Assembly (NCBI GenBank): GCA_001775095.1
Contig: MFCA01000025.1
Span: 116,075-180,074 of the forward strand
DNA from: Candidatus Curtissbacteria bacterium RIFOXYA1_FULL_41_14
GTDB taxonomy: Bacteria > Patescibacteriota > Microgenomatia > Curtissbacterales > GWA2-41-24
Length of the DNA: 64,000 bases
Reading direction: 5' to 3'
Shown: positions 1 through 64,000 of the stretch, in pieces
Layout: each line of letters starts with the position of its first letter
How positions within the stretch are numbered: position 1 is the first letter of the stretch
Notes under the pieces: generated by a model
What the model saw: only the letters and a program-made list of their open reading frames with translations
The model's database searches: none
What the model was told of the DNA's origin: nothing
Program-made: the position numbers and the translations under genes

Positions 1-272
1 ACAAAACGCTTTAATCTTTTTAAATTCATAAAGTCTTCCACTTTCTTTTATTCTGGGGAGTCGAGTTCCTCGAATATGAGTGGTCTCGGAATCGAAGATC
101 TGAACTCGACGACTCCAGAATCTAATTTGGGCCAGAATTTCAGGGGCAGAAAAAATCAAGAGGCAGGCAGATCGTTGATGAAGTATTCTATACTAAGTCT
201 TGATCCTACGCAAGTACAACGAGGTCCGACCTCGTCAAACTCCTCGGAGGTGAAGTAACGTATAATTAGACC

Positions 273-968
273 GTGCTTTCTTACCAACAGAAACAGCTTC
301 TGTTATTTGAAAAATTAGAAAAACAATTTAAGCAAGCTCAAACACCTACCACCCTCGTTATTCCGTCTTCCAACTATGTAAATGACAAAAGAATTTGTTT
401 AACCTGTGTCGTTTTCATTCCCGAAAATTTGCAAAGGTTAATTTTGAAAGAAATTATCAAGCCGCTCAAAAATGCGGATCCTAGTCAATATTATTACCTG
501 CCCCAATCTCTACACTTAACAATCCAAAACATAAGAACTATTAATTTGCCCCCTTTATTCATTGATGATGATATTGAAAAAGTGAAAACTGTTTTTGCCC
601 AAATAATACCAAAATATCAAGCGTTTGAATTTAACCTCGAAGGCCTCTTTGAATTACCAACCGGAATATCTATTCGAGGATTTACAAGTGAGGTTCTTGG
701 ACACTTAGTTATGGAACTTCGGGACAATTTAAAAAGAGTAGGTTTTGCCGATAATAAAACCTACTCGTCAGAGATAGTTTTTGGCAATATCAGCGTCTGT
801 CGTTATTACTTTAAAAAACCCAACTTGGCCTTTTTCAGAAAAGTTAAAGAGCTGAAAAAAATAAAAGTGGGAAAAATGAAAATAGAAGCAGTTTCTTTAA
901 TCACGGCCAATTGCGTTTGTCACCCTAACCTTACCAAAATCCTCAAAGAGTACAATTTACTTCCTTAA
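273..968 (+). CDS. hypothetical protein; weak 2H-phosphoesterase-like HxT ('HLTI') motif only
   Basis: Intact 231-aa ORF with no diagnostic motifs beyond a single H-x-T. Function not supported. Confidence 0.4.
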   Translation: MLSYQQKQLLLFEKLEKQFKQAQTPTTLVIPSSNYVNDKRICLTCVVFIPENLQRLILKEIIKPLKNADPSQYYYLPQSLHLTIQNIRTINLPPLFIDDDIEKVKTVFAQIIPKYQAFEFNLEGLFELPTGISIRGFTSEVLGHLVMELRDNLKRVGFADNKTYSSEIVFGNISVCRYYFKKPNLAFFRKVKELKKIKVGKMKIEAVSLITANCVCHPNLTKILKEYNLLP

Positions 969-1906
969 TTCACTACATTACTCGGAGAACCTTTTAGGAA
1001 GTTTTCCATATTTTTAATGAGAATCTCTTGTTTTGTCTGCCCCGCCTCTTTGGAAATGTACGCGATTGGCGGATAAATAATGCAGTTTTTGTATTTTGAG
1101 AGCCTTTTTAAATTCGCGCTCGACATTTCGTCGGAATGATCAAGAATAAAAGTAATATCCCCTGCTTTTAACCGCGTCTCTAATGCATCCAAATCCACCA
1201 GCTCCATCGGCGCGGTATTGATTACAACCGCTCCCTTTTTAACTTTTGCAATTCTTTTTTTATTTAAAAAATTCTCGGTCTCCTTATTTAAGGCAAAATG
1301 CAACGAAAGAAAATCACATTTGGGAATTAGAGTATCGGCATTTTCAAACTTTATCCCTTTTTTCTCTAAGACCCTTTTTCTTTCTCTTGACCAATAGCAA
1401 ACATTTGCTCCGAAACCCAAAGCCAGCTCTGCTACTCTTGACCCAATTCGTCCCAATCCCAAAATTCCAAAAGTTTTATCTTTAATTTCTGTTGCGCTAA
1501 ATCCGGATTCGGAATAATTACCCTTTCTTGCCTGCGCTTTTGCCTTTTCCAACTGGCGGATGTGTTCCAAAATTACTGCTATGACAAATTCCGCCACCGA
1601 CTCCGCGCTGTATCTAGGAACATTTGTCACCACAATTCCCTTGCTTTTTGCATAATTTGTATCGACTTTGGCATAACCGGTCGACATGACGCCGATGTAT
1701 TTTAAATTTGGTAAAGAATCGATAGTATTTTTATCAACAGGATTAAACTTACAGAGCAAACAATCAGTATTCTTTCGATCATTTGTATTGGGGTTAGAAG
1801 AAAAAATTACTTTTTGTACGAGAGAATTTAACTGTTTTAAAGTTGAGGGAGACAGCTCACTTTTCTCAAAGCCCGTAACCAGTACTTTCCCAAATTTCAC
1901 AGGCAA
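965..1906 (-). CDS. D-isomer-specific 2-hydroxyacid dehydrogenase (glycerate/phosphoglycerate dehydrogenase family)
   Basis: NAD-binding Rossmann motif 'GILGLGRIGSRVA'. Length and catalytic-domain layout are typical of the D-2-hydroxyacid dehydrogenase family. Confidence 0.8.
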   Translation of the reverse strand: MPVKFGKVLVTGFEKSELSPSTLKQLNSLVQKVIFSSNPNTNDRKNTDCLLCKFNPVDKNTIDSLPNLKYIGVMSTGYAKVDTNYAKSKGIVVTNVPRYSAESVAEFVIAVILEHIRQLEKAKAQARKGNYSESGFSATEIKDKTFGILGLGRIGSRVAELALGFGANVCYWSRERKRVLEKKGIKFENADTLIPKCDFLSLHFALNKETENFLNKKRIAKVKKGAVVINTAPMELVDLDALETRLKAGDITFILDHSDEMSSANLKRLSKYKNCIIYPPIAYISKEAGQTKQEILIKNMENFLKGSPSNVVN

Positions 1907-1990
1907 ATTATAGCAAAAGGCAGTTGAGGAGTCGATTTGCGAGAAAAAGTCCGATCTCGTTTAAGAAATTTTAAGGCTCAAGTTGATAAT

Positions 1991-2590
1991 TTAAAGAAAT
2001 AGCATGCGCCTGTAGACTTGGCGGGTTAACACGACATCTTTTTTACAATAAGTGTAGATTTCTTCGTAGCGTTTTTTAAGATAAAAATCATAAACTTGAG
2101 AACCGTCCATTTTATCTTTGGATGTTGGCAGATCTAAGGCAATGGATAAATTGTGAAGACTGGTTTGGGAAAAATTATCCCAGCGGCTCCATTCCTTAGC
2201 CGTATCAAAAATATTTTCAGTAGAAAATCTTTTTACGGGAAGTTGTTGGGAAGGTTTAATTTTGTTAACAACTGAGCGTTTATAAAGAAAAGGGATATCA
2301 AAATCGATAATATTGTGGCCGATAAATACATGGGCATCGCGGGCAATTGGCCACCATTTTTTAAGAATCTCGTCTTCTGAACCGGATATAATTTGGACAG
2401 GATCATCATCGATCGCGTAACCGATACAGAAAATTCTGCCAAAGTCTCCTGAAATGGCACTTGTGCGATATAGCGCTTCATCATCACCAGCGATTTCGCG
2501 ATTCCGAAACTTTTTGCGCTCAGCTTCAATTACAATTTGGCGTAATTTTTCCGGCGCCGGAATAGTTTCTAGATCAAAAAATAATTTCAT
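1991..2590 (-). CDS. DEDDy-type 3'-5' exonuclease (DnaQ/PolB-exonuclease-like)
   Basis: Exo I 'FFDLET', Exo II 'GHNIIDFDIPFL', Exo III 'YCKKD' motifs in order. Start lies 21 nt downstream of the stop of the 2612..3193 gene. Confidence 0.65.
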   Translation of the reverse strand: MKLFFDLETIPAPEKLRQIVIEAERKKFRNREIAGDDEALYRTSAISGDFGRIFCIGYAIDDDPVQIISGSEDEILKKWWPIARDAHVFIGHNIIDFDIPFLYKRSVVNKIKPSQQLPVKRFSTENIFDTAKEWSRWDNFSQTSLHNLSIALDLPTSKDKMDGSQVYDFYLKKRYEEIYTYCKKDVVLTRQVYRRMLFL

Positions 2591-2611
2591 ATGATACCTG
2601 AAATTCTACAA

Positions 2612-3193
2612 TTATCGTTCGAGCTTGTCGAGAACTTTTAAGTATAACCCCTGGCCAGTGGTAAGGGGTTGGGTGGTAAGAGTAATTGGGTCCGGGTTAA
2701 GAGTCAGGGTAGTTTCCAAAATATTATTGACTTGTCTCCAAGAGAAAACATTTCTATCTGCTTTACGTCGAGCATCTGCATCTTGCCCAGTTTTTGCGTC
2801 TACAATTGCAGCAGCGAGTCGGACTCTGGCAAAATCAATCAAGCTTTTGAGGGTGGTAGATCGAACAACTAGGGTATCTCTGGTAAGATCTTTGTCAGGC
2901 TCAGCATGTCCTTCTTTTAACTCTTTAAACTTGTCCAAGAAATCATTGGCTATCTTAAGATGGGAGTCTCCCATCTTAACTCTGGAGCGAATATAAGTTA
3001 CCACAAGGGGTGTCCAATACTCGGTAAAATCTTGTCTATAAGATTCTAAAGCATCTATTTGGTGTTGCTCTTCTTGTGGACTTGATACTGAGGGTTTGAT
3101 AAGACAAAGTTTGGGTCGCTCAGATTGATCTGGCCTGAAATGACCGATGTTTCCCTTCTGCTCTGCCGACATGGACGGACTTACTATGTCCAA
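2612..3193 (-). CDS. hypothetical protein in a GC-richer islet; has one R-x6-H string ('RSRVKMGDSH') but no recognisable fold
   Basis: 193-aa ORF, visibly GC-richer than its neighbours. Preceded on the minus strand by TTGCAA-18 nt-CATAAT promoter-like signals. Confidence 0.45.
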   Translation of the reverse strand: MDIVSPSMSAEQKGNIGHFRPDQSERPKLCLIKPSVSSPQEEQHQIDALESYRQDFTEYWTPLVVTYIRSRVKMGDSHLKIANDFLDKFKELKEGHAEPDKDLTRDTLVVRSTTLKSLIDFARVRLAAAIVDAKTGQDADARRKADRNVFSWRQVNNILETTLTLNPDPITLTTQPLTTGQGLYLKVLDKLER

Positions 3194-3198
3194 TTAAA

Positions 3199-3240
3199 AT
3201 TATGGCTACTTTTTGTGAAAATTTGCAAGGGGTGATTTTT
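3199..3240 (-). promoter_or_regulatory. sigma70-like promoter (TTGCAA / CATAAT) for the 2612..3193 gene; shares a 'CCCCTTGCAA(A)TTTTCA' box with 3505..3549
   Basis: Near-identical ~25-nt motif present twice, each immediately upstream of one islet gene. Confidence 0.4.
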
Positions 3241-3499
3241 ACTTGTGAGTTGCTGTCAAAAATGGCCTATCGTTAACGCTCACAGTTACCGGATGCCCCT
3301 GTGTAACAATTTTTTTTCGGGTACTACAACTGCCCGGAACCCGAGCCTCGATAGTGCTACGAGAACCGTCGCTCTCGCAGGAAGCTGCAACTTCAACTTC
3401 TGTGCTTAGTACCCCATATTGAAAACCAGGCTTGACAGTTTTAGGATCTGGTATCCGGCCGTCTACTTCCCTGTAAAATCTAATCTCCAATGGTGCCAT
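3239..3499 (-). CDS. hypothetical small protein (86 aa), apparently leaderless
   Basis: ORF in the GC-richer islet. On the minus strand TTGCAA-17 nt-TATAAT lies 8 nt before the ATG. Confidence 0.4.
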   Translation of the reverse strand: MAPLEIRFYREVDGRIPDPKTVKPGFQYGVLSTEVEVAASCESDGSRSTIEARVPGSCSTRKKIVTQGHPVTVSVNDRPFLTATHK

Positions 3500-3504
3500 A
3501 AATT

Positions 3505-3549
3505 ATAATTATAGGGTATTCCTTTGAAAATTGCAAGGGGGTTGTGTTT
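3505..3549 (-). promoter_or_regulatory. sigma70-like promoter (TTGCAA-17-TATAAT) giving a leaderless transcript for the 3239..3499 gene
   Basis: Consensus -10 lies 8 nt upstream of the ATG. Duplicate of the 3199..3240 motif. Confidence 0.45.
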
Positions 3550-4662
3550 TCATCTGAGATCTAAAGTTTCGCCCTTGAATGTAATATTTTTGGGTTTGAT
3601 GATGACTTGGCGGGGTCCTTTTTCTACGTAGCCGGCATTAAGACTTTTAAATCCGTTTTTGGGGATGATTTTTAGAGCTCTCGCGACGTCCCGTGACGGG
3701 AGGAAAATGGCGTAGTCCTGACCCATGTTAAAAGTCTGGTACATTTCAAAATCGTTGATTTTGGCATGTTTTTGAATAAAAAGAAATACTTCCTGAGGAT
3801 CAAAAATCTTTTCAACAACATAAGAACATTTTTGGCGCGCGCGCATGATCTTTCGCAAACCATGACCGGTAATATTTGAGATGTAATGGATTTGAATGCC
3901 AGCATCCAAAAGATCCTGGATTAATTTGGCATAGATGTTTGTTTTGGTAAGGATAGCTTCACCAAACGTTTTTCCATTTTTAAGTTTCGTTGCATAACCT
4001 TTTGGTAATTTAGCGGCAACTGCCCGGGCAAGGGAAATTCCATTGGCATTAATACCGGCAGACCTTATGAGTATAATTCTATCACCAATTTTAAGGTTTT
4101 GGTCTGTTACAAGGCGCTTTTTACTTTCGATTATTCCGACTGCAGAACCGGCTAAATCAACAGTGTTCGGCTTAATGATTCCTTTGAGTGTTGGTGTCTC
4201 CCCACCGCCCCAAGTCGCGCCCGCAAGATCACAAGCCTTTTTCCAGCCACTGATAAAATCTGTCATTCTATCCCTGTCATGTAACCAGTTATTATCTTCA
4301 ACTGCCCAATAAGCATGGACTACCAAAGGTTTTGCTCCAACCGTTGAAAGATCATTGATAAATGTAGCGACCGTATCCTGGGCAATAACATCATAGTAAG
4401 TTTTGCCGGTTATCTTTCTTACATCATCAGCAATTAAATTTTTGGTTCCAAGACATTCGACGACCGACGCCATATACACATCGCCCTGCTTCCAGACGAA
4501 GGCCGATTCACCGCGGGTTGCAGATACTTCAGAAAAGTTTGCTTTTTTAAGATGAACAGCAGTTTTTGCTGCGGCCTGTTGAGAAAGCTTGTTTACAGGA
4601 TCCTTCGTGTAATAATTATCGCCGACTTGGGCGTAAGTAATTTTTTGTCTCTTCATAATCAA
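3550..4662 (-). CDS. purM: phosphoribosylformylglycinamidine cyclo-ligase (AIR synthetase)
   Basis: PurM-like N- and C-domains over the expected length, within the pur operon. Confidence 0.8.
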   Translation of the reverse strand: MIMKRQKITYAQVGDNYYTKDPVNKLSQQAAAKTAVHLKKANFSEVSATRGESAFVWKQGDVYMASVVECLGTKNLIADDVRKITGKTYYDVIAQDTVATFINDLSTVGAKPLVVHAYWAVEDNNWLHDRDRMTDFISGWKKACDLAGATWGGGETPTLKGIIKPNTVDLAGSAVGIIESKKRLVTDQNLKIGDRIILIRSAGINANGISLARAVAAKLPKGYATKLKNGKTFGEAILTKTNIYAKLIQDLLDAGIQIHYISNITGHGLRKIMRARQKCSYVVEKIFDPQEVFLFIQKHAKINDFEMYQTFNMGQDYAIFLPSRDVARALKIIPKNGFKSLNAGYVEKGPRQVIIKPKNITFKGETLDLR

Positions 4663-4670
4663 CTCAATAT

Positions 4671-4734
4671 GTCATTCTGAGTGAAACGAAGAATCTCTAG
4701 TTCGTTACAGATCCTTCACTTCGTTCAGGATGAC
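4671..4734. repeat. miniature palindromic repeat 'GTCATTCTGAGTGAAACGAAGAATCT...CAGATCCTTCACTTCGTTCAGGATGAC'
   Basis: 64-bp imperfect palindrome, intergenic. Same family as 5412..5477 and 48533..48596. Resembles the widespread 'GTCATCCTGAGCG..GAAGGATCTC' repeat that generates spurious ORFs. Confidence 0.7.
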
Positions 4735-4738
4735 ATCC

Positions 4739-5401
4739 TCATAAACTTTGTAACAATTCTGGTGTCACGTCCGATAAGCTTTTTACTATTTTATCAGCTT
4801 TTGCGAAATTATGACTTTTTGTGTATTTATTGGGAATAGCAATTACTTTCATACCGGCTTTTTTTGCCGCAACAATTCCCGTTTCTGCATCTTCCAAAGC
4901 AACACAATCAGCGGGTTTTATTTTCAGTTCCCTTGCAACTTGTAAGTAAATATCAGGAGAGGGTTTTGGCTTTATTTCATCACTTGCCCCGACGATTACA
5001 TCAAATAGATCTTTTGCTTTTATTTTGTTTAGCATAAAAAAGACTAGATCGACAAATCTATTTGAAGCTAAAGCGATCTTCATTTTTTCTTCCTTTAGCA
5101 TCCTGACAAGATCAATAAAACCCGGTATGACTGTGAGCTTTTTCTCTACAAGATCTCGAAATATCTTTCTTTTTATCTTCTTTAATACTTCTATGTCCTC
5201 TTTCAGATTATATTTTTTACTAACTTGTTTATACGTCTCACCCGCCAGTCCGACAGTGTGGATTAGGCCTTCTTTGTTATATTGTGGAGTCTTTCCATAC
5301 TTTCGCAGGAGCTTTTCCAAGGACAATGATTCTATTGGTTCGCTGTCTACAATAACTCCATCCATATCAAAAATGACCGCTTTTATCTTTTTGCTCTTCA
5401 T
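4739..5401 (-). CDS. HAD-superfamily hydrolase (beta-phosphoglucomutase/phosphatase-like)
   Basis: Motif I 'VIFDMDGVIVDSEP'. Start moved to 'MKSKKIK' because the upstream codons lie inside the palindromic repeat. Confidence 0.7.
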   Translation of the reverse strand: MKSKKIKAVIFDMDGVIVDSEPIESLSLEKLLRKYGKTPQYNKEGLIHTVGLAGETYKQVSKKYNLKEDIEVLKKIKRKIFRDLVEKKLTVIPGFIDLVRMLKEEKMKIALASNRFVDLVFFMLNKIKAKDLFDVIVGASDEIKPKPSPDIYLQVARELKIKPADCVALEDAETGIVAAKKAGMKVIAIPNKYTKSHNFAKADKIVKSLSDVTPELLQSL

Positions 5402-5411
5402 AACATCGACT

Positions 5412-5477
5412 GTCATTCTGAGAGAAACAAAGAATCTATTATTTCAATGCAGATCCTTCACTTCCGTTCAGGATGAC
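5412..5477. repeat. miniature palindromic repeat, second copy of the 4671..4734 family
   Basis: 'GTCATTCTGAGAGAAACAAAGAATCT...CAGATCCTTCACTTCCGTTCAGGATGAC'. Confidence 0.7.
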
Positions 5478-5484
5478 AAAAAAG

Positions 5485-6261
5485 TTAATTCTGTTGCGCA
5501 AACTTTATCATTTCCTCGAAAATAAACGCTCCGTGGGGTTTGGTAATTTTCTCCCTTCGCCAGTTTGGATATTGGGTGATGTCGACAAATTTTTCCGGGT
5601 GAGGCATCAGACCTAAAATTCGGCCTGTCGGATCGCAAATGCCGGCAATAGCGTTTTGCGATCCATTGGGATTCTGCGGATAAGTCTGTGTCGGTTGACC
5701 GCTCTCGTCAACATACCTGAAAACGACTAAACTTTCATCTTCGACCTTTTGGATTGTTTTTGGCTCGGCGTAAAACTTGCCTTCGCCATGATTGACTGCG
5801 ATTCTAATAAGTTCATCTGAACCGTTGACAAAAAGACATTTGCTATCCCCTGTTTTTATTGTCACCCAGCGGCATTCAAAACGGCCGCTGTCATTACCAG
5901 CCAAAGTAACATCCATTTGGCCAAAGTTGTTAAAAGGTAAAAGACCGGTTCTGACCAGGGTTTGAAAACCGTTACAAATTCCCAAAATTAATCCCTTTTT
6001 TGAAATGAATTCTTGAAGTTCATTTTTCAAAAAACTAATAAGCTCCACTGCCAGAATTTTCCCGGAAGCGACATCGTCTCCATAAGAAAACCCGCCGGGA
6101 AGAGCCAAAATTTGGAAAGAGGATAACTTTTTACTTTTGCCTCTTAGTTGGTTAACATGAACCATCTCCGGCGCTGCCCCGAACTTTTCAAAAGCATAGA
6201 AAAGCTCCTCGTCACAATTAGTTCCGTCAGTTCTAAGAATGCAAATTTTCGGCTTGATCAT
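5485..6261 (-). CDS. purQ: phosphoribosylformylglycinamidine synthase, glutamine amidotransferase subunit
   Basis: Class-I GATase with catalytic 'GICNGFQ' Cys and 'HPE' His/Glu. Sits directly downstream of purL. Confidence 0.85.
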   Translation of the reverse strand: MIKPKICILRTDGTNCDEELFYAFEKFGAAPEMVHVNQLRGKSKKLSSFQILALPGGFSYGDDVASGKILAVELISFLKNELQEFISKKGLILGICNGFQTLVRTGLLPFNNFGQMDVTLAGNDSGRFECRWVTIKTGDSKCLFVNGSDELIRIAVNHGEGKFYAEPKTIQKVEDESLVVFRYVDESGQPTQTYPQNPNGSQNAIAGICDPTGRILGLMPHPEKFVDITQYPNWRREKITKPHGAFIFEEMIKFAQQN

Positions 6262-6262
6262 G

Positions 6263-9199
6263 TTAATGAAATATCTCCCTCATTGGTTTTTGCCAAGCAT
6301 TTTTGAGTTTATCTAAATCAAGATTACACAGATTCTTGCTACCACTGAATACACTGATTGTTTTGTCGGCTACTGTTTTTCCAAAAATAGCGTACGGTAT
6401 TCCAGTAAAAAGTTTTTTGGCAATTTGCGGATTTTCAACTTCAACTAAAAATGTTCCGGCTGTTTCAGAAAAAAGGATAAAGTCGGGACGTAGATTCACC
6501 CCCGGGGTGTCCTCATGGTGTCGTCCTGACTTCACCCCGGGGGTGTCAGTCTGGGTGACTACTGAAGACAGGTCGACCTCTGTCCCGCAATTTCCTCCAA
6601 AACACATTTCGGCAAGTGCCGCAGCCAAACCGCCTTCAGATATGTCATGACAGGATAAAATTTGACCTTGTGTTATTCCTTTTGTGACCGAGCCAAAAAC
6701 TTTCGTAAGAGACTTGAGATCAATCTTTGGAATTTCTGGATCTTTCGTGCCGAGAACATCGAAATAAGTAGATCCGCCAAGATTTTTAAAATCAGGTTTA
6801 CCAACTAAAACTATCGTTGATCCTTCTGATTTGAAATCAGAGCTGACTGTTTTTCTAACATCGGGAATTTTGCCAAAGACAGAAATAAGAAGGACAGGTG
6901 GTATCTTGAGAATTTTCCCCGAGGGGTACCTGTAAGTTGACGAAAGACTGTCTTTACCTGAAATAAATGGCATTTTTAAAAGTCTGGCCATATCAGAGCA
7001 GGCATCCACTGACTGGTCTAAGTCAAAAAGTGATTCTTCGTCGGGAAATGGCCAAATGAAATTGTCGATAAGAGCGGCGTTTTTAATATCACCACCGCAG
7101 GAGATGAAATTTGAAACCGCTTCAACAATTGCCCAAATGCTTCCCCCGTATGGATCAATAAGGTTAAGGGTGGGATTTAAACCATGGGTTATTACAACAC
7201 CGTATGGTTTTTTGAGGATTGGTCTAACAATAGTCCCGTCATTGGGTCCGTCTAAATTCACCCCGCTAAATGGATGCAGGGCATTTGTCCCTTGGACATT
7301 GTGGTCATACATTCTGACAATTGGTTCTTTGGAGCAGACATTGCCATGAGAAAGAACCTTCTCAAAAATCTCCTGCCAGTCATCTGCCTTTTTAGGAAGA
7401 GGTGGTAGTTTCTTGTTTCTTGTTTCTCCCGACCTCGTCTCGACTCGGTCGAGGACGGGTTGTTGCTTGTTTCTTGTTGTCTTCATGACTCTTTGAGGTA
7501 GTCCGTGATGTAAAAATTGCATTTCCAGATCACAAACTGGCTTTTTATCAAAAGTAACTCTTAGACGTTTAGAACCGTCGAATTTACCAATTACAGTCGC
7601 CTCAACGTTGTGAAGTTGGCAGATTTGAACAGCCTTTTTGAGATTTTGGGGATCAATTGCTAAAACCATTCGTTCCTGCGATTCGGAAATAAAAATTTCC
7701 CAAGGGGAAAGACCGGAATATTTAAGCGGCGCTTTCTCCAAAAAGACACGGGCGCCGATTTTTTGGCCCATCTCACCGATTGCCGACGAAAATCCACCGG
7801 CTCCGCAATCGGTGATTGCTCTTATTAATCCTTGATCGCGAAGGTCGTAAACTGCATCGATCATTCTTTTTTCCTCAATGGCATTGCCGATCTGAACCGC
7901 TGAACCTAAGACCGTTATTGTCCGATCTGTCATTTCTCCGGAGGAAAAAGTTGCTCCATGGATACCGTCTCGGCCAGTTCTACCCCCGATTGTTACAATT
8001 AGATCCCCTACTTTGGGGAATTGTTTTTTAGCGATTTTTTTGGGGATCAAACCGTAAGAACCGACCCCCACTGTGCATTTGGCGCGAAAATCCGGATGAA
8101 AATGCACGGATCCGTTATTTGTAGGGATGCCTACCCTGTTTCCGTAATCGCGGACTCCGGCAACAACTTTGCGCAGGATGTAGTCGGGAGGTAAACATCC
8201 GGGAGGAATAGATTTTGATGGAAGATCAGGCGGCGCAAAACAAAAAATATCAGTTGATGCGATAATTTTTGCACCTTTACCTGTTCCTAAAACATCACGA
8301 AAAACTCCACCGGAACCGGTCATTGCCCCACCGTACGGTTCAATTGCGCTAGGACTGTTGTGAGTTTCGACTTTGCCGGAAATTGCCCATCCGTCATAGA
8401 AATCAATGACACCGGAGTTATCGACAAATGCCGAAATGATCAGTTTTTTATTGTAGTTTGCTGTTTGCCGAATCCTGTCTATCAAGGGTTTTTTGACTTT
8501 TCCATCAACAATCAATTTTGCTTTGAAAGTCTTGTGGACGCAGTGTTCACTCCAGGTTTGAGCCAGGACTTCAATTTCGCAATCAGTCGGATCACGGCTG
8601 ATTTTGGCAAAATAGTTTTTAATTATCTTCATTTCCTGGCGGTTTAAGAAAAGACGATCTTTGGAAAGTTCCATTAACTGGCTATCTGATAGATTTCGAA
8701 CTGGGATTTTTTCGACTTTACCCTTTTGACCGGAAATCATCAGTGTCTTAGGAGGTTTTTTGACAACTTGTTCGACCGTTTCATTAACCAGAAGCCTATT
8801 CGTTATTATTGAGAGATCTTTGTCTTTCACCTTTCCCCAAAAGGCGTATTCGGTTGAGGTATCGGCAGCAGTCAATTTAATTTTCAAATCAGATGCTGCC
8901 TTGAGGAGCGATCCAACTTCAGGATTCATTACGCCGGGTTTATAGGCGACTTCGATTTTTTTATCGAAGCTGGAGAAAATTGGTTTGTTAAAAGACATTT
9001 GTTGATTAATTGGTTCAAATAAAACAGCTTGAGAAAATTTTTGGGCATCAGAGAAAGAGATTCCTTCAAGGCGGTAGACTTTGGATGAGCGGATATTTTT
9101 GATTGATTTGATGCCAAGCGTCCTTTTAATTTCGGCGAGGAGCTCCTGGCCTTTGGAATCGGTGGGGCTATTTGCAGTAATCCTTATTTCATAAATCAT
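6263..9199 (-). CDS. purL: PurS-PurL fusion: FGAM synthase II with an N-terminal PurS domain, carrying two in-frame repeat insertions
   Basis: First ~80 aa are PurS-like, followed by PurL AIRS/AIRS_C domains. At 978 aa it is ~150 aa longer than PurS+PurL. The extra length includes 'TDTPGVKSGRHHEDTPGV' and 'QQPVLDRVETRSGETRNKK', both encoded by palindromic repeats. Confidence 0.85.
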   Translation of the reverse strand: MIYEIRITANSPTDSKGQELLAEIKRTLGIKSIKNIRSSKVYRLEGISFSDAQKFSQAVLFEPINQQMSFNKPIFSSFDKKIEVAYKPGVMNPEVGSLLKAASDLKIKLTAADTSTEYAFWGKVKDKDLSIITNRLLVNETVEQVVKKPPKTLMISGQKGKVEKIPVRNLSDSQLMELSKDRLFLNRQEMKIIKNYFAKISRDPTDCEIEVLAQTWSEHCVHKTFKAKLIVDGKVKKPLIDRIRQTANYNKKLIISAFVDNSGVIDFYDGWAISGKVETHNSPSAIEPYGGAMTGSGGVFRDVLGTGKGAKIIASTDIFCFAPPDLPSKSIPPGCLPPDYILRKVVAGVRDYGNRVGIPTNNGSVHFHPDFRAKCTVGVGSYGLIPKKIAKKQFPKVGDLIVTIGGRTGRDGIHGATFSSGEMTDRTITVLGSAVQIGNAIEEKRMIDAVYDLRDQGLIRAITDCGAGGFSSAIGEMGQKIGARVFLEKAPLKYSGLSPWEIFISESQERMVLAIDPQNLKKAVQICQLHNVEATVIGKFDGSKRLRVTFDKKPVCDLEMQFLHHGLPQRVMKTTRNKQQPVLDRVETRSGETRNKKLPPLPKKADDWQEIFEKVLSHGNVCSKEPIVRMYDHNVQGTNALHPFSGVNLDGPNDGTIVRPILKKPYGVVITHGLNPTLNLIDPYGGSIWAIVEAVSNFISCGGDIKNAALIDNFIWPFPDEESLFDLDQSVDACSDMARLLKMPFISGKDSLSSTYRYPSGKILKIPPVLLISVFGKIPDVRKTVSSDFKSEGSTIVLVGKPDFKNLGGSTYFDVLGTKDPEIPKIDLKSLTKVFGSVTKGITQGQILSCHDISEGGLAAALAEMCFGGNCGTEVDLSSVVTQTDTPGVKSGRHHEDTPGVNLRPDFILFSETAGTFLVEVENPQIAKKLFTGIPYAIFGKTVADKTISVFSGSKNLCNLDLDKLKNAWQKPMREIFH

Positions 9200-10550
9200 A
9201 AAATCTCTCTAGATCACGAAAGCCTATGTCGGTGCGGTAATGTAAATTATTACCCTCGACATAGACTAAAGATAACGCATTATAAGTTTTTTGTCGGGCT
9301 TGCGCAACGTTTTTCCCTTGGCCGACAACATAAAAAAGGCGGCCGCCATTTACCAGATATTGACCGTTCGAGATCTTTACTCCGGCTCCAAAAATTTTGA
9401 TAGATCCTTTTCCTTCGACAAGCTCGGGATCGGGATGACGAAGAGAAGGAGCAGAATAGTCTAGGAGACGATCTAGTCCGAAAATTCGTTTTCCGATGAC
9501 GACTTTATAATCCTCTGGATAACCGCGGGAAGTAGCAGCTACCACGATTCGAAAGGTATTATCTTTTCTAATTTTAATTTTGTTGAATTGGTTATTTAGG
9601 ACGTAACTTGCGAGCTGAAAAAAATCGTCTTTTATGGCTGGGATTATAACCTGTGCTTCTGGATCTCCCCAGCGGGCATTAAATTCGATAACCCAAACAT
9701 TACCTTTTACGTCTATCATTCCTCCAAGATAAAGAATCCCTCGATACGGTCGATCCATTTTGGCCAGGCCTTCGACTGTTTTTTGGAAAATTGATTTTAT
9801 CTGATTTTCCATTTCGGAATTGATGACCATCGGCGGCGAAGAACAACCCATGCCGCCTGTATTCGGTCCAAGATTACCATCATAAACTTGTTTATGATCC
9901 TGAGCGTGGCCGACGACAATAAAATTCGGACCATCAACAATAGCAAATGAAGAAAACTCTTCACCGCGAAGACACTCTTCAATTAAAAATATCTCTCCGC
10001 TTTTGCCAAAATTTTTCATCTCGTGAATTTTCTCAATAGCATCAGAATTGTCTTTTGCGTAAAGCGCTCCTTTGCCTGCTGCTAAACCTGAAGCTTTAAC
10101 ATACCACTCACTTTCTTTTCGGGATTTAATGAATTTAATTCCATCTTGTTCTGATTTACAGATTTTAAAAGCCGGAGTCGGAATATCAAATTTTTCCATA
10201 AACCTCCGGGCAAAGGCCTTATCCCACTCAATTTGACCTGCGGTTTTAGTCGGACCAAAAACCTTGAAGCCTCCTTTCAAAAGAGTATCAGTTACACCAA
10301 CTGCAACCGCATCATCCTGGGCAACATCAACTAGATCGATTTTTTCCCTCTTGGCAATGGAGGCGATTTGATCAACATCGGTAGTTTTTATTTGAGGAAA
10401 GATCACAACTTTTTTTTTGTTTTGTGAAAGCATCAGATCATTGCCGGGAATGGCTAAGACTTTTGCGACATGGGGACTTTGTAGGTATTTGTCAACAAGA
10501 ACTGATCCGCGTCCGCCGCCGTCAATGACTAAAACTGTAGCTTTGTGCAT
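9189..10550 (-). CDS. purD: phosphoribosylamine--glycine ligase
   Basis: ATP-grasp fold with N-terminal 'VLVIDGGGRG'. Length is typical for PurD. Confidence 0.85.
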   Translation of the reverse strand: MHKATVLVIDGGGRGSVLVDKYLQSPHVAKVLAIPGNDLMLSQNKKKVVIFPQIKTTDVDQIASIAKREKIDLVDVAQDDAVAVGVTDTLLKGGFKVFGPTKTAGQIEWDKAFARRFMEKFDIPTPAFKICKSEQDGIKFIKSRKESEWYVKASGLAAGKGALYAKDNSDAIEKIHEMKNFGKSGEIFLIEECLRGEEFSSFAIVDGPNFIVVGHAQDHKQVYDGNLGPNTGGMGCSSPPMVINSEMENQIKSIFQKTVEGLAKMDRPYRGILYLGGMIDVKGNVWVIEFNARWGDPEAQVIIPAIKDDFFQLASYVLNNQFNKIKIRKDNTFRIVVAATSRGYPEDYKVVIGKRIFGLDRLLDYSAPSLRHPDPELVEGKGSIKIFGAGVKISNGQYLVNGGRLFYVVGQGKNVAQARQKTYNALSLVYVEGNNLHYRTDIGFRDLERFYDL

Positions 10551-10709
10551 AGATAAATTTCTAAATCCTAAATCCTAAATCCTAAATCCTAAACAAATTC
10601 TAATGACCAAAATCCAAATTTCAAAACTTTTTATTTTTTTTGAATTTAGATTTTTGATATTGTTTAGAGTTTAGATATTAGTGCTTAGGATTTATTTAGG
10701 TCAATTAGG

Positions 10710-11411
10710 TCAATTTAAATACCTGCTTATAACTTCATCAATTGCTTCGATAAATATTTCGTCCTCAATTGGCATAAATTTTGCCCGAAGATCCTCGATT
10801 GTTTTTATATCCCCTACTCTAATAAATTTTCTTCTGATAACTGCCCCCGTATCGTAAACTGTCGGCTTCATGAAATGAATCGTTGGACCAAAGTAAGTCA
10901 GTCTCTTAGCCAAGACCGCTTTGAAAACATCTGTTTGTTCCCCTTTGATAACTGGGCTGATTGTACCATCGGGGAGGGTAATTTTATCGCCTTCACCCTT
11001 TTTAGGTAGTAGTGCCGGATGTGCATTAATTGCCGCATACCCTTCACCGAAATTGCACTTGAAAAAATTGAAAAAGTTATCATCCATTACTAAATCCCAA
11101 CCGCCGAAAACCAGAAGCTTTGGCCTGTATTGCGGCTGAGATATGAACCAGCCCAAGTCCTTCATGTAGTTGGACCTTGCTTTTGAGTCACCACTGGCCA
11201 TCCTGCTGCGATAATCAGGAAGATTCCAATAAACTGCCGGTATTTGATTTTCAAGAGCAAATTTAAGTCCCCAAGATTCCTTCTTATGACTAACCACTAA
11301 TCTAATATAGAATTTACTTTGAGGCTTTTGGGCAGCTTTTATGATTGCCGGCAGCTTTGCACCTCCTCCAATCATAATAGCAATAGGAGTTTTTTGGGAT
11401 TGAGAGGCCAT
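10710..11411 (-). CDS. purN: formyltransferase, phosphoribosylglycinamide formyltransferase-like
   Basis: Formyl_trans_N signature 'INAHPALLP', in pur-operon context. Confidence 0.65.
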   Translation of the reverse strand: MASQSQKTPIAIMIGGGAKLPAIIKAAQKPQSKFYIRLVVSHKKESWGLKFALENQIPAVYWNLPDYRSRMASGDSKARSNYMKDLGWFISQPQYRPKLLVFGGWDLVMDDNFFNFFKCNFGEGYAAINAHPALLPKKGEGDKITLPDGTISPVIKGEQTDVFKAVLAKRLTYFGPTIHFMKPTVYDTGAVIRRKFIRVGDIKTIEDLRAKFMPIEDEIFIEAIDEVISRYLN

Positions 11412-11458
11412 TAATTTAGACCTAATATAACAATAGGTAGCTTCTAGTGCAAGAGGAG

Positions 11459-11695
11459 TTACTTTTCGTCTTTAAGGTAAAGTCCCAAAATCCCCAGAAC
11501 ACCGGCAACCAAAAAAAGCTGTGTAGGAGCGATCGATGTAAAGTCGTTTTGAGTAACAAACTCAAAAGCTCCAACCAGAATAATCACAGCTGTCGCTGCA
11601 ATTAATAGTTGCGACAAAGGGGCGCTTTTGGACCTTTTTAAAAGCGCTTTTTTGGCCATATAAATTATAATTGCATTTTTTGCCAAAAGTGTCAA
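11459..11695 (-). CDS. small two-TM membrane protein, first gene of the pur operon, leaderless
   Basis: 78-aa hydrophobic ORF. On the minus strand TTGACA-~17-AATTAT/TATAAT sits immediately before the ATG. Confidence 0.4.
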   Translation of the reverse strand: MTLLAKNAIIIYMAKKALLKRSKSAPLSQLLIAATAVIILVGAFEFVTQNDFTSIAPTQLFLVAGVLGILGLYLKDEK

Positions 11696-11770
11696 CTTCC
11701 ACTCTCTGCGTCATTCCCGCAAATGCGGGAATCTATACAATAATTTGATTTGGGGAATAAAAAAGATTAC

Positions 11771-12241
11771 GGGAAGAGAGTAAGCCAGATTCTGTTTTAC
11801 CCTTCGATTACACTCAGGGTAAAACCCTGAGCTTGTCGAATGGGTTTTAACGATCATCTATCTCGAAATGACAATTTGATCATTTCGGCTCGCCTTTTGG
11901 GCGGGCTGCCCCTACTTAGAACCTCCCGGAAGCATGGTCAAACGGTTCTAGTCTGGGTTGCAACAGGTAGGATTGTCAGCGTTTCACTCCCGCTCGTCTC
12001 TGTGACTCTCAAGTCTTGTCAGTTCAAGACCTGTTCTAAACCCCGTATGCGGGGAACATCTGCTGTGGAGCAGACAAGGGTCTAGACACCAGCTATTAGC
12101 CTTCGACTGTACTCAGGCTACCCTGAATTACATTGAAGGGTACTAGTCGGAGCTTACACTCCGTCCCTTGCTTCCTGTTGTCTGGACTTTCCTCCAGGTA
12201 CCGTACGGTACCTGGCGATCGTTCTTCTTCCCGAAATCAGA
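11771..12241 (-). ncRNA. rnpB: RNase P RNA (bacterial type)
   Basis: Minus strand carries the conserved 'GGAGGAAAGUCCAGAC' (P4 5' strand) near the 5' end and 'ACAGAAUCUGGCUUA' (P4 3' strand) near the 3' end, plus 'GUGAAACGCUG'-like segments. A T-run and the hairpin 'GATTCCCGCATTTGCGGGAATG' follow the 3' end. Confidence 0.7.
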
Positions 12242-12342
12242 TATGGATTATATCAAAAAATAGGCAAATCTTCCACTAACCGATAACACCCCGGGGTGCG
12301 CAAAGATACACCCAGGCTCACCTCGGGGGTGGATCTTTGACT

Positions 12343-13374
12343 TTACTGTTCCTTTAATCCGTCTTCAAATTTCTGATCTTCTTCTAAGAATTCTCTAAAA
12401 ATAATCCTGGCGACAACTACTGTCGGTACTGCCAGAACGGCTCCCCCAATCCCGGCAAGTTTGGCGCCAATTAAAAGGGCTAGAATAACCACAGGAGGTT
12501 GCAGTCCAACCGCTTTGGACATAACCACAGGAACAATAAGGTGGTTTTCCAGTTGCTGGACTATAAAGAACAAGGCAGCGATTGCTAAACCAATGAGTGG
12601 GGAGATAGTTAAACCGACAAGAATTGCCGGAATGGAAGAAACGATTGGTCCGACAATTGGTACAATTTCCAAGAGTCCGGCAACTAGAGCCAGTGGCAGC
12701 GCGAATGGAATTTGCAAGATTGTCAAACCAATAAATATTAATATACCCACAATAAATGACAGGGCGATTTGTCCTCTAACCCAGCTCCCTAAACCGGCCT
12801 CTACTTTTGAAATCGCACTGCTGACCTTTTTTTCTTGTTTCCCGGAAAATGGCGAAGCGATAAATTTGATGGCGCTTTTGTGCTCTAGAAGAAGATAGAA
12901 GGTAAATACAAAAATTGTAATTAATAAAAATATGCTTGAAAAAATCGCAGTCGATATTGAAATTAAATTGCCGATAACTGCTTGAATTTGTCTGGTTAAA
13001 ATGTCCGAAAGGTTCTGAACGGGGATTTGGTAAAAGACTAAAAAGTCATTAATCTTGGAGATGATTTGCGGTAATTTTGAAATAAAATCGGATGTCTGGG
13101 ATATCAGAGGCGGAATGATAATACCGACAATAAAGGAAATAACTGCAATGAGTATTATGTAAACGAATAAAATCGACAGGACTCTTGGAATTCGTCTTAC
13201 GTTTAACCATTCGACAGGTTTAAGAAGCGCCGAGAGCAGAATTATTGAGAAAAAAACAAAAACTAAAATTTGACGGATTTGAATTAGAAACCAAAGGCCA
13301 ATCAGAACCGAAACCGTAAAAATAACTGTTTTGTAGGAAATTTCGATTCTCAATGGCGTGTTATCTTGCGGCAT
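12343..13374 (-). CDS. AI-2E family transporter (PerM/YhhT-like permease)
   Basis: ~8-TM protein with the characteristic AI-2E topology and length. Confidence 0.65.
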   Translation of the reverse strand: MPQDNTPLRIEISYKTVIFTVSVLIGLWFLIQIRQILVFVFFSIILLSALLKPVEWLNVRRIPRVLSILFVYIILIAVISFIVGIIIPPLISQTSDFISKLPQIISKINDFLVFYQIPVQNLSDILTRQIQAVIGNLISISTAIFSSIFLLITIFVFTFYLLLEHKSAIKFIASPFSGKQEKKVSSAISKVEAGLGSWVRGQIALSFIVGILIFIGLTILQIPFALPLALVAGLLEIVPIVGPIVSSIPAILVGLTISPLIGLAIAALFFIVQQLENHLIVPVVMSKAVGLQPPVVILALLIGAKLAGIGGAVLAVPTVVVARIIFREFLEEDQKFEDGLKEQ

Positions 13375-13474
13375 TTGTCCTTCAGTATATCAGGAAGCCC
13401 ATTCAAGCGAAAGCTTGAAGCGCAATCTCGCCCTCCAAGAGACACACCCGGTGTGTGCTCGGATGGGACTTGGC

Positions 13475-14488
13475 TCACACCGGGTGCGAAACAAGTTTTT
13501 TCAACTCTTGCTGCCAGTTGGGTTTTGAAATATCAAAAAGCCTAATTTTGGGAAACTTTTTAAACCAGGTTTTTTGGCGTCTGATAAAACTATGAACGTT
13601 GCCTCTTAGGCGGTTAATCGCTTCTCTCTGACTGATTTTGCCCGAAAGGTATCTTGATATCCAGCGACATTCAAGGCCAAGATCATCAAGCCACTGGGGG
13701 CTAACCCTTTTCTCTAGAAGTGTTTGAACTTCTTCAATCATTCCGTGCTCCAATCGTTCCTCAAGCCATTTATCAGCGCGGCTGTAAAGATAATTGTTTG
13801 GTGCGGTTAAGCCGATGATTTGATATTCCCCATCAAGCGACACACCCGGTGTGCGCTTTGACGCGACCCCGCTCACACCGGGTGTGAGATAGGAAGCGCG
13901 AGCGATTTCAATCGCGCGAATCAAGCGTCTTGGGTTTTGACGATCCGACTCATTCATACTCTTCGCTCTTTTTGGATCAATCTTTTCAAGTTTTTGATAA
14001 AGATGATCAATCGATAATTTCTCAAGCTCTCGGCGAAGTGTTAAGTCAGAAGGAATGCCGACTGATCCAATTCCATCGAGCAATGCTTTAATATAAAATC
14101 CTGTACCGCCCACTACAATCGGTAATTTCTTTGATACTATGATTTGAATCATAGTATCAGAAGCAAATTTTAAAAAATCTGATACCGAAAAAATTCCTTG
14201 CTCCGAACCCGGTTCGCGCAAAGATCCATCTGGGCTCGAATCGGGTTCGTATCTGGGTGGTTCCACAAGGTCGAAGCCGTGGATTTTGACACCATCGACA
14301 ATCCAGAAACCTTTGTGCTTTTCGACTTTTGATTTGAAGGAGGCTTTACCTGTTGTGATATCAAGATTCTGATATACCTGTCTTGAATCGGCTGAAATAA
14401 GTTCACCCTGAAACTTGCGTGCAAGTTGAAGGGCTAAGGCAGTTTTACCTGTTGCTGTCGGTCCATAAATAATCAATCTCTTTTTCAT
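13475..14488 (-). CDS. miaA: tRNA dimethylallyltransferase, with in-frame palindromic-repeat insertions
   Basis: P-loop 'GPTATGKT' and IPPT core. About 30 aa longer than typical MiaA. Carries a repeated 'TPGVS' peptide encoded by GC-rich palindromes. Confidence 0.85.
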   Translation of the reverse strand: MKKRLIIYGPTATGKTALALQLARKFQGELISADSRQVYQNLDITTGKASFKSKVEKHKGFWIVDGVKIHGFDLVEPPRYEPDSSPDGSLREPGSEQGIFSVSDFLKFASDTMIQIIVSKKLPIVVGGTGFYIKALLDGIGSVGIPSDLTLRRELEKLSIDHLYQKLEKIDPKRAKSMNESDRQNPRRLIRAIEIARASYLTPGVSGVASKRTPGVSLDGEYQIIGLTAPNNYLYSRADKWLEERLEHGMIEEVQTLLEKRVSPQWLDDLGLECRWISRYLSGKISQREAINRLRGNVHSFIRRQKTWFKKFPKIRLFDISKPNWQQELKKLVSHPV

Positions 14489-16383
14489 CTAATTTGATAG
14501 AGCTTGTAATCAGGTCCGCCAGAAACAAAAGTAAAATTTTTGGCAAAATAATCTTCATTGAGTCGTGGTTCAAAATTGCGTTCGCGAGGACTTATTAATA
14601 CATAGTCAACCTTATACTTATTAAAAAGAAAGGATGGGCCACCTTTAAACATTGTGTGCACATCGGTTTCTCTTTGACTCCAATCGGCAAGTCCCCAAGA
14701 CCAGGCATTACCTGGAAATCCAATGATAATTTTTCTACCGGCAAGGGCAGTAACTGGGTGATCATGAATTGCTGCTGTTAAGATAAGAGACCTTGGTTCT
14801 GTTTTTGCTATGATTACATCGGCAAGTTCGATATCATTTCGAGACCATAGATTTATTTTGGTTTTTTGAGTGTTAAATATCCTTGTTACCTCAATAACTC
14901 CGGAAATGATAAGTGTTATAAACAATACTGTTGCGATAATTTTTCCTAGATCGTTTTTTTTATAAAAATATAACAAAGATTCTGCAACAAAGAATGCTCC
15001 AATTAGATACCAATAGGTCATTATTTTCAAATTATCGTATGGCCAAGGTGCAAAACGGATAATATTTGGCAAAATGAATAAAATGACTGAGGCTATCAGT
15101 ACATTTCTGGCAACCGGAGCCAGCTTTATTTTAAAAATAGCAAAAATAAAAAGAGGCCAGAAGAATCCAGTGTTTTTAAACCAGAATAAAAAAATATTCT
15201 CATGTCCTTTCATCCATCCCCAATTAAGTCCAACTGTCTGGCTCAAATTCAAAGATATGAATAAAGGTAACTGAATAAGACCAAGGGTTACTATCGGCAA
15301 CAAAAAACAAAAGATAATTGCTGCTAAATGACTTTTGGCTTTCGCCAAACCGTATTGAATAAAATCAGTAAGAATTGTAAGAGGAATTAAAACGCTAATT
15401 AAGAATAAGAAGCTAAGATATGAATGCATGTGGAAAAAGGGCATAATGGCTACTAAACAACCAGAGGCCAGTAAGTACGAATTTTTGTTCCTAGAAATAC
15501 CCAGAATCAAAAATATCAAGCCAAGTAAGAACATCGGCAAACCAAAAAGGAATCCTCTTTGAGGGAGAAGCTCTGAATATAAGAATGAGAAAAACCATAA
15601 ATTTTTCTCCCCATAAAAAGTGTATTCATGGGGAGGAAATAATAAAGTTTGCCAAAAGTTTGATGATGTCAGCAGGTCTTGCAAGAAGTACAAAAAACCC
15701 AATCCACCCCAAAAAATACCTATAAATAAACCAACTATTGCTGTTTTTTTTGAGCCGGTTAAGATAATTCCTAGAAAGTAAATCAAGACTATGACAGATA
15801 TACCCAAAATTATCCCAGGTATTATTAAAGATGTTTTTAAACTAGCCCCTAAAACCTGCAGAACAGCGGATAAGAAATCGGCGAAAAAAGGATAGGAGAT
15901 AGTTTGACCAGCATAAAGTGGATTTTGGGGAGGAAAATTATTCCCATGAACAAATGAGGAAATAATTGCTATATGGACCGGCCAATCTGTCCAAACGAGG
16001 CGGTTACCGGCAATGATACCATTTTCGTTAACATAGATTGATTTGAAAAAAAAGACGACTATAAATATTCCCAGAACTAAAAGACTGCCAACAATAAAGG
16101 GATTCTTTTTAACTTCTAATTTTCCAAAAATTTCGAAAGCTCCAGGTCTTTTAGTTAAAAAAATTAATGATGGGAAAAATGTCAAGGAGGTTGCTATTAA
16201 AACATTCGTTATATTAAGGCCGAACACTTGTGAAATCCCAAAAATTACAAGAATATTTACAATAACTCCAAGAATGATTGCAAAGAAAATTTTTATATAT
16301 GAGGGAAGAACTATTTTTACTGCTTCCATAATGGCCAGGCCGAGACCCATGGAGGCGAAAAAGAAAAGTAGTGTGAGTGGCAT
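14485..16383 (-). CDS. large polytopic membrane protein with a periplasmic C-terminal domain; paralog of 16422..18152; GT-C-like glycosyltransferase only suspected
   Basis: ~13 predicted TM segments. Shared motifs with its paralog: 'NFPPQNPLYAG..YPFFADFLSA' and C-terminal 'GFPGNAWSWG'. Confidence 0.5.
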   Translation of the reverse strand: MPLTLLFFFASMGLGLAIMEAVKIVLPSYIKIFFAIILGVIVNILVIFGISQVFGLNITNVLIATSLTFFPSLIFLTKRPGAFEIFGKLEVKKNPFIVGSLLVLGIFIVVFFFKSIYVNENGIIAGNRLVWTDWPVHIAIISSFVHGNNFPPQNPLYAGQTISYPFFADFLSAVLQVLGASLKTSLIIPGIILGISVIVLIYFLGIILTGSKKTAIVGLFIGIFWGGLGFLYFLQDLLTSSNFWQTLLFPPHEYTFYGEKNLWFFSFLYSELLPQRGFLFGLPMFLLGLIFLILGISRNKNSYLLASGCLVAIMPFFHMHSYLSFLFLISVLIPLTILTDFIQYGLAKAKSHLAAIIFCFLLPIVTLGLIQLPLFISLNLSQTVGLNWGWMKGHENIFLFWFKNTGFFWPLFIFAIFKIKLAPVARNVLIASVILFILPNIIRFAPWPYDNLKIMTYWYLIGAFFVAESLLYFYKKNDLGKIIATVLFITLIISGVIEVTRIFNTQKTKINLWSRNDIELADVIIAKTEPRSLILTAAIHDHPVTALAGRKIIIGFPGNAWSWGLADWSQRETDVHTMFKGGPSFLFNKYKVDYVLISPRERNFEPRLNEDYFAKNFTFVSGGPDYKLYQIR

Positions 16384-16421
16384 CTAATTATTTATTTTAA
16401 TACAGTTGATATACTATTAAC

Positions 16422-18152
16422 ATGTGGGTATTGCTCTCTCCTGCACTGGGACTTTTTGTTTTTACCCAATTGGCCCTGATTCTCGCCTTCATTTTTGGGG
16501 TCGGTTATACTTCAATCTCTCTTGCCTTGTTATTGACAGTAGTTTTATCCTTATTTTGCTTTCTCAAATTCAAACAAGAATTTTTACTCAAAAATATTTC
16601 AGTCCTGTTTCTTTCAACCATCTTTTTGGTAACGATTTTTTTTGCGTATATCTGGCTAACACAAACCCTGGCAGTTTCTCCTGAAGGATTCAAAACCGGC
16701 GGTGGAGGAATGTATGGGGATACCGCATTGCATGCTGCTTATACTTCTCGTCTAGAGACTGATAATTTTCCAATCCAAAATCCTCTTTTTGCTGGCCATG
16801 TTCTTGTTTATCCTTTTGCCAATGATTTGCTTTCGGCAACTCTCAAAATCATAGGCTTAAATTTTAACCTGGCTTTTTCTTTGCCGCAGATTTTGTTTTT
16901 AATTGGGTTTTTGGCGCTGTTTTATCAGATTACAAGAAAGTTTACTTCTGATTTTGGATTTTTGGCAGCCTTATTTATTCTATTCCTGGGCTGGGGTATC
17001 GGGGCGTTATTTTTCTCTAAAGAATGGATGGTATCCGGCTCATCTTTCTGGCAATTTTTGACCCATGATTATACAGATAATTCTCAATACAATTTATACT
17101 TTCATAATATTTTGACAGGGCTGGTATTCCCCGAGCGCAGTTTCCTACCGGGATTATTTTTGGGACTTTTTATGTTTTGGAATTTCTTGGAATATTTCAA
17201 AAGGCAAAATCGGATACTTCTTGTAATAAATGGGGTAGTTCTCGGGGCTTTACCGTTTTGGCATACTCATACTTTTATTTTCTTTCTGTTTGCCAGTGTG
17301 ATTTTTGCCCTGTGGTTAATGGGAAAAAATTTCAAAAAGGCTTTTATCGATTTTTTCTTAATGTCGATAGTGGCTTTGGTGATGACGATCCCTTTTCTAA
17401 TTTTGTTTTTCTCAAATCATGAGGTTGGTCAATTCTTGCATACAAATTTTGGGTGGCAAAACGGAAATGAGAATATTTTAGTCTTTTGGTTTAAGAATTC
17501 GTTCCTTACTATTCCATTGGCAATTCTAGGATTTATCCTGATTCCCAGAAATCAAAAAATATTTTTTATTCCTGCCTTCGTTGTCTTCGTAATTGCAAAC
17601 TTTGTTATCTTCCAACCTTGGGATTGGGATAACATAAAATTACTCTCATGGTCTTTTATCTTCTTTGCTATTCTAATGGGATTTTTACTCGCAAAATTCG
17701 CGCAAAAAGGAATAGTTGCAAAAATTATTGTTGGGTTTATCATTCTAACTTCTGTAGCTAGCGGATCTTTGTCTTTAGCATTGCAATTAAAAAATAAGTA
17801 CATGATTTATGATAAAGCGGATATCGATCTTGCCGACTGGGCAAGGAAAAACTCAGGCGTTGATGAGGTTTTTTTAATTGAACCCACCCCGAACCATCCA
17901 ATTCCGGGACTTGCCGGAAGGTTAGTTTATATGGGTTATCCTGGACATCTTTGGGTACATGGAATTAATTACCAAAAGAGAGAAACTGAAAATAGTCTAA
18001 TTTTGGCTGGTGATTTTACGCAAATTAATAATCTAGAGACACCAATTTCATACATCGTACTTTCAAGAAGCGATTTGACTTTTAAAATACCATCAGATAT
18101 TCAGGCAGCTTATCAAAATCAAAAATATAGGGTTGTAAGAATTAATCAATAA
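16422..18152 (+). CDS. large polytopic membrane protein, paralog of 14485..16383, divergently transcribed
   Basis: 'NFPIQNPLFAG..YPFANDLLSA' and 'GYPGHLWVHG' match the neighbouring paralog. Confidence 0.5.
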   Translation: MWVLLSPALGLFVFTQLALILAFIFGVGYTSISLALLLTVVLSLFCFLKFKQEFLLKNISVLFLSTIFLVTIFFAYIWLTQTLAVSPEGFKTGGGGMYGDTALHAAYTSRLETDNFPIQNPLFAGHVLVYPFANDLLSATLKIIGLNFNLAFSLPQILFLIGFLALFYQITRKFTSDFGFLAALFILFLGWGIGALFFSKEWMVSGSSFWQFLTHDYTDNSQYNLYFHNILTGLVFPERSFLPGLFLGLFMFWNFLEYFKRQNRILLVINGVVLGALPFWHTHTFIFFLFASVIFALWLMGKNFKKAFIDFFLMSIVALVMTIPFLILFFSNHEVGQFLHTNFGWQNGNENILVFWFKNSFLTIPLAILGFILIPRNQKIFFIPAFVVFVIANFVIFQPWDWDNIKLLSWSFIFFAILMGFLLAKFAQKGIVAKIIVGFIILTSVASGSLSLALQLKNKYMIYDKADIDLADWARKNSGVDEVFLIEPTPNHPIPGLAGRLVYMGYPGHLWVHGINYQKRETENSLILAGDFTQINNLETPISYIVLSRSDLTFKIPSDIQAAYQNQKYRVVRINQ

Positions 18153-18158
18153 TTGAGA

Positions 18159-19544
18159 TTAGTCGAATGGCTGGGGAGAACTTGGGTAAATTTGGTCAAG
18201 ATTTAAGATAATAATTATGTTAACGGCTAAAAAGATAATAAAAATCGTCATAAGAATTATCTTCTGATAGGCTGGTTTTAGAAAAAAGCTGCCAGTTAAA
18301 ATTAATAAAGGTACTGCTAAAATCCACTGCCATGTTTTTGCAAGCTGCGGAGTAAGCAGTAGAAAAAATCTGATCGTTGAAGATCCAATAATTAAATAGA
18401 AAAATAAAGATTTTAGTAAGTCTGGGTTTTGCCAAAGATCATGGAGGAGTTTTGCAAGAACAATTACGAGGAATGGAAAGAAGGGGAAGTAGTGCCATCC
18501 ATAAAAAGTTACATCTCCACCTTCTAGAATAGCTGAAACAGAAAGCAGGGAGAATGGGATTGCTAAGAACAGTTTAAAATTGTCATCATTCTTCGTATTT
18601 TTTAATAGCCAAAACGGGGAAGTAAAAAGTAATAGGTAACCAGCCAGGATTGATCCATCGAGAAAAATCTTCTCTTTATGGCCGATTACTGGGTATTGAA
18701 TAATTGAATATATAATTTGAGGAAGCCCAAGCGAATGAGCCTTTCGATAATCCTCAAGAACAGCCAAAAATAAATCCCAATCGTAATAAAGACCAATTAG
18801 CGGGTGTATGAGACCAGAGACTAAGGAAATAATGCTTATAATCACTACGTATCTCCATTTTTTTTTCAAAAGTAAGATTCCTATTAAGGCGATTGGCAGA
18901 AAGACACCAATGTCTTTAGTCAAAAGTGCCAGACCAGAACAGAGCCCTAACAGGTATGGTTTGGCAGTCTGCCATTTTCCTTTAGTTCTCAGAGAAAAAA
19001 TTAATAGAGCCAATAAAGTTATCGGGGTGAGTAAGTTTTCAGTTATCGATAGCCGATTGGCCATGACAATGGTTGGAATTGTTGCATAAAGGCTAGCGGC
19101 GATTAGGGCGGCTATGCTGTTAAAGAGTCTTTGAGTAACTAGCCCGATTAAAATTATGGTGATAACGCTTAAAGTTATCGGCACCAATCTGATTGTTGAA
19201 AGCCGTACTTCTTGGAGATTATCTTGGCCAAACATTAAGGCAACTATACCGGTTATTAGTGGATAAAGAGGTGGCTTTTCCATCCACGGAGAAACGATAT
19301 AATACCCTATTCCCCACGAGCTGAATAGTCCAACTGTATGCTCTTCTCCATATGAAGGGAACATCGACCAAGAAGATGGCGTACCTTTTGTCAGGAAAGT
19401 AATTCCTGCCCACGGATACATGAACTCATCCATTGTTTCTTTAAAAGGAGGTAATCTATCATAATTAATTAATCGAAGCGTTAAGCTGAGAAAGGCAATA
19501 AGGGCAAGCAAGAGATAGAACCCTGATTTGGACATTAAAAACAT
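18159..19544 (-). CDS. GT-C-fold membrane glycosyltransferase, ArnT/PMT-like
   Basis: Multi-TM protein with an N-terminal loop 'DEFMYPWAG' (DE motif). Confidence 0.5.
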   Translation of the reverse strand: MFLMSKSGFYLLLALIAFLSLTLRLINYDRLPPFKETMDEFMYPWAGITFLTKGTPSSWSMFPSYGEEHTVGLFSSWGIGYYIVSPWMEKPPLYPLITGIVALMFGQDNLQEVRLSTIRLVPITLSVITIILIGLVTQRLFNSIAALIAASLYATIPTIVMANRLSITENLLTPITLLALLIFSLRTKGKWQTAKPYLLGLCSGLALLTKDIGVFLPIALIGILLLKKKWRYVVIISIISLVSGLIHPLIGLYYDWDLFLAVLEDYRKAHSLGLPQIIYSIIQYPVIGHKEKIFLDGSILAGYLLLFTSPFWLLKNTKNDDNFKLFLAIPFSLLSVSAILEGGDVTFYGWHYFPFFPFLVIVLAKLLHDLWQNPDLLKSLFFYLIIGSSTIRFFLLLTPQLAKTWQWILAVPLLILTGSFFLKPAYQKIILMTIFIIFLAVNIIIILNLDQIYPSSPQPFD

Positions 19545-19571
19545 TATAGAGATTTAAGGTAAAATAAAAAA

Positions 19572-21080
19572 GTGAATCTGTGTAAAGCTTCAATAGTATT
19601 TTTGTTTGGAATAACCTTTTTAGGTTTTATATTGCGAATTTCTAACCTGGCCTCCAGTCCTGCCGGCCTATATATTGATGAAACATCTATTGGTTATAAT
19701 GCTTACTCTTTAATTACTACAGGTGGTGACGAACACGGCAAATTTTTGCCGCTTTTTTTTGAGGCATTTGGAGAATATAAGCTCCCTATTTATATTTACT
19801 CTGTGGCATTTGTTCAATTATTTCTTGGACCAACTGATCTTTCTGTTCGCCTACCCGCTGTCATCTTTGGGACACTTACGATACTACTTATTTTTTTTCT
19901 TTCAAAGGAGCTACTAAGGAATAACTCTAATCAGACTCTAAAAGTGTATGTGCCCCATCTGGCAGCATTTCTTCTAGCTATTTCTTCATGGCATCTACAA
20001 TTTTCAAGACCTGGGTTTGAAGCAAGTGTAGGTCTCTTTTTCCTGACACTTGCTTTATACACTTTTTTCAGGGCAGTTAGAGAAAACTCTACTTTTGTTT
20101 TGAGTATCTCGACCTTGAGTTTCGTCCTGACTCTCTATTCCTATAATAGCGCGAGGATTGTAACACCGATAGTTCTTGCGACATTACTAATTCTTTATTT
20201 TAAGAAGTTCCCTTTATTTACCTGGGTGAAGGTTCTTTTGATCGGCACAGTTATTGCTTTACCTTTTATTATTTTCTCGGTAAGCCTCGAAGGTTTACTA
20301 AGGGCAAGGCAGGTTTCTATTTTTTTTCAATCTACCAATAACTCAATTTTAAAACAGTTTCTCATAAACTACTGGGCAAATATTTCGCCCTTTTATCTTT
20401 TCATGAAAGGTGACCCAACGATAGCCCATTTGACTTCCCATCGGATGAGTCTTCTATATTTGGTCGAATCTCCATTTTTCTTTTTCGGTTTTGCAATGTT
20501 ATTTATTAAAAGATCGAGAGAATATTTTTTTGTCTTGATACTCCTTTTAACAGCGTTTATTCCACCTGCAATTTCTACTCTAAACCCTCATGCTCTTCGC
20601 TCTGTCTTGGTTTTGCCTGCAACAGTTTTTATCTCTGCTTTGGGATTTGGATATTTTTTGGCAATATTTAAAAGTAAAGATTTTCAAAAAATTGCTGCGG
20701 GAGTATTCGTTGCCATACTATCAATATCAACATTGCGATTTTTGAATGTTTATCATAATAAGTATGTAATCGATGCGGGCTGGGATTGGCAGGTAGGGAT
20801 CAGAAGGGCGAGTCAACGGGTTTTGGAAGTCGAGAATAAATATAATGATATATATTTTGATTTGGATCCTCGACGAATTCCTTTAGTTTGGTACTTGAAA
20901 ATCAATCCTAAACTTTATCAAACCAATCCAAACAAAAATCATCTAGGAAAGTACCATATAAACGAGAATATTTCCTCTGTACATGGTTTATATATCGGTC
21001 TTCAGCAACCTGAAGGGAAATTATTAGAATACGTATATTATCCTAATAATACAGTTGCATATGGAATTTGGGAATTCTAA
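19572..21080 (+). CDS. glycosyltransferase family 39-like (PMT_2 / ArnT-like) membrane protein
   Basis: GTG start. First-loop motif 'YIDETSIGYNAYSL', ~11 TM. Confidence 0.55.
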   Translation: MNLCKASIVFLFGITFLGFILRISNLASSPAGLYIDETSIGYNAYSLITTGGDEHGKFLPLFFEAFGEYKLPIYIYSVAFVQLFLGPTDLSVRLPAVIFGTLTILLIFFLSKELLRNNSNQTLKVYVPHLAAFLLAISSWHLQFSRPGFEASVGLFFLTLALYTFFRAVRENSTFVLSISTLSFVLTLYSYNSARIVTPIVLATLLILYFKKFPLFTWVKVLLIGTVIALPFIIFSVSLEGLLRARQVSIFFQSTNNSILKQFLINYWANISPFYLFMKGDPTIAHLTSHRMSLLYLVESPFFFFGFAMLFIKRSREYFFVLILLLTAFIPPAISTLNPHALRSVLVLPATVFISALGFGYFLAIFKSKDFQKIAAGVFVAILSISTLRFLNVYHNKYVIDAGWDWQVGIRRASQRVLEVENKYNDIYFDLDPRRIPLVWYLKINPKLYQTNPNKNHLGKYHINENISSVHGLYIGLQQPEGKLLEYVYYPNNTVAYGIWEF

Positions 21081-21098
21081 AAAGATAAAATAGAAAAA

Positions 21099-22403
21099 GT
21101 GATAAACATTGACAGATTTTCCATTGCTTTTATCATTTTTCTGACATTTTTTTCGCTTATTCTTCGCACCTACCGGCTGACTGAGCCGAATCATTATTAC
21201 TTTGATGAGGTTTATCATGCGGTTACTGCCAAGGCTTATGCAGATAATAATCCGGCAGCATATAATCCTTTTTCACCGCCGCCTAAAGAAGGGACAGCTT
21301 ATGACTGGCTTCACCCGCCTCTTGCGAAATTAATCCAGGCAGGATCAATAAAAATCTACGGGGATGTGTCTTTCGGGTGGCGTTTGCCAAGTTTGGTCTT
21401 TGGAACTGCAATTATTCCTGCTACTTTTATTCTTGCCTATATCCTTTTTGGTCCACTGGCAGCCATTTTTGCATCGACTGTTATTGCCTTTGAAAATCTG
21501 ACGTTTGTGATGAGCCGTATTACGATGAACGATGTATTTGTGACCTTTTTTGTGATTGTGTCGTTCATTTTTGCTGCTTTGTATGTTAAATCCACCTCCC
21601 AAGAGTCAAAGTCCACCTCGAAGGTTACTCTCTATTTATTATTGACAAGTATTTTCTTAGGACTTGCCTTGGCATCGAAGTGGACCGGACTTTACGCCAT
21701 AGTTGTTATTTTCGGGTATATTGTCTGGCCAAGTATCAAGAAGAATGAATTCTATTTTAAATTTTTACTGCTTTTAATAGTTCCAATTCTGATTTATCTT
21801 GGCAGTTACGGACAGTTTTGGATTCAAGGCCATAGCATCCGACAGTTTATTGATCTTCACAAACAAATTTGGTGGTATCAAAATACACGAAATCTTAAGC
21901 ATTCCTATTCAACAACACCGCTTTACTGTGTTCCAGAAGGTTTGGACGGACCTAAAACTTGGTGCCCGTGGGCCTTGGATACTCGGGGCGTCTATTTTTC
22001 ATATGAACAGTACGGCACTAAGGCCGGCTACATTTATGCGCTGGGGAATCCGTTGATTCTATGGGCAGGAATTGTGGCTGTTTCTTATCTTATTGGAAAA
22101 TTTATTGAGGAAAAATCAAAAACATATCTTTTGGTGCTTGCGGGTTATTTTATCTTTTGGCTGCCCTGGATTTTTACTCCGCGGGTTTTATTTTTTTACC
22201 ATTATCTTTCCTCAATACCGTTTCTGTCGATTGCGCTTGGATTAACCCTCGCTAAATTATTTGGAACAAAACTTGTGTTTATTTCGATTTTAATCCTGGG
22301 AATTTTTATAGCGGTCTTTTTCTATTTTTACCCGATATCATCCGGTTGGCCAATTGAGGTTGCGGCTATTGAAAAATACATGTGGCTTAAGACCTGGCGT
22401 TAG
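21099..22403 (+). CDS. glycosyltransferase family 39 (polyprenyl-phosphate-mannose protein mannosyltransferase-like)
   Basis: Canonical PMT first-loop motif 'YFDEVYHAVTA', polytopic. Confidence 0.7.
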   Translation: MINIDRFSIAFIIFLTFFSLILRTYRLTEPNHYYFDEVYHAVTAKAYADNNPAAYNPFSPPPKEGTAYDWLHPPLAKLIQAGSIKIYGDVSFGWRLPSLVFGTAIIPATFILAYILFGPLAAIFASTVIAFENLTFVMSRITMNDVFVTFFVIVSFIFAALYVKSTSQESKSTSKVTLYLLLTSIFLGLALASKWTGLYAIVVIFGYIVWPSIKKNEFYFKFLLLLIVPILIYLGSYGQFWIQGHSIRQFIDLHKQIWWYQNTRNLKHSYSTTPLYCVPEGLDGPKTWCPWALDTRGVYFSYEQYGTKAGYIYALGNPLILWAGIVAVSYLIGKFIEEKSKTYLLVLAGYFIFWLPWIFTPRVLFFYHYLSSIPFLSIALGLTLAKLFGTKLVFISILILGIFIAVFFYFYPISSGWPIEVAAIEKYMWLKTWR

Positions 22404-22472
22404 CTAAACTTCGCGAATTGGATGCGAATTTGATTAATGCGAATAGATGCGAATGAGCGTATGGGTACTGAC

Positions 22473-23747
22473 TTAGTGAACGGCACTTCGAGGATTACCT
22501 TTGTGATTAATTAGCTTATCAAGGATCTGGAAGCGGCGCTGTTTTTCTTTGTAGGAAACATCATCGTCAAACGCTTTCGCAGCGGCAGTATTTGGTCGAG
22601 GGGAGTATTTGGCAATATAAGCATAGGCAAAATTAACTGTTTGAGCTAACTTAACTGTGTTTTGAAAATTTCTTTCGCTTTCTTGGCAAAAGCCGACAAT
22701 AATATCTGTCGAAATCTGAGTGTCGGGAATCTCCTTTCTGATTTTTTTGACCAAATTGATATACTGGCTCGCTGTATACCATCTATTCATTTTTTTAAGC
22801 ATTTGGTCATCTCCGGACTGAACAGGCAGATGAATGTTTCTGTCAATTTTGGGATTTTTGGAGATTGTCTCGATGAGCTCATCGGAAAAATCCCAGGGAT
22901 TTGAAGAAATGAATTTAACCGTTTCAACTCCCCCACTTCGTCCGGCTTTGCCGGACTTCGAGGGGCAAGCTTCTATTTTGCAAACTTCTTCAAGAAGATA
23001 AGGAAACAATGTTGGAATTCGCAATTTTCCCAAATGCTTTACCATCACCGGTTTAACTACTCGACCATTAGGAAGCTTATAACCGGCTTTTGTATTTTTG
23101 ACTCGATCAGATCCATATGAATTAACATTTTGGCCAAGGAGGGTAATTTCTCGGCATCCTCTTTCCGCCAGTTCTTTGACTTCATCGATAACATCTTCAA
23201 ATGGCCTTGATACTTCTTGCCCTCTGGTAAAAGGTACGACGCAATAAGTACAAAAATTATTGCAGCCGTTGGAAATTGGTATCCAAGCATGAGTTGCGTC
23301 ACTTCGAAGTGCCGGATAATTAAAACCAACCTCTTCCAGAGGTAAAAATTCATCAACTTGGGGTATTCTCTTGTGAAGAGTATTAAGATACTTACCACTC
23401 GTGTCCCTGGCGACCATTCCAGTCATGCAGCCGGTAAGAACAATTTTAGGCCTCCGGCCCGGTCTCCGACGTAGAGACGTCTCTGACTCGGAACGAGGGC
23501 CTCCGGCCCGGTGGGCCTCTTTGATAATATTTCTGATAAATCCGGTCACTTTATCTTCTGCAGATTGACGGACCATGCAGGTGTTGATGATTATTTCAGA
23601 AGCTGATTTGAGATCCTTTGCCCTTTTAAAACCCCTTGCCAAATAGTAACTGGCAATTCTTTGGCTATCTGCCCAGTTTTGCTGGCAACCGAAAGTTTTG
23701 ATGTAAAATGTAGGAGATTTCATTGTTAAATTGTTAAATACGCACAA
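22473..23747 (-). CDS. radical-SAM methylthiotransferase (MiaB/RimO family), with two in-frame GC-rich repeat insertions
   Basis: N-terminal MTTase 'KTFGCQQNWADSQ', radical SAM core and TRAM-like C-terminus. Insertion peptides are 'RAGGPRSESETSLRRRPGRRP' and 'CPSKSGKAGRSGG'. Confidence 0.7.
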   Translation of the reverse strand: MCVFNNLTMKSPTFYIKTFGCQQNWADSQRIASYYLARGFKRAKDLKSASEIIINTCMVRQSAEDKVTGFIRNIIKEAHRAGGPRSESETSLRRRPGRRPKIVLTGCMTGMVARDTSGKYLNTLHKRIPQVDEFLPLEEVGFNYPALRSDATHAWIPISNGCNNFCTYCVVPFTRGQEVSRPFEDVIDEVKELAERGCREITLLGQNVNSYGSDRVKNTKAGYKLPNGRVVKPVMVKHLGKLRIPTLFPYLLEEVCKIEACPSKSGKAGRSGGVETVKFISSNPWDFSDELIETISKNPKIDRNIHLPVQSGDDQMLKKMNRWYTASQYINLVKKIRKEIPDTQISTDIIVGFCQESERNFQNTVKLAQTVNFAYAYIAKYSPRPNTAAAKAFDDDVSYKEKQRRFQILDKLINHKGNPRSAVH

Positions 23748-23796
23748 TATATCGATTTAACGATTTATGTCAGAGAAATTCTATCACAAGCAAAAC

Positions 23797-24204
23797 TCAG
23801 CCGAAAATCTTGGGGATAAAGATCAGTAATCCAATAATAACCGCTGCAATCGACAAAATTAAAACACCGCCGGCAGCACAGTGTTTGGCAAGTTTGGCTT
23901 TCGGATGTAAATCTGGATGCAGAAGGTTACAGGTTTCCTCGATAGCGGTATTTAGAGCCTCGGCTGCGATAACTGCTGATGAGATTAAGATTACTGCTAG
24001 CCATTCCAGAAGACTAATCGAGAAAATAAATCCCAAAACAGACACCAGAGCAAAGGCTAAAATATGGATCCTAAAATGTAACCCTTTTTGAAAACTGTAA
24101 ACCAGGCCCTCAATGGCATAGCCAAAACTATTAATTTGATGCTTAACAAAGCCATCCCGATGTTCCATGTAAATAATCTTATCACTTATTCGACTACACA
24201 GCAT
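23797..24204 (-). CDS. dgkA: diacylglycerol/undecaprenol kinase (DgkA family)
   Basis: 3-TM protein with the DgkA signature 'EALNTAIE'. Confidence 0.75.
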   Translation of the reverse strand: MLCSRISDKIIYMEHRDGFVKHQINSFGYAIEGLVYSFQKGLHFRIHILAFALVSVLGFIFSISLLEWLAVILISSAVIAAEALNTAIEETCNLLHPDLHPKAKLAKHCAAGGVLILSIAAVIIGLLIFIPKIFG

Positions 24205-24245
24205 CCGTCATCCTGAGTCCGGCTTTGCCGGACGAAGGATCTAGA

Positions 24246-25031
24246 CTATGTGGAAATAGACGAATATCTTCTAAGAGCAAAATGCCAAAATTTGATGCCT
24301 ATTCCAAAAAAAGTTAGACCGATAGCAAAAGAAATCAATATCCACTGCCAGGATAAAATTCCGAGAAGCACTTTGGCAGGAATCGAAACCATTACCGCAA
24401 TTGGGATAATAAAGGTTAAAACAAATTGGACTAGTGATGAATAAATATCAACAGGGAACCGCCCCATTGTCATTAAATCCCGATAAACCCAAATTTCGGA
24501 AGAGATTTCTTGAGTCAGAATAGAAAGGGCGATAATAACAACATGGATGGAGAAAGCGATTAGAAGTGCATTGAAGCAGAGAAGCAAATAGAAAATAAAG
24601 TTATAAAAAGTGATGGATGTTTCCAGTCTCGCAACGATTATTCCTAAAACTATTACCACTGGTACTAAAGTGGCTAAATCCAGAAGGTCAATAATATCTG
24701 AAACAATTCTAAATAATGTGTTTACCGGCTGAGTAAGAATATAATCTATTTCTCCTTTATTAATCATCCAGCCAATCGCATATGCACTCCTTAGGAAAAA
24801 CTGACTTACGATATCAATTAAATTGAATGTCATAAAAAAAAGTAAGGTTTGATAGAGGCTAAACCCGGCCAAGGTTTGGGTTTTGGTTAAAAGGGCAATA
24901 ATAAAAATAAAAAAGAAAGAGAAACGAATTAACTTTCCTGAAATCAAAAATATTGAATGGAGACGCGATTCAATGTAATATTCACGAAATCTCATCTTGG
25001 CTAATCTCGTCCATACTCGTAGGTATTTCAT
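24246..25031 (-). CDS. ABC-2 type transporter permease
   Basis: 6-TM ABC-2 topology. Start trimmed to 'MKYLRV' because the upstream codons are two palindromic repeats. Confidence 0.55.
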   Translation of the reverse strand: MKYLRVWTRLAKMRFREYYIESRLHSIFLISGKLIRFSFFFIFIIALLTKTQTLAGFSLYQTLLFFMTFNLIDIVSQFFLRSAYAIGWMINKGEIDYILTQPVNTLFRIVSDIIDLLDLATLVPVVIVLGIIVARLETSITFYNFIFYLLLCFNALLIAFSIHVVIIALSILTQEISSEIWVYRDLMTMGRFPVDIYSSLVQFVLTFIIPIAVMVSIPAKVLLGILSWQWILISFAIGLTFFGIGIKFWHFALRRYSSIST

Positions 25032-25134
25032 AATTTGAAATTCCTGCCTGCCGGCAGGCAGGTGCAATTTGACATTTGAAATTCCCGGCCTTGTCTCGAC
25101 TTTGTCGAGGACGGGTTGAAATTTGAAATTGATA

Positions 25135-25932
25135 TTAGCCTCCCCAGGCTTCATAAGCTTTTAAGCCTTTGTTCCAAACAAATTTTGTAACTGAAAAAAC
25201 CGCAAAAAGCCAAAGTGTTGAGATCAAGATTACCCGAATCGACTCAATATATGATAATTTACCAAGAAAAATACTGATCGGATAATATAAAAGATAAGGA
25301 AATGGGGTTAGTTTGATAACAGATTGAATGGTAGCTGGCAATACATCCAACGGAAAATAAGCGCCTGCTGAAAATTCCAGTATCAAGAGCATCATAAATT
25401 GTAAGCCCCAGACTTGAGGGGTCCAAAATCCCGTCGTTGACACTAAGATACCCATGTAAAAATAAATTAAAATTGCAATAAAGGTTGCTAGCAAAAATAA
25501 CAAAAAAGTTAATATTCCTGCCGGTTGAACAAAAGGAATTTGGAAAAAAATAGTTGGAATAATAATTATTAGAATAATTGAAACCAGGCTAGTTAATTTA
25601 TAGACTAAATCAACGGTAAACCAATAGGAAAAATAACCAATCGGTTTTAATAAGTAAGAGAAAAATTTTCCCCATGATTGTAGTTCCTGAGCAATCTGAT
25701 CAGTCGCGCTGATAATTACAAATTGGCGAAGAATAGTCGCTAAGAATACATAAGTAATAATCTGTTCCCTGTCAAAATTAAAAAGAATTATTCTTGTCTT
25801 AAAAACTTGTGTCCAAAGAAAATATAAAGTGATCAAAAGTAAAATAGCCCGAAATTGACTAATTAAATATTCCCAGCGGTAAACAAGAACATTAGCAAAT
25901 GTGATTCGCGCGACTGCGAGATATTTCCTCAT
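25135..25932 (-). CDS. ABC-2 type transporter permease
   Basis: 6-TM permease overlapping the ATPase gene. Confidence 0.6.
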   Translation of the reverse strand: MRKYLAVARITFANVLVYRWEYLISQFRAILLLITLYFLWTQVFKTRIILFNFDREQIITYVFLATILRQFVIISATDQIAQELQSWGKFFSYLLKPIGYFSYWFTVDLVYKLTSLVSIILIIIIPTIFFQIPFVQPAGILTFLLFLLATFIAILIYFYMGILVSTTGFWTPQVWGLQFMMLLILEFSAGAYFPLDVLPATIQSVIKLTPFPYLLYYPISIFLGKLSYIESIRVILISTLWLFAVFSVTKFVWNKGLKAYEAWGG

Positions 25933-26906
25933 TTATTTTTTGCAAAAATTAATCTGATTATTTCTTCGATCGGCGGTTCCTCTATCGAAAGATCGTTAAT
26001 CGGCAACCGCTTGAGAAGTTGGCCGGTGACATCAGCCACCCTGTTTCTTTCAACCTCAATTTTGGCATTTGAAAGATCAAAATTAATAATCGTTCCATAT
26101 TCCTTAAGATTTTCTTTATCGATTTCTTTTGTAAAATCAAGACTAATGATTTTATTCTTGGCAAACTTTGTTACTATTTTTGAAAGTTTACCGTCGTAGA
26201 TAATTTTCCCACTGTTAATAATAATTACACGCTCGCAAAGCTTTTCGACATCATCCATATAGTGAGATGTCAGAATTATTGTGGCATTAAATTTCTGGTT
26301 GTAGTCTTTAATAAAATCATGCATGTTTTTCTGGGCAATAATATCAAGACCGATTGTCGGCTCATCCAGGAAGAGAACTTTGGGTTGGTGAATCAGCGCC
26401 GCGACAAGTTCAGCCTTCATCCGTTGCCCAAGCGATAATTTTTTTACTTGGGTTTTCAAAAGGTCACCAATATCTAATATTTGTGAAAGATAGTCTATCC
26501 GCTGTCTGAAATCCTTATCGGAAACTTCATAGATTTCTTTATTGAGAAGAAATGTTTCATAAGCAGGTAGATCCCACCAGAGTTGATTTTTTTGACCAGC
26601 CACAAAGACAATTTGTTTTTGAAAATTGCTTTTTCTTTGCCAGGGGATAAATCCTAAAACTGAGATTTCGCCGGATGTTGGATAAAGAAGACCGGACAAA
26701 ACTTTGAGGGTTGTTGTTTTACCGGCCCCATTTGGCCCAATAAAACCTACTAATTCTCCCTCTTCAATTTTAAAAGATATGTTATCCACTGCTTTGGTTT
26801 CTTTGTATTTTCGATGAAAAAATGATTTTAGAGTTTGACCTATTCCGGGATTTTTTTGCGGAACTTTATATATTTTTGTCAGATTTTGAACCTTGATCAC
26901 AGTCAT
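25929..26906 (-). CDS. ABC transporter ATP-binding protein
   Basis: Walker A 'GPNGAGKTT', ABC signature 'LSLGQRMK', Walker B 'LFLDEPT'. Confidence 0.85.
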   Translation of the reverse strand: MTVIKVQNLTKIYKVPQKNPGIGQTLKSFFHRKYKETKAVDNISFKIEEGELVGFIGPNGAGKTTTLKVLSGLLYPTSGEISVLGFIPWQRKSNFQKQIVFVAGQKNQLWWDLPAYETFLLNKEIYEVSDKDFRQRIDYLSQILDIGDLLKTQVKKLSLGQRMKAELVAALIHQPKVLFLDEPTIGLDIIAQKNMHDFIKDYNQKFNATIILTSHYMDDVEKLCERVIIINSGKIIYDGKLSKIVTKFAKNKIISLDFTKEIDKENLKEYGTIINFDLSNAKIEVERNRVADVTGQLLKRLPINDLSIEEPPIEEIIRLIFAKNK

Positions 26907-26955
26907 GTCTGAATTCTAGCATAGACTTACGATATTAATTCTGTCCAGAAGTTAT

Positions 26956-27161
26956 GTCATCGCGAGTCGAATCTTGTTCGACGTGGCGATCTTTTATATT
27001 CGCTCGCAGAACACCGTGGACTATTAGTCCACGGATGAATGCGAGAGAATACATACTTCCGAGGAGCGGGATGTTCTGCTCGCTCATGTAAACTTAAAGA
27101 ACAATACCGAGGACTCTTAGCCCTCGGAAGTTTATAGATTGCTTCGCTGCGCTCGCAATGA
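26956..27161. repeat. ~206-bp structured element with terminal inverted repeats 'GTCATCGCGAG...CTCGCAATGAC' and several internal perfect hairpins
   Basis: Termini are reverse complements of each other. Internal palindromes include 'CCGTGGACTATTAGTCCACGG' and 'CCGAGGACTCTTAGCCCTCGG'. The 97-aa ORF inside it is likely spurious. Confidence 0.5.
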
Positions 27162-27233
27162 CAACATCTTCTTCTTTCAGTCGGGTTGATTTTTAGCCTT
27201 ATTTGGGGTATATTGCAGCCTTGGAGGGAACAA

Positions 27234-27617
27234 ATGCCGGAATATGACAAAGAGAGAGCTGCAGGGAGTCTGACTGGTGAAACAACTAGTACCAGTTCTG
27301 ACGAAGCGATCAGGGCAATTCTTAGAGATTTAGCTCGTGAATATCACGGTCTCCGTAACACAGAGAAGACTGATGACGCAGAATTGTTCTCAGCAACAGA
27401 ACAATTGCCTCCGAGACCGATAGGCAGTACATTCCAGCAACCCATAATTACTGAAATTAAGCTTCCTGATTCTTTGAGAGAACCTTCTGAGGAATTAACT
27501 GGAAATCAAATTGCGGGGATTAAAGCAGAACAAAAGGTAGCGTATGCGGAACAAGATGATAGGAAAAGACGAAAATTTCGTTTTCCCCTTGGACTTCTAA
27601 ACGTACTTTTGCATTAA
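27234..27617 (+). CDS. hypothetical acidic low-complexity protein
   Basis: Upstream 'TTGATT-17-TATATT' and RBS 'GGAGG' 7 nt before the ATG. No recognisable domain. Confidence 0.45.
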   Translation: MPEYDKERAAGSLTGETTSTSSDEAIRAILRDLAREYHGLRNTEKTDDAELFSATEQLPPRPIGSTFQQPIITEIKLPDSLREPSEELTGNQIAGIKAEQKVAYAEQDDRKRRKFRFPLGLLNVLLH

Positions 27618-27628
27618 GATTTTAGAAA

Positions 27629-27901
27629 TTACTTAATGAGTCTCTTGAGGGTTTTGCCTGCGGTAAAGCCGGGAAGTTTGTGGCCGGCTATTTGAATCGT
27701 GTCACCGGTTTGAGGGTTTCTGCCTTTACGAGTTGCTCTGCTTCTAACTTCGAAAGTCCCAAAACCGGTTATAACCACTTTGTCGCCTTTCGAAAGAGAC
27801 TCTTTAATTAACCCAAAAACTGAATTAACCGAATCAAAGGCAGCTTTTTTAGTTAGCCCTACTTTTTTGGAAAGTTTTTCTGTAAGTTCTTTTTTAGTCA
27901 T
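27629..27901 (-). CDS. hup: DNA-binding protein HU
   Basis: 90 aa with '[21 protein letters not shown]' arm motif. Confidence 0.9.
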   Translation of the reverse strand: [90 protein letters not shown]

Positions 27902-27961
27902 TTGTTAAATGCGAATGTATGCGAATGGTTAAAATCTATCTTACAAGATTAGATTGTTCTA

Positions 27962-27996
27962 ACAAAGCATTATATCTCAAAAAATATTATTGTCAA
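27962..27996 (-). promoter_or_regulatory. sigma70-like promoter (TTGACA-17-TATAAT) for hup, flanked by ATGCGAAT-type direct repeats
   Basis: Minus strand reads 'ATTCGCGTACATTCGCATTTGACAATAATATTTTTTGAGATATAAT'. The same ATTCGC(A/G)TACATTCGCATTT box recurs abutting the hup ATG. Confidence 0.55.
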
Positions 27997-28015
27997 ATGC
28001 GAATGTACGCGAATA

Positions 28016-29524
28016 TTACTTGGCGATGTCAACTGCTCGAGTTTCTCGAATAACTGTAACCGTAATTTGGCCAGGATATGTTAATTCCTTTTCCAGTTTT
28101 TCTCGAATAGCGTGTGAAAGAGTAACTATACCATCATCGTCAACCATGGTCGGCTCGACAATTACCCTAACTTCTCTGCCAGCCTGAATTGCGTAAGCTT
28201 TATCAACCCCCGAGAAAGAGGCCGCAATTTTTTCAATATCCGAAAGACGCCTCAGGTAGTCTTCAACTGGTTCATGCCGGGCTCCGGGTCTGGCACCGGA
28301 AACTGCATCGGCAATATGAACAATCACTGATTCTATAGAAGTGAAGGGCTCGTCTTCATGATGTTGAGCAATACAAGCAATAACTTCTTTGGGAAAACCC
28401 CATTTTTTAGCAAGTTCCACTCCTAGCTGGACATGAGTGCCCTCTTTTTCTACTTCGATTTTTCCGATGTCATGAAAAAGTCCGCCAGTTGCGCAAATGG
28501 TAACATTGGCGCCTAATTCTTCGGCAATTTTTTTGGCAATTTTGGCTGTTTCAATAGACGCTATCAGTTGATTTTGGCCGTAGGAATATCGGAATTTTAA
28601 TCGGCCTAATCCATCAAGGGCTTCTTGGGATAAGTTGTAAAGACCCAATTCACCGGCAGCCCGCCTGCCTGCTTCAGACATATCTTGGTCCACTAATCTT
28701 TTGGCTTTGGCAACTGATTCCTCTATCCTTGTGGGCTGGATCCTCGTATCTTTTACTAGCCACTCCAGTGCAATTCTGGCAATTTCACGGCGAATTGGAT
28801 CAAATGAAGAAAGCCTCACCTCATCTGGTACATCACTATCCAGTTCGACATCAACGCCGGTTGCCAGTTCAAAAGCCCGGATGTTGCGGCCTTCTTTGCC
28901 GATAATTCTGCCTTTAATATCTTCAGACTCCAGCTTTACAACAGAAACTGTGTATTCGGCTATCCAGTCAGTAGCACCGGCAATCATGGCATTGGCCAGT
29001 ATTTCGCGGGCCAGATGTTGCGACTGCGACTTAATTTCTTCTTCAGCCTCTTTTATCCTTTTGGCAACTTCATCTTTAAGTTGAGATTCTAAATTTTCGA
29101 TAATGAGTGTTTTTGCTTCTTCGGATGTCAAAGAGCTTGTTTTTTCAAGTTTGGTAACAAGATCGCTTCTTAGCCTGGAAATTGCATCCTCTTGAGTGGA
29201 TAAAGCAACCCTTAGGTCTGCTAACTGTTTCTCTTGTTTTTCGATTTGAGCTATTCGCTGATCAAGTGAATCTTCTTTGGCCGCTATTCTTTTTTCAAAC
29301 TCTAAGGATTCCTGTCTAATCCTGGTAGCTTCTTCTTCGGCGGCTTTTCTTATGCGGTAGGCTTCGTCTCTGGCGTCTTGAATTATCTCGCGAGCCGTAG
29401 CTTTTATATCGAACCGATCTTGTCGTCCTGTTGATTGTTTACCAACAGAAACCACTACCCTTTTAGGATTCTGGGTTAATCTTTTTTTCGGTTTTTGGCC
29501 TGGTAAAATTCCAAATGGTGCCAT
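28016..29524 (-). CDS. rny: ribonuclease Y
   Basis: N-terminal coiled-coil, KH domain and HD domain ('FHDIGK'). ~500 aa. Confidence 0.85.
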   Translation of the reverse strand: MAPFGILPGQKPKKRLTQNPKRVVVSVGKQSTGRQDRFDIKATAREIIQDARDEAYRIRKAAEEEATRIRQESLEFEKRIAAKEDSLDQRIAQIEKQEKQLADLRVALSTQEDAISRLRSDLVTKLEKTSSLTSEEAKTLIIENLESQLKDEVAKRIKEAEEEIKSQSQHLAREILANAMIAGATDWIAEYTVSVVKLESEDIKGRIIGKEGRNIRAFELATGVDVELDSDVPDEVRLSSFDPIRREIARIALEWLVKDTRIQPTRIEESVAKAKRLVDQDMSEAGRRAAGELGLYNLSQEALDGLGRLKFRYSYGQNQLIASIETAKIAKKIAEELGANVTICATGGLFHDIGKIEVEKEGTHVQLGVELAKKWGFPKEVIACIAQHHEDEPFTSIESVIVHIADAVSGARPGARHEPVEDYLRRLSDIEKIAASFSGVDKAYAIQAGREVRVIVEPTMVDDDGIVTLSHAIREKLEKELTYPGQITVTVIRETRAVDIAK

Positions 29525-29669
29525 ATTTTAAATTTTGGGAAAGAAACAGCAAGAATCCACCGCAACTAACGCGGTTCAAAAAGAAGTGCTTTTGTGGCTA
29601 TAGTTAAAAGCTTCATTTTTACTTATCACTTGCTTTTTTAACTTTTCTTTCCTTGTTTCTTTGTAAATT

Positions 29670-30326
29670 TTAATGTTTTTTTTCTAAATTTGCAAATACC
29701 TCTCCTATCGTCTCAAAATTAAAGCCGCGACTCGCAAGATATTGATATATTTTTTTCTTAAAATCTCCTTTTGGCAATTTTTGCCAGTTTGCCAGTTTTT
29801 TTTCAATCGCTCTTTTAGCAAGTACTGTCTGGTCGGGATACTTAGCGATAATTGAATTGATAATTTCATCGTCTATTCCTTTCTTTTCAAGATCGAACTT
29901 AACAAGTGACAAACCCTGCGGCTTTGATCTTATTCGGGACCTGACAAGCCAGTTGGCAAATTCAAAATCGTCAAGATACTTATATTTTTTGAGTTTTAAG
30001 ACTACCTGTTTGATTAGGGGACTTTCCTTTGCTTGGGAATATTTAATGTTTTCTTTTTGAGAAATTTTCCCGATTAAATAATCAACTACCTCTTTTTCGC
30101 TTCTGGGTCGATATGATAAAAATCTCAGTGATTGATCCATAAGCTTTCCAAGTTCGTTTTCTTTTATTAACTTTTCAATTTGGGATTGGGTTAGGCTTTG
30201 ACTAATTTTCAAGTTGTATTTGAGAAGAACATTTTCATCAGCTGCGAAACCAAATTCTTCGTCTAAAAAAATATTAAATCTATTTTTTCTTTTTTTCTGA
30301 GGCTCAATCGAAGTAATAAGGGGCAT
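29670..30326 (-). CDS. recX: regulatory protein RecX
   Basis: RecX-like helical repeats, immediately downstream of recA. Confidence 0.6.
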   Translation of the reverse strand: MPLITSIEPQKKRKNRFNIFLDEEFGFAADENVLLKYNLKISQSLTQSQIEKLIKENELGKLMDQSLRFLSYRPRSEKEVVDYLIGKISQKENIKYSQAKESPLIKQVVLKLKKYKYLDDFEFANWLVRSRIRSKPQGLSLVKFDLEKKGIDDEIINSIIAKYPDQTVLAKRAIEKKLANWQKLPKGDFKKKIYQYLASRGFNFETIGEVFANLEKKH

Positions 30327-31393
30327 TAAGCTGCGGCAATTTCTTCTAAAATTTCCTCATCTTCCGATTCTGAGTTGGTAACCTTGGGTTTTGTGGGTAG
30401 ACCCTTTTTAACTTTGGCCCAAATTTCCTTTTCCAAAACAGCAAATTCCTTTTTGTGTTCCCGGAAATATTCCTTGGCACTTTCCCTGCCCTGGCCTAGC
30501 ATTTTGGCGCCCCAGCGGAAGAATGCTCCGCTTTTGGTAACAAGACCTAATTCGAGTGCGACATCCAGAAGTCCACCCTCTTTTGAAATTCCTTCCTCGG
30601 CCATGATGTCGAATTCGGCGACTCTAAAAGGAGGGGCGATTTTATTTTTAACTATTTTTACCCGATGACGGGTACCGATCACCTTATCGCCTTCCTTTAT
30701 ATTATCTATCTTACGAATATCGATTCTGACTGACGAGTAGAATTTCAAAGCCCGCCCGCCGGGAGTAACTTCCGGATTGCCAAACATCACGCCGATTTTT
30801 TCCCGAAGTTGATTGGTAAAAATAACGACAGTTTTTGATTTGGAAATTGCACCGGTTAATTTTCTCAATGCCTGAGACATTAATCTTGCTTGAACCCCCA
30901 TCATCGAATCGCCCATTTCTCCTTCTATTTCAGCCCTTGGTACAAGAGCGGCAACAGAGTCAATAATAACAACGTCGATTGCGCCGGAACGAATTAAGGT
31001 TTCGGTTATTTCAAGTGCCTGTTCCCCCGTATCCGGCTGGGAAATAAGAAGATCGTCCAGAGTAACGCCAACTTTTTGAGCCCAAGCTGGATCAAGGGCA
31101 TGTTCGGCATCAATTAGTGCTGCCGAGCCGCCGTTTTTTTGGGCCTGGGCAATAATTGAAAGAGCCAAGGTTGTTTTACCGGATGCTTCCGGGCCAAAGA
31201 TTTCAATGATTCTGCCGCGAGGAAGTCCGCCGGCTCCTAAAGCCAGATCGACAGGCACTGCCCCGGTTGGAATTGTTTCAATTTCAAGTTTGCCTATTGA
31301 CTCGCCCATTTTCATAATGGAACCCTTGCCGTATGCTTTTTCGATTTGAGAAATTGCGGTGAGGATTGCTTGCTTTTTAGCGTCAGTGGTCAT
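30326..31393 (-). CDS. recA: recombinase RecA
   Basis: '[12 protein letters not shown]' P-loop with L1/L2 loops. Confidence 0.95.
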
Positions 31394-31510
31394 ATTTTCC
31401 CGCGGCAGTTCAGACTAGTTTTACTATAGATTTGCTAAAAATACAAGAGGTGATAGAATATCCTAGACTTTTTGTGTTTTAGAGTTATAATCAAATGCTT
31501 TAGCATTTGG

Positions 31511-31584
31511 CGGGGTGTAGTTCAGTTGGCCAGAACGCCAGGCTGGGGGTCTGGAAGTCGTCGGTTCAAGTCCGACCACCCCGA
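31511..31584 (+). tRNA. tRNA-Pro (anticodon GGG)
   Basis: Cloverleaf by hand: acceptor CGGGGTG/CACCCCG, D-arm GTTC..GAAC, anticodon arm CCAGG-CU GGG GG-TCTGG, T-arm GTCGG-TTCAAGT-CCGAC, discriminator A. No encoded CCA. Confidence 0.75.
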
Positions 31585-31807
31585 CCCTTCGACTCACTTC
31601 GTTCGCTCAGGGTCTTCGACCCGCGAAGTGGGGTGAAGGGCGTGGAGACAGCGCAGAATTCACTTGCAGAAATAAAACATTTAAAGTTGTATACAAAGAG
31701 GAATATGCAACTTTAAAAATTTCACCCCCGATGTGTACAAGCATTCATACGTCGGGATTAAAATTGCTATTTGACAAAGTTCAATTAAATAGGGTTATAT
31801 ATTAGGT

Positions 31808-31960
31808 ATGTCATTTCTAGACTTCTTTAAAAATCTGTTTGGCAAGAAAGACAAAGGACCAGATCAGCCGCAAGAAGGAATGGATCAGCCCTCACCACAG
31901 CAGACCCCACAAACAGGTCCTGCACAAACATCAACACCTCCCCCGACGAGCCAGTCCTAA
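31808..31960 (+). CDS. putative small protein (50 aa), N-terminal 'MSFLDFFKNLFGKK', Pro/Gln/Thr-rich tail
   Basis: Not in the ORF track (<60 aa). Preceded by TTGACA ... TATATA promoter-like signals. Confidence 0.3.
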   Translation: MSFLDFFKNLFGKKDKGPDQPQEGMDQPSPQQTPQTGPAQTSTPPPTSQS

Positions 31961-32037
31961 ACTCGGCTAGAATTGTGATTTTTTACTATCGATTTATTGG
32001 AAATTTTAATATGAAGTGATCTTTTTGCGATCGCTTA

Positions 32038-32478
32038 TTAACGTTTAGGACTCTGCTTTCCTTTTCTGGCCTTTTGGGCCAAGCCGTATTTGCGGCGTTC
32101 TTTAACTCTAGAATCACGGGTCAAAAGGTGGGCCTTTTTTAAAATGGGACGAAAGTCGGAATTTGCTAGAATAAGTGCACGCGACAGGCCATGAATAACA
32201 GCTTCGAGCTGGCCATTTTTACCAGATCCTTCAACTTTAATAGTTGCAAAATAAGCACCATCTGATTTTGTCAAAACAAAAGGCCTTTGCCATTTAATTT
32301 TAGCAATTTCTCCCGGAAAGTATTGCTCTATCGGTTTTTCATTAACAATCATCTGGCCCTTTCCTTTAAACAATCGTACTCTGGCTGCGGCTTCTTTTCT
32401 TCGACCATGGGCTACAACGAATTCTGCGTTCTTTTTTTTACTGGCAGATGTTGATTTTATCTGATCTTTTGGTTTCAT
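32038..32478 (-). CDS. rpsI: 30S ribosomal protein S9
   Basis: Conserved C-terminal 'KQSPKR'. Confidence 0.85.
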   Translation of the reverse strand: MKPKDQIKSTSASKKKNAEFVVAHGRRKEAAARVRLFKGKGQMIVNEKPIEQYFPGEIAKIKWQRPFVLTKSDGAYFATIKVEGSGKNGQLEAVIHGLSRALILANSDFRPILKKAHLLTRDSRVKERRKYGLAQKARKGKQSPKR

Positions 32479-32987
32479 TTTCTTGCAACCACTGAAGACA
32501 CTGATTTATTTTCAGTATTTTCAGTTTTCCTTTCAGTGATTTCAGTGGTTGCAGGTTTTTTGATCACTGAAGGCGCTGAGTCTTTGAATTTATCCTGGTA
32601 AGGGTGATCGGTATCCGGATAGATGTAGAGTTTCTTGAGCATAAGTTTACCAAGTTTGGACTTAGGAAGCATACCAATAACCGCATGTCTTATTAAATTT
32701 TCTGGTTTTTGTTTTCTCGCCTGAGAGGCGGTTTTAACATAAAGACCGCCCGGATATTGGGAATGGTGATAATATTTTTTCTGACTTTCTTTCTTGCCGG
32801 AAAGAATTATATCTTTGGCGTTAATGACAACAATATAATCCCCTGTATCCAGATTAGGGGTGTAATAGCTTTTATTTTTACCCATTAGGATCTGGGCGGT
32901 TTCCGATGATAAACGTCCTAAAATTTTATTTTTAGCATCAATAAGATGCCACTCTCTTTGAATGTCTGCTGATCTAATGTTTTTCAT
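32475..32987 (-). CDS. rplM: 50S ribosomal protein L13, with C-terminal extension
   Basis: L13 N-terminal 'WHLIDAKNKILGRL'. Confidence 0.85.
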   Translation of the reverse strand: MKNIRSADIQREWHLIDAKNKILGRLSSETAQILMGKNKSYYTPNLDTGDYIVVINAKDIILSGKKESQKKYYHHSQYPGGLYVKTASQARKQKPENLIRHAVIGMLPKSKLGKLMLKKLYIYPDTDHPYQDKFKDSAPSVIKKPATTEITERKTENTENKSVSSVVARK

Positions 32988-33471
32988 TTTTTGATTTTCG
33001 CGGATTTGTAGCGGATTTTCGCTGATTTTTGGTCGTCGCAGAGGACACAGAGGCTCTTTGCTTTTTCTTAATTCTCTGTGCCTTCTTTTTATTCTCTGTG
33101 TTTTCTGTGATCCCTTCTTTCCAGTCTAAAAGCTCAATTCTGGCCATTGGGGCATTATCTCCGCGCCTGGGACCCATTTTAGTAATCCTTGTAAATCCGG
33201 ATGTCCTATTCTCGTAAAGCCCTTTGGCCTGTTTAAATAGACTTTTAAATGCCTGGCTGGTTAATTTAGACGCCAGTAGTCTATTTGAGCTAAGGCGATT
33301 CTTTTTCGCTTCTGTTACTAATTTCTCAACCTGAGACCTGGCAAATTTAGCCTTCGCCAGGGTGGTATTAATAGAACCATTTACAAACAGGGAGCTTGTT
33401 AAATTACCAAGCAGCGCGTGTCTCGCGTTAGTGTCCCTGTTAAGCTTACGTCCAAATCTTGCGTGCCTCAC
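32974..33471 (-). CDS. rplQ: 50S ribosomal protein L17, with basic C-terminal extension
   Basis: 'MRHARFGRKLNRDTNARHALL'. Confidence 0.85.
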   Translation of the reverse strand: MRHARFGRKLNRDTNARHALLGNLTSSLFVNGSINTTLAKAKFARSQVEKLVTEAKKNRLSSNRLLASKLTSQAFKSLFKQAKGLYENRTSGFTRITKMGPRRGDNAPMARIELLDWKEGITENTENKKKAQRIKKKQRASVSSATTKNQRKSATNPRKSKNEKH

Positions 33472-34388
33472 TCTTTAATAAGTCCTTTCTCTTTTAATTT
33501 CTCTTCAACTAAACTAATCGACTTTGGACCCATGTTCTTCATCTTGAGAAGCTCTGTTTTCTGTTTAGCCATGAAATCACCAATGGTTTCAACTTTTTCT
33601 GACTTTAAACTATTAGTTAGCCTCACCGGTAAGTCTAATTCTTCAAGTGATGTTTTTAAGAGATCTTCGGAAATTGGCTCAACTTCGATTGCTTTTGGTT
33701 TTTTAACACCAGATGTTGGTTGATGAATCACCATAAAATGATCCGCTAAAATCTTCGCCGCTTCTTTTAGTGCTTGTGACGGTTTAATCGTTCCATCAGT
33801 TGTTATTTCAAGAGTTAACTTATCATAATTTGTCAGTCTTCCTACACGCGTTGCCTCAACTTTGTAATTGACGCTTAGAACAGGTGAGAAATTGGCGTCA
33901 ATTGGAATGACACCGATTTCACCACTTCTCCTTTCATCTGCCAGTGAATAGCCAGTCCCATTCTCAGCCATCAGATGAGATGATAACTTTGCTTTAGAAT
34001 CAACTAAATGGGCAAGAGTTAAATCACCATTAATAATCTCAACTCCGGCAGCTTTCTGGATATCTTTTGCTTTTACCTCTTTCGGTCCCCGGACGTCCAG
34101 AACCAACTTTACTGGCTTGTCCGACGAAATAGTTAATCTGACTTTTTTAAGATTTAGGATAAATTCAACAATGTCCTCGGCCATTCCAGTCATTGATGTA
34201 AACTGATGCCGAACGCCGGTGATTTTTGCTTGGGTAATGGCAGCACCGGGAAGTGAAGTCATAAGAACCCTGCGCAGAGAATTACCGAGAGTATGGCCAT
34301 AACCTTGATCTAAAGGTTCAATAACAAATTTTCCAAAATCCTGGGTTTCTTTTTCTGTTTGAACTTCAATTAGCGATAAATCAAGCAC
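33468..34388 (-). CDS. rpoA: DNA-directed RNA polymerase subunit alpha
   Basis: N-terminal dimerisation domain, alpha-CTD, and operon position. Confidence 0.9.
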   Translation of the reverse strand: MLDLSLIEVQTEKETQDFGKFVIEPLDQGYGHTLGNSLRRVLMTSLPGAAITQAKITGVRHQFTSMTGMAEDIVEFILNLKKVRLTISSDKPVKLVLDVRGPKEVKAKDIQKAAGVEIINGDLTLAHLVDSKAKLSSHLMAENGTGYSLADERRSGEIGVIPIDANFSPVLSVNYKVEATRVGRLTNYDKLTLEITTDGTIKPSQALKEAAKILADHFMVIHQPTSGVKKPKAIEVEPISEDLLKTSLEELDLPVRLTNSLKSEKVETIGDFMAKQKTELLKMKNMGPKSISLVEEKLKEKGLIKE

Positions 34389-34404
34389 TCAAATTTCACC
34401 TCCT

Positions 34405-35013
34405 TTATCTCGAGTAGTATTCTACAATCAACTTTTCATTAATATTTGCTTCTAAATCCTCACGTTTTGGTAATGCGATAATTTTTCCAACTAGCGCTTT
34501 TTTTTCAAGCCAGGATGGCAATTTTGCATCCTTTGTGTTTTCTGTTGTTTGTTTTATGAACTGAAAACCCGTGGCTTTAGTGGAAAGGGAAATAACATCG
34601 CTGATTTTAACATTAAATGAAGGAATAGTCACTTTTTTCCCATTAACCAAAACATGACCATGAGAAACTAGTTGTCTTGCCGCAGGACGACTGGCTGCTA
34701 AATTTAATCTATAAATAATATTATCGAGTCTGGTTTCCAAAAGTGTAAGCAGTGCTTCCCCGGTCAAACTCCTTTTGCGAGATGCTAAACTGAAATATCT
34801 TTTGAACTGTCTCTCTAAAAGTCCGTACATTCTTTTTACCTTTTGTTTTTCTCTCAGTTGCTGTCCATATTCAGAGATTTTTCTACGGCCCTTTAAACCA
34901 TGTTGGCCAGGAGGAGGTGCATTTTTTCTAATAACTGGGCACTTAGCTGAACCACAGATGGCAACTCCTTCTGCTCGACAAAGCCTATGTTTTGGACCTG
35001 TATAACGCGCCAT
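34405..35013 (-). CDS. rpsD: 30S ribosomal protein S4
   Basis: 'MARYTGPKHRLCR' and S4 domain. Confidence 0.9.
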   Translation of the reverse strand: MARYTGPKHRLCRAEGVAICGSAKCPVIRKNAPPPGQHGLKGRRKISEYGQQLREKQKVKRMYGLLERQFKRYFSLASRKRSLTGEALLTLLETRLDNIIYRLNLAASRPAARQLVSHGHVLVNGKKVTIPSFNVKISDVISLSTKATGFQFIKQTTENTKDAKLPSWLEKKALVGKIIALPKREDLEANINEKLIVEYYSR

Positions 35014-35015
35014 AG

Positions 35016-35414
35016 CTAGACCCTTCTCCTTTTTGAAGCTCGAGGACCATTATGTGGAATTGGTGTCACATCGGCAATCATAGAAATATTAATGCCCGCC
35101 GCTTTAAAGGCCCTGATTGCTCCGTCTCTTCCTGGTCCTGGCCCCTTGACATAAACTTCAACAGATGTGAGGCCTTTCTCTTTGGCCTTCTGGGCAACCT
35201 GCTCGACTGCGGTAGTCGCTGCATAGGGGGTTGATTTTCTGGCACCTTTAAAACCACTACTACCAGCTGAATTCCACAAAAGGGTATTACCATCCTGGTC
35301 GGTGATCGTCACAAGCGTGTTATTAAAAGTGGCTGTGACATAAGCACGGCCGCGGCCATTGGTAATCTTTAAATCTTTCGATTTTTTAACTTTTTTGTTA
35401 ATTTTTTTGGTCAT
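35016..35414 (-). CDS. rpsK: 30S ribosomal protein S11
   Basis: S11 core in conserved order. Confidence 0.9.
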
Positions 35415-35840
35415 TTACTTTCCAGACTCCTTTGTACTTTTCCCGGTTGGGGCTGTCCCCATTCGCGCAGTAACTTCTTTCCTGACGGTACCGATAGTTA
35501 CTTTTTTCCCTCTTTTTGTCCGGGCATTGACTCTTGTTCTTTGGCCTCTCACAGGTAAATTTTTACTGTGTCTTAAACCACGATAGCTTGCAATTTCCTG
35601 AAGTCTTTTGATATTACTTTGGGTTTCTCGCCTCAAGTCACCCTCCACTTTGTATTTTTCTATTTCTCTGGCAAGTTTATTGACTTCTTCTTCTGATAGG
35701 TTTTTAGTTCTCTTATTCGGGTCCAGACTGCAGTCTGCAAGAATTTTTTTTGCCAAAGTCGCACCGATTCCGTATATATACGGCAGCGCGGCCTCTATTC
35801 TTTTCTCACTTGGCAAATCTACACCAGCAATTCTAGCCAT
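35415..35840 (-). CDS. rpsM: 30S ribosomal protein S13
   Basis: '[10 protein letters not shown]'. Confidence 0.9.
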
Positions 35841-35841
35841 G

Positions 35842-35955
35842 CTAACCTTGACGCTGCTTGTGACGGGGATTACTGCAGATCACATACAGCCTGCCTTTCC
35901 TTTTAACTATTTTGCAGTTTATGCATCTTTTTTTAACGCTTGCTTGAACCTTCAT
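35842..35955 (-). CDS. rpmJ: 50S ribosomal protein L36
   Basis: Hand-translated 37 aa '[37 protein letters not shown]' with C4 zinc-ribbon. Not in the ORF track. Confidence 0.85.
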
Positions 35956-36191
35956 CTGTATCTAAAAGTTATTCTGCCTTTTGCTAAATCGTATGGTGTC
36001 ATTTCTATCTTTACTTTATCTCCGGGTAAAATGCGCACATAATGTATCCTCATCTTACCAGACAGATGACATAAAACATTTTTATCAGCTTCAACGCTAG
36101 GAAGTTGCCCAGCCTTTACCAAAACTCTAAACATGGTATTTGGTAGAGCCTCAATTACTTCTCCTTCAACTTCTATAACTCCCGCTTTCAT
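35952..36191 (-). CDS. infA: translation initiation factor IF-1
   Basis: S1-like OB fold, 79 aa. A perfect hairpin 'AAGGGGA...TCCCCTT' lies immediately upstream. Confidence 0.9.
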
Positions 36192-36314
36192 ACTTTAAGG
36201 GGACAACCTACGGTTTTTCCCCTTAATATTCTCCTTCCCCTTTAGTGGACAAATTTAAACTGGCAGAGCCAGATTCAAATTTAATTAAAGTAATAAATTC
36301 TAATTTTACCAGAT

Positions 36315-37085
36315 TCATAAATACGGCGTCAATACTATAGGGCCACTTTTAGTTACTGCGACAGTTTGTTCAAATAAGCCCGCAAGCGAGCCGTCAATAG
36401 TTGATATCGTCCAGTTATCTTCCTCCAGCTTGACATCGCCAGAACCTTGTGCGTAAATCACTTCTATTGCTAAAACCATATTTTCTAAAATTTTTGCCCC
36501 TGTTGCCTTTTTACCAAACCCTGGAATCATTGGTTCCTCATGAAGGTTTTGACCAATTCCATGTCCAGTCAGGTTTTTAACAATTGAAAATCCAGCTTTT
36601 TCAATTTGCTCCTGAATCGTTGCTGATATATCGCCAATTCTATTTCCTATTTTTGCCTGTCTAATGGCGTTTACTAAAGTACTCTTTCCAACTGATAAAA
36701 ATTTTTTAACATTGTCTTTGACTTCACCTATCGGAACCGTGATAGCCATATCACTATGAAAACCTTTAGAGAACACACCAATGTCAATCCCTAAGATATC
36801 ACCGTTTTTTAAAATGCGGTCTTTAGGAATTCCATGAACAACTTGTTCATTGACTGTCGTACAAATTGCCCATTTATAGTCATCAACTGTCATAAAAGAT
36901 GCAGCTGCCTTTCTTTTATTAATTTCTTCTTGTGCAATAATATCCAGATCACGACAGCTAATACCCACCTTTACATTTTTTAAAATAATTTTTAGTACTT
37001 GGGCACAAATTTGCCCTGACATTTTCATAAGTGCGATTTCTTCGTTGGTTTTAACTATACTAGGACTGTTTCGTAACTTTTGCAT
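36315..37085 (-). CDS. map: methionine aminopeptidase type I
   Basis: Pita-bread fold metal ligands. Start set at 'MQKLRNSP', overlapping the adk 3' end. Confidence 0.8.
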   Translation of the reverse strand: MQKLRNSPSIVKTNEEIALMKMSGQICAQVLKIILKNVKVGISCRDLDIIAQEEINKRKAAASFMTVDDYKWAICTTVNEQVVHGIPKDRILKNGDILGIDIGVFSKGFHSDMAITVPIGEVKDNVKKFLSVGKSTLVNAIRQAKIGNRIGDISATIQEQIEKAGFSIVKNLTGHGIGQNLHEEPMIPGFGKKATGAKILENMVLAIEVIYAQGSGDVKLEEDNWTISTIDGSLAGLFEQTVAVTKSGPIVLTPYL

Positions 37086-37611
37086 CTTCCAGCCGCCTTT
37101 CAATATCTTCTGCAACCTCCTCAATAGTCCTATCACCATTTATTTCTTCAAGAATTCCTCTTTGTCTGAAATAAGAAAGAAGGGGTTCAGTCAATTCATG
37201 ATAGACTTGTAGTCTTTTGGTTACCACAGGTAAATTATCATCGTCTCGGGCTCTTCTGATTAGTCTTTGAATACCTTCCTGGTCGGAGACTTTTATATAA
37301 AAAACTTTATCGATGTCTTTTTCTAAGCCTTCAATTTGAGCATAATTTCTTGGATAACCATCAAGGATGTAACCGCTTCCGTAATCAGATTGACTGATTC
37401 GAGACTTTAAAGTCTTAATGGCAATTTCATCAGGAACAAGTACCCCGACTTCCAGGGCTCTTTTAATTTGGAATGACTCAGAGTCTTGACTTGCGGCTTT
37501 ATCCCGAAACAACTGACCCATTTCAATAACGGGAAGTTTAAGCTTCTTCGCAGCAAGCTTTGCCTGCGTCGATTTCCCTGAACCTTGGCTTCCTAAAAAA
37601 ATAATTTTCAT
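37060..37611 (-). CDS. adk: adenylate kinase (short form, no Zn lid)
   Basis: 'GSQGSGKSTQ' P-loop. Confidence 0.9.
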   Translation of the reverse strand: MKIIFLGSQGSGKSTQAKLAAKKLKLPVIEMGQLFRDKAASQDSESFQIKRALEVGVLVPDEIAIKTLKSRISQSDYGSGYILDGYPRNYAQIEGLEKDIDKVFYIKVSDQEGIQRLIRRARDDDNLPVVTKRLQVYHELTEPLLSYFRQRGILEEINGDRTIEEVAEDIERRLEDAKVTKQS

Positions 37612-37615
37612 AGAT

Positions 37616-38899
37616 TTACTTTGATCTCCTTAAAAAGGAATCGTAATCTCTCATTACAAGATGAGACTCAACTTGCTTGGAAGTCTCAAGAATTACGGCA
37701 ACCACTATCAAAAGTCCTGTACCGCCGATTAACAGCGTTGTAATACCTGTGAACGCCTGTCCAATTGAAGGAAGTATTGCAATAAGTCCTAAAAATATTG
37801 CACCAAAAAGGGTAACTCTCAAGGACACATAATCCAAAAAGGCCTTTGTCGGAGTTCCGGGTCTTATTCCTGGCAAAAATCCTCCTTGTTTCATTAACAT
37901 CTCCGAGATTTGTTTGGTATTAAAAACAACTGTGGTGTAAAAATATGTAAAAGCAACTACTAATAAAAAGTAGGTAATATTATAGGCATAACCTTCCGGG
38001 GAAAAGAATCTTTGAATATCTTGCGCGAAATTGGCTAGGGACACACTGGGCGAACTTTCAAAAAATCTAGCAAAGGTTGTCGGCAGTAGAATTAGGGAAA
38101 TTGCAAAAATAATAGGGATAACGCCGGCTTGATTAACTCTATATGGAATATAGCTGGTCACCGCTGCTCCTGTGCCTGCGCGCCTTGAATAATTTACTTG
38201 AATAGGACGTCTTGCCTCTGTAACTATCACAATCGAAACAACTACAATAATAGCCATTGCGATAAAGATTAAAATATTCCTAAACTGAGAGGGATCAAAG
38301 ACCGAGGCTGTCTGGGCAAAACCTATTGGCAGTCTTCCGACTATTCCGGCAAAAATTATCATCGAAATGCCATTACCGATACCTTTTTCTGAAATTAATT
38401 CGCCTAACCACATTAAAAATATGGTACCGGCGGTTATAGTGGCTATCAGAGACAACAAGGTTAGTGGGGTAACTTGAGTAATAATTTGCGAATTTCGGAG
38501 AAGTATATACATACCAAAGGCTTGAATAGTAGTTAAAGGGACAGTCAGATATCGTGTATACATATTAATTTTCTCCCGTCCAGCTTCGCCTTCTTTAGCT
38601 AACTGTTCCAGTTTAGGAAATACTAACTGTAAAAGTTGTATTATGATGCTGGCATTAATATAAGGATTTAAACCAAGAGACATTACAGAAAAATTTGCCA
38701 GCGTTCCTCCGGAAAAGATATCAAGAAGTGAAAGCAGTTGACTTTCGGAAAAAAGTTGTTTCAGTGAGGCTACATCGACCCCAGGCACTGGTATGTGAGC
38801 AAATATTCTAAAAATAAGAAAGATAAAGGCTGTAAACAGAATTCTTCTTCTCAGATCTTTAACTTCAAAAATTTTCAGTATTGCTTTTAGATATTTCAT
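37616..38899 (-). CDS. secY: preprotein translocase subunit SecY
   Basis: 10-TM SecY in operon context. Confidence 0.9.
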
Positions 38900-39367
38900 T
38901 TACTTTTTGGGTGCACTGTTGTTGATTTTGCCTCCCGACTTTATAATTTTTTTAGCTGCGCTTTTTGAAACTGGCAAATTATTAATAGTAAATGCTCTGC
39001 TAATCTGTCCATCGCCCAATATTTTTACTCCATAAATTTTTGCTTCAGATTCTGTTACAATTCCGAATTTAATCAAGGCCTCAAGGTCAATACCGGAAAC
39101 ATTATTGGGTAGAATATTTAATGCTTTCAAATTTACGATAAGGGGTTTTGTAGAAATTTTAGAATTATTTTTACCGCGCCTTACGGGAAGCCTTTTAATA
39201 AGCGGTCTTGTACCCCCTTCAAAGTGCGGATGGGTGATGGGTAGTTTGCCTCTTGCATTCTGTCCTTTCGTCCCACGACCTGCTGTTTTCCCTTTGCCAG
39301 AACCGTGGCCGCGTCCAATTCTCTTTGTCCTCTTTGTGGTTAGTTTTGGTAGAGTATCTAGTTTCAT
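38900..39367 (-). CDS. rplO: 50S ribosomal protein L15
   Basis: Gly/Arg-rich L15 N-terminus. Directly follows rpsE with no L30 gene between them. Confidence 0.85.
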   Translation of the reverse strand: MKLDTLPKLTTKRTKRIGRGHGSGKGKTAGRGTKGQNARGKLPITHPHFEGGTRPLIKRLPVRRGKNNSKISTKPLIVNLKALNILPNNVSGIDLEALIKFGIVTESEAKIYGVKILGDGQISRAFTINNLPVSKSAAKKIIKSGGKINNSAPKK

Positions 39368-39822
39368 TTCATTAGTTTTTGTAAAGCTTGCAGTGTCGCA
39401 TAAACATTAGATGCTTGATTTTTAGTTCCTAAAACTTTACTGGAAATATTTCTTATACCAGCTGCCTCAACGACGGTGCGAACAGCCCCGCCAGCAATAA
39501 TGCCTGATCCTTCCGGTGCTGGTTTGAGTAATACTTTTGCGGCTCCTCTTTTTAGAAAGATGTCGTGGGTAATAGTCCCGTTTATCATATGTACGGATAT
39601 TAGATGTTTTTTAGCATAGCTGGCTGCTTTTCTGATGGCAGAGGCCACATCTCTGGCTTTGCCCAGCCCGACTCCAACCTGGCCTTTTTTATCACCTACG
39701 ACAACTAAAACTGAAAAGCCTATTTTATTCCCGCCTTTTGTTTTTTTAGAAACGCGATTAACCTGTACGACCTTTTCTTCGTATTCATTTGCCTGTTGGA
39801 TGAATCGACCTTCTGCAGTCAT
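39364..39822 (-). CDS. rpsE: 30S ribosomal protein S5
   Basis: S5 dsRBD and C-terminal domain. Confidence 0.9.
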   Translation of the reverse strand: MTAEGRFIQQANEYEEKVVQVNRVSKKTKGGNKIGFSVLVVVGDKKGQVGVGLGKARDVASAIRKAASYAKKHLISVHMINGTITHDIFLKRGAAKVLLKPAPEGSGIIAGGAVRTVVEAAGIRNISSKVLGTKNQASNVYATLQALQKLMK

Positions 39823-40179
39823 TTAAAAATTTAATCCTCCCTTCCTTGCGCCTTCGGCTAGTGATTTAACTCTTCCATGGTACTTAAAACCGCCACGGTC
39901 AAAAATAACCTTTTTGATGTTTTTTTTGGTTGCCTCTTTTGCCAAATTGGCACCAACCTCAAAAGCTTTATTTAACTTACTAGCTTTTTTACTAGCGTCA
40001 GCAGGTAAATCCATGTCTGATGAAGCAACAACTGTCACTTTTGAAACATCATCGACTAGTTGTGCATAAATATATTTGTTAGAACGAAATACAGCCAGTC
40101 TGAGTACTTTAGGTGAGCCCATTATTTTTTTTCTTACTCTTTTGTGTTTTAAGATCCTCTGTGATTTCTTATTTATCAT
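39823..40179 (-). CDS. rplR: 50S ribosomal protein L18
   Basis: L18 family, conserved position. Confidence 0.85.
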   Translation of the reverse strand: MINKKSQRILKHKRVRKKIMGSPKVLRLAVFRSNKYIYAQLVDDVSKVTVVASSDMDLPADASKKASKLNKAFEVGANLAKEATKKNIKKVIFDRGGFKYHGRVKSLAEGARKGGLNF

Positions 40180-40727
40180 ATACTACCCCCGACAGCCTTA
40201 ACTGTCTTGCCGGCTTTTCTTCTAACTATTTCGTCAATATACTTAATCCCCTTGCCTTTATAAGGTTCCGGCGGCCTGACTCTTCTTATTTTCGCTGCTG
40301 TCTCGCCGACCAGTGCCTTGTCTGTGCCAGAAACAATAATTTTGTTTTCTTTTGTTTCAATCTGAATTCCTGGAACCGAATTGATAGTAACTGGATGAGA
40401 ATAACCAACGTTTAGTACCAAATCTTCACCTTCTTTTGCGGCGCGATAACCGGTACCAACTATTTCTAAAGTTTTCTGATGACCATCAAGGGCCCCTTTA
40501 ATCATATTAGCAATCAAGCTCCTGGTTAAACCATGAAGAGATTTAGAAAATTTATTTTCCGATTTTCGGGAAACTCTTATTTTATCCTCTGTCACTTCGA
40601 CTTTTACTTCCGGACGAAATCTAAAAGAAAGATTCCCTTTCGGGCCGGAAACATTAATTTCTGAGTTCTCGACTTTAACGCTTACTCCTTGCGGTATTAA
40701 TATAGGTTGTTTGCCGATCTTTGACAT
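40176..40727 (-). CDS. rplF: 50S ribosomal protein L6
   Basis: Two L6 repeats. Confidence 0.9.
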   Translation of the reverse strand: MSKIGKQPILIPQGVSVKVENSEINVSGPKGNLSFRFRPEVKVEVTEDKIRVSRKSENKFSKSLHGLTRSLIANMIKGALDGHQKTLEIVGTGYRAAKEGEDLVLNVGYSHPVTINSVPGIQIETKENKIIVSGTDKALVGETAAKIRRVRPPEPYKGKGIKYIDEIVRRKAGKTVKAVGGSI

Positions 40728-40733
40728 ATTTCT

Positions 40734-41129
40734 TTACCAAATCTGGCAGATGATTTCACCGCCAAGATTTTTTGCTTTCGCCTCGCTTCCGGTCATTACA
40801 CCATTTGGCGTAGAAATAATAACAATACCCCTACCCCCTTTTAATTTTTTGATATTTTTACTTTTTGTATAGACACGCAGACCCAATTTTGAAACTCGTT
40901 TAATCTGCCAAACTTTGGGTTTTCGGCCTTCATACAAAAGTTCGATTTCGATCTCTGGCTTGTCTTTCAGGTCGCGGGTACTTTTTTTAGTAACTTTACT
41001 CACAACTTTCTCCTTTTCCAAGACTTTAGCAATTTGCAATTTAAAACCTGAATAGGGAACAAAAACCTTCGGCTTTTGCGCCATGTACCCATTTTTGATA
41101 GTAACCAACATATCAGCTATCGGATCCAT
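40734..41129 (-). CDS. rpsH: 30S ribosomal protein S8
   Basis: S8 family. SD 'AAGGAGG' upstream. Confidence 0.9.
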   Translation of the reverse strand: MDPIADMLVTIKNGYMAQKPKVFVPYSGFKLQIAKVLEKEKVVSKVTKKSTRDLKDKPEIEIELLYEGRKPKVWQIKRVSKLGLRVYTKSKNIKKLKGGRGIVIISTPNGVMTGSEAKAKNLGGEIICQIW

Positions 41130-41184
41130 ACGCCCTCCTTCGTCGGGAATTTTAAATTTAAAATTTCAAATTTAAAATTAATTA

Positions 41185-41370
41185 TCACCATGATGCTTTT
41201 TTGACTCCCGGTATTTCACCACGATGAACAAGATCCCTGAAACAAAGACGGCAGATACCGAATTTTCGCAAGTATCCTCTGGGTCTTCCACAGAGCCGGC
41301 AACGATTCCGATGTCTTATTTCAAATTTTAACTTTTGTTCGTTTTTAACAATTTTTGATTTTTTAGCCAT
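41185..41370 (-). CDS. rpsZ: 30S ribosomal protein S14 type Z (zinc-binding)
   Basis: 61 aa with '[20 protein letters not shown]'. Confidence 0.9.
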
Positions 41371-41388
41371 TGTAACCTCCTGTTAATT

Positions 41389-41931
41389 CTAATTTTTTTT
41401 GAATGGGATCCCTAAAAGTTCAAATAGTCTTTGTGATTTTTGCTTATTACTATTTCTGATAACTATTGTAGCCACTAAACCTCTAATCTTATCAATTTTA
41501 GAGTAGTCAATTTCTGGAAAAAGGATCTGTTCATCAATTCCTAAACTATAATTGCCAAACTCGTCGAAGCTAGAGGGTGTTAGTCCTCGAAAATCACGCA
41601 TTCTGGGCAAAACAATTGAAATTAATTTTTCAAAAAAGTACCAAGCCTTTTTACCACGCAAGGTCACCATTGCCCCGATTGGGTCTTTTTCTTTTAACTT
41701 AAAAGAAGAAATTGATTTTTTCGCTTGTCTAGTAGCAGGTCTTTGTCCCGTAATTGTCGCAAGCTGATCCTTGACTCTTTCAAGTACCTCTTTGTTGCTG
41801 ATGGCTTCGACCACGCTGCTATTTATAACAATTTTCTCAATTCTTGGCACTGCCAGATCATTTGACAGTTCAAATTCTTCCTTCAATTTGGGCAATGCTA
41901 CTTCTTGATACTTTTTATTAAGATTCGTCAT
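41389..41931 (-). CDS. rplE: 50S ribosomal protein L5
   Basis: L5 family. Confidence 0.9.
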   Translation of the reverse strand: MTNLNKKYQEVALPKLKEEFELSNDLAVPRIEKIVINSSVVEAISNKEVLERVKDQLATITGQRPATRQAKKSISSFKLKEKDPIGAMVTLRGKKAWYFFEKLISIVLPRMRDFRGLTPSSFDEFGNYSLGIDEQILFPEIDYSKIDKIRGLVATIVIRNSNKQKSQRLFELLGIPFKKN

Positions 41932-41932
41932 G

Positions 41933-42253
41933 CTAGCTCCTCTGGGCTGTTAATTCACCTTTACATTTTTTACAGAGTCTCGTTTTTGTTTTTCCTTCAA
42001 TAATAAATCCTATCCTAGTTAATTTTGAACATTTTGGGCAAATAATTCTAACCTTAGAAACAGGAATTGGTCTGGCGATTTCATAAATACCAGCGCTTTG
42101 ACTCCTGGTAGCTTTTCGGTGCCTTTTGTAAATATTTACGCCACTAACGATAAGCTTATTTTCAGATGGAAGAACTTTTTCGACTGTTCCTTTTTTCCCC
42201 TTATCCCGACCGGATACTATTTGTAATTGGTCTCCAACTTTAAATTTAAACAC
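41933..42253 (-). CDS. rplX: 50S ribosomal protein L24, with CxxC...CxxC zinc-ribbon in the C-terminal half
   Basis: KOW motif 'GDQLQIVSGRDKGKKG'. GTG start overlaps the L14 stop. 'CPKCSKL...CKKCKGE'. Confidence 0.8.
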   Translation of the reverse strand: MFKFKVGDQLQIVSGRDKGKKGTVEKVLPSENKLIVSGVNIYKRHRKATRSQSAGIYEIARPIPVSKVRIICPKCSKLTRIGFIIEGKTKTRLCKKCKGELTAQRS

Positions 42254-42254
42254 T

Positions 42255-42623
42255 TTAGATAACCTCCTTTGCCAGGGATGCAATTTTAACAAATCCCTTA
42301 TCTTTAATTTCTGAGGCCATTGGTCCAAAAATCCTCGTTGCTCTAGGTATCTTATTTGCATCCACAATCACGGCAGCATTATCGGAAAATCTTATATATG
42401 AACCATCCTTGCGGCGTGTTTCTTTTTTGGTTCTAACGATTACGGCTTTCACAATTTCATGGTCCTTAACTTGACCCATAGGATTTGCACCAAAAACAGC
42501 ACATGTTACTAAATCCCCAAGTTTGGCAAATCGGGTACCGGAGCCTTTCCCGATTCCGATAACTCTAAGGCGTTTGGCGCCACTATTGTCGGCAACTTTT
42601 AATATCGACCTTTTTGCGACCAT
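42255..42623 (-). CDS. rplN: 50S ribosomal protein L14
   Basis: L14 family. Confidence 0.9.
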   Translation of the reverse strand: MVAKRSILKVADNSGAKRLRVIGIGKGSGTRFAKLGDLVTCAVFGANPMGQVKDHEIVKAVIVRTKKETRRKDGSYIRFSDNAAVIVDANKIPRATRIFGPMASEIKDKGFVKIASLAKEVI

Positions 42624-42884
42624 TTATTTCAAAACCTCCATCACCTTAAAATGAATATCTTTTGAAATTGGTTTGGTCTCCATAATTTTGACTTTTTGGC
42701 CAACCTTAACTTCTAAATCATTGCGGGCTTTAAATTTCTTAGTCTTGGTAATTAATTTTTTATAAAGCGGATGCCTAACTTTTGTACTAACTTTGACAAC
42801 AACTGTTTTTTGCATCTTGTCGGAAATTACAATTCCCGTTTTAACTTGAGGCATTTTTCTCCTTTCCTGTTTCTGTCTTTTCAT
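42624..42884 (-). CDS. rpsQ: 30S ribosomal protein S17
   Basis: Start chosen at '[10 protein letters not shown]', by analogy with the Bacillus-type 'ERNQRK' N-terminus. Overlaps the rpmC tail. Confidence 0.8.
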   Translation of the reverse strand: MKRQKQERRKMPQVKTGIVISDKMQKTVVVKVSTKVRHPLYKKLITKTKKFKARNDLEVKVGQKVKIMETKPISKDIHFKVMEVLK

Positions 42885-43101
42885 GGTCGTCTGTGCTTTT
42901 CTGAATGAAAATTTTGGCATTCAATATAGTCTTCACTTTGGCGATATCCTTTTTTATTTGTTTTAGGCAGTGAACATTTTTAGCCTTTCCCATTCGCAGC
43001 TCTATAAGAGCATCGGTTTTTTCTTTCTCTAACTGGCCAATTTTTTTCTCTAGATCACTAGTGCTACCGGTCTTTAGGTTACCAAAATCTTGTTTTTTCA
43101 T
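42841..43101 (-). CDS. rpmC: 50S ribosomal protein L29, with C-terminal extension
   Basis: L29 helical hairpin in conserved position. Confidence 0.75.
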
Positions 43102-43502
43102 CTTGAGATCATCTTAGTTTTTATTGGTAATTTATTTGCTGCTAATCTCATTGCTTCCTGGGCAATTTTTGCATCAATCGCTCCCATTTCAAACAGGATT
43201 AAGCCAGGTTTTACAACTGCAACATAGCCTTCGACATCCCCCTTGCCTGATCCCATTCTCGTTTCGGCGGGTTTTTTGGTTACCGGTTTATCCGGAAAAA
43301 CTCTGATCCAAATACGACCGCCTCTTTTGGTATAGTGGGTCATTGCCCGACGGGCAGCCTCAATTTGTCTGGCAGTTAACCAAGCTGTCTCCAGACTCTT
43401 TAATCCATATGTGCCAAAGGAGATGGTGCTGCCACGAGTAGCTATACCCTTCATCCTGTTTCTAAATTGTTTTCTATATTTTGCTCTTTTAGGCGCTAAC
43501 AT
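43098..43502 (-). CDS. rplP: 50S ribosomal protein L16
   Basis: '[11 protein letters not shown]'. Confidence 0.9.
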
Positions 43503-43595
43503 ATGCTCTCCTTCGGAGGAATTTCTAATTTCTAATTTCTAATTTCCAATATTTGAAATTTGACATTTGAAATTGGTAATTATTTGAAATTCTCA

Positions 43596-44237
43596 TTAGC
43601 TCTCCCCCTTAAATATCCAAACCTTAACACCAATAATCCCGGATCTGGGTACCTTGGCATCAATTTTTGCAAAGTCAATTTCAGCTCTAAGAGTCTGCAG
43701 AGGTATCGAACCTTCTTTGATCGTTTCACGCCGGGCAATTTCCGAGCCGCCAAGTCTTCCAGCTAAAGAAATTTTAACGCCTTTTGCTCCAGATCTTTTG
43801 ACCCGTTCTAAAGATTGTTTCATCACCCTTCTAAAGGGGAATCGTCTTGCAAGTTGGTCAGCAATATTAACTGCAATCAGGTAAGCATCTAAATCTGGGG
43901 ATTTTACCTCTTCAAATCTAATATCTAATTTGCTTGCATCGGTAATCTTAAATTTCTTCATCAGGGCCGATTTTAACTGTTCATGACCCGTCCCCCCCCG
44001 GCCAATAGCAACCCCAGGCCTCGAAACATGAATTGCGATAATTCTTTTGTCAAAGGAACGCTCAATTTCGACCTTAGAAATTCCAGCTGCTTTTAAGATC
44101 TCCATCAAAAACTTTCTAATTTTTTGATCCTCTAAAAGCTGCTGCGCATAAATATTATCTTTAGCGGCGAACCAACGCGAACTCCAGGTATAAACATTAC
44201 CAAGCCTGAAGCCAATAGGATTAACTTTTTGTCCCAC
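43596..44237 (-). CDS. rpsC: 30S ribosomal protein S3
   Basis: GTG start preceded by SD 'AAGGGAGG'. KH and S3-C domains. Confidence 0.9.
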   Translation of the reverse strand: MGQKVNPIGFRLGNVYTWSSRWFAAKDNIYAQQLLEDQKIRKFLMEILKAAGISKVEIERSFDKRIIAIHVSRPGVAIGRGGTGHEQLKSALMKKFKITDASKLDIRFEEVKSPDLDAYLIAVNIADQLARRFPFRRVMKQSLERVKRSGAKGVKISLAGRLGGSEIARRETIKEGSIPLQTLRAEIDFAKIDAKVPRSGIIGVKVWIFKGES

Positions 44238-44318
44238 AGAACCTCCCTTCGATCGGTAGTGAAAAGTGAAAAGTGAAAAGTGAAAAGTTATTGAAAAATT
44301 TTTCTAAATTTTGATTTG

Positions 44319-44741
44319 TCATTTTGTCGCTTTTGACTCCTTTGATACTTTTGATACTGATCCTCTTGATGCTTCTGGTACTTCTGGCACCTTTGATACT
44401 TCTTTCCTTTGTTCTCCTTCGAGTACTACTTTAATATGGCTTGTTCTTTTTAGAATCGGATGAGCGCGCCCTCGTGCCACGGCTTTAAACCTCTTAAAAA
44501 CAATACCCTTAGTTACCGAAATTTCCCTGAAAGTTAAACTATTTTCAGTAAGATCAAAATTGTTTTTAGCGTTGGCAATAGCTGACGCTATGACTTTTTT
44601 GAGAGGCAATGAAGATCTTTTGGAAACGTAGTTTAGGATCTCCACGGCTTCTTTCGGTGGTAATTTCTTTATTTGTGCAACGACAAGTCTCACTTTCTCT
44701 GGTGATATTCGGACATTTTTCGCAGTTGCCGTTACTTCCAT
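44319..44741 (-). CDS. rplV: 50S ribosomal protein L22, with low-complexity C-terminal tail
   Basis: L22 family. Confidence 0.85.
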   Translation of the reverse strand: MEVTATAKNVRISPEKVRLVVAQIKKLPPKEAVEILNYVSKRSSLPLKKVIASAIANAKNNFDLTENSLTFREISVTKGIVFKRFKAVARGRAHPILKRTSHIKVVLEGEQRKEVSKVPEVPEASRGSVSKVSKESKATK

Positions 44742-44750
44742 GATTCCTCC

Positions 44751-45035
44751 TTATTTTTTAGAGGTAGATTTCTCAGTAATTTTGCCATGTCCTCTGAAAG
44801 TTCTCGTAGGTGCAAATTCGCCGAGTCTATGACCGACCATTGGTTCACTAACGAAAACATTGATAAATATCCTGCCGTTATGAACTGCGAGAGTATGATT
44901 GACAAACTCCGGCGGAATTTGTGAATGTCTGGCCCAAGTCTTAACAGGCTCTTTCTTGCCAGATTCTTTCTGAGCCATAACTTTTTTTAATAATTTCTGA
45001 TCCACATACGGACCTTTTTTAGACGAACGACTCAT
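44751..45035 (-). CDS. rpsS: 30S ribosomal protein S19
   Basis: S19 family. Confidence 0.9.
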
Positions 45036-45077
45036 GTTTGCATAAGATTCTTAAGTCACCTAAGTCACTTAAGTAAC

Positions 45078-45899
45078 TTATTTTCTCTTCCTTTGCAGGA
45101 TGAATTTCCCTGACGGTTTATTCTTACTTCTGGTCTTTTTAAAAGCCGGTTTACCCCAGGGGGTCTTAGGATGCATACCAATGCCGGATTTACCTTCACC
45201 GCCTCCATGCGGATGCGAGCCCGGATCCATGGCTACGCCTCTAACTTTTGGTTTTTTGCCCATGTGGCGGAGCCTGCCGGCTTTACCAAAAGTAATATTT
45301 TTCCAATCAGCATTGCCCACTTGACCAATAGTCGCAAAACAGGCGGCATTAATTTTTCTAAGCTCCTTTGAAGGAAGTTTAAGGTGAATCCATTTGCCTT
45401 CTTTAGCTGCAATAATTGCTCCTGTTCCGGCGCTTCTAACTATTTGGGCACCAGCCCCAGGTGTTAATTCGACATTATGAACGACTGTTCCGATTGGCAT
45501 TTTTCCTACCGGTAGTGCATTTCCTACTTTAATATCAGCTTTTTCTCCAGCAATAATCTGATTGCCTACCTCAAGACCTAGCGGTGCCAAAATGTACTTT
45601 TTCTCGCCATCCAAATAATGCAGAAGGGCAACATTGGCTGATCTATTTGGATCATATTCAATAGCGGCAACACGAGCCTTAATATCTCGTTTATTGCGGG
45701 TAAAATCAACTATTCTTAGATTTCTTTTATGCCCCCCTCCTTTGCCTCTCACTGTGACTCGACCACCAGATCTGCCTCCGGCTTTTGACAAAGGCGCAAC
45801 CAGACTTTTTTCCGGTTTAGTTTTGGTAATCTGCGAAAAATCTAAACCGGTTTTAAATCTGGTTCCCGGTGTTTTTGGTTTATAAACTTTGATTGTCAT
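45078..45899 (-). CDS. rplB: 50S ribosomal protein L2
   Basis: L2 family, 273 aa. Confidence 0.9.
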
Positions 45900-45908
45900 T
45901 TCTCCTTC

Positions 45909-46271
45909 TTACCCTCGGCTTTTTTGTATATCTTTCTCTTTGCCTTTATCTTTGTCTTTTTGTTTTTTACCTTTTGTTTCTGATTTTGGCATAAGCATAG
46001 CAATCGTTTGCCCTGATTTAAGATAAACAATTGCCTTTTTGCCGCCGCCGGTCTTTACTTGCTTTCGAGTCTTGGCAACTCTTTTAGTCTTTGGTGCAAT
46101 ATTGGTCATATTTACTCGCATAACATCGACACCGAACTGAGAAAAAACCTGTTTTGCTACCGCGTTTTTGGTTGCCTGCGTTACCACTAGAAAAGTATAA
46201 ATACCTTTCTCCATCTGCTTATAAGCTTTTTCCGAAAGTATGGCTTTTTTGATAACACTTTTTAATTTCAT
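45909..46271 (-). CDS. rplW: 50S ribosomal protein L23, with Lys-rich C-terminal tail
   Basis: L23 family. Confidence 0.85.
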   Translation of the reverse strand: MKLKSVIKKAILSEKAYKQMEKGIYTFLVVTQATKNAVAKQVFSQFGVDVMRVNMTNIAPKTKRVAKTRKQVKTGGGKKAIVYLKSGQTIAMLMPKSETKGKKQKDKDKGKEKDIQKSRG

Positions 46272-47110
46272 TTAGCGACTCCTATTGCCTCTTTGGATAG
46301 CAATATATTTCTATTCTTAATAATTTCGAAGGCATTGAGATTGGCCATACGACTGACTAGTATTCTCTGAATATTTCGCGTCGCCAGTTTCACATCTTGT
46401 CCATTGTTTACCGGTTTGTCGGAAATTACTAAAAGACAATTTCCTTGTAAATCTAATTTTTTAAGTAAACTTGCAATAATTTTCGTCTTAGCTTGAATTT
46501 TTTCGATATTAGTAATTACTTTGACACTTCCTTCTTGGGCTTTTAATGAAAATGCACTCACCAGAGCCTTTCTTTTCATTTTCTTAGGCAAAGTTAAAGT
46601 TACCTTTCTGAATTTAGGGCCATGGGCAACACCTCCGCCTACCCAAAGCGGTGAGCGGATTGATCCTGCGCGGGCTCTGCCAGTGCCTTTTTGGCGCCAG
46701 GGCTTGCGGCCCCCGCCTCTTGTCTGGGAACGAGTTTTTGTAGAACCCGCGTGAACTGACTGGTTTACCGAATAGATGCGAATTGCCTGGGCTAAAAGCT
46801 TTTCGTTTGGCTTTTGACCGAAAATTTCGCGAGGAAGAGCAACTTTGCCAATAGATCGGCCGTTTATGTCAAAAGCAGGAGCCAAAAGTCCTCCACCAGC
46901 GGATTTAACCTGCCTGCCGGCAGGCAGGCTCTTGACGGTTTTTGTCTTTCTCGGTGCCTTCTGTTTATCTTCTGTGCCTTCTGTGATTATCTTTTTATCC
47001 ACGATCTTAGAACTGGTCTTCGATCTAATTTTGACCTGTTTAGATTTTGCTATCTTTGTTATTTTTTTTGCTGCTGCCATAATTATTTCTCTTGAAACCA
47101 CTGAGAGCAC
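46268..47110 (-). CDS. rplD: 50S ribosomal protein L4, with ~75-aa N-terminal extension containing an in-frame palindromic repeat ('LPAGRQ')
   Basis: L4 core begins near 'FDINGRSIGKVALP'. The extension contains 'CTGCCTGCCGGCAGGCAGG'. Confidence 0.8.
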   Translation of the reverse strand: MLSVVSREIIMAAAKKITKIAKSKQVKIRSKTSSKIVDKKIITEGTEDKQKAPRKTKTVKSLPAGRQVKSAGGGLLAPAFDINGRSIGKVALPREIFGQKPNEKLLAQAIRIYSVNQSVHAGSTKTRSQTRGGGRKPWRQKGTGRARAGSIRSPLWVGGGVAHGPKFRKVTLTLPKKMKRKALVSAFSLKAQEGSVKVITNIEKIQAKTKIIASLLKKLDLQGNCLLVISDKPVNNGQDVKLATRNIQRILVSRMANLNAFEIIKNRNILLSKEAIGVAK

Positions 47111-47137
47111 TGAACGTTACTGAATACACTGAAATAT

Positions 47138-47917
47138 TTATTCAGTGGTTTCAGGTCTTTTCTCAGTGACTTCAGTGGTTACAGGCTTTGTCCCTTCTGT
47201 TCCTTTTGTTTTCTCTGATACTTCTGATACCTGTGATGCTTCTTCTTTTGTCTCCTCTTCTTCTTTCTCCTTAGGAGGTGGAGGAGGTGTGTATCCCTTT
47301 ACCTTTCCAGTTTTCTTAATAACCAAAAGGCCATTTATCGCACCGGGAACTGAACCCTTGACTAAAAGTAGATTTTTACCAGGATCAACTTCAATAACTT
47401 CAAGACCACCAATTGTTAATTTTGAAACGCCCATATGACCAGCCATCTTTTTACCCTTAAACACTCTTCCAGGGGTGGTAGTTTGTCCGATCGATCCCGG
47501 TGCCCGATGGCGGTCGGATTGCCCGTGAGTTTTTGGACCCCCTGCAAATCCCCATCTTTTGACTACCCCTGCAAATCCTTTCCCTTTCGTAATACCTGTC
47601 ACTTTAACTTGATCTCCAGGTTCAAAAATTGAAACCGTTAGCTTTTCACCGGCGCAGTATTTTGACGATTGATCTTCCAATGGTTTGACTACTAGTACTT
47701 CTTTGACAACTCTTGGGGCAAATCCGCAAATCTTTACAAACGCATTTTCGGTTTTTTTAACTTTTTTCTTCTTCCCAAACCCCAGTTGTACCCGATCGTC
47801 GCGAGTTCCTAAAATAATATTAGGTTCGGCCACTACCTGAGTTACCGGAATGCGATGACCAAATTGGTCAAACCGGACTGACATTTCCTTTTTTAAACCG
47901 ATCAATGTATTAATCAT
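47138..47917 (-). CDS. rplC: 50S ribosomal protein L3, with Pro/Glu/Lys-rich C-terminal extension
   Basis: Start set at 'MINTLIGLKKEMSVRF'. ~50-aa low-complexity tail. Confidence 0.85.
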   Translation of the reverse strand: MINTLIGLKKEMSVRFDQFGHRIPVTQVVAEPNIILGTRDDRVQLGFGKKKKVKKTENAFVKICGFAPRVVKEVLVVKPLEDQSSKYCAGEKLTVSIFEPGDQVKVTGITKGKGFAGVVKRWGFAGGPKTHGQSDRHRAPGSIGQTTTPGRVFKGKKMAGHMGVSKLTIGGLEVIEVDPGKNLLLVKGSVPGAINGLLVIKKTGKVKGYTPPPPPKEKEEEETKEEASQVSEVSEKTKGTEGTKPVTTEVTEKRPETTE

Positions 47918-48147
47918 TTTTACACCAAAAAGGCAGGACTCCTTAGATGTCTTCAGGTGTCCCACCACAACGATTTTAAAATGTTCTGTTAATCGTTAAT
48001 GGCCAGTTGTTATTAAATTTTTTACTTATTAACCTCCGCCGTAAAATTTCTAATTTCTAATTATTCTAATTTCTAATCAATTCCTAAATTTAAAAATTTC
48101 TAAATTATTTAGGTCAATTAGGTTACTTAGAGCAATTAGAAATTAAC

Positions 48148-48456
48148 CTACATCTTAAGTTCTATATTCACCCCGGCAGGTAGATCCAAATGAGTTAAAG
48201 AGTCAATTGTCTTATTCGTCGGCTCAATGATATCGATCAACCTTTTGTGAATTCGCATCTCAAATTGTTCACGCGCATCCTTATCTGTATGCGGGCTGGT
48301 AAGAACCGTGAATCTTTCAATTCTCGTCGGCAATGGAATTGGCCCGGAAATTTTAGCGCCGGTCGACAGCGCCGTGTTGATGATATCACGGCATGCCGCA
48401 TCGATTACCCGCGCGTCATATGCTTTAAGTTTGACTCGAATTCTTCCTTTTGGCAT
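48148..48456 (-). CDS. rpsJ: 30S ribosomal protein S10
   Basis: S10 family, 102 aa. Confidence 0.9.
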
Positions 48457-48532
48457 AGTTATCTTCTTTTAATGTGCTACTCTTATTGACTAATGATTAG
48501 AGACTAAGGACTATACAAGTTTCGCACTTTTT

Positions 48533-48596
48533 GTCATTCTGGCTTGTCCAGAATCTGATTCTGGATGCGCTCGTTTCACTCGCTTACCAGAATGAC
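48533..48596. repeat. miniature palindromic repeat 'GTCATTCTGG...CCAGAATGAC', related to 4671..4734
   Basis: 64-bp inverted repeat in the tuf-rpsJ spacer. A partial copy lies at 48738..48765. Confidence 0.6.
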
Positions 48597-48848
48597 AAAT
48601 ACGGTTCGAGTTGGAAAGTCGAGAAGAAAACTATTCTAAGCGGTTAGGCTTGAAGTAAAATCTTGTGATTATCATACCTTTATAGTTCTCGACTATGCTC
48701 GAACAATAATTAGATTCTATCGTCCTTCGATAAACTCAGGACTCCAGAATGACATTTGATTGTCAATTCTATATCAGCAGGTCGCCCTTCGACAAGCTCA
48801 GGGCGCTCCTCTGATATATCAGACTCAGCGGAGCTGAGGGCTGATATC

Positions 48849-48881
48849 AAAAAAAAGACCCCTGAGGCAAAGCTTAGGGGT
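48849..48881 (-). terminator. rho-independent terminator downstream of tuf
   Basis: Minus strand: GACCCCTAAGCTTTGCCTCAGGGGTC followed by T8. Confidence 0.75.
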
Positions 48882-48893
48882 CGATTCTGCCAT

Positions 48894-50078
48894 TTAAGCA
48901 AGAATCTTGGAAACCACTCCGGCACCAACCGTGTGGCCGCCTTCGCGGATTGCAAACCTTAAGCCTTCTTCAAGAGCAACGGGGGAAATTAACTTTACCT
49001 TCATTTTAATATTATCACCCGGCATAACCATCTCAGTGCCCTCGGGTAAAGTGGCTTCGCCGGTAACATCAGTCGTTCGAATATAAAATTGAGGCCTGTA
49101 GCCGGTAAAGAACGGTGTGTGACGACCGCCTTCTTCCTTGGCTAGAATATAAACTTCCGACTCGAATTCGGTGTGCGGAGTAGTGGTGCCGGGTTTTGCC
49201 AAAACCTGCCCTCTTTCAACTTGATCTTTTTCGACGCCCCTAAGCAAAACGCCGATATTGTCCCCGGCCTGACCTTCGTCCATCGACTTTCTGAACATTT
49301 CAACTCCGGTGACCACAGTTTTTTTAGTTGCTTTAATTCCGACAATTTCAACCTCTTCATTAACTTTAACAACTCCCCGCTCGACACGACCGGTGACCAC
49401 CGTTCCCCGACCCTTGATTGAAAAGACATCTTCAACCGGCATCAGGAAAGGTTTGTCTAGATCGCGGGCAGGAGTTGGGATTTTCTCATCAACTGCAGCC
49501 ATTAATTCTTCGATTGACTTAACTGCTTCGGCATCGCCTTCCAGGGCTTTTAAGGCTGAACCGCGGATAATAGTGGCATTTTTGCCGTCAAACTGGTATT
49601 TATCTAAAAGCTCACGGATCTCCAACTCGACAAGATCTAAAAGTTCCTTATCCTGGACCATATCCGTCTTGTTCAAATAGACTACCATTGCCGGAACATT
49701 AACTTGGCGGGCCAAAAGAACGTGTTCCCGGGTTTGAGGCATCGGGCCGTCGGGAGCGCTAACAACTAAAATAGCGCCGTCCATTTGGGCGGCACCGGTA
49801 ATCATGTTTTTGATGTAATCTGCGTGTCCGGGAGCGTCAATATGGGCATAATGTCGTTTTTCGGTTTCGTATTCGACGTGGGTGATATTGATGGTGATTC
49901 CGCGCTGTTTTTCCTCCGGTGCATTGTCGATCTGATCGAAAGACTTGGCCTGAGCCAGACCTTTTTTGGAGAGAACCTGAGTGATTGCGGAAGTTAACGT
50001 GGTCTTGCCATGGTCGACGTGACCAATCGTTCCGATATTAACGTGCGGTTTAGTTCTTTCAAATTTTCCTTCAGCCAT
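48894..50078 (-). CDS. tuf: elongation factor Tu
   Basis: '[10 protein letters not shown]', 394 aa. Confidence 0.95.
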
Positions 50079-50168
50079 TTTTGATTAAAACAAAACATCA
50101 GTCGATTAGACTGATTGTATTGGATAGTTTATACGATTCCCGCAGCAAAATGCAAGAGGTGAAAAAAA

Positions 50169-52304
50169 TTAGCTGTCCTTGGTCTCACCCTTGGCTTTTG
50201 CGACTATTTTCTCCGTAATATTTTGCGGGACTTCCTGATAGTGAGACGGCTCCATATAAGTTGATCCACGACCTTGGGTCATTGACCGCAGGGTGGTCAC
50301 ATAACCTGACATTTCGGCTAAGGGCACTAAGGCAGTAATGATGACGCTGTTTGCCCGATGGTCGCTTGATAAAATTTGAGCTCTTTTGGAGGACAGATCA
50401 CCGATCACATCGCCCATAAATTCTTCCGGGATTGTTACTTCAACCTTCATAATTGGCTCAAGAAGAGTGAGGTTAGCCTTTTTGACAGCTTCCTCAAAAC
50501 CTATACTGCCGGCAATTTTAAAGGCAATATCCGAGGAGTCTACATCGTGATAAGTACCATCATATACCGCAACTTTCATATCAACCATCGGGTATCCGGC
50601 CAGTACGCCCATTTCCATTTTTTCCTTAACCCCTTTTTCAATTGAAGGAATAAATTCGGAAGGGATGGCTCCGCCCCTAATCTCGGATTTAAATTGGAAT
50701 CCTTCTCCTCGCGGCAGAGGCTCAACCCTTAAGAAACAATGACCGTATTGACCACGACCGCCGGATTGCTTGATATATTTACCTTCACCCGTTGCTTCTT
50801 TGGCAATGGTTTCTTTATAGGCAACTTGCGGACTACCGACTTTTGCACCGACAGCAAACTCCCGTTTCATGCGGTCAACAAGAATCTCCAGATGTAATTC
50901 CCCCATGCCGGATATAATCGTCTGGCCTGTTTCTGAGTCACTTTTTATTCTAAAGGTTGGATCTTCTTCGGAAAGACGGTTTAGAGCGTAACCTAACTTT
51001 TCCTGATCAGCTTTGGTATTAGGTTCAATTGCCATGGCAATTACCGGCTCGGGGAAAGAAATTGATTCCAGAGTGATCGGTGCCCCCTCACTGCATAAGG
51101 TATCGCCGGTTTGCGTATTTTTAAGGCCGATAACAGCAATAATTTCTCCTGCATATGCTTCAGGTATTTCCTCTCTGGTATTGGCGTACATCAAAAGAAT
51201 CCGGCCAATTCTCTCACGGTCCCTTTTTGTAGCATTTAAGGTTGACATTCCGGATTTAAGGGTTCCCGAGTAAACTCTTACATAAGTAAGTTTTCCGACA
51301 TGCGGATCTATTTGAATCTTGAATGCCAGACCGCAAAACGGAGCGTCAATATCCTGTTTGCGTACCTCTTTCTCATTATTTTTGGGGTTGACCCCTTCGA
51401 TTTGGGTAATGTCCAAGGGAGAGGGAAGATATTCGACAATCGCATCAAGAAGAGGCTGGACGCCTTTATTTCTAAGACTGGAACCGGCTAGAACAGGAAC
51501 AATTTTGTAATCAATGACTGCTTTCCTCAAGGCCTTTTTGACCTCATCAATTTTTAACTCTTCCCCTTTCAAATATTTTTCAAGAAGGACATCATCGTTT
51601 TCCGCAATTTTTTCTACCAGTTCATGCCGGTATTTTTTGACATTAGCTTTATCCTCATCGGGAATCGGCGCTTGCGAAAATTTCATACCTGTTGCATCGT
51701 CGGCCCACTCATAGGCTTTTTCTGACAGGAGATCAATTACACCCCTAAATTCATTTTCCTTACCAAGAGGAAGATTGTAAGGGTAAGCTGGAGCACCGAG
51801 TCGTTCTCTTATAGACTTTAGAGTCGCAAAGTAATCGGCACCAAGTTTGTCCATTTTATTAATAAAGCAAAGCCGGGGAACTTTGTATTTGTCGGCTTGT
51901 CGCCAGACTGTTTCCGATTGGGACTGAACACCTTCTTCGGCATCAAGAACCGTCACGCCTCCATCCAAAACTCGCAGGGATCGTTCGACTTCTGCCGTAA
52001 AATCAACGTGTCCTGGGGTATCAATAATGTTAATTCTGCTTTCAATATCCTTATAAGGACCGGTTGTTGGAGTCCAAAAGGTAGTAACTGCTGCCGAAAC
52101 AATTGTGATTCCCCTCTCTTTTTCCTGGGCCATCCAATCGGTAACAGTGGTCCCCTCGTCGATATTGCCAAGCTTGTAGGTCTTGCCGGTGTAGTAGAGA
52201 ATCCGCTCGGTGGTCGTAGTTTTACCGGCATCAATATGGGCAATAATGCCAATATTTCTTATCCTGTCTAATGGATATAGCCGACTTTTAATATTTGTTG
52301 CCAT
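50169..52304 (-). CDS. fusA: elongation factor G
   Basis: 'AHIDAGKTTTTE', five-domain 711 aa. Confidence 0.95.
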   Translation of the reverse strand: MATNIKSRLYPLDRIRNIGIIAHIDAGKTTTTERILYYTGKTYKLGNIDEGTTVTDWMAQEKERGITIVSAAVTTFWTPTTGPYKDIESRINIIDTPGHVDFTAEVERSLRVLDGGVTVLDAEEGVQSQSETVWRQADKYKVPRLCFINKMDKLGADYFATLKSIRERLGAPAYPYNLPLGKENEFRGVIDLLSEKAYEWADDATGMKFSQAPIPDEDKANVKKYRHELVEKIAENDDVLLEKYLKGEELKIDEVKKALRKAVIDYKIVPVLAGSSLRNKGVQPLLDAIVEYLPSPLDITQIEGVNPKNNEKEVRKQDIDAPFCGLAFKIQIDPHVGKLTYVRVYSGTLKSGMSTLNATKRDRERIGRILLMYANTREEIPEAYAGEIIAVIGLKNTQTGDTLCSEGAPITLESISFPEPVIAMAIEPNTKADQEKLGYALNRLSEEDPTFRIKSDSETGQTIISGMGELHLEILVDRMKREFAVGAKVGSPQVAYKETIAKEATGEGKYIKQSGGRGQYGHCFLRVEPLPRGEGFQFKSEIRGGAIPSEFIPSIEKGVKEKMEMGVLAGYPMVDMKVAVYDGTYHDVDSSDIAFKIAGSIGFEEAVKKANLTLLEPIMKVEVTIPEEFMGDVIGDLSSKRAQILSSDHRANSVIITALVPLAEMSGYVTTLRSMTQGRGSTYMEPSHYQEVPQNITEKIVAKAKGETKDS

Positions 52305-52404
52305 AACTTTTACTTCTCTTATTTAACCTTCTTTTGTACAGCCTTGAGCTTTTGTCTACCATATTAGTTCTGTTTTTTAACAATTATCATAATTTTTGCC
52401 GGAA

Positions 52405-52674
52405 TTATTTTGCTTTTTTGCCGTTTTGCTCCAGAGGGGCTAATGGGCGAGGATGTTCTAGGGTGTGGATCTCATTTTTAATTTCGGTGACCATTGCTCT
52501 TAGAACAGAAACTTCCTCATCGGCAAGTTCCCAGGCGGCATTTTCATTCCACGCCGAACCAGACTCTTGATAGGCCTCACCGTATTTGGCTAAGGCCTCT
52601 CTGAGCTTTACTTCTTCAAGCTCTTTGAGCTTATTTTTGAGTTGTTTTAACTTCTGTGCTTTTGTCATTGGCAT
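52405..52674 (-). CDS. hypothetical small coiled-coil protein between rpsG and fusA
   Basis: 89-aa Lys/Glu-rich ORF with no known domain. Occupies a normally tight intercistronic junction. Confidence 0.4.
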   Translation of the reverse strand: MPMTKAQKLKQLKNKLKELEEVKLREALAKYGEAYQESGSAWNENAAWELADEEVSVLRAMVTEIKNEIHTLEHPRPLAPLEQNGKKAK

Positions 52675-52775
52675 ATTACAAGTAAACTGTTTTTACAAAT
52701 TTTATTTAAGCAGAAAATAGCCGGTTGTGACAACAATTAAAAACTAAGCGGGAATTATATCATAAATGAGGCTGA

Positions 52776-53270
52776 TTACCAACGAAAATGTGCAAAAGCC
52801 TTATTTGCTTCGGCCATGCGGTGCATTTCCTCCTTCTTGGATACTGCTTTGCCCGTACCCTGCGCCGCTTCTAAAATTTCAGTGGCAAGCTTGACAATCA
52901 TCAACGGTTTGTTTTTGAGCTGTTCGGTCTCTTTGGACGAGCGATTTCTGGCTGAAGTGACCAGCCATGAAATGGCCAAAGACTGCCTTCTCGGTCCTCT
53001 AACTTCCATTGGTACCATATAAGAAGCTCCGCCAACTCTTCTTGGTCTAACTTCCATTCTGGGAGTTATGTTCTCTAGAGCCGATTCAAAGGTTGCCAGC
53101 GGATCTTTGTCTTTTTGCGCAATTAATTTAAATGCTTCATAGACAATTTTTTGCGCTAGGGATTTCTTGCCGCTAACCATTAGTTTATTAATTAATTTAG
53201 CTACTTGCGGCTTTTGATAAATAGGATCTGGTTGGATTTGTTTTTTTTCTATTCTTCCGGTTCTTGACAT
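52776..53270 (-). CDS. rpsG: 30S ribosomal protein S7
   Basis: S7 family. Confidence 0.9.
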   Translation of the reverse strand: MSRTGRIEKKQIQPDPIYQKPQVAKLINKLMVSGKKSLAQKIVYEAFKLIAQKDKDPLATFESALENITPRMEVRPRRVGGASYMVPMEVRGPRRQSLAISWLVTSARNRSSKETEQLKNKPLMIVKLATEILEAAQGTGKAVSKKEEMHRMAEANKAFAHFRW

Positions 53271-53305
53271 AGTACTTTCTCCCTTTGGTCGCTACATTTG
53301 AAATT

Positions 53306-53800
53306 TTATTCCGCCGGTTGCGCCGGCGTTGGAGCCTGATTTGCAGCGGCGGTTGCCCCGACAGTAGCTGCTGCCTGAACACCAGTAACAGCCCCTGATT
53401 TTTTAGTTCCATACAGGGAACGTCCCTGCTTTCTGCTAACAACGCCGGTAGTATCGTATCTGCCGCGAATTATGTGATATTTAACTCCAGGCAAATCTTT
53501 AACCCGTCCGCCTCGTATTAAGACTACTGAGTGTTCAGCCAGTTCGTGTCCTATTCCGGGAATGTAAGCAGTAACTTCTTGTTTATTGGACAGACGGACT
53601 CTTGCTACTTTCCTAAGTGCCGAATTGGGTTTTTTTGGTGTCATTGTTTTAACAACAACACACACACCCCTCTTTTGTCCGGAAGGGTAATAAACATATC
53701 TATTTTTGTGTGTGTTAAAAGCACGCCGAAGAGCTGTCGCTCTAACCCTTTTGGGTTTTGCTTTTCGGCCTTTTCTCACAAGTTGATTTACTGTCGGCAT
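53306..53800 (-). CDS. rpsL: 30S ribosomal protein S12, with ~13-aa internal insertion and Ala-rich ~35-aa C-terminal extension
   Basis: '[11 protein letters not shown]...[10 protein letters not shown]...[11 protein letters not shown]'. 164 aa against the usual ~124. Confidence 0.9.
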
Positions 53801-53805
53801 GATAT

Positions 53806-53850
53806 TAAGTTATAAGTTATAAGTTATAAGTTGTAAGTTAAAAGTTAAAA
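53806..53850 (-). repeat. heptamer tandem array (AACTTAT/AACTTTT x7 on the minus strand) in the rpsL 5' leader
   Basis: Perfect and near-perfect 7-bp units between a 'TGATATAAT' extended -10 and the rpsL ATG. Confidence 0.7.
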
Positions 53851-53993
53851 GTTGTTGAGAAATTATATCAGAAACTTGGCCGCTTTTCATTGTATTTTTG
53901 CCCTTTCCGGACTAGTAGGAATTAAGCGGCCAATTATATCAGCTGTCGCCTTCTGAAATGCAGAAGTATACTCCACTGATATAATTGTCAGGC

Positions 53994-56900
53994 TCATTGG
54001 ATTTTAGCCCTTTCGGGGCTCGTTGGTATTAGCCTTCCAATTATGACGTTTTCTTTAAGACCAAGAAGTTTGTCTTCTTTGCCTTCAATGGCAGCGTCGG
54101 TCAAGATTCGAGTCGTTTCTTGAAATGATGCGGCCGAAAGAAAACTCTCGGTGTACAGGGCAGCCCTAGTGATACCAAGGATAATTACCTGAGCAGTCGC
54201 TGGCTCCCCACCTTCGGCTAATACTTTGGCATTTTCTTCTTCAAAGCGGTTCTTATCAATTAATTCTCCCGGCAAAAGAACCGTGTCTCCAGGAGTCTCG
54301 ATTCTAACTTTGTCACTCATCTTTCTGACAATTACCTCAAAATGTTTGTCGTTGATAGCCACACCCTGACTTTCATAAACTTCCTGAGCACCACTCGTAA
54401 TATATTTCTGGGCCATTCTTAAACCTGAGATACTCAACATTTCTTTAACATCGAGATAACCGCTGGACAGGGGAGTGCCGGCAGCAACTAATTGACCATC
54501 CTCAACAGTCAATTCGGAGGTCGGAGGGATAAAATATTCCTTTTCTATAGGCGGTTTCAAGTTCGTGCTTTTGACTATAATCAGAAATCCATCAGGTGAT
54601 TCTTCTATTTTGACCTTACCGGCAATTTCTGAGATATGGGCAGCAAATTTAGGTGTTCGTGCTTCAAAAAGCTCCTCAACTCTTGGCAAACCTTGAGTAA
54701 TATCCAGTCCAACGATACCGCCAGTATGAAATGTTCTCATAGTTAATTGGGTTCCCGGTTCACCAATTGATTGAGCGGCAATAACTCCTACTGGCGTACC
54801 GATAGCAACTAATTTTCTTGTGACCAGGTCTCTGCCATAGCACATACTACATAAACCATACCTAGCCTCGCATGTAAGAACAGATCTTACCAAGACTTTT
54901 TCGATGCCACTTTTTTCTATCTCGACAGCAACCTCTTCATCAATTAGAGTACTGGCTTTAACTAGAATCTTTTTGCCCTTAGGCTGAATAATATCCGCAG
55001 CAGCTACTCTGCCGGTTAGTCTTGCTGTAAAAGATGCTTGTCTTCTTTCATTTTTATCTATAATGATACCTTCCTTAGTTTGACAATCTTCCAGGCGAAT
55101 AATTGCGTCGTGGGCCACATCAACAAGTCTTCTAGTCAAATACCCTGATTCAGCGGTTTTGATCGCCCTATCAGCAAGACCTTTTCTGGCACCCCGTGCG
55201 GATGTGAAATACTCAAAAACAGAAAGGCCTTCTCTAAAGTTAGATTTGATCGGCAAGGGAACAATTTGTCCGGACGGATCCGTTACCAGTCCGCGGATTG
55301 CCGCCAGTTGTTTTATCTGTTCGGCGGTTGCTCTAGAGCCTCCAGAATCGGAAATGATCTTAATAGAATTATCTTTTGGCAAGCTTCTCCAGGTAAGATC
55401 TGCCAGATCATTAGTAACTGAAAGCCAAACTTCTTGAGAAAGACGTTTCTGTTCATCTTTAGTAATTAATCCCTGTTTAAAATTCTTTTCGATAGCTTCG
55501 ACCTCTTTTTCTGCCTTTTGGATTATCTGTTTTTTCTCGGCAACTATCATACAATCAAAGACAGAGACTGAAAGACCAGAGAAAGTAGCTCCTTCAAAGC
55601 CAAAGGCCTTAAGTCTGTCAATAAGATCACTTACTTCATCTTCTGTCAATTGGTCTATGGCTTTGCTAATTAACTTTTTAATAGCTGCTGCTCCTACTGC
55701 TTCATTAATAAAACGAAGTTTTTGAGGAAGTTGCATATTGAAAAGAACTCTACCGGCCGAAGTCTCAATAATCTCTTTGCCAATTTGTACTTTTACAGGC
55801 TGCCTGAGGCCAATTTTGTTCGAGTTCAAAGCAATAACCACGCCCAGTTCGTTTTCGAAAGGATTCTCAAAGGGAGAGCTTTCTGGGTCAATCGATGTTA
55901 GAAAATAAACACCGAGCGCCATTTCCTTATTGGGTAAGGTGATTGGTGAACCATCAGCAGGTCGCAGCAGGTTTCTGCCTGCCATCATTAAGCCCGTTGC
56001 TTCTTCCTTTGATTTAGCAGAAAGAGGTACATGAATAGCCATCTGATCACCGTCAAAATCGGCATTAAAGCCTGCACAGATACAAGGATGAATCCTAATT
56101 GCATCGCCCTCAATTAAAATTGGATAAAACGCCTGGATACCCAGACGATGCAGAGTTGGCGCTCTGTTGAGAAGAATGGGGTGATTTTTGGTAATCTCTT
56201 CTAAAATATCCCAAATTTCGCCGCTTCTCCTTTCAAGGTAATGCTTGGCACTTTTGACATTGGGAGCAAAACCCCGGCCAATTACTTCTCGAAGAACGAA
56301 CGGTTTGAATATTTCAAGAGCCATTTCTTTAGGAATACCGGCTTGATTAAGAGAAAGTTCCGGCCCGACAACAATAACTGACCTTCCTGAGTAGTCAACG
56401 CGTTTACCCAAAAGATTCTGTCTAAATCTTCCTTGTTTGCCTCGAAGCATGTCGGAAAGAGACCTTAAGTCTTGAGAAGCTCTGGTTGATTTAACCCTCT
56501 GGGAATCAACAAGGGCATCAGCGGCTTCCTGTAACATTCTCTTTTCATTCCTAAGAATAATCTCCGGAGCCCCAAGTTCTATTAATTTCTTCAACCTATT
56601 ATTTCTATTAATTACCCTCCTATAGAGATCGTTGAGGTCGGAAGTTGCAAACCGGCCACCGGAAAGTTGAACCATCGGACGCAGGTCAGGCGGGAGAACA
56701 GGTAAGGTCTTGATTATCATCCAGGTAGGACTAATACCGGCTTTTCTCATACTTTCAACAACTCTCAATTTTTTAGTCGCCCGGATATATTTCTGGCCGC
56801 TTGCTCTTCCAATTTCTTCACGAAGACTTGTGGACAATTGAGAAAGATCAATTTTTTCAAGAACCGCGTATAGAGCCTCTGCTCCCATGCCAATTTTAAC

Positions 56901-57677
56901 AAAATCCCCAACCTCGTAATCTGCAAGTTTCTGATATTCTTCCTCTGAAAGAAGATTCAGGGGCTTAATCGCTGAAACCATATCTGAAATATTTTTGTAA
57001 ATTTCTTCAAGCCTGCTAATTTCCTGGGCATTTTCGTCTCTAAGTCTTGCTTGTCTTTGTCGCATAGAAAGCTGTATTTCTTCGATGTGCAATTCGGTCT
57101 GTTCTTTAATCTTGCCTTTTGACTTAACTTGCGAGACTTCTTTTTGAACTTCTTTTTCCTCTTCTTCTAATTTCTTTTGAAGGACTTTTTGTTGTTCCTT
57201 GCGCTTTCTTTCAAGCTCGTCATGTAGTTTTTTAAGAATTTGCTTTTTCTTTTCAATATCGACTTCAAGTACTAAATAAGAGGCAAAATAAACAACCGCG
57301 TCCAAACTCCTTGGAGAAAGGTCAAGTATTAATCCTAATTTCGAGGGACTTCCTTTAAAAAACCAGTTATGGGCCACAGGTGCGGCCAGTGTGATATGTC
57401 CCATACGCTCGCGCCTGACGCGAGACTGAGTAACCTCGACTCCACATTTATCACAAATAATTCCGCGATATCTGATTCGTTTATATTTGCCACAGTAACA
57501 CTCCCAGTCTTTGGTCGGCCCAAATATTCGTTCATCGAAAAGACCGTCTTTTTCCGGTTTTAATGTCCGGTAATTGATAGTTTCCGGCTTGGTAACCTCG
57601 CCAAATGACCACGCTTTGATGTCATCTGTCGATGCCAGTGTCAATTTCAGTGCTTCAAAATCAATTAGCTCATTCAT
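53994..57677 (-). CDS. rpoC: DNA-directed RNA polymerase subunit beta'
   Basis: Zinc-finger 'CYCGKYKRIRYRGIICDKCG', 'NADFDGDQM' catalytic loop. 1227 aa. Confidence 0.95.
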   Translation of the reverse strand: MNELIDFEALKLTLASTDDIKAWSFGEVTKPETINYRTLKPEKDGLFDERIFGPTKDWECYCGKYKRIRYRGIICDKCGVEVTQSRVRRERMGHITLAAPVAHNWFFKGSPSKLGLILDLSPRSLDAVVYFASYLVLEVDIEKKKQILKKLHDELERKRKEQQKVLQKKLEEEEKEVQKEVSQVKSKGKIKEQTELHIEEIQLSMRQRQARLRDENAQEISRLEEIYKNISDMVSAIKPLNLLSEEEYQKLADYEVGDFVKIGMGAEALYAVLEKIDLSQLSTSLREEIGRASGQKYIRATKKLRVVESMRKAGISPTWMIIKTLPVLPPDLRPMVQLSGGRFATSDLNDLYRRVINRNNRLKKLIELGAPEIILRNEKRMLQEAADALVDSQRVKSTRASQDLRSLSDMLRGKQGRFRQNLLGKRVDYSGRSVIVVGPELSLNQAGIPKEMALEIFKPFVLREVIGRGFAPNVKSAKHYLERRSGEIWDILEEITKNHPILLNRAPTLHRLGIQAFYPILIEGDAIRIHPCICAGFNADFDGDQMAIHVPLSAKSKEEATGLMMAGRNLLRPADGSPITLPNKEMALGVYFLTSIDPESSPFENPFENELGVVIALNSNKIGLRQPVKVQIGKEIIETSAGRVLFNMQLPQKLRFINEAVGAAAIKKLISKAIDQLTEDEVSDLIDRLKAFGFEGATFSGLSVSVFDCMIVAEKKQIIQKAEKEVEAIEKNFKQGLITKDEQKRLSQEVWLSVTNDLADLTWRSLPKDNSIKIISDSGGSRATAEQIKQLAAIRGLVTDPSGQIVPLPIKSNFREGLSVFEYFTSARGARKGLADRAIKTAESGYLTRRLVDVAHDAIIRLEDCQTKEGIIIDKNERRQASFTARLTGRVAAADIIQPKGKKILVKASTLIDEEVAVEIEKSGIEKVLVRSVLTCEARYGLCSMCYGRDLVTRKLVAIGTPVGVIAAQSIGEPGTQLTMRTFHTGGIVGLDITQGLPRVEELFEARTPKFAAHISEIAGKVKIEESPDGFLIIVKSTNLKPPIEKEYFIPPTSELTVEDGQLVAAGTPLSSGYLDVKEMLSISGLRMAQKYITSGAQEVYESQGVAINDKHFEVIVRKMSDKVRIETPGDTVLLPGELIDKNRFEEENAKVLAEGGEPATAQVIILGITRAALYTESFLSAASFQETTRILTDAAIEGKEDKLLGLKENVIIGRLIPTSPERAKIQ

Positions 57678-60600
57678 TTTGATGGCCCCGCTTCTTCAAT
57701 TTCCATTGCGCTTTCACTTCTTGCGATTTCTGAATTTTCAGCAACCACTTGCGCTCCGGCAATCTGGGCAAACTCCTGCGCGCGTTTTGATTCCTCTTCG
57801 GTCCGCGGCTCAACTTTTGCCTCCTCGATAGTCCTGGCACCAATTGTGCTGACATTGAGGCTAAGACTGTTTAATTCCTTAACTAACACCTTAAATGATT
57901 CCGGTATTAATGCTTGGGGTATTTCTTCACCTTTAATAATGGCTTCGAAAGCTTTGGCTCTGCCCACAATATCATCTGATTTAATCGTGAGCATTTCCTG
58001 CAGTGTATAGGCTGAGCCGTAAGCTTCCAGTGCCCAAACTTCCATCTCCCCAAGCCTTTGACCACCCATTTGGGCTTTTCCTCCCAAAGGCTGCTGAGTA
58101 ATTAGAGAATAGGGGCCTGTTGATCTCGCATGGGTTTTATCCTCTACCATGTGAATTAACTTCATAATGTAGGCGTTGCCGACAACAATTGGCCTGTCAA
58201 ACGGCAAACCGGTTCTGCCATCATAAAGGGTAATCCGGCCATCATTCGGCAGATTAGCCTTTACTAGCTCCCTAATAATTCTTTCCTCTTGGACATGTTC
58301 AAAAACCGGCAGGGCAACCTTGTAGCCCAATTCATAAGCAGCCCATCCAAGATGAGCCTCCAAAAGCTGTCCTAAATTCATTCTTGATAGTACTGATAGA
58401 GAGCTAATAATAATGTCAATTGGTGTACCGTCTGCAAGATAAGGCATGTCAGATGTAGGAACAATTTTTGAGATAACTCCTTTATTGCCATGGCGTCCGG
58501 CCAGTTTGTCGCCGACAACGACCTTGCGCATCTGAGCAACTTTGACAATTATTTTTGTAAGTGCTCCGTGTTCAAGTTCGTCGCCTTTCTCATGCGAAAG
58601 AACCTTAACGTCAATAACTGTTCCTTTTTCGCCGTGAGGTACACGAAGCGAGGTATCCCTAACTTCACGAGCCTTCTCACCAAAGATCGTCCGAAGCAGT
58701 CTTTCTTCGGCAGTCAATTCAGTTTCACCCTTCGGAGCAATCTTGCCGACTAAAATATCATTCGGTCCAACTTCAGCACCGACAACGACAATACCCTTTT
58801 CGTCCAGTTTCGACAGGTCTTCCTCGGAGACATTGGGAATATCGCGGGTTGTTTCTTCCGGTCCCAGCTTAGTTTCGACAACTGTGGTCTCATATTCTTC
58901 GATATGAATTGAGGTTAAAACATCTTCTTTGAAGAGCCTATCGGAAATAACAATGGCATCTTCATAACCCAAGCCGTCAAAACTCATATAGGCGATAGTT
59001 AGATTTTGTCCGAGCGCCAGTTCACCATTATCGGTTGTCGAACCATCGATAAGAATTTCTCCCCTTTTCACCTTTTGACCCCTAACCACTTTTGGCCTTT
59101 GGGAATAGCAGGTGCTTTGGGGGGATCTGGTGAACTTTGCAAGCGGGAATGTTACCTCCTGGGATTTGCCGGGCGAGCCGGATTTATTTTTCAAAATAAT
59201 TTTTTTACTATCAACATAAATGACTTCCCCGTCAAAAGGTGAACGAACTACCCGTCCCATATTTGTACCAACTACCTCCTCCATACCGGTACCGATAAGT
59301 GGTGACTCGGGTTTGATAAGAGGAACTGCCTGACACTGCATGTGAGTGCCCATAAGTGCACGGTTAGTTTCATCGTGGGCTAAAAATGGAATTAAAGAGG
59401 CTGATGTCCCAACTACCTGTCTGGGAACAACATCAATAAAATTAACCATATCCCGGCTGGCGGTTGTAAATTCACCTTGATAACGAACCGGTACAACTTC
59501 ATCTTCAAAATAGCCTTTAGAATCAACTGGAATTTGTGCATGGGTAATATAATAATCCTCTTCATCATCGGCGGCTAAGTAAACAATTTCATCGGTAACT
59601 TTAGCCTTGCCATTTTTATCTTTGGAGACTTTACGATAAGGAGCTTCTAAAAAACCATATTCGTTAACCCGGCAGTAAAGGGCCATATAGGTAACGAGAC
59701 CAATGTTGGGTCCTTCCGGCGAACGGATCGGGCAAATCCTTGAGTACTGAGAATGGTTAATGTCTCGGATGGAAAAGGCCGCTCTTTCTCTAGCGATTCC
59801 TCCTGTACCCATGACTGTCAGTCGCCTGAGATTATCCAGTTCTGAAAGAGGGTTAGTTTGGTCTAAGATTGTTGAAAGCTGGCTGGATCTAAAAAATTCG
59901 TTAATTGCGGAAATAATTGGCCGCGCATTAATAAGAGAAGCTGGCGAAGGTACCGTATCTGCCGGTGTCAGGCTCATTCTCTCTTTAATAACTCTTTCGA
60001 GTCTTAGTATGCCGACCCTAAATGCATTTTGGGCGACTAATTCACCTACACGCCTGACTCTTCGATTGCCAAGATGGTCAATATCGTCAACCCGGCCGTT
60101 ACCCGCTATTAACTCAAAGAGATAAGCAATCGTAGCAACAAAATCAGATGGGGTAAGGATCTGGCTATCTTTGTCATTATCCCCAAGCGCCATTTTTTCC
60201 TTGATACTTGCCAGGCGCTTCTCCATTTTGTATCTGCCGACTCTACCTAAAGAGTATCGGCGGGGACTGAAAAACATATTTTCAATCAGGGCTTTGGCAT
60301 TATCAAGAATGACATGATCACCCGGACGCATCCTTCTGTAGATTTCCAGTAGTGCTTCTTCTTGAGAGGAAGTCGCATCCTTGGCGAAAGTGTTTTTCAG
60401 AAGTTGCTCGGTATATTCATTTTTTGCGAAGCTAAAAAGCTTAGCGATCTGGGCATCTTCGGAAAAACCGATGGCTCTTAAAAATGTGGTTACCGGGAAT
60501 TTTCTGCGCCTGTCGATTTTAACAGTGATAATATCGTTTTTGGTTATGGCAAACTCCAGCCATGAACCATGAAGGGGTCTTATCTCGCAGCTGTAGATCA

Positions 60601-61051
60601 TTTTACCGGTAGAAATATCGATCTCTCCTGAATAATAAACTCCGGGCGCCCTGACAAGCTGACTGACTACTGCTCTTTCAATTCCATTAACTACAAAAGA
60701 CCCTTTATCAAGCATCATCGGCAGATCACACAAGAATACTTCTTGGGTATTTTTACCGCCTGTCTGCTTATTAACAACTTGAGTTTCGAGCCTGAGAGGC
60801 ACATCGTAAGTGACACCTTTTTCTATGGCTTCTTCCGGAGTATATTTGGCTTTGCCGAAGCTATATTCACCAAAGGTCAGGATGAAGTTTTTACCGGTAA
60901 AATCTTCGATTGGGGAAACTTCGTTCAATATCTGGCGAATTCCGGTATTTAAAAATTCCTCGAATGACTCCCTCTGGACCCTAACTAAGTCTAGAGTAGG
61001 TAGGTTAATACTATCAAATTTTCCCCAGGAAATTCTGTTGGTCACTGGCAA
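57674..61051 (-). CDS. rpoB: DNA-directed RNA polymerase subunit beta
   Basis: Conserved beta-subunit blocks. 1125 aa. Overlaps the rpoC start. Confidence 0.95.
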   Translation of the reverse strand: MPVTNRISWGKFDSINLPTLDLVRVQRESFEEFLNTGIRQILNEVSPIEDFTGKNFILTFGEYSFGKAKYTPEEAIEKGVTYDVPLRLETQVVNKQTGGKNTQEVFLCDLPMMLDKGSFVVNGIERAVVSQLVRAPGVYYSGEIDISTGKMIYSCEIRPLHGSWLEFAITKNDIITVKIDRRRKFPVTTFLRAIGFSEDAQIAKLFSFAKNEYTEQLLKNTFAKDATSSQEEALLEIYRRMRPGDHVILDNAKALIENMFFSPRRYSLGRVGRYKMEKRLASIKEKMALGDNDKDSQILTPSDFVATIAYLFELIAGNGRVDDIDHLGNRRVRRVGELVAQNAFRVGILRLERVIKERMSLTPADTVPSPASLINARPIISAINEFFRSSQLSTILDQTNPLSELDNLRRLTVMGTGGIARERAAFSIRDINHSQYSRICPIRSPEGPNIGLVTYMALYCRVNEYGFLEAPYRKVSKDKNGKAKVTDEIVYLAADDEEDYYITHAQIPVDSKGYFEDEVVPVRYQGEFTTASRDMVNFIDVVPRQVVGTSASLIPFLAHDETNRALMGTHMQCQAVPLIKPESPLIGTGMEEVVGTNMGRVVRSPFDGEVIYVDSKKIILKNKSGSPGKSQEVTFPLAKFTRSPQSTCYSQRPKVVRGQKVKRGEILIDGSTTDNGELALGQNLTIAYMSFDGLGYEDAIVISDRLFKEDVLTSIHIEEYETTVVETKLGPEETTRDIPNVSEEDLSKLDEKGIVVVGAEVGPNDILVGKIAPKGETELTAEERLLRTIFGEKAREVRDTSLRVPHGEKGTVIDVKVLSHEKGDELEHGALTKIIVKVAQMRKVVVGDKLAGRHGNKGVISKIVPTSDMPYLADGTPIDIIISSLSVLSRMNLGQLLEAHLGWAAYELGYKVALPVFEHVQEERIIRELVKANLPNDGRITLYDGRTGLPFDRPIVVGNAYIMKLIHMVEDKTHARSTGPYSLITQQPLGGKAQMGGQRLGEMEVWALEAYGSAYTLQEMLTIKSDDIVGRAKAFEAIIKGEEIPQALIPESFKVLVKELNSLSLNVSTIGARTIEEAKVEPRTEEESKRAQEFAQIAGAQVVAENSEIARSESAMEIEEAGPSK

Positions 61052-61189
61052 TTAAAAATGAGACTTTCTTTAGAGGATCCCCTAAGACCAAAGGTCTTTC
61101 GAATCTAGTTGTAGGGATGATCCACAGGATTCTTTACAACAACAACAAGAAGGTACAAAAAATACCTCCTTGTTCAGGATTTGTCTAGT

Positions 61190-61225
61190 TTGATTTTATA
61201 CCACTTGGTGAATGCTTTGTCAACT
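61190..61225 (-). promoter_or_regulatory. sigma70-like promoter for rpoBC (TTGACA-17-TATAAA) with ~140-nt leader
   Basis: Minus strand: TTGACAAAGCATTCACCAAGTGGTATAAAATC. Confidence 0.5.
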
Positions 61226-61679
61226 AAGATGATTCGGGAGGTCGTAGGTTATTCAAGATCCAATCAGGTATGATGACAGGTTTTCCATCTCTATTTACCA
61301 ATGCCACACCAACAATAGCTTCAACTAGATCTTGTCCATCTATATTAATGGTCTGATGGAAAGACAACAGTGCCGGACGGCTAAGAAATATTCGCGAGGT
61401 AACTTCTACTTCAGCACCTTTGGCAATCTGCCCACTGTATCTTACAGAAATTTCATAAACAAAACCCCACAACCCATGTTCCTCAGCCATCATTTTTGCA
61501 GGCATACCGTGTTCTTCAAAAATATGGGTTCTCACTTTCTCAAACAGTTTAAGTGAACCGGTATGATGTAGGTGTTGTCCGTAAGGGTCAATATTTGTTT
61601 CTATGGTATATTTCTCTGTCGATTCCACCAATAGTTCTTTTTGTTCTAGTTCTGCTAGACGCTCTTTTATACTGCTCAT
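61224..61679 (-). CDS. acyl-CoA thioesterase (4HBT/YbgC hotdog family)
   Basis: Hotdog-fold hallmarks 'DPYGQHLHHTGSLKLFE' and 'GLWGFVYEISVRY'. Start trimmed to 'MSSIKERL'. Confidence 0.6.
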   Translation of the reverse strand: MSSIKERLAELEQKELLVESTEKYTIETNIDPYGQHLHHTGSLKLFEKVRTHIFEEHGMPAKMMAEEHGLWGFVYEISVRYSGQIAKGAEVEVTSRIFLSRPALLSFHQTINIDGQDLVEAIVGVALVNRDGKPVIIPDWILNNLRPPESS

Positions 61680-61745
61680 GGGAGATAATTCTAGCAGCAT
61701 CGCAAGATTTTGACTAATCTGCCAATTTTCTGCTAAAGTTCGACT

Positions 61746-62060
61746 ATGACAGATAGAGATCATGGCTGTAGTCCAAACGAACCGGTAGTATTATTCGCAC
61801 CAGTAGAAAGCAGGGTTCACAGTGACGGAACAGAACACGTAATTATTCGATCTTATACGCTTGCAAATGATGAGCAAACAGCAGTGAAAGCAACAGAAGA
61901 ATTTAGACAAATAATGGGTCTACGGAAACTAACAACCCGGGAACGGAGATCACTGCACGTACTTTCTTCTGAAAAGTGGACTTCTCCTTGGGACCCTCCG
62001 CACAAACCGATTAATCACCAATCTTCAAAAGATCCCCACTCTAATAATCTAGATAATTAG
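61746..62060 (+). CDS. hypothetical protein (low confidence)
   Basis: 104-aa ORF, the only plus-strand ORF in a minus-strand block. No motifs. Confidence 0.25.
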   Translation: MTDRDHGCSPNEPVVLFAPVESRVHSDGTEHVIIRSYTLANDEQTAVKATEEFRQIMGLRKLTTRERRSLHVLSSEKWTSPWDPPHKPINHQSSKDPHSNNLDN

Positions 62061-62157
62061 AGTTTTTAGGCGAAGAGTCTGGTATGTTATGATAGCAAAT
62101 TGGAACCAATTGTACTCCGGATTATGGGAAGGGGACAACAAAGAGGAAAAATGGGGA

Positions 62158-63273
62158 TTAGGGAGTAGCGGATGTTGTGGCTGATGCGGTTGATTCGGAG
62201 GGCTGGGCTGAAGGTGTTGCAGGTTGCGCCGAAGGTGTGGATTCTTGTTCTGGTGTTGGAGAAGGGACGGGAATGTCAACATCCAAATTCTTAAATTCTT
62301 CAAGCACTTTTGCCTCTAAATCCGGTAATTTAGCAAAACCTATGGCTGACTCTGACTCAACAACAAATCTATTGGCTAATTCCTGAATTCCTTCATTCAA
62401 TTTTTTAGTTCTTTTTCCAAAAGCACTGATGAGTTCCAGCCCAGCCTGATCATTCCGTTGTTCAAAAAGCAAAGCTGCCTCTCTATAAGACTGGCCGAGA
62501 TCTTGAAAATATTGGATTCTTGATTTGATCTGAACTTCCTCTAGCGAATCGGTATTGCTTATAAGCTCTGTTCTTGCTTTTGCTGCAAATGCTTCATCGG
62601 ATATTTTCCTCAGTAGGCTAATATATTCAATTCTTTCAACATCCCCTACTATTGCTTCTTGTTTTATAAGTAAATCGTACAATTCCTGTCCGTGGGCATC
62701 TATTTCTTTAAGCTGAAGGTTTTCCTGCTCCAGTAAATTTTCAAGAGTTACCTTCAAGGTCGAATAATAGTCTTGGAGGGCGGTTGCTAATTTTTCTACC
62801 TTTTGCGGTTTTTCCAAGTTTTCAATTTGTGCTTTGGCTTCTTTAACTTTGGGGAGAACTGTGGATATATCATTGATATCCTCCTGCGTATCTTTTTTTG
62901 TGTAGTTGTAATCCTTAGTGGTTTTGGTAATTTCAGTAAAGGCAGCTTTGGCCAAGGTGCCTTCTTCCTTAATTTTTTGAAAATTGGCAAAAACCGTGTC
63001 GACCTCACCATTTATCTGGGAAAAGCTGGCACTAGTTTTTTCAATAAATTCTTTTGCGGCGGCCTCTGGCACCCACCAGAAAAAATAACCGGAGGAAAGA
63101 GTAAGAATAAGCAATAATGATACCGCCGATATAAGTAGTGTCTTAAATTTGAATCTTTTCGGGGATACGGGTTGATCTTGAGGAAGAGATTCTGCGGTTG
63201 GTTCTTGGGTGTTTATAGATTGGGGATCAAAGGTTTGTATGGGTTGTGGCGGTTGATTCTGGACAGGTTCCAT
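62158..63273 (-). CDS. hypothetical membrane-anchored protein with coiled-coil middle and Pro/Thr/Ser-rich C-terminus
   Basis: Single N-terminal TM ('LLISAVSLLLILTLSSGYFFWW'). 371 aa. Confidence 0.5.
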   Translation of the reverse strand: MEPVQNQPPQPIQTFDPQSINTQEPTAESLPQDQPVSPKRFKFKTLLISAVSLLLILTLSSGYFFWWVPEAAAKEFIEKTSASFSQINGEVDTVFANFQKIKEEGTLAKAAFTEITKTTKDYNYTKKDTQEDINDISTVLPKVKEAKAQIENLEKPQKVEKLATALQDYYSTLKVTLENLLEQENLQLKEIDAHGQELYDLLIKQEAIVGDVERIEYISLLRKISDEAFAAKARTELISNTDSLEEVQIKSRIQYFQDLGQSYREAALLFEQRNDQAGLELISAFGKRTKKLNEGIQELANRFVVESESAIGFAKLPDLEAKVLEEFKNLDVDIPVPSPTPEQESTPSAQPATPSAQPSESTASATTSATP

Positions 63274-63276
63274 TTG

Positions 63277-63999
63277 TTAGAGGAAATCTTGGATGTTTTG
63301 GTTGTGTTCTTCGGCGGTTGTGGCGTAGTGGACTTTGCCCTCGGCGTCATGCAGGTAATAGAAATATTCGGTTTGAGCCGGTTCGGCTGCTGCTTGGAGC
63401 GATTCTAAACCCGGATTGGCAATTGGTGCTGGCGGCAGACCTGGATAAAGATAAGTGTTGAAGCGGGATTTGACCGTTTCGTACTCGCTGGGTGTTACTT
63501 GTCCCCACCAAGTGTTTTCGTTTGAATCATAGCCTTTGGCGTACTGGATAGTGGCATCAACCTGCAGAGCCATACCAGTATTTAAGCGGTTAAGCAAAAT
63601 GCCGGCAATAATTGGTCTTTCCTGGGGAGACTTTGACTCGCGTTCCACAAGCGAGGCTAAAATTAAAACTTCTTCTTCTGTTAGACTGTTCTTTTCTCCT
63701 TTTGCAAGAAGTGTGTCTACTTTTTCGTCAAAAGTTTGGCGGAGTCTTTGGGCAACATCGGCAGCAGTTGCATCTTTGGCTACCAGGTAAGTATCCGGAA
63801 ACATATAGCCTTCTTGGGCTGTTTTTATGTACTGGCCTTTATCGAATTGATATTTTTCGTTTGAACCAAATTTAAGCTTTTCTTCCAAACGCGCCGCTTG
63901 CTCTTCTATACGCATGCCCTCAGGCAATGTAATCCAAACATCTATGGCGCCATGAGTTAGCTCTGTGGCGATTTCACGGGAAGTTTTATCGGGCGACAA
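63277..63999 (-). CDS. mltG: endolytic murein transglycosylase MltG (YceG-like), C-terminal portion; 5' end beyond the window
   Basis: YceG signature 'ERPIIAGILLNRLNTGMALQVDATIQY'. ORF runs to the window edge. Confidence 0.75.
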   Translation of the reverse strand: MSPDKTSREIATELTHGAIDVWITLPEGMRIEEQAARLEEKLKFGSNEKYQFDKGQYIKTAQEGYMFPDTYLVAKDATAADVAQRLRQTFDEKVDTLLAKGEKNSLTEEEVLILASLVERESKSPQERPIIAGILLNRLNTGMALQVDATIQYAKGYDSNENTWWGQVTPSEYETVKSRFNTYLYPGLPPAPIANPGLESLQAAAEPAQTEYFYYLHDAEGKVHYATTAEEHNQNIQDFL

Positions 64000-64000
64000 G

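Follow-up and report, generated by a model that had tools for sequence, protein, structure and literature searches.

The palindromes that recur in the spacers of the window (the whole 64,000-nucleotide stretch of a Candidatus Curtissbacteria genome that we analyzed) can best be viewed as inverted pairs and solo copies of a hairpin repeat from the superfamily of CGTC/TGTC-tagged REPs, i.e., the Ssn-related motifs (SRM), whose partner is the Ssn nuclease. We assign this reading a probability of roughly 0.8. The data that carry it are a stem that covaries between copies from many genomes, an unpaired tag and a 3' C conserved in nearly every copy, and the presence of an Ssn-type gene between inverted units.

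Hairpin units in the window and their gene context

The window contains 11 GTC-tagged hairpin units, eight of which form four inverted pairs while three are solo (Table 1). The repeat unit is a single hairpin of 26-42 nt whose GTC tag stays unpaired; two such units in inverted orientation make up each 64-nt palindrome. Inverted GTCAT…ATGAC pairs with a terminal complementarity of at least 9 nt occur five times in the window, versus 0.43 times in dinucleotide shuffles (maximum 3). A sequence-only reading of this DNA had placed the three main copies correctly, and its description of them as miniature palindromes, if taken in the MITE-like sense, holds only loosely: the unit is a single tagged hairpin, no target-site duplication is seen at three polymorphic sites, and no transposase is associated. 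Its "206-bp element" (26956-27161) does carry a unit at each end and is in fact 207 nt long. Two copies listed as hybrids or fragments turned out to be complete: that at 24207-24246 is a solo unit ending at 24242, and 48738-48765 covers the outer part of the solo unit 48712-48753. The copy given as 31588-31640 is indeed a relative that follows tRNA-Pro; it lacks the GTC tag and lies at 31584-31614(-). From a proposed degenerate relative at 41-272, only 50-123 is related (an ATTCTGG…CCAGAATCT stem, without tag), and the remainder is not. The canonical unit at 11709-11736 was absent from that list.

Table 1. Tagged and untagged hairpin units of the window, and the sites at which related strains or lineages differ.
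Feature	Position	Strand	Sequence or structure	Context
Untagged relative	50-123	+	ATTCTGGGGAGTCGAGTTC…GAACTCGACGACTCCAGAATCT	
Polymorphic tract	4647-4775		129 nt	Contains the 4671-4734 pair; 36 nt in strain L212
Inverted pair	4671-4734		Two hairpin units, tags outward	HAD-purM spacer
Unit	4671-4696	+	GTCATTCTGAGTGAAACGAAGAATCT	Left member of 4671-4734 pair
Unit	4709-4734	-	GTCATCCTGAACGAAGTGAAGGATCT	Right member of 4671-4734 pair
Inverted pair	5412-5477		Units 5412-5437(+) and 5451-5477(-)	purQ-HAD spacer
purL stop/purQ start junction	6261-6263	-	TAA-C-ATG	Empty site in the window
Solo canonical unit, NTS/dRS3 type	11709-11736	+	CGTCATTCCCGCAAATGCGGGAATCTAT; 8-bp stem, 4-nt loop	
Solo unit	24207-24242	+	GTCATCCTGAG-[TCCGGCTTTGCCGGA]-CGAAGGATCT; GC hairpin inside loop	
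Composite element	26956-27162		207 nt; complete unit at either end; core 26993-27135	
Unit	26956-26992	+	Stem ATCGC/GCGAT	End of 207-nt element
Unit	27136-27162	-	GTCATTGCGAGCGCAGCGAAGCAATCT	End of 207-nt element
Untagged hairpin	31584-31614	-	CTGAG…CGAAG core	Directly after tRNA-Pro
Abutting inverted pair	48533-48596		Units 48533-48556(+) and 48557-48596(-)	tuf-rpsJ spacer
Unit	48533-48556	+	GTCATTCTGGCTTGTCCAGAATCT; 7-bp stem	Left member of 48533-48596 pair
Unit	48557-48596	-	Stem identical to that of 48533-48556; larger loop	Right member of 48533-48596 pair
Solo unit	48712-48753	-	TGTCATTCTGGAG…CGATAGAATCT	
Untagged hairpin	48781-48806	-	GCGCCCTGAGCTTGTCGAAGGGCGAC; tandem-GA core kept, no GTC tag	

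The gene context agrees with the placement of the repeats in the purM-HAD-purQ and tuf-rpsJ spacers and beside tRNA-Pro that had been proposed from the letters, the neighbors being an AIRS-family purM, a HAD gene, a GATase_5 purQ and the genes for EF-Tu, S10 and tRNA-Pro. Unit 24207-24242 occupies the entire gap between the stop codon of an ABC-2 permease gene and the start codon of a diacylglycerol kinase gene, and unit 11709-11736, whose DNA fold reaches -8.0 kcal/mol (z -5.3), adjoins the RNase P RNA gene. Sequence types are shared beyond the window: the left-hand unit type of the 48533-48596 pair recurs in a polymorphic pair upstream of it, and the stem and loop ends of 50-123 agree with those of a tagged unit 8 kb upstream, with TTTT in place of TGTC. 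The core of the 207-nt element is strongly folded (z -6.2) and unique, with no match among all loci compared; an origin of this element as a decayed ssn gene was considered and rejected, as no protein similarity was found.

Architecture of the unit

Read in the 5' to 3' direction, a unit consists of (T)GTC, a 5-bp stem that opens with AT, a tandem G·A (G·A/A·G), two further base pairs, a GNA triloop, the return arm and a C, with CT(C) as the tail. We examined its pairing in a set of 147 units that had been collected with a search pattern leaving the pairing positions free. Position 6:22 is C-G in 81 units and T-A in 59 (other, 7), position 11:17 is G-C in 110 and A-T in 28 (other, 9), and position 12:16 is C-G in 134 and T-A in eight (other, 5). 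The stem thus covaries strongly at three pairs (Fisher p 2e-32 and 2e-22, counts that ignore the relatedness of copies), and does so across about 120 genomes from most bacterial phyla. Further stem variants, e.g., ATGCT/AGCAT, ACCCT/AGGGT, and ATCCC/GGGAT, still pair. Among DNA structures, the proposed fold has the lowest energy, yet for single units it is weak (-1.1 to -2.7 kcal/mol, z not significant); since these energies are no better than those of shuffles, the support for the hairpin is comparative and comes from the covariation.

The tag was assessed on 204 hairpin cores that had been picked without any tag requirement. GTC is present in the three nucleotides upstream of 98% of these cores, T stands at position -4 in 91%, and a C directly follows the stem in 202 of them (99%). 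Conservation drops sharply at position -1 or -2 of the unit, which marks its boundary. Each of the 11 tagged units in the window opens with (T/C)GTC, and the 3' C is present in all window units. The frame TGTC-AT…AT-C, that is, the tag plus complementary A-T at stem positions 1 and 2, is common to all units.

Distribution, and a possible role at the RNA level

Exact matches to the 26-mer GTCATYCTGARNGNARNGAAGRATCT exist in at least 120 loci of a species-representative genome collection and in at least 120 viral contigs. The likeness to a widely seen palindrome that had been suspected from the letters is an identity: the window repeat is the same thing as GTCATCCTGAGCGNAGCGAAGGATCTC, known from the pseudo-peptides SAAKDL/RFAQDD. 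The copies are not unique to the window; they constitute a true repeat family that resides in intergenic spacers and is found in most bacterial phyla. A search of the whole window against Rfam at the gathering threshold gave no match to the repeats, and relaxing the limit to E values of up to 10 for the repeats and a full ssn cassette gave chance-level matches only. Likewise, a literature search for the repeat DNA strings and for the pseudo-peptides SAAKDL and RFAQDD returned only primers and chance matches.

We considered that the repeats might act mainly as RNA, terminating transcription, blocking exonucleases, or setting differential mRNA stability as has been proposed for classical REPs, with the link to Ssn being secondary. 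Copies lie in co-directional operon spacers (purQ-HAD-purM, tuf-rpsJ, ABC permease-dgkA), the transcribed (-) strands of the 4671-4734 and 5412-5477 pairs fold well as RNA, at -25.9 kcal/mol (z -5.2) and -21.1 kcal/mol (z -3.3), respectively, and a role of this type has been argued for tagged REPs (PMC3733652). However, solo units flanked by co-directional genes favor neither orientation (21 in the sense of the genes, 29 against it), the unpaired GTC and the 3' C, kept at 98-99%, would not be needed by a plain RNA stem-loop, and nearly all pairing changes are of the Watson-Crick type, with G·T being rare. Moreover, SsnA does not bind RNA (PMC11893778), and relatives that lack the repeats have overlapping genes at those junctions, which therefore need no RNA element. 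We regard a primarily RNA-based function as unlikely.

Association with Ssn-type genes

A search for partners of the repeat was conducted in 120 loci selected by the motif. Among the matches listed, the only protein family that recurs within 25 nt of the units is a GIY-YIG protein of about 95 amino acids, whose gene is found in five of the 120 loci and is placed between inverted units; no transposase family recurs beside them. The association was then viewed from the protein side with 80 loci chosen by the protein alone. Within 250 nt of the ORF, GTCAT/ATGAC reaches a density of 5-9 per kb versus 1.0 per kb elsewhere, the ORF is flanked by inverted repeats in 40% of the loci versus 0.6% of shifted controls, and a window-type unit lies within 300 nt in 65 of the 80. 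The associated proteins have 93-102 amino acids, PF01541 is the only domain detected in them, and Y5, Y7, Y17, G19, R27, H31, E64, and N83 are invariant. In a tblastn comparison they are homologous to the SsnA locus of Neisseria gonorrhoeae (46% identity, 95% coverage, E 4e-16); the protein of a sister lineage of the window strain (L210) matches the same locus with 42% identity (E 8e-25). They possess the properties of the Ssn family, namely a single GIY-YIG domain of about 95 amino acids, homology to N. meningitidis SsnA over more than 75% of its length with E values below 1e-10, and the catalytic Tyr/Tyr/Glu residues. The homologue has the host's own CGTC repeat type on its flanks in S. meliloti, N. 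gonorrhoeae, A. lipoferum, and Sphingobium.

The Ssn nucleases and their SRM (NTS in Neisseria) have been described by Chenal et al. (2025, Nat Commun 16:2388; PMC11893778). [quoted passage not shown] For about 29% of the Ssn homologues, no SRM has been assigned so far. The positions conserved in window-type units, GTC and the 3' C, are precisely these published determinants of cleavage and binding (PMC11893778). Like an SRM, the window repeat is a hairpin-forming palindrome with an unpaired (C/T)GTC on its 5' side and a C directly 3' of it, comes in tens to hundreds of copies with frequent inverted pairs and a wide phylogenetic spread, and, in other genomes and in sister lineages, flanks on both sides a single-domain GIY-YIG gene of about 95 codons (presumably of the cd10448 type). 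It differs in the stem, which is perfect, GC-rich and 8-9 bp long with a 4-5-nt loop in published SRM, whereas the window type has 5 bp, a tandem G·A, 2 bp, and a GNA triloop. Correspondingly, the published search pattern HGTCWYN(0-2)YYVSBRHN(0-5)WNVSBRGN(0-2)RNCYNB matches none of 147 window-type units and one of the 80 loci of the associated Ssn clade; the controls (L217-L220) do match, as does a single sequence of the window, 11709-11736, its one canonical SRM copy. Membership of the window type in the SRM is therefore argued from its architecture and its association with the gene, and not from the definition given in the paper. The setting also differs from the published one in that the host is a CPR bacterium, with no ssn gene or remnant found in the window plus about 10 kb on each side (83 kb, one contig). 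No ssn gene was found in about 1 Mb of viral sequence carrying the motif either.

Such absences, together with the lack of an ssn gene near most units (115 of 120 genome loci and 120 of 120 viral loci, among the matches listed) and the exactly central position of ssn ORFs in the inverted pair, would suit a scenario in which independent host hairpin pairs serve as the preferred landing site of a homing-type GIY-YIG gene that neither makes nor maintains the repeats. Yet ORF and repeat interlock, each ssn clade has its matching unit type on the flanks in different phyla, which implies co-evolution of enzyme and motif, and the positions on which SsnA depends biochemically are the conserved tag and C. 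We thus view the landing-site scenario as very unlikely. The free-standing GIY-YIG homing endonucleases of phage T4 (Seg) share with the present system a small intergenic GIY-YIG gene and gain or loss with co-conversion-like replacement of the flanks; they differ in not being associated with multicopy hairpin repeats. Seg and I-TevI possess a separate DNA-binding domain and cut double-stranded DNA.

Strain polymorphism and the purL/purQ site

A comparison with related genomes, which the sequence-only reading had recommended, revealed differences in the presence of repeats between 99.9%-identical strains. The 4671-4734 pair is missing from strain L212, in which the HAD stop codon overlaps the purM start codon (ATGA) and in which the differences extend to roughly the last 43 nt of HAD and to the 23 nt or so that precede purM. 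The 36-nt "empty" allele of L212 hardly differs from the one in a relative with 88% identity, so that the polymorphism may reflect a loss from L212 through recombination and not a gain in the window strain. The 5412-5477 pair is present in L212; L209-L211, the relatives with 88% identity, lack it and have overlapping purQ and HAD genes. In both presence/absence polymorphisms found between 99.9%-identical assemblies the flanks are replaced, and none of the three polymorphic (filled/empty) sites carries a target-site duplication. The tuf-rpsJ spacer was considered as a further polymorphic site and rejected, as it is identical in five other assemblies.

At the purL/purQ junction, which is empty in the window, two sister lineages (the relatives that are 88% identical in nucleotides, plus a third lineage) carry the gene for a 97-amino-acid Ssn (GIY-YIG) protein with inverted flanking units. 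The terminal units of this cassette (in L210, CGTCATTCTGGAGCGAAGCGATAGAATCTC) belong to the subfamily of window unit 48712-48753. The ORF begins directly next to the left-hand unit and has its stop codon within the loop of the right-hand one.

Inverted pairs, sharp ends, many copies, intergenic placement, and an architecture parallel to REPIN/RAYT systems (PMC3116915) might suggest transposase-driven MITEs or REPINs, whose terminal inverted repeats would be used by a DDE insertion-sequence enzyme or whose hairpins would be used by a HUH enzyme of the RAYT/IS200 type. We reject these models as barely credible because target-site duplications are lacking at the three polymorphic sites, no transposase family recurs beside the units in the 120 loci, the flanking sequence is replaced, the tag is GTC and not GTAG, the GIY-YIG gene is the sole recurrent neighbor, and no transposase was found for CGTC repeats by Di Nocera et al. 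(PMC3733652).

Relation to tagged REPs and REPINs

The CGTC-tagged REPs comprise the families CGTC-1 to -4, include Neisseria dRS3 and Rickettsia RPE-4/-6, and have been described mainly in alpha-proteobacteria with no associated enzyme reported (Di Nocera et al., 2013, BMC Genomics 14:522; PMC3733652). They share with the window repeats a terminal CGTC that is often TGTC, a stem with A-T at its first two positions, a short unpaired tail, a prevalence of inverted dimers, often heterodimers, and an intergenic, occasionally intragenic location. They differ in their 8-9-bp stem, 4-5-nt loop, and 3-nt tail near CCA, features that window-type units do not show, their stem being interrupted by G·A and their tail being CT(C); the only window unit with an 8-bp stem and a 4-nt loop is 11709-11736. 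The tie to these tagged REPs (PMC3733652) and to the Ssn motifs (PMC11893778) had not been recognized in the sequence-only reading.

In REPIN-RAYT systems, GTAG-tagged REPs are paired with a domesticated HUH Y1 transposase (Bertels and Rainey, 2011; PMC3116915). Here too, the repeated entity is an inverted hairpin pair, the small enzyme gene is itself flanked by repeats, and a hairpin in single-stranded DNA is recognized via an adjacent unpaired tag. The window family differs in its GTC tag and in a GIY-YIG hydrolytic nuclease that, unlike the HUH tyrosine transposase of RAYT type, has no covalent strand-transfer chemistry; unlike in REPIN-RAYT, turnover in the window lineage leaves replaced flanks.

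Proposed mode of action and implications

Taking the window repeats to be Ssn partners, the unit would fold in single-stranded DNA into a hairpin whose 5-bp stem, opening with A-T, is preceded by an unpaired 5' (T/C)GTC tag. Two sheared G·A pairs would follow the stem, then two further base pairs capped by a GNA triloop, and the nucleotide directly 3' of the stem would be an unpaired C. Its partner would be the Ssn nuclease, a single-domain GIY-YIG enzyme of about 95 amino acids; such an enzyme is predicted to bind and cut the window-type sequence (GTCATYCTGAGCGNAGCGAAGRATCT), and it probably would do so with the repeats of the window organism. Placed between two inverted units, the ssn gene would resemble a tiny insertion sequence, and the gene-less units and pairs across the genome would be its satellites. 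In the Curtissbacteria population, copies are gained or lost between near-identical strains as short replacement tracts that alter the adjacent 10-45 nt. This copy turnover looks like the outcome of recombination or repair and not of cut-and-paste transposition; copies may spread in the same manner. Such turnover fits a link with the recombination of incoming single-stranded DNA. At somewhat less than even odds, GTCATYCTGAG-CGNAG-CGAAGRATCT might represent a major uncatalogued class of Ssn recognition sequences, a tandem-G·A/GNA-triloop mini-hairpin in place of a long perfect stem, and possibly the most widespread one (most bacterial phyla, CPR, viral contigs); the copies in the streamlined Curtissbacteria would then mark hot spots of short-tract recombination that separate overlapping genes and create start codons, and may be retained in genomes that have no ssn gene of their own.

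The GTCAT…ATGAC palindromes are Ssn-motif hairpin repeats of a widespread variant missed by the published search pattern, and the Ssn motif repertoire appears far broader than this pattern captures. This is of practical value because each enzyme-motif pair is a potential tool for site-specific cutting of single-stranded DNA. It also explains a sequence that ranks among the commonest met with in metagenome annotation, the "VILSEAKDL/LRFAQDD" pseudo-proteins, as well as mis-set start codons. That the repeats generate spurious ORFs had been noted from the letters and is borne out in the window: ORF 26957-27250(-) is spurious and traverses the 207-nt element, and ORF 48710-48955(-) has been called in two further assemblies as a gene of 81 amino acids. 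The HAD gene has a mis-set start, which is mostly annotated at the ATG within the GTCAT of the right-hand 5412-5477 unit, yielding a protein of 225 amino acids instead of 220; the true start likely lies at 5401.

Tagged Hairpin Repeats in the Spacers of the Window

The window is contained in contig MFCG01000011.1 (GCA_001775235.1), which belongs to a member of Candidatus Curtissbacteria (Microgenomates, CPR) from the Rifle aquifer. A family of miniature palindromes had been proposed for its spacers from the sequence-only reading; we found these palindromes where that reading had placed them, every copy was intergenic, and the claim of a repeat family held. Five GTCAT…ATGAC pairs had terminal complementarity of 9 nt or more, versus 0.43 expected, and a unit scan of one genome per species yielded at least 120 loci. 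The palindromes at 4671-4734 and 5412-5477 (64-66 nt) are closely related to each other, while the likeness of the copy at 48533-48596 is limited to its termini, GTCATTCTGG…CCAGAATGAC. Each 64-nt palindrome is an inverted pair of a 26-nt unit, GTCATYCTGARNGAARNGAAGRATCT, whose GTCAT ends point outward. The copies lie among the AIRS-family purM, HAD, and purQ genes, near those for an ABC-2 permease and a diacylglycerol kinase, near those for an ABC ATPase and an unannotated ORF, and between the EF-Tu and S10 genes.

A structure-based scan of the window and about 10 kb on either side (83 kb) recovered 13 GTCAT-tagged units, 11 of them inside the window, where eight are arranged as four inverted pairs and three are solo. 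The core of the 207-nt element (26993-27135) is strongly folded (whole element -81.9 kcal/mol, z -6.2) and includes CCGTGGACTATTAGTCCACGG and CCGAGGACTCTTAGCCCTCGG, two hairpins that resemble each other; the core is unique in that it matched none of the loci compared. Most public records annotate the HAD protein with 225 aa, starting from an ATG within the repeat; a start at 5401 yields the usual N-terminus MKSKKIKAVIFDMDG.

Solo units, composite element, and tagless hairpins in the window
Feature	Position	Remark
Solo unit	11709-11736	Canonical 8-bp stem; structure-based scan
Solo unit	24207-24242	Structure-based scan
Solo unit	48712-48753	Structure-based scan
207-nt element	26956-27162	Unit at both ends
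Tagless hairpin	50-123	CTGAG…CGAAG core
Tagless hairpin	11799-11846	CTGAG…CGAAG core
Tagless hairpin	31584-31614	CTGAG…CGAAG core
Tagless hairpin	48781-48806	CTGAG…CGAAG core

Covariation Supports a Conserved Fold

The commonest versions of the unit in the genome-scan loci read GTCATCCTGAGCG[C/A]AGCGAAGGATCT. When the positions concerned were left free in the search pattern, covariation was evident at 6:22 (C-G 81, T-A 59, mismatched 7), 11:17 (G-C 110, A-T 28, other 9), and 12:16 (C-G 134, T-A 8, other 5), and we therefore propose the fold GTC / ATYCT / GA / RY-GNA-RY / GA / AGRAT / C, i.e., a 5-bp stem, two G·A pairs, two further base pairs, and a triloop. Since the nearest-neighbor energies of single units are weak, the structural case rests on this covariation, given as raw counts over possibly related copies. 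The commonest core, GCGAAGC, is the unusually stable DNA mini-hairpin of Hirao. Conservation drops sharply 1-2 bases before GTC, where T is found in 77% of units. Among 204 hairpin cores picked without regard to their flanks, GTC preceded the stem in 98% and C followed it in 99%.

A GIY-YIG Gene Recurs Beside the Units

All ORFs within 600 nt of units were clustered for the 120 genome loci listed, and among these the sole family recurring directly beside units was a protein of about 95 aa. This protein consists of one GIY-YIG domain (PF01541) and is closest, among solved structures, to the UPF0213 protein BH0048; in five of five such loci its ORF was flanked by two inverted units. As an independent set, we chose 80 metagenome loci on protein similarity alone. 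Of 77 of these protein-selected loci, 46 had GTCAT in the 150 nt upstream of the ORF and 51 had ATGAC in the 150 nt downstream; pentamer densities were 5-9 per kb near the ORF versus 1.0 per kb elsewhere. An inverted repeat (score ≥12) linked both flanks in 40% of the loci versus 0.6% of shifted controls, and a window-type unit lay within 300 nt of the ORF in 65/80. The isolate Hymenobacter sp. GOD-10R carries perfect 32-nt inverted repeats on both sides of the ORF. At E up to 1e-3, the protein family comprises 12,881 clusters of 50% identity.

The genome loci listed include Nitrospirota, Saccharibacteria, Chloroflexota, Acidobacteriota, Bacteroidota, Clostridia, Gemmatimonadota, Planctomycetota, Omnitrophota, Verrucomicrobiota, Proteobacteria, and others. 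At least 120 viral contigs of IMG/VR also contain the exact 26-nt motif, some of them in several copies; about 1 Mb of these sequences (possibly phages, proviruses, or host fragments) contained no ORF resembling the GIY-YIG protein.

Relation to Published Repeat Systems

CGTC-tagged REPs carry the tag CGTC or TGTC, have a stem beginning with AT, form mostly inverted dimers, include Neisseria dRS3 and Rickettsia RPE-4/-6, and have no dedicated transposase (Di Nocera et al., 2013; PMC3733652). The 94-aa single-domain GIY-YIG protein NMV_0044 (SsnA; cd10448 group) of N. meningitidis binds the tagged dRS3 hairpin (NTS) as single-stranded DNA only, not as RNA or duplex DNA, and cuts a few nucleotides upstream; cleavage needs three bases 5' of the palindrome, and the C directly after it matters most for binding (Chenal et al., 2025; PMC11893778). 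Ssn homologs of three further species behave in the same way, Ssn-related motifs (SRMs) lie near 71% of Ssn homologs and on both sides in 42%, and SsnA reduces transformation by NTS-bearing DNA (PMC11893778). The association of units with a GIY-YIG gene is an independent rediscovery of this Ssn-SRM association. We tie the window family to it because the adjoining GIY-YIG proteins are homologous to that of the Neisseria SsnA locus, because the homologs of S. meliloti, N. gonorrhoeae, A. lipoferum, and Sphingobium are flanked by the CGTC repeat type of their own host, and because the GTC and C conserved in the 204 cores are the published determinants.

The published degenerate SRM search string detects the control loci and, in the window, a single site (11709-11736), but none of 147 window-type units and just one of the 80 protein-selected loci. 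Since it misses 147/147 units and 79/80 loci, the window family is a distinct structural class of SRM linked to a large clade of Ssn homologs. We did not find this class described in the literature searched; the supplementary tables of Chenal et al. may list it. The family is real and significant, of a known kind, and a variant form outside the published definition.

Presence and Absence Among Related Genomes

Copies at orthologous sites, a comparison that the sequence-only reading had called for, were indeed present or absent among relatives. A strain 99.9% identical over 3.1 kb plus 1.7 kb (L212) is missing the pair at 4671-4734; in place of 129 nt of the window (4647-4775), this strain has 36 nt, in which the stop of HAD and the start of purM overlap, and it also differs in the final ~43 nt of HAD and in ~23 nt preceding purM. 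The 88%-identity relatives (L209-L211) lack both this pair and that at 5412-5477; at each of the two junctions their genes overlap. On the window's own contig, some 8 kb upstream of the window, a GTC-tagged inverted pair follows the adenylosuccinate synthase gene (L224 1595-1705) and is absent from a 99.9%-identical assembly (L223 1685-1705), with the flanking 7-18 nt replaced and two substitutions close by. No target duplication was found at these polymorphic sites. Because the 36-nt "empty" allele nearly matches the allele of the 88% relative, the 4671-4734 pair may equally well have been lost by recombination or gained. Just outside, this pair and the one at 5412-5477 are bordered by similar sequences (GATTATGAAGAGACAAAAA vs GTTATGAAGAGCAAAAA), so that one may have been copied from the other, a reading to which we give little weight since A-rich gene starts of this kind are common. 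The HAD phosphatase gene (4739-5416, -) separates purQ from purM in the window and the 88% relative; in the third lineage (L215 1475-3364) it does not lie there, and purQ abuts purM.

A gene between purL and purQ encodes a 97-aa Ssn homolog in the 88% relative L210 and the third lineage (L213-L216). It is bordered by CGTCATTCTGGAG…CGATAGAATCT and, at its opposite end, by the inverted partner of this sequence; its start codon directly adjoins the left-hand unit, and its stop codon falls inside the loop of the right-hand unit. The corresponding junction of the window reads TAA-C-ATG and holds no cassette, and no ssn gene or remnant was detectable in 83 kb of its contig. The unit at 48712-48753 is of the same subfamily as those flanking the ssn gene of the sister lineages. 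In L210 (150-560), purQ has lost its first ~18 nt, with the start codon, to the cassette, and the next in-frame ATG lies ~20 codons downstream; L215 retains an intact purQ, which could even begin at the ATG within the unit's ATGAC.

Proposed Role of the Repeats

That the repeats of the window are hairpins recognized by Ssn is the best-supported reading. Upon DNA becoming single-stranded during uptake, replication, or repair, the unit would fold, and the Ssn enzyme would bind the stem and the 3' C and then cut 5' of the GTC tag; cutting could thereby influence which incoming fragments recombine. That the polymorphisms take the form of replacement tracts is in keeping with a turnover driven by recombination. 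We infer action of an Ssn enzyme on the motif class of the window, activity of the Ssn-SRM system in this organism, and the route by which copies reach new sites. The repeats might instead function as RNA elements, but this alternative is weakened by the lack of orientation bias among the units, by the conservation of the unpaired tag and 3' C, and by the overlap of genes at the same junctions in relatives without repeats.

Other Elements in and Near the Window

An RNase P RNA gene (RF00010; 11765-12234, -; 76.9 bits, E 1.5e-23) was missed by the standard Rfam scan because it scores below the gathering score of 100, owing to insertions (135 nt versus 13 in the model, plus a 37-nt insert). The latter consists of two untagged CTGAG…CGAAG hairpins (11799-11820 and 11823-11846). 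The variable linker of purL carries in-frame palindromic inserts, which resemble the in-frame Rickettsia palindromic elements: that of the window (7420-7460, -) is an imperfect palindrome, CCCGTCCTCG…CGAGGTCGGG, with 9/10 positions complementary, and that of the third-lineage locus L213 (5795-5850) is a complete GTC-tagged inverted pair whose translation reads RHSGEQSDARIDSGQSQND.

The GARS-formyltransferase spacer (10562-10694) contains inverted runs of the heptamer TAAATCC with 57-nt arms (70% complementary). A second, unrelated palindrome family, TGMAACCACTGARRRCACTGA … TCAGTGAYTTCAGTGGTTRCA, is found at 32484-32553 and 47093-47183, with 21-nt arms that are 81-90% complementary and one copy at the L3/L4 gene junction. 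In the S. meliloti control record (CP090106.1), two tandem ssn homologs occupy the gltA-lpxB interval, and an inverted CGTC repeat follows each of them; this 3.7-Mb record, labeled plasmid pSymB in PLSDB, looks like a mislabeled chromosome, as do 2.17-Mb N. gonorrhoeae "plasmid" records.

Follow-up and report, generated by a model that had tools for sequence, protein, structure and literature searches.

Host genes and anatomy of the repeat units

The window analyzed here, a 64-kb stretch of Ca. Curtissbacteria DNA taken at its full length, carries on its minus strand the genes that host or flank a family of short palindromic repeats (copy limits are given on the plus strand). The purS-purL fusion (FGAM synthase II) at 6263..9199 encodes 978 amino acids (Pfam FGAR-AT_linker, AIRS, and AIRS_C; PDB 3viu and 3d54). 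The miaA gene (tRNA dimethylallyltransferase) at 13475..14488 encodes 337 amino acids (Pfam IPPT and IPT; PDB 2qgn), and its orthologs are named MiaA of Ca. Curtissbacteria. It carries two copies, E and D, and terminates inside a third, copy C. A gene for an AI-2E family transporter lies at 12343..13374 (Pfam AI-2E_transport, E 5.4e-59), with copy C upstream and copy B downstream. An earlier sequence-only reading had described the genome as CPR-like, in agreement with this host.

Reading of the sequence located five units of 45-49 bp, at 6497-6545, 12287-12331, 13443-13488, 13841-13886, and 14204-14249, each within a few bases of where the sequence-only reading had placed a copy. Each unit in the window consists of two 13-nt near-palindromic arms flanking a spacer of 20-23 nt, and the second arm is the reverse complement of the first. 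The arm is a 13-mer of the form X6-C/G-X6', in which the center base is C or G. Across the family, units measure ~34-50 bp with spacers of 8-23 nt, being longer where a second unit nests in the loop, and the arm-to-arm spacing ranges from 21 to 36 bp.

Copy A (6497..6545, minus strand) has arms at 6497-6509 (CACCCCCGGGGTG) and 6533-6545 (CACCCCGGGGGTG) around a 23-nt spacer, and lies in frame within purSL with the peptide DTPGVKSGRHHEDTPGV. Copy B (12287..12331, minus strand) is intergenic, on the 3' side of the AI-2E permease gene and 11 nt from its stop codon; its arms, at 12287-12298 (12 nt, CACCCCGGGGTG) and 12319-12331 (CACCTCGGGGGTG), enclose the 20-nt spacer CGCAAAGATACACCCAGGCT. Copy C (13443..13488, minus strand), with arms at 13443-13455 (CACACCCGGTGTG) and 13476-13488 (CACACCGGGTGCG) and a 20-nt spacer, overlaps the miaA 3' end and gives the final codons H-P-V together with the TGA stop (13475-13477). 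Copy D (13841..13886, minus strand) has perfect arms (CACACCCGGTGTG / CACACCGGGTGTG) and a 20-nt spacer, and lies in frame within miaA as the peptide TPGVSGVASKRTPGVS, residues 202-217. Copy E (14204..14249, minus strand), with arms CGAACCCGGTTCG / CGAATCGGGTTCG and a 20-nt spacer, is also in frame within miaA, as the peptide YEPDSSPDGSLREPGSE (EPDS...EPGS), residues 80-96. All coding copies in the window keep the reading frame, as had been claimed, and hold zero stop codons.

The similarity of the pairs C/D and B/E runs beyond the arms, on different sides. Copies C and D, 398 bp apart, have the same arms and share 9/12 nt adjoining one arm; B and E share ~5 nt beside the opposite arm, and their spacers are 16/20 identical despite different arms. 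The variable arm positions read CACC, CACA, and CGAA within this one genome. In the imperfect copies B and E, the mismatches are C·A in the mRNA sense and G·T on the antisense strand only.

The repeats exceeded chance expectation. A search for 13-nt arms complementary at 12 or more of 13 positions, with a spacer of 8-30 nt, gave 22 raw matches in the window against a mean of 1.2 in 20 dinucleotide shuffles. Fifteen of these fell on copies A, C, D, and E, and one more was an alternative pairing within copy B, which itself went unscored because one of its arms is 12 nt long. The consensus written earlier, CAC(A/C)CCGGGGTG (CACMCCGGGGTG), proved imprecise and finds only copy B, and a covariance model, R1, was therefore built from 13 copies instead. 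Run over the 64 kb with filters off at E<=10, it recovered all five copies with E values of 1.6e-11 to 1.2e-9 (A, 45.9 bits, E 1.2e-9; B, 46.3 bits; C, 53.1 bits; D, 49.6 bits; E, 47.2 bits) and gave no sixth match. The model found no additional copies on the contig 10 kb past each window end. The copy number in ~84 kb of contig is thus five, all inside 7.8 kb, so that local duplication fits as well as transposition. In the alignment of copies, 94% of cells were paired and 9/13 pairs varied on both sides, with a covariation of 0.515 versus 0.19 in shuffles (0/500). Four copies folded as RNA at -23 to -35 kcal/mol with z scores of -3.8 to -5.4 (copy A, -35.3 kcal/mol, z -5.4), whereas copy B was weaker (-22.5 kcal/mol, z -1.7).

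Alignment of orthologs showed that the purL and miaA site-1 (copy E) segments are lineage-specific in-frame insertions, as the sequence-only reading had proposed. The purL segment, which amounts to ~15 extra residues compared to Thermus thermophilus PurL (3viu), is missing in most PurL orthologs, and the site-1 segment is missing in 14/27 Curtissbacteria MiaA orthologs. The proposal needs correcting at miaA site 2 (copy D), a hypervariable linker of near-normal length with no clean length insertion. Both MiaA insert peptides are predicted to be disordered loops, with AlphaFold pLDDT <50 at residues 84-97 and 202-217.

Several known roles were considered and set aside. No terminator-like sites were found in 11600-14600; the loops measure 20-23 nt with no T-run after the stem, and for lack of a U-tract no terminator was called. 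At the gathering score, the sole Rfam 15 match in the window was one tRNA (31511-31584). CCSGG occurs 84 times against ~101 expected, which does not indicate restriction-site avoidance. A translational-bypass element of the T4 gene 60 type is unneeded, the coding copies being in frame and stop-free; identical arms would supply matching take-off and landing codons.

Arm conservation and distribution among relatives

Comparison of orthologous copies showed nucleotide-level conservation of the arms, with both halves of both arms changing together. In a close relative, CACTCCCGGAGTG/CACTCCGGGAGTG stands in place of the window arms CACCCCCGGGGTG/CACCCCGGGGGTG; this orthologous copy A differs by C4T and G10A, in both arms alike. 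Over 19 copies, inter-arm pairing reached 93% and intra-arm pairing 91%, the arms having an invariant C-S-G core and an invariant outer C/G, with variable positions 2-5 in fully symmetric states. The site-1 arms are perfect in the orthologs at loci L124 and L129, at ~65% protein identity. The ortholog of copy D in L124 keeps the same arms around a spacer that has diverged, and a perfect arm stands at the copy-C position in L128, a close relative; the arms are decayed in L125 and L126 only. Synonymous third positions are 49% identical gene-wide, and in a manual count of arm codons keeping their amino acid the third position was identical in every case. These observations suggested that arm symmetry is probably kept by a DNA-level templated process. 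Template switching has been published as a mechanism by which inverted repeats become perfect (PMC5941160; discussion of PMC6649704).

The distribution of the family was surveyed with model R1 over ~1.45 Mb in ~130 loci. Matches came only from the window genome and from L012, L124-L130, and L133. Related copies were thereby placed in some Curtissbacteria, a Daviesbacterium, and a distant Patescibacteria SAG. The host proteins overall are PurL, MiaA, PurQ, a PMT-family glycosyltransferase, PGK, and BacA, with the copies in frame. The family was absent from ~115 other Patescibacteria loci. A MiaA search of genome contigs gave six Curtissbacteria-like loci, 0/6 with the family, and a metagenome MiaA search returned, among the matches listed, mainly distant Microgenomates that served as negative background. 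Viral contigs searched with exact twin-arm patterns gave 0 matches and thus no pointer to a phage carrier.

The family is dispersed across genes and lineages. L012, a Patescibacterium with a MiaA only 41% identical, has the same 13-nt arms in PGK and BacA. Common spacer motifs, identified by reading the sequences, link other sites: 'GGAC(T/G)' occurs in copy A of the window, in L126 PurL, in L012 PGK and BacA, and in the L124 PMT-family gene, and 'AGC...GTCAA(A)G' in copy D and the Daviesbacteria PurL. The reading frame differs elsewhere, giving HLRGG in the Daviesbacteria PurL and HPGGG in L012 PGK. In L127, with ~82% nucleotide identity over the aligned PurL region, GC-rich in-frame inserts of +27 nt and +30 nt are present, neither of which occurs in the window, and the palindrome at 7427-7462 of the window is missing. 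These differences count as evidence of recent gain or loss. At the PurL site of L125, a homolog of the spacer is present and the arms are absent.

Origin and maintenance of the repeats

These results are best explained, at a probability of about 0.6, by a dispersed family of very short GC-rich non-autonomous hairpin insertions with arms kept symmetric by a templated process. Such elements would be mobile and would have spread through a Ca. Curtissbacteria sub-lineage, a Daviesbacterium, and at least one distant Patescibacterium. In essential genes, copies would survive only if they are in frame, stop-free, and located either in a surface loop that tolerates them or at the C-terminus. The simplest expectation is that they are translated there into short, disordered peptides rich in Pro, Gly, and Ser, with X-Pro-Gly-X occurring twice; intergenic copies would be located just beyond gene ends. 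Protein-level selection would not be what holds the arms. Instead, template switching or hairpin-directed conversion among the four half-arms may keep them perfect and four-fold symmetric, and new copies would mostly form close by, copied with ragged edges. Toward the host, the elements most likely act as selfish or neutral DNA, and they presumably serve no host function.

Pfam searches of 23 window ORFs and precomputed domains of fetched-locus genes revealed no transposase or nuclease near the copies, and the genes with domain records in the ~84 kb, which are most of those called, included no transposase, RAYT, or homing endonuclease. The copy flanks showed neither target-site duplication nor fixed termini, and no flanking direct repeats. 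A simple insertion of single whole units does not predict the L125 PurL spacer homolog without arms, and copy E, which combines site-specific arms with a copy-B-like spacer, requires an extra conversion step. That the arms are perfectly conserved among deep orthologs could alternatively reflect selection for a function.

A bolder form of the idea, which we consider rather unlikely, takes the four-fold symmetry as what makes a new class of mobile DNA work. The 13-nt palindrome pair would be copied into further sites and restored to perfection by synthesis templated on a hairpin or cruciform, with no need for a dedicated transposase or else with an unrecognized structure-specific CPR enzyme. In a variant of this form, the identity of the two arms would allow ribosomes to hop from the first to the second, and the insert would be partly protein-silent, as in mitochondrial byps.

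Dispersed insertion has to be weighed against an origin in situ with no mobility, in which each locus would have grown its own quasi-palindrome by snap-back or template-switch mutation in a tolerant loop. The likeness of the arms would then come from local duplication and from convergence toward stable palindromes of high GC content, with no movement between distant sites. Such an origin agrees with the failure to find a transposase, target duplication, or fixed ends, with the confinement of the window copies to 7.8 kb, with the resemblance of C/D and B/E to local partial duplications with ragged borders, and with the armless spacer homolog in L125. Unrelated twin palindromes also occur in many other Patescibacteria MiaA genes, for example GACCTACGAGGTC (L057) and AGGGTCGGACCCT (L117). 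We nevertheless regard it as unlikely: it does not account for homologous non-palindromic spacer motifs across different genes and lineages that differ at the class level, for the same 13-nt arms in PGK and BacA of a Patescibacterium with a 41%-identical MiaA, or for patchy presence among close relatives.

Selection on the stems, the arms, or the peptides would each explain part of the conservation. Functional RNA hairpins, with stems selected in mRNA for ribosome pausing, 3'-end RNase protection, or transcription attenuation, would fit the very stable folds (z -3.8 to -5.4 in 4/5 copies), the nucleotide-level conservation of the arms across orthologs, and the position of 2/5 copies at gene 3' ends. 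However, a hairpin needs only arm 1 to pair with arm 2, which leaves the palindromic single arms and the four-way changes unexplained; presence varies among close relatives, with decayed arms in L125 and L126, and the mRNA-sense mismatches of copies B and E are C·A, with G·T confined to the antisense strand. With the U-tract and a terminator call missing and no Rfam family matching, an RNA role seems improbable. Arms serving at the DNA level as paired sites for a dimeric protein (a nucleoid protein, a CCSGG restriction-modification enzyme, or a recombinase) would account for their dyad symmetry around an invariant C-S-G core and outer C/G, and for its retention in evolution. This function is quite improbable, as a single protein would not read all of the variable arm positions (CACC, CACA, and CGAA) of one genome, CCSGG is neither avoided nor enriched, the distance between the arms is anywhere in the range of 21-36 bp, and the few copies lie inside unrelated coding regions. 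Selection on the insert peptides themselves, as functional Pro/Gly loops in which TPGV or EPGS motifs recur, is highly improbable even though several orthologs keep the same peptides: the synonymous arm positions are frozen, which protein-level selection does not need, the peptides are predicted to be disordered, many orthologs do without them, and elsewhere this DNA lies in a different reading frame (HLRGG and HPGGG).

Dispersed insertion would have consequences beyond this locus. Odd insertions are a known trait of CPR/Patescibacteria proteins, and many of those predicted have no match elsewhere; GC-rich palindromic inserts read as loop peptides would, if the explanation holds, account for part of these oddities. 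They would also provide an example of selfish DNA inside essential bacterial genes beyond Rickettsia and organelles. Such inserts inflate protein divergence, distort marker-gene alignments and phylogenies, and risk being mistaken for real domains. In very small palindromes such as these, the four-way evolution of the arms cleanly documents templated (concerted) mutation in nature, and the arms could potentially be used for template-switching studies in unculturable organisms.

Comparison with known palindromic elements

A literature search found no report of palindromic or in-frame elements of this sort in CPR/Patescibacteria. Like MITEs, the repeats have terminal inverted repeats, here the 13-nt arms. 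However, MITEs have target-site duplications and defined termini, none of which were found at these copies, and a parent IS, none of which was seen in the ~84 kb examined. Yeast mitochondria have mobile GC clusters and Magnusiomyces capitatus has byp elements, which are short (~27-60 nt) GC-rich hairpin inserts in an AT-rich genome. The byps reportedly break the frame and are skipped through ribosome hopping. By description, GC clusters and byps resemble the present repeats as short GC-rich hairpin inserts, some within protein-coding genes; they differ in being organellar, and byps break the frame whereas the coding copies here keep it.

REP and REPIN elements are likewise short, GC-rich, palindromic, and non-autonomous, with two inverted units forming one hairpin, which here has a 13-bp stem (PMC3184786, PMC10969869). 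REPs are extragenic, while copies A, D, and E are wholly coding and C takes in the final codons of miaA with its stop; REPs also number hundreds per genome and flank a gene for RAYT, a Y1 HUH transposase, compared to five copies in ~84 kb here. The coding palindromes of Nematomorpha mitochondria resemble the repeats in being perfect inverted repeats in coding sequence that are actively maintained, gained and lost between species, with two arms encoding similar peptides (PMC6649704). Template switching has been proposed as the mechanism maintaining them (PMC6649704). They reach 284 bp, occur in animal mitochondria, and form no dispersed family, in contrast to the 13-nt arms, each palindromic, described here.

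The sequence-only reading had likened the repeats to the palindromic elements of Rickettsia, the RPEs (Ogata et al. 2000 Science 290:347; Claverie & Ogata 2003; both cited in PMC6649704 and PMC10969869), which measure ~100-150 bp. Both are palindromic and non-autonomous, lie in frame in unrelated conserved genes of a reduced genome, add surface peptides while leaving the enzyme intact, and have no associated transposase. The analogy holds for effect, because the host is a CPR bacterium, the PurL and MiaA segments are lineage-specific, the peptides are predicted loops, and the family is dispersed across genes and genomes. It does not hold for the arms: the repeat identity of RPEs fades over time (PMC6649704), whereas the arms here stay perfect and four-fold symmetric across deep orthologs. 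The units are also shorter (~34-50 bp), the copy density is lower, and the host phylum is another one; judged by description, families RPE-1 to RPE-10 belong to Rickettsia, and the host here is Ca. Curtissbacteria. The repeats are therefore RPE-like by effect and members of neither the RPEs, the REPs, nor the MITEs.

Twin palindromes in the window and beyond

Reading of the sequence confirmed five copies of a twin-palindrome unit in the window, each with two 13-nt arms of the form X6, centre base, X6′ around a spacer of 20 to 23 nt; arm 2 is the reverse complement of arm 1, so a centre C in either arm corresponds to a centre G in its partner. Copy A (6497-6545; arms CACCCCCGGGGTG and CACCCCGGGGGTG) lies in purL, and copy B (12287-12331; CACCCCGGGGTG and CACCTCGGGGGTG) lies on the 3′ side of the gene for an AI-2E family transporter, ending 11 nt from its stop. 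Copy C (13443-13488; CACACCCGGTGTG and CACACCGGGTGCG) is the source of the last H-P-V and the stop of miaA, while copy D (13841-13886; CACACCCGGTGTG and CACACCGGGTGTG) and copy E (14204-14249; CGAACCCGGTTCG and CGAATCGGGTTCG) lie within miaA. The sequence-only reading had thus located its objects correctly, with an arm consensus that was imprecise and matched copy B only.

All relevant genes of this ~40% GC window are on the minus strand: purS-purL (6263-9199), purD, purN, the AI-2E transporter gene (12343-13374) and miaA (13475-14488). PurS and PurL are apparently fused in a single ORF of 978 aa; a sister locus is annotated "PurS (faint)" and one database match is named PurSL. The closest named homologs of the window MiaA are those of Candidatus Curtissbacteria (CPR/Microgenomates lineage), and this MiaA is also encoded on groundwater metagenome contigs and in GCA_001775175.1 (MFCE01000007.1).

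Copies A to E are not due to chance. A search for arms at least 12/13 complementary and 8-30 nt apart gave 22 raw hits in the window, whereas dinucleotide shuffles averaged 1.2; copies A, C, D and E accounted for 15 of the 22, and an alternative pairing inside B for one. A covariance model of the family (R1), built from 13 copies, recovered exactly copies A to E in the 64-kb window (E 1.6e-11 to 1.2e-9), and with filters off it found no further copy there at E≤10. RNA folding gave -23 to -35 kcal/mol for four copies (z -3.8 to -5.4) and a weaker value for copy B (-22.5 kcal/mol, z -1.7).

Across ~1.45 Mb from ~130 loci, mostly miaA-flanking Patescibacteria DNA, matches to R1 were confined to the window genome, two close relatives (L127, L128), five further Curtissbacteria loci (L124, L125, L126, L129, L130), a Ca. 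Daviesbacteria contig (L133) and a Patescibacteria single-cell genome (L012) with a MiaA just 41% identical. The host genes encode PurL, MiaA, PurQ, a PMT-family glycosyltransferase, phosphoglycerate kinase (PGK) and BacA. By eye, the non-palindromic spacers have motifs common to different genes and lineages: GGAC(T/G) in copy A, L126 purL, the PGK and BacA genes of L012 and the PMT-family gene of L124, and AGC...GTCAA(A)G in copy D, L124 miaA at the site of copy D and the Daviesbacteria purL. Since convergence is unlikely for such motifs, we read the copies of different genes and genomes as probable descendants of common sources.

Every coding copy keeps the frame, and copy C, in a different reading frame, provides the TGA that ends MiaA. 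The proposal that the coding copies are lineage-specific insertions held in ortholog alignments for PurL and for the MiaA site of copy E (site 1), and needed correction for that of copy D (site 2). The PurL peptide DTPGVKSGRHHEDTPGV is carried only by the window and one 83%-identical ortholog, most other orthologs (Curtissbacteria, Levybacteria and others) passing directly from DLSS.. to RPDF; the segment amounts to ~15 extra residues relative to T. thermophilus PurL (3viu). Of 27 Curtissbacteria MiaA orthologs, 14 lack the site-1 segment YEPDSSPDGSLREPGSE, and in a rough NJ tree its carriers group mostly in a single subclade. Site 2 is a hypervariable linker, nearly as long as its counterpart in B. 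halodurans MiaA (2qgn), so copy D fills or replaces a variable loop with little length gained. In the AlphaFold model of MiaA (mean pLDDT 78.8), the surrounding core is well predicted, and pLDDT values under 50 are confined to the two peptides that the elements encode (residues 84-97 and 202-217) and to residues 141-144. The purL gene of L127, ~82% identical to that of the window in nucleotides, has two more GC-rich inserts in frame, of +27 and +30 nt, that are missing in the window, and L127 in turn is without a 36-nt palindrome present at 7427-7462 of the window; both differences indicate recent gain or loss.

Concerted arm symmetry and mode of spread

Orthologous copies indicate that constraint acts on the nucleotides of the arms rather than on the peptide. 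At miaA site 1, where the proteins are ~64-68% identical and the spacers differ, the arms CGAACCCGGTTCG/CGAACCGGGTTCG are perfect in L124 and L129 and have one mismatch each in L130 and the window. In a hand count of miaA orthologs, third positions were identical in all arm codons that keep their amino acid, compared with 49% of synonymous third positions gene-wide (600/1228 comparisons). Copy A reads CACTCCCGGAGTG/CACTCCGGGAGTG in L127 and CACCCCCGGGGTG/CACCCCGGGGGTG in the window; the four substitutions, C4T and G10A in each arm, leave the two arms complementary to each other and each arm palindromic, and the spacer is identical at 16/23 positions. Site 2 of miaA likewise has CAATCCCGGATTG/CAATCCGGGATTG in L129 and CACACCCGGTGTG/CACACCGGGTGTG in the window. 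Over 19 copies, pairing was 93% between and 91% within arms, and variable positions 2-5 had fully symmetric states (AAAA/GGGG; CCCC/AAAA; CCCC/TTTT/AAAA; CCCC/TTTT).

Selection of the arms as an RNA hairpin would account for compensation between the two arms, but pairwise compensation would suffice for it and palindromic single arms would not be required. That each arm is kept palindromic points instead to a process at the DNA level, in which any half-arm could serve as template for the other three. Template switching is most likely the mechanism that maintains the arms. It is documented to perfect quasi-palindromes, and earlier proposals invoke it for conserved inverted repeats of bacteria (PMC5941160) and for coding palindromes in Nematomorpha mitochondria (PMC6649704).

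Other readings were tested as well. There was no U-tract or terminator call for a canonical terminator, no match to a known RNA family and no exact match to viral contigs for a phage carrier. For restriction- or protein-site logic, CCSGG occurs at about the expected frequency, arms differ within one genome and their spacing is variable. A functional peptide is unlikely, with synonymous sites frozen, loops predicted to be disordered and the same DNA found elsewhere in other frames.

As for spread, the genes with domain hits on record in ~84 kb around the copies include no transposase, RAYT, HNH or GIY-YIG gene, and copies A to E have no target-site duplications. All five lie inside 7.8 kb, the remaining ~76 kb having none. 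Similarity between paralogous copies stops at varying places: C and D share 9/12 nt beside one arm, and B and E have ~5 nt in common beside the opposite arm. The arms of copy E are those usual for orthologs at this site, yet its spacer (20 nt) matches that of intergenic copy B at 16/20 positions; related A-rich spacers of 11 nt are present in the orthologs of copy E. At the purL site of L125, spacer-homologous sequence forms a small hairpin (GTCCGCCagcgGGCGGAC) without arms. Together, these observations suggest short-range copying and conversion that leave ragged ends, perhaps combined with nested growth, rather than cut-and-paste of a fixed unit.

Site 2 of L129 miaA (~700-900) holds two tandem twin-palindrome units, each with the same ~45-nt GC-rich unit (..GCCCGCTTCGCTGAGCTCGCGAGGCGAGCA) nested in its loop, making MiaA 392 aa long; the loops thus seem to attract additional inserts. 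Directly after purL, L127 has a gene for a 97-aa GIY-YIG domain (1904-2197), which may be an inserted free-standing nuclease gene; the window has a GATase_5 gene (5485-6261) at that position.

Other palindrome families

This single window contains several further families of in-frame GC-rich palindromes. Two unrelated genes carry in-frame copies, 89% identical, of a 36-nt unit, TCCCGRCCTYGTCTCGACTYKGTCGAGGACGGGTTG; the copy at 7427-7462 encodes QPVLDRVETRSG in purL, and that at 25083-25118 encodes QPVLDKVETRPG in an ABC-2 permease. The purL copy is missing from L127. A third palindrome, CCTGCCTGCCGGCAGGCAGG, encodes LPAGRQ in frame in the ABC-2 permease gene (25043-25068) and, at 46903-46928, in an ORF (46268-47110) of an apparent ribosomal-protein gene region; comparable AGGCAGG palindromes were seen in L005, L006 and L036 and at site 2 of L130 miaA. 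A UPF0004/radical-SAM (MiaB-like) gene (ORF 22473-23747) contains GC-rich palindromes at 22925-22971 and 23449-23527, encoding SKSGKAGRS and AGGPRSESETSLRRRPGRRP; the core GTCCGGCTTTGCCGGAC recurs at 24205-24234, just past a DAGK gene.

A dispersed GC-rich repeat, CCCTTCGAC(N)GCTCAGGGC, is intergenic in the window (11794-11843; 12100-12140; 31585-31657, directly after the tRNA at 31511-31584; and 48775-48813, upstream of ORF 48894-50078), and a repeat of this type is the +27-nt in-frame purL insert of L127 (~1145-1175; AGPEQSRRAN). The segment between a 78-aa ORF and the AI-2E gene (11700-12280, ~600 bp) has no convincing ORF or Rfam match and contains structured GC-rich segments such as GGTACCGTACGGTACC at ~12198. 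The purD-purN intergenic region (10562-10694) has an AT-rich imperfect inverted repeat, partly of TAAATCC tandem units.

Distant Patescibacteria miaA genes carry unrelated GC-rich twin palindromes, e.g., GACCTACGAGGTC, AGGGTCGGACCCT and CCAACTTGG (L057 881-916 and 1273-1320; L117 1988-2023; L071 10508-10538; L122 8300-8342; L114 1807-1844). The architecture recurs while the sequences differ, and miaA looks like a hotspot. Given several families in one window, CPR bacteria may more generally owe "odd" protein insertions to in-frame palindromic DNA.

Comparison with known systems

The twin-palindrome finding is real, and its sequence-only interpretation is supported with corrections. Of most interest are the concerted, four-fold symmetry of the arms, the occurrence in a new phylum and the several further in-frame GC-rich palindrome families in one window; in the part of the literature covered, no published description of such elements in CPR/Patescibacteria was found. 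The proposed likeness to Rickettsia palindromic elements (RPEs) stands as to effect, namely palindromic, non-autonomous DNA in frame inside intact enzymes. However, the Curtissbacteria elements are not RPEs: they measure ~34-50 bp rather than ~100-150 bp, their host is CPR rather than Rickettsia, and their arms are maintained whereas RPEs decay. REP/RAYT systems are extragenic, of high copy number and accompanied by a RAYT gene, in contrast to intragenic copies, five in ~84 kb, with no RAYT on record; MITEs have a target-site duplication and a parent IS, neither of which was seen here in ~84 kb. Active maintenance is common to these elements and the coding palindromes of Nematomorpha. The GC clusters and byps of yeast mitochondria resemble them in size, GC-richness and an AT-rich host.

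What the first reader, a model, noticed from the sequence alone, without database searches (positions are those of the whole stretch)
7409..7481. Second palindromic element (GTCTCGAC..GTCGAGGAC flanked by CTTGTTTCTTGTT) inserted in frame in purL and again upstream of an ABC permease
A 38-bp near-perfect palindrome CTCCCGACCTCGTCTCGACTCGGTCGAGGACGGGTTG with (T)TGTTTCT direct repeats on both sides lies within purL. It encodes 'QQPVLDRVETRSGETRNKK'. A second copy at 25085..25117 would encode 'QPVLDKVETRPG' if translated. This confirms an independent repeat rather than native PurL sequence. The same ORF is therefore hit by two different repeat families.
Basis: seen in the sequence. Interest (0 to 1): 0.65.

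Follow-up and report, generated by a model that had tools for sequence, protein, structure and literature searches.

The report
Tiny hairpin repeat inserted inside genes
A 33-base GC-rich hairpin sequence, found almost letter-for-letter in many ultra-small (CPR) bacteria, sits in frame inside the purL gene of this Curtissbacteria genome and again in a gene spacer 17 kb away; it behaves like one of the smallest mobile DNA elements known and lands inside runs of 7-base repeats.

Summary
Two 89%-identical copies lie at 7427-7459 (purL codons 581-591, PVLDRVETRSG) and 25083-25115 (spacer between two ABC-2 permease genes). Of 119 other PurL sequences, 117 lack the segment; the two that carry it are the same species and a likely chimera. 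The window is a Candidatus Curtissbacteria (CPR) genome.

Public scans found 33 distinct insertion sites, all in low-GC CPR-type DNA. The 32-nt core is nearly invariant.

- 21 sites lie in frame inside long ORFs, 11 confirmed by Pfam as real proteins.
- The core is read in all three frames.
- Comparing orthologous genes with and without the element shows an insertion of exactly 33 nt (11 codons) with no target duplication.
- It sits between A residues (TCAA^A), usually inside A/T-rich heptamer tandem arrays that already existed.
- The core has no stop codon in any of six frames, and the PurL insert is a disordered linker.

Best reading: a non-autonomous miniature mobile palindrome that resembles REP, RPE and cyanobacterial SDR elements. 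The enzyme that moves it is unknown, and a hairpin-recognising single-strand transposase is only an inference. It fails the membership tests for REP, RPE and MITE. I found no prior description for CPR.

The parts
7427..7459 (-). Copy A of the 33-nt palindromic element. Sense strand (minus): CCCGTCCTCGACCGAGTCGAGACGAGGTCGGGA. It forms purL codons 581-591 (PVLDRVETRSG).
   Evidence: Absent from 117 of 119 other PurL sequences. Empty site CAA^GAA in the P0007 gene (L085). pLDDT <50 and coil for aa 579-597.
7408..7426 (-). Heptamer tandem array on the low-coordinate side of copy A. The unit is GTTTCTT on the plus strand, ACAAGAA-type on the sense strand. It encodes ETRNKK.
   Evidence: TRF, (7408-7427, 2.9 copies, 100% matches). 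Phase analysis.
7460..7483 (-). Heptamer tandem array on the high-coordinate side of copy A (TTGTTTC x3.3). It encodes TTRNKQQ. The array stays in phase with the other side once 33 nt are removed.
6263..9199 (-). purS-purL fusion gene (FGAM synthase II), 978 aa against about 940-945 in most orthologues. It hosts copy A and a second, unrelated repeat insert at 6497-6545.
   Evidence: Pfam FGAR-AT_linker, AIRS and AIRS_C. Homologues named PurL of Candidatus Curtissbacteria. Identical to P0121 = EKD57380.1 / KKR58506.1.
25083..25115 (-). Copy B of the element (4 substitutions), intergenic.
25116..25130 (-). Heptamer array (TTGAAAT x2.1) on one side of copy B.
25063..25082 (-). Heptamer units (sense AATTTCA AATGTCA AATTGCA) between copy B and the neighbouring 20-nt palindrome.
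25043..25062 (.). A different perfect palindrome, CCTGCCTGCCGGCAGGCAGG, in the same heptamer array. A second copy lies at 46909-46928 inside the L4 gene. Translated it gives LPAGRQ, which appears as an insert in other PurL orthologues.
   Evidence: I18, I19.
25032..25042 (-). The last 1.5 heptamer units (AATTTCAAATT), directly upstream of the ATG of the downstream permease gene.
24246..25031 (-). ABC-2 family permease gene downstream of copy B. The probable true start is ATG 25031.
   Evidence: Pfam PF06182 over residues 39-258, profile positions 6-227.
25135..25932 (-). ABC-2 family permease gene upstream of copy B (stop codon at 25135-25137).

Best explanation
The segment is one copy of a dispersed family of 33-nt, GC-rich, imperfectly palindromic elements found in CPR (Patescibacteria) genomes. 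It is not native PurL sequence.

Shown:
- The element entered an existing purL linker as a discrete block of exactly 33 nt (11 codons).
- It sits between two A residues (sense strand ...TCAA^A...) and makes no target-site duplication (at most 1 nt).
- It lies inside an A/T-rich array of 7-nt tandem repeats.
- 33 is a multiple of 3 and the core has no stop codon in any of six frames. In the A-rich orientation most host arrays are also open in all three frames. Insertion therefore adds only 11 residues to a surface linker, which is why the element persists inside essential genes.

Inferred:
- The element is non-autonomous and is moved in trans.
- The most likely agent is an enzyme that recognises the hairpin on single-stranded DNA and cuts and joins precisely next to a short target, in the way IS200/IS605 TnpA or REP-associated tyrosine transposases work.
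- Each unit of a heptamer array offers a fresh CAA^A target.

My confidence by layer is: repeat family and secondary insertion about 0.95; discrete 33-nt insertion without duplication about 0.75; single-strand hairpin transposase about 0.3.
For: Repeat family:
- There are two copies in the window, against none expected by chance.
- The scans found 8 genome loci and 45 metagenome loci, giving 33 distinct flank contexts with a nearly invariant core. Only 4 core positions vary, including the positions the search left free.
- Record titles name Curtissbacteria (4 contigs of one MAG), Saccharibacteria (2) and a Patescibacteria-group MAG.

Secondary insertion:
- 117 of 119 other PurL sequences lack it.
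- The P0007 gene has CAA^GAA at the empty site, and the linker lengths agree to within one residue once 33 nt are removed.

Exact 33-nt insertion with no duplication:
- In LeuRS, the L044 gene (empty) reads GAA GTGAAAA GTGAAAA GTTAAAA GTTAAAA GTG. The L059 gene (filled) reads GAA GTCAAAA GTCAAAA GTTAA[33 nt]AA GTTAAAA GTA.
- All 21 copies detected inside arrays interrupt the array by 33 or 33+7 nt and leave it in phase.

The core behaves as a discrete unit:
- Orthologous GT2 genes in L063 and L067 have the same total flank length (36 nt), but the core is displaced by one 7-nt unit and so is read in a different frame.

Target:
- Position -1 is A in 32/32 sites, +1 is A in 32/32 and +2 is A in 29/32. 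The consensus is TCAA^AANT.
- About ten sites are not clean arrays. Four of these lie in the loops of other palindromes (L042, L079, L081, L046), so homology with the flanks is not required.

Arrays come first:
- Period-7 arrays number 58, against 1-11 for periods 5, 6, 8 and 9, in 420 kb of CPR DNA.
- Seven empty arrays lie in the window itself.
- Arrays with other units occupy the same transketolase linker in orthologues that lack the core.

Tolerance in genes:
- 21 of 33 sites lie inside long ORFs.
- Pfam domains span the element in DNA ligase, MiaB, DUF72, RsmH, LeuRS (L044) and IleRS, or lie on both sides of it in transketolase, the second LeuRS (L059) and LepA. In FolC the matched domains lie only downstream. 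PurL itself also has domains on both sides.
- The frames used are 9, 7 and 3, plus 2 copies in the reverse orientation, so no particular peptide is selected.
- There are no stop codons in any of six frames.
- The PurL insert is predicted to be disordered.

No decayed copies were found in 420 kb.
Against: - No transposase has been identified. Ten genes next to intergenic copies are ordinary genes, and none of the ten window ORFs scanned is a transposase. Whole genomes could not be searched.
- No presence/absence polymorphism was seen within a species. All full-length members of the window's PurL cluster (978 aa, 53 contigs) carry the element.
- The comparisons between genes with and without the element are between orthologues of different species, in fast-evolving linkers. 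Only the LeuRS pair is exact to the nucleotide.
- A single 33-nt hairpin is smaller than any substrate shown to be moved by a Y1 transposase. Known IS200/IS605 elements need two different ends.
- Core invariance is partly due to how the copies were found, because the scans required 25 exact bases.
- The preference for arrays would also be expected if copies spread by recombination between similar arrays.
Confidence: 0.6

Rival explanations
1. The element spreads without a transposase. Copies are transferred between similar A/T-rich heptamer arrays by homologous recombination or gene conversion, for instance after DNA uptake, with the array units on both sides serving as short homology arms.
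For: About 23 of 33 sites are inside arrays with related units (TTCAAAN type). The core always has the same orientation relative to the A-rich strand of the array. There is no target duplication and the array stays in phase. The core is identical across distant CPR lineages, which fits horizontal DNA exchange.
Against: About ten sites have no array homology. They include loops of unrelated GC-rich palindromes and plain A-rich sequence: L042, L079, L081, L046, L021, L078 and L003. In the LeuRS pair the units next to the core are those of the recipient lineage and are not a shared donor-type unit. Array units differ between sites by 1-3 of 7 nt, which leaves very short perfect homology.
Confidence: 0.2
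2. The hairpin is a selected cis-acting signal, such as a protein-binding site, an mRNA-stabilising or ribosome-pausing hairpin, or part of a translational-bypass or RNA-excision device. On this view it was acquired because it benefits the host genes and is not selfish DNA.
For: The core is very strongly conserved and no decayed copies were seen. Copies often sit in inter-domain linkers, where a pause could help folding. Intergenic copies lie close to start codons.
Against: The host genes and positions are unrelated to one another. Most orthologues do without the element. The reading frame is always maintained through arrays plus core, which bypass or excision would not require. Strain variants break the inner stem (D584N, a G-to-A change) with no other change in the element. 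The fold is only modestly more stable than shuffled sequence. There is no Rfam match.
Confidence: 0.08
3. The segment is native, lineage-specific PurL linker sequence, or an assembly artefact, and its resemblance to the second site is coincidental.
For: The PurL linker varies in length and sequence among orthologues.
Against: A 32-nt identical core occurs at 33 unrelated sites in independent NCBI, JGI and ENA assemblies. The exact PurL protein is recorded on 53 contigs. Chance expectation is 0.
Confidence: 0.01

Closest known systems
Rickettsia palindromic elements (RPE; Ogata et al. 2000, recalled from my own knowledge; RPE-4 and RPE-6 are mentioned in PMC3733652)
   Same: Selfish palindromic repeats that insert in frame into protein-coding genes, essential ones included. 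They add a tolerated peptide segment in surface regions and are read in more than one frame.
   Different: RPEs are about 100-150 bp and restricted to Rickettsia. This element is 33 nt, unrelated in sequence, found in CPR bacteria, targeted to heptamer arrays, and makes no target duplication.
REP / REPIN elements and their RAYT transposases, including the GTAG- and CGTC-tagged REP superfamilies (PMC3733652, PMC3116915)
   Same: An imperfect GC-rich palindrome 20-40 nt long, dispersed, presumably mobilised in trans. REPs are occasionally found inside genes.
   Different: REPs are high-copy, mainly extragenic and often paired head-to-head. They carry an unpaired GTAG or CGTC tag, with 8-9 bp stems and 4-5 nt loops for the CGTC type. 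Here copies are single and occur at about 1 per 30-100 kb. 21 of 33 sites are in genes, the stem and loop geometry differs, and no RAYT was seen.
Cyanobacterial small dispersed repeats SDR4-6 and STRR heptamer arrays (Elhai et al. 2008; the paper was not available in the library, so details are from memory, plus one sentence in PMC4390886 on the precise insertion of SDR5 within HIP1)
   Same: Very small (21-27 nt) hairpin-forming modules that insert precisely into short specific contexts. As I recall, these contexts include tandem heptamer repeats, and the modules can nest within one another. Heptamer arrays are also abundant in those genomes.
   Different: The phylum, the sequence and the heptamer units are all different. 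The SDRs are not known for frequent in-frame residence in housekeeping genes. Any link is by analogy only.
IS200/IS605-family single-strand transposition (own knowledge)
   Same: Insertion immediately 3' of a short target (here TCAA^) with no target duplication. Recognition of DNA hairpins. A fixed orientation relative to one strand of the target.
   Different: Those elements are 0.6-2 kb or more, with two different hairpin ends and a tnpA gene. No such gene or second end is linked to this 33-nt element.
Mitochondrial GC clusters and 'byp' elements of yeasts (own knowledge)
   Same: Short GC-rich hairpin elements that invade AT-rich genomes, including coding regions, and nest within one another.
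   Different: Byps are skipped by the ribosome and need not preserve the reading frame. Here the frame is always preserved, so normal translation is the simplest reading.

Membership tests
REP (GTAG/CGTC-tagged repetitive extragenic palindromes) | Palindromic unit 20-40 bp long, repeated in the genome | tested here: met
   A 32-33 nt imperfect palindrome with 2 copies in the window and 33 distinct sites in public data.
REP (GTAG/CGTC-tagged repetitive extragenic palindromes) | Unpaired terminal GTAG or CGTC tag. For the CGTC type: stems of 8-9 bp starting with two A-T pairs, loops of 4-5 nt and a CCA tail (PMC3733652, section 6) | tested here: not met
   A CGTC does occur (sense nt 3-6), but its first two bases are paired in the predicted fold. 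The stems are 4+5 bp, or a 5-bp inner stem with a 3-nt loop, and are GC-only. There is no CCA tail.
REP (GTAG/CGTC-tagged repetitive extragenic palindromes) | Predominantly extragenic, often in head-to-head pairs (REPIN/BIME) | tested here: not met
   21 of 33 sites lie inside long ORFs. Every copy is single, with at most 2 per locus and those 6 kb apart.
REP (GTAG/CGTC-tagged repetitive extragenic palindromes) | Associated RAYT (Y1 transposase) gene flanked by the repeats | tested here: inconclusive
   Ten genes next to intergenic copies and ten window ORFs include no transposase. Whole genomes could not be searched.
Rickettsia palindromic elements (RPE) | Palindromic repeats about 100-150 bp long in Rickettsia genomes, related in sequence to RPE-1 to RPE-8 | tested here: not met
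   The element is 33 nt. Its hosts are CPR bacteria.
Rickettsia palindromic elements (RPE) | In-frame insertion into protein-coding genes without disrupting them | tested here: met
   PurL plus ten other proteins, with Pfam matches spanning or on both sides of the element in all but FolC.
MITE (miniature inverted-repeat transposable element) | Terminal inverted repeats derived from an IS element, a target-site duplication of 2-10 bp, and a size of about 50-500 bp | tested here: not met
   No duplication beyond a possible 1 nt. The element is 33 nt. No related IS element is known.
IS200/IS605-type single-strand mobile DNA | Insertion 3' of a specific 4-5 nt target with no duplication | tested here: met
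   The insertion point is TCAA^A. Positions -1 and +1 are A in 32/32 sites. The LeuRS pair shows exactly +33 nt.
IS200/IS605-type single-strand mobile DNA | Two distinct subterminal hairpin ends and a tnpA (Y1 HUH) gene, present in cis or in trans | not testable with these tools
   Only one hairpin is present. No genome-wide protein search tied to these genomes was possible.
Cyanobacterial SDR modules | 21-27 nt hairpin modules inserted precisely into set contexts such as heptamer repeats or HIP1 | tested here: inconclusive
   The behaviour matches. The size (33 nt), the sequence and the host phylum differ. The defining paper was not readable, so only a secondary statement in PMC4390886 could be used.

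The most novel reading that the evidence does not exclude
CPR bacteria carry a previously undescribed class of 'nano-transposons'. These are single-hairpin DNA modules of a few tens of bases (this one is 33 nt) that move by precise, duplication-free insertion into the A-tracts of 7-nt microsatellite arrays. They are exchanged between CPR classes. Their multiple-of-3 length and lack of stop codons in all six frames let them live inside essential genes of tiny, gene-dense genomes. On this reading, the heptamer arrays plus interchangeable palindromic cores form a general system that reshapes protein linkers and intergenic spacers in these organisms.
Probability: 0.35. Interest if true: 0.8.

Novelty: new variant of a known kind. 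Interest (0 to 1): 0.62.

Why it matters
- If the 33-nt core truly moves as a unit, it is among the smallest mobile DNA elements known. It would give a clean system for studying how a single hairpin is recognised, cut and pasted.
- It shows that proteins of CPR bacteria, including aminoacyl-tRNA synthetases, DNA ligase, transketolase and PurL, are peppered with peptides encoded by repeats. This affects gene calling, orthologue alignment, phylogenomics and structure prediction for this large, uncultured part of the bacterial tree.
- The near-identity of the core in Curtissbacteria and Saccharibacteria assemblies points to DNA exchange, or to a shared enzyme, across deep CPR lineages.
- The heptamer arrays that host the element are a striking and apparently unreported feature of these genomes.

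Tried and rejected
- **Target-site duplication.** I first read the matching flanks (CTTGTTTCTTGTT and ATTTGAAATT) as duplications of 10-13 bp. I rejected this because the flanks are periodic heptamer arrays, and the LeuRS genes with and without the element differ by exactly 33 nt.
- **Heptamer arrays as footprints of 7-bp duplications from repeated insertion and excision.** I rejected this for coding sites, because 33+7 nt would shift the reading frame and the LeuRS pair has equal unit numbers.
- **Known RNA family.** No credible Rfam match at either copy.
- **Phage origin.** No matches in 2.9 million viral contigs.
- **CRISPR repeat.** Never found in arrays.
- **Peptide census.** A search with the three frame peptides concatenated found nothing, because the word index returned only 1 candidate. 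That search was wasted.
- **Source contigs.** Look-ups for P0001 and P0023 returned nothing.
- **P0076 as an older lineage sharing the insert.** Rejected. It is about 65% identical over residues 1-300 and about 99.5% over 301-715, so it is a chimera or recombinant.
- **Decayed copies.** None found in 420 kb of CPR loci by blastn-short. An earlier fuzzy-regex attempt timed out.
- **Literature.** Nine full-text searches found no description of such elements in CPR bacteria. The Elhai 2008 paper could not be read.
Full report
**1. What is in the window**

At 7427-7462 the plus strand reads TCCCGACCTCGTCTCGACTCGGTCGAGGACGGGTTG. A second copy, 89% identical, lies at 25083-25118. A 26-mer from it matches only these two places at up to 3 mismatches, and none of 100 dinucleotide shuffles gave any match.

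The unit is an imperfect palindrome. It has CCCG/CGGG and CCTCG/CGAGG stems with an A.A mismatch, plus an alternative TCGAC/GTCGA inner stem. It is only modestly more stable than shuffled sequence: z = -2.1 to -3.4 as DNA and -1.2 to -1.6 as RNA. 'Near-perfect 38-bp palindrome' therefore overstates it.

Copy A lies on the antisense strand of a 978-aa ORF (6263..9199, minus strand). Pfam and homologues identify this ORF as a purS-purL fusion of Candidatus Curtissbacteria, a CPR/Patescibacteria lineage. The protein is identical to NCBI EKD57380.1 and KKR58506.1 and is recorded on 53 contigs. The element is exactly codons 581-591, PVLDRVETRSG.

Copy B lies in the 103-nt spacer between two ABC-2 permease genes (25135..25932 and 24246..25031). 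It is next to a different 20-nt perfect palindrome, CCTGCCTGCCGGCAGGCAGG.

**2. It is not native PurL**

In an alignment of 120 PurL sequences the segment is present in only three. These are the query-identical representative of the species cluster (P0001), the window itself (through P0121), and P0076. P0076 is a chimera or recombinant whose second half is about 99.5% identical to the window protein.

The gene for P0007 (71% identical) reads AGA CAA^GAA ACC at the empty site. Once the 33 nt are removed, the window linker has the same length as in P0023 and is one residue longer than in P0007.

An AlphaFold2 model built on 50 sequences (mean pLDDT 74.7) puts residues 579-597 in a coil with pLDDT below 50, between the two halves of the enzyme.

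Other orthologues carry other repeat-encoded inserts in the same linker, for example LPAGRQ, which is the translation of the 20-nt palindrome, and RHSGD.... The second insert in the window's PurL (aa ~885-901) is likewise a hot spot.

**3. The family**

An exact-pattern scan of one genome per species found 39 loci. Thirty-one are chance hits to the right arm in high-GC genomes. Eight carry the full element, and all eight are low-GC DNA:
- four contigs of Curtissbacteria RIFCSPLOWO2_02_41_11;
- two Saccharibacteria MAGs;
- one Patescibacteria-group MAG;
- one 37%-GC contig labelled Pseudomonadales, which is probably mis-binned.

A stricter pattern found 45 metagenome loci, all genuine, and no viral contigs.

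After merging identical flanks there are 33 distinct sites. The core varies at only 4 of 32 positions, even where the pattern left bases free. No decayed copies were found in 420 kb of the fetched CPR DNA. Density is low, about 1 copy per 30-100 kb.

**4. Anatomy of the insertion**

The flanks are not simple duplications. They are tandem arrays of 7-nt units (TTCAAAG, TTCAAAA, TTCAAAT, TCCAAAT, ACAAGAA and others on the sense strand). The units differ between sites but match on both sides of the core.

- In all 21 array-embedded copies detected, the array continues in phase once 33 nt (or 33+7) are removed.
- The clearest case is LeuRS. The L044 gene has GAA GTGAAAA GTGAAAA GTTAAAA GTTAAAA GTG. 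The L059 gene has GAA GTCAAAA GTCAAAA GTTAA[33 nt]AA GTTAAAA GTA. The insertion is exactly 33 nt, into a four-unit array that already existed, with no duplication.
- Two orthologous GT2 genes (L063, L067) have the same total array length, but the core sits one unit apart and is read in a different frame. The core therefore behaves as a separate unit from its array.
- The insertion point is constant on the sense strand. Position -1 is A in 32/32 sites, +1 is A in 32/32, and the consensus is TCAA^AANT.
- About ten sites are not in clean arrays. Four lie in the loops of other GC-rich palindromes, again at GA^A or AA^A.

**5. The arrays**

Period-7 arrays of at least 3 units are far more common than other periods in these CPR loci: 58, against 11, 7, 3 and 1 for periods 5, 6, 8 and 9. 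The window has seven empty ones, all in short spacers just upstream of start codons.

Arrays also occupy coding linkers in orthologues that lack the core. Transketolase is an example: KYKIQNT-type peptides are translated heptamers.

Other palindromic cores of 20, 27, 30 and 39 nt interrupt arrays in the same way. The arrays therefore look like general landing pads, and this 33-nt core uses those that contain a CAA^A motif.

**6. Residence in genes**

Twenty-one of the 33 sites are inside long ORFs. Pfam confirms real host proteins. A domain match spans the element in ATP-dependent DNA ligase, MiaB, DUF72, RsmH, LeuRS (L044) and IleRS. Domains lie on both sides of it in transketolase, the second LeuRS (L059, a different site), LepA and PurL. 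In FolC the matched domains lie only downstream of the element.

The core is read in all three sense frames:
- PVLDRVETRSG, 9 sites;
- NPSSTESRRGRE, 7 sites;
- TRPRPSRDEVG, 3 sites;
- in reverse orientation when nested in another palindrome, 2 sites.

No particular peptide is therefore selected.

The core has no stop codon in any of six frames. The common A-rich array units are open in all three sense frames but give TGA in every antisense frame. This explains why coding copies share one orientation. Intergenic copies are split 8:3, which is no clear bias.

**7. Mechanism**

Four things are shown: a discrete 33-nt insertion, no duplication, a fixed target and orientation relative to the A-rich strand, and independence from flank homology at some sites.

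From these I infer trans-mobilisation by a hairpin-recognising enzyme that acts on single-stranded DNA, on the IS200/IS605 or RAYT model. No such gene was found near any copy, and whole genomes could not be searched.

The main rival is recombination or gene conversion between similar arrays. A selected cis-acting role, translational bypass and artefact are all unlikely.

**8. Comparison with known systems**

The element works like an RPE (in-frame selfish palindrome). It also resembles a REP (a small GC-rich hairpin) and the cyanobacterial SDR modules (precise insertion of tiny hairpins into set contexts; PMC4390886).

It fails the membership tests:
- REP: tag, stem and loop geometry, and extragenic, paired organisation.
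- RPE: size and host.
- MITE: terminal inverted repeats and target duplication.

Nine full-text searches found no description of such elements in CPR bacteria. This is absence from that library, not proof of novelty.

**9. Verdict**

The element belongs to a new family, and arguably a new variant of the small-palindrome class. It is notable for four things: its minimal size, its insertion without target duplication into heptamer arrays, its near-identity across CPR lineages, and its frequent residence in essential genes.

Noticed in passing
window 10561-10593, 41148-41179, 43520-43574, 44258-44288, 48045-48077, 53806-53853: Empty tandem heptamer arrays (3.4-6.9 units, a different unit at each site) fill short spacers just upstream of start codons in the purine and ribosomal-protein operons. 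Period 7 is strongly over-represented compared with periods 5, 6, 8 and 9 in 420 kb of related CPR DNA (58 against 1-11).
   Followed up: partly
window 43503-43595, 44238-44318, 41130-41388 (sense = minus strand): Between the heptamer array and the start codon sits a mini-hairpin that pairs CCUCC with the Shine-Dalgarno sequence, e.g. CCTCCGAAGGAGAGCATATG, CCGATCGAAGGGAGGTTCTGTG and CCCGACGAAGGAGGGCGTATG. This could be a translational control motif.
   Followed up: no
window 6497-6545 (purL aa ~885-901): A second, unrelated palindromic repeat (CACCCCCGGGGTG ... CACCCCGGGGGTG) lies in frame in purL and encodes TPGVKSGRHHEDTPGV. The same position holds different repeat-encoded inserts in many orthologues (RLSHPERSEG, SSEVDLR and others). 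It is predicted to be disordered.
   Followed up: partly
window 25043-25062 and 46909-46928: The 20-nt perfect palindrome CCTGCCTGCCGGCAGGCAGG occurs in the same heptamer array as copy B and inside the 90-aa N-terminal extension of ribosomal protein L4. Its translation, LPAGRQ, appears as an insert in other PurL orthologues (P0034, P0036) and in glycosyltransferases from other loci.
   Followed up: partly
window 12290-12336, 13431-13489, 13829-13887, 14200-14254: Another family of GC-rich palindromes (CCCGGTGTGCGC...GCTCACACCGGGTG). One copy is upstream of the RNase P RNA gene, one lies at the 3' end of miaA, and two lie inside the miaA gene (13475..14488). The Pfam match to MiaA is interrupted between residues 66 and 100.
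   Followed up: no
window 11765-12234 (minus strand): A class A RNase P RNA scores 76.9 bits, below Rfam's gathering score of 100. The cause is large insertions (135 nt where the model has 13, and a 37-nt insert near the 3' end), so it is missed by a standard scan.
   Followed up: partly
window 23447-23523: Paired GC-rich repeats (GGCCTCCGGCCCGG ... GGCCTCCGGCCCGG) lie inside the radical-SAM domain of a MiaB-like gene (22473..23747), in frame.
   Followed up: no
purL codon 584 (window ~7448-7450): Strains of the same species differ by D584N inside the element. This is a G-to-A change that breaks the inner stem, which suggests the hairpin is not under strong constraint once inserted.
   Followed up: partly
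L050, L053, L044 (proteins from related loci): The same housekeeping proteins carry further repeat-encoded peptides that are shared between unrelated proteins, for example TTSGQSTT...TRDTL and SGFPPASA.... This points to many more in-frame repeat families in these genomes.
   Followed up: no
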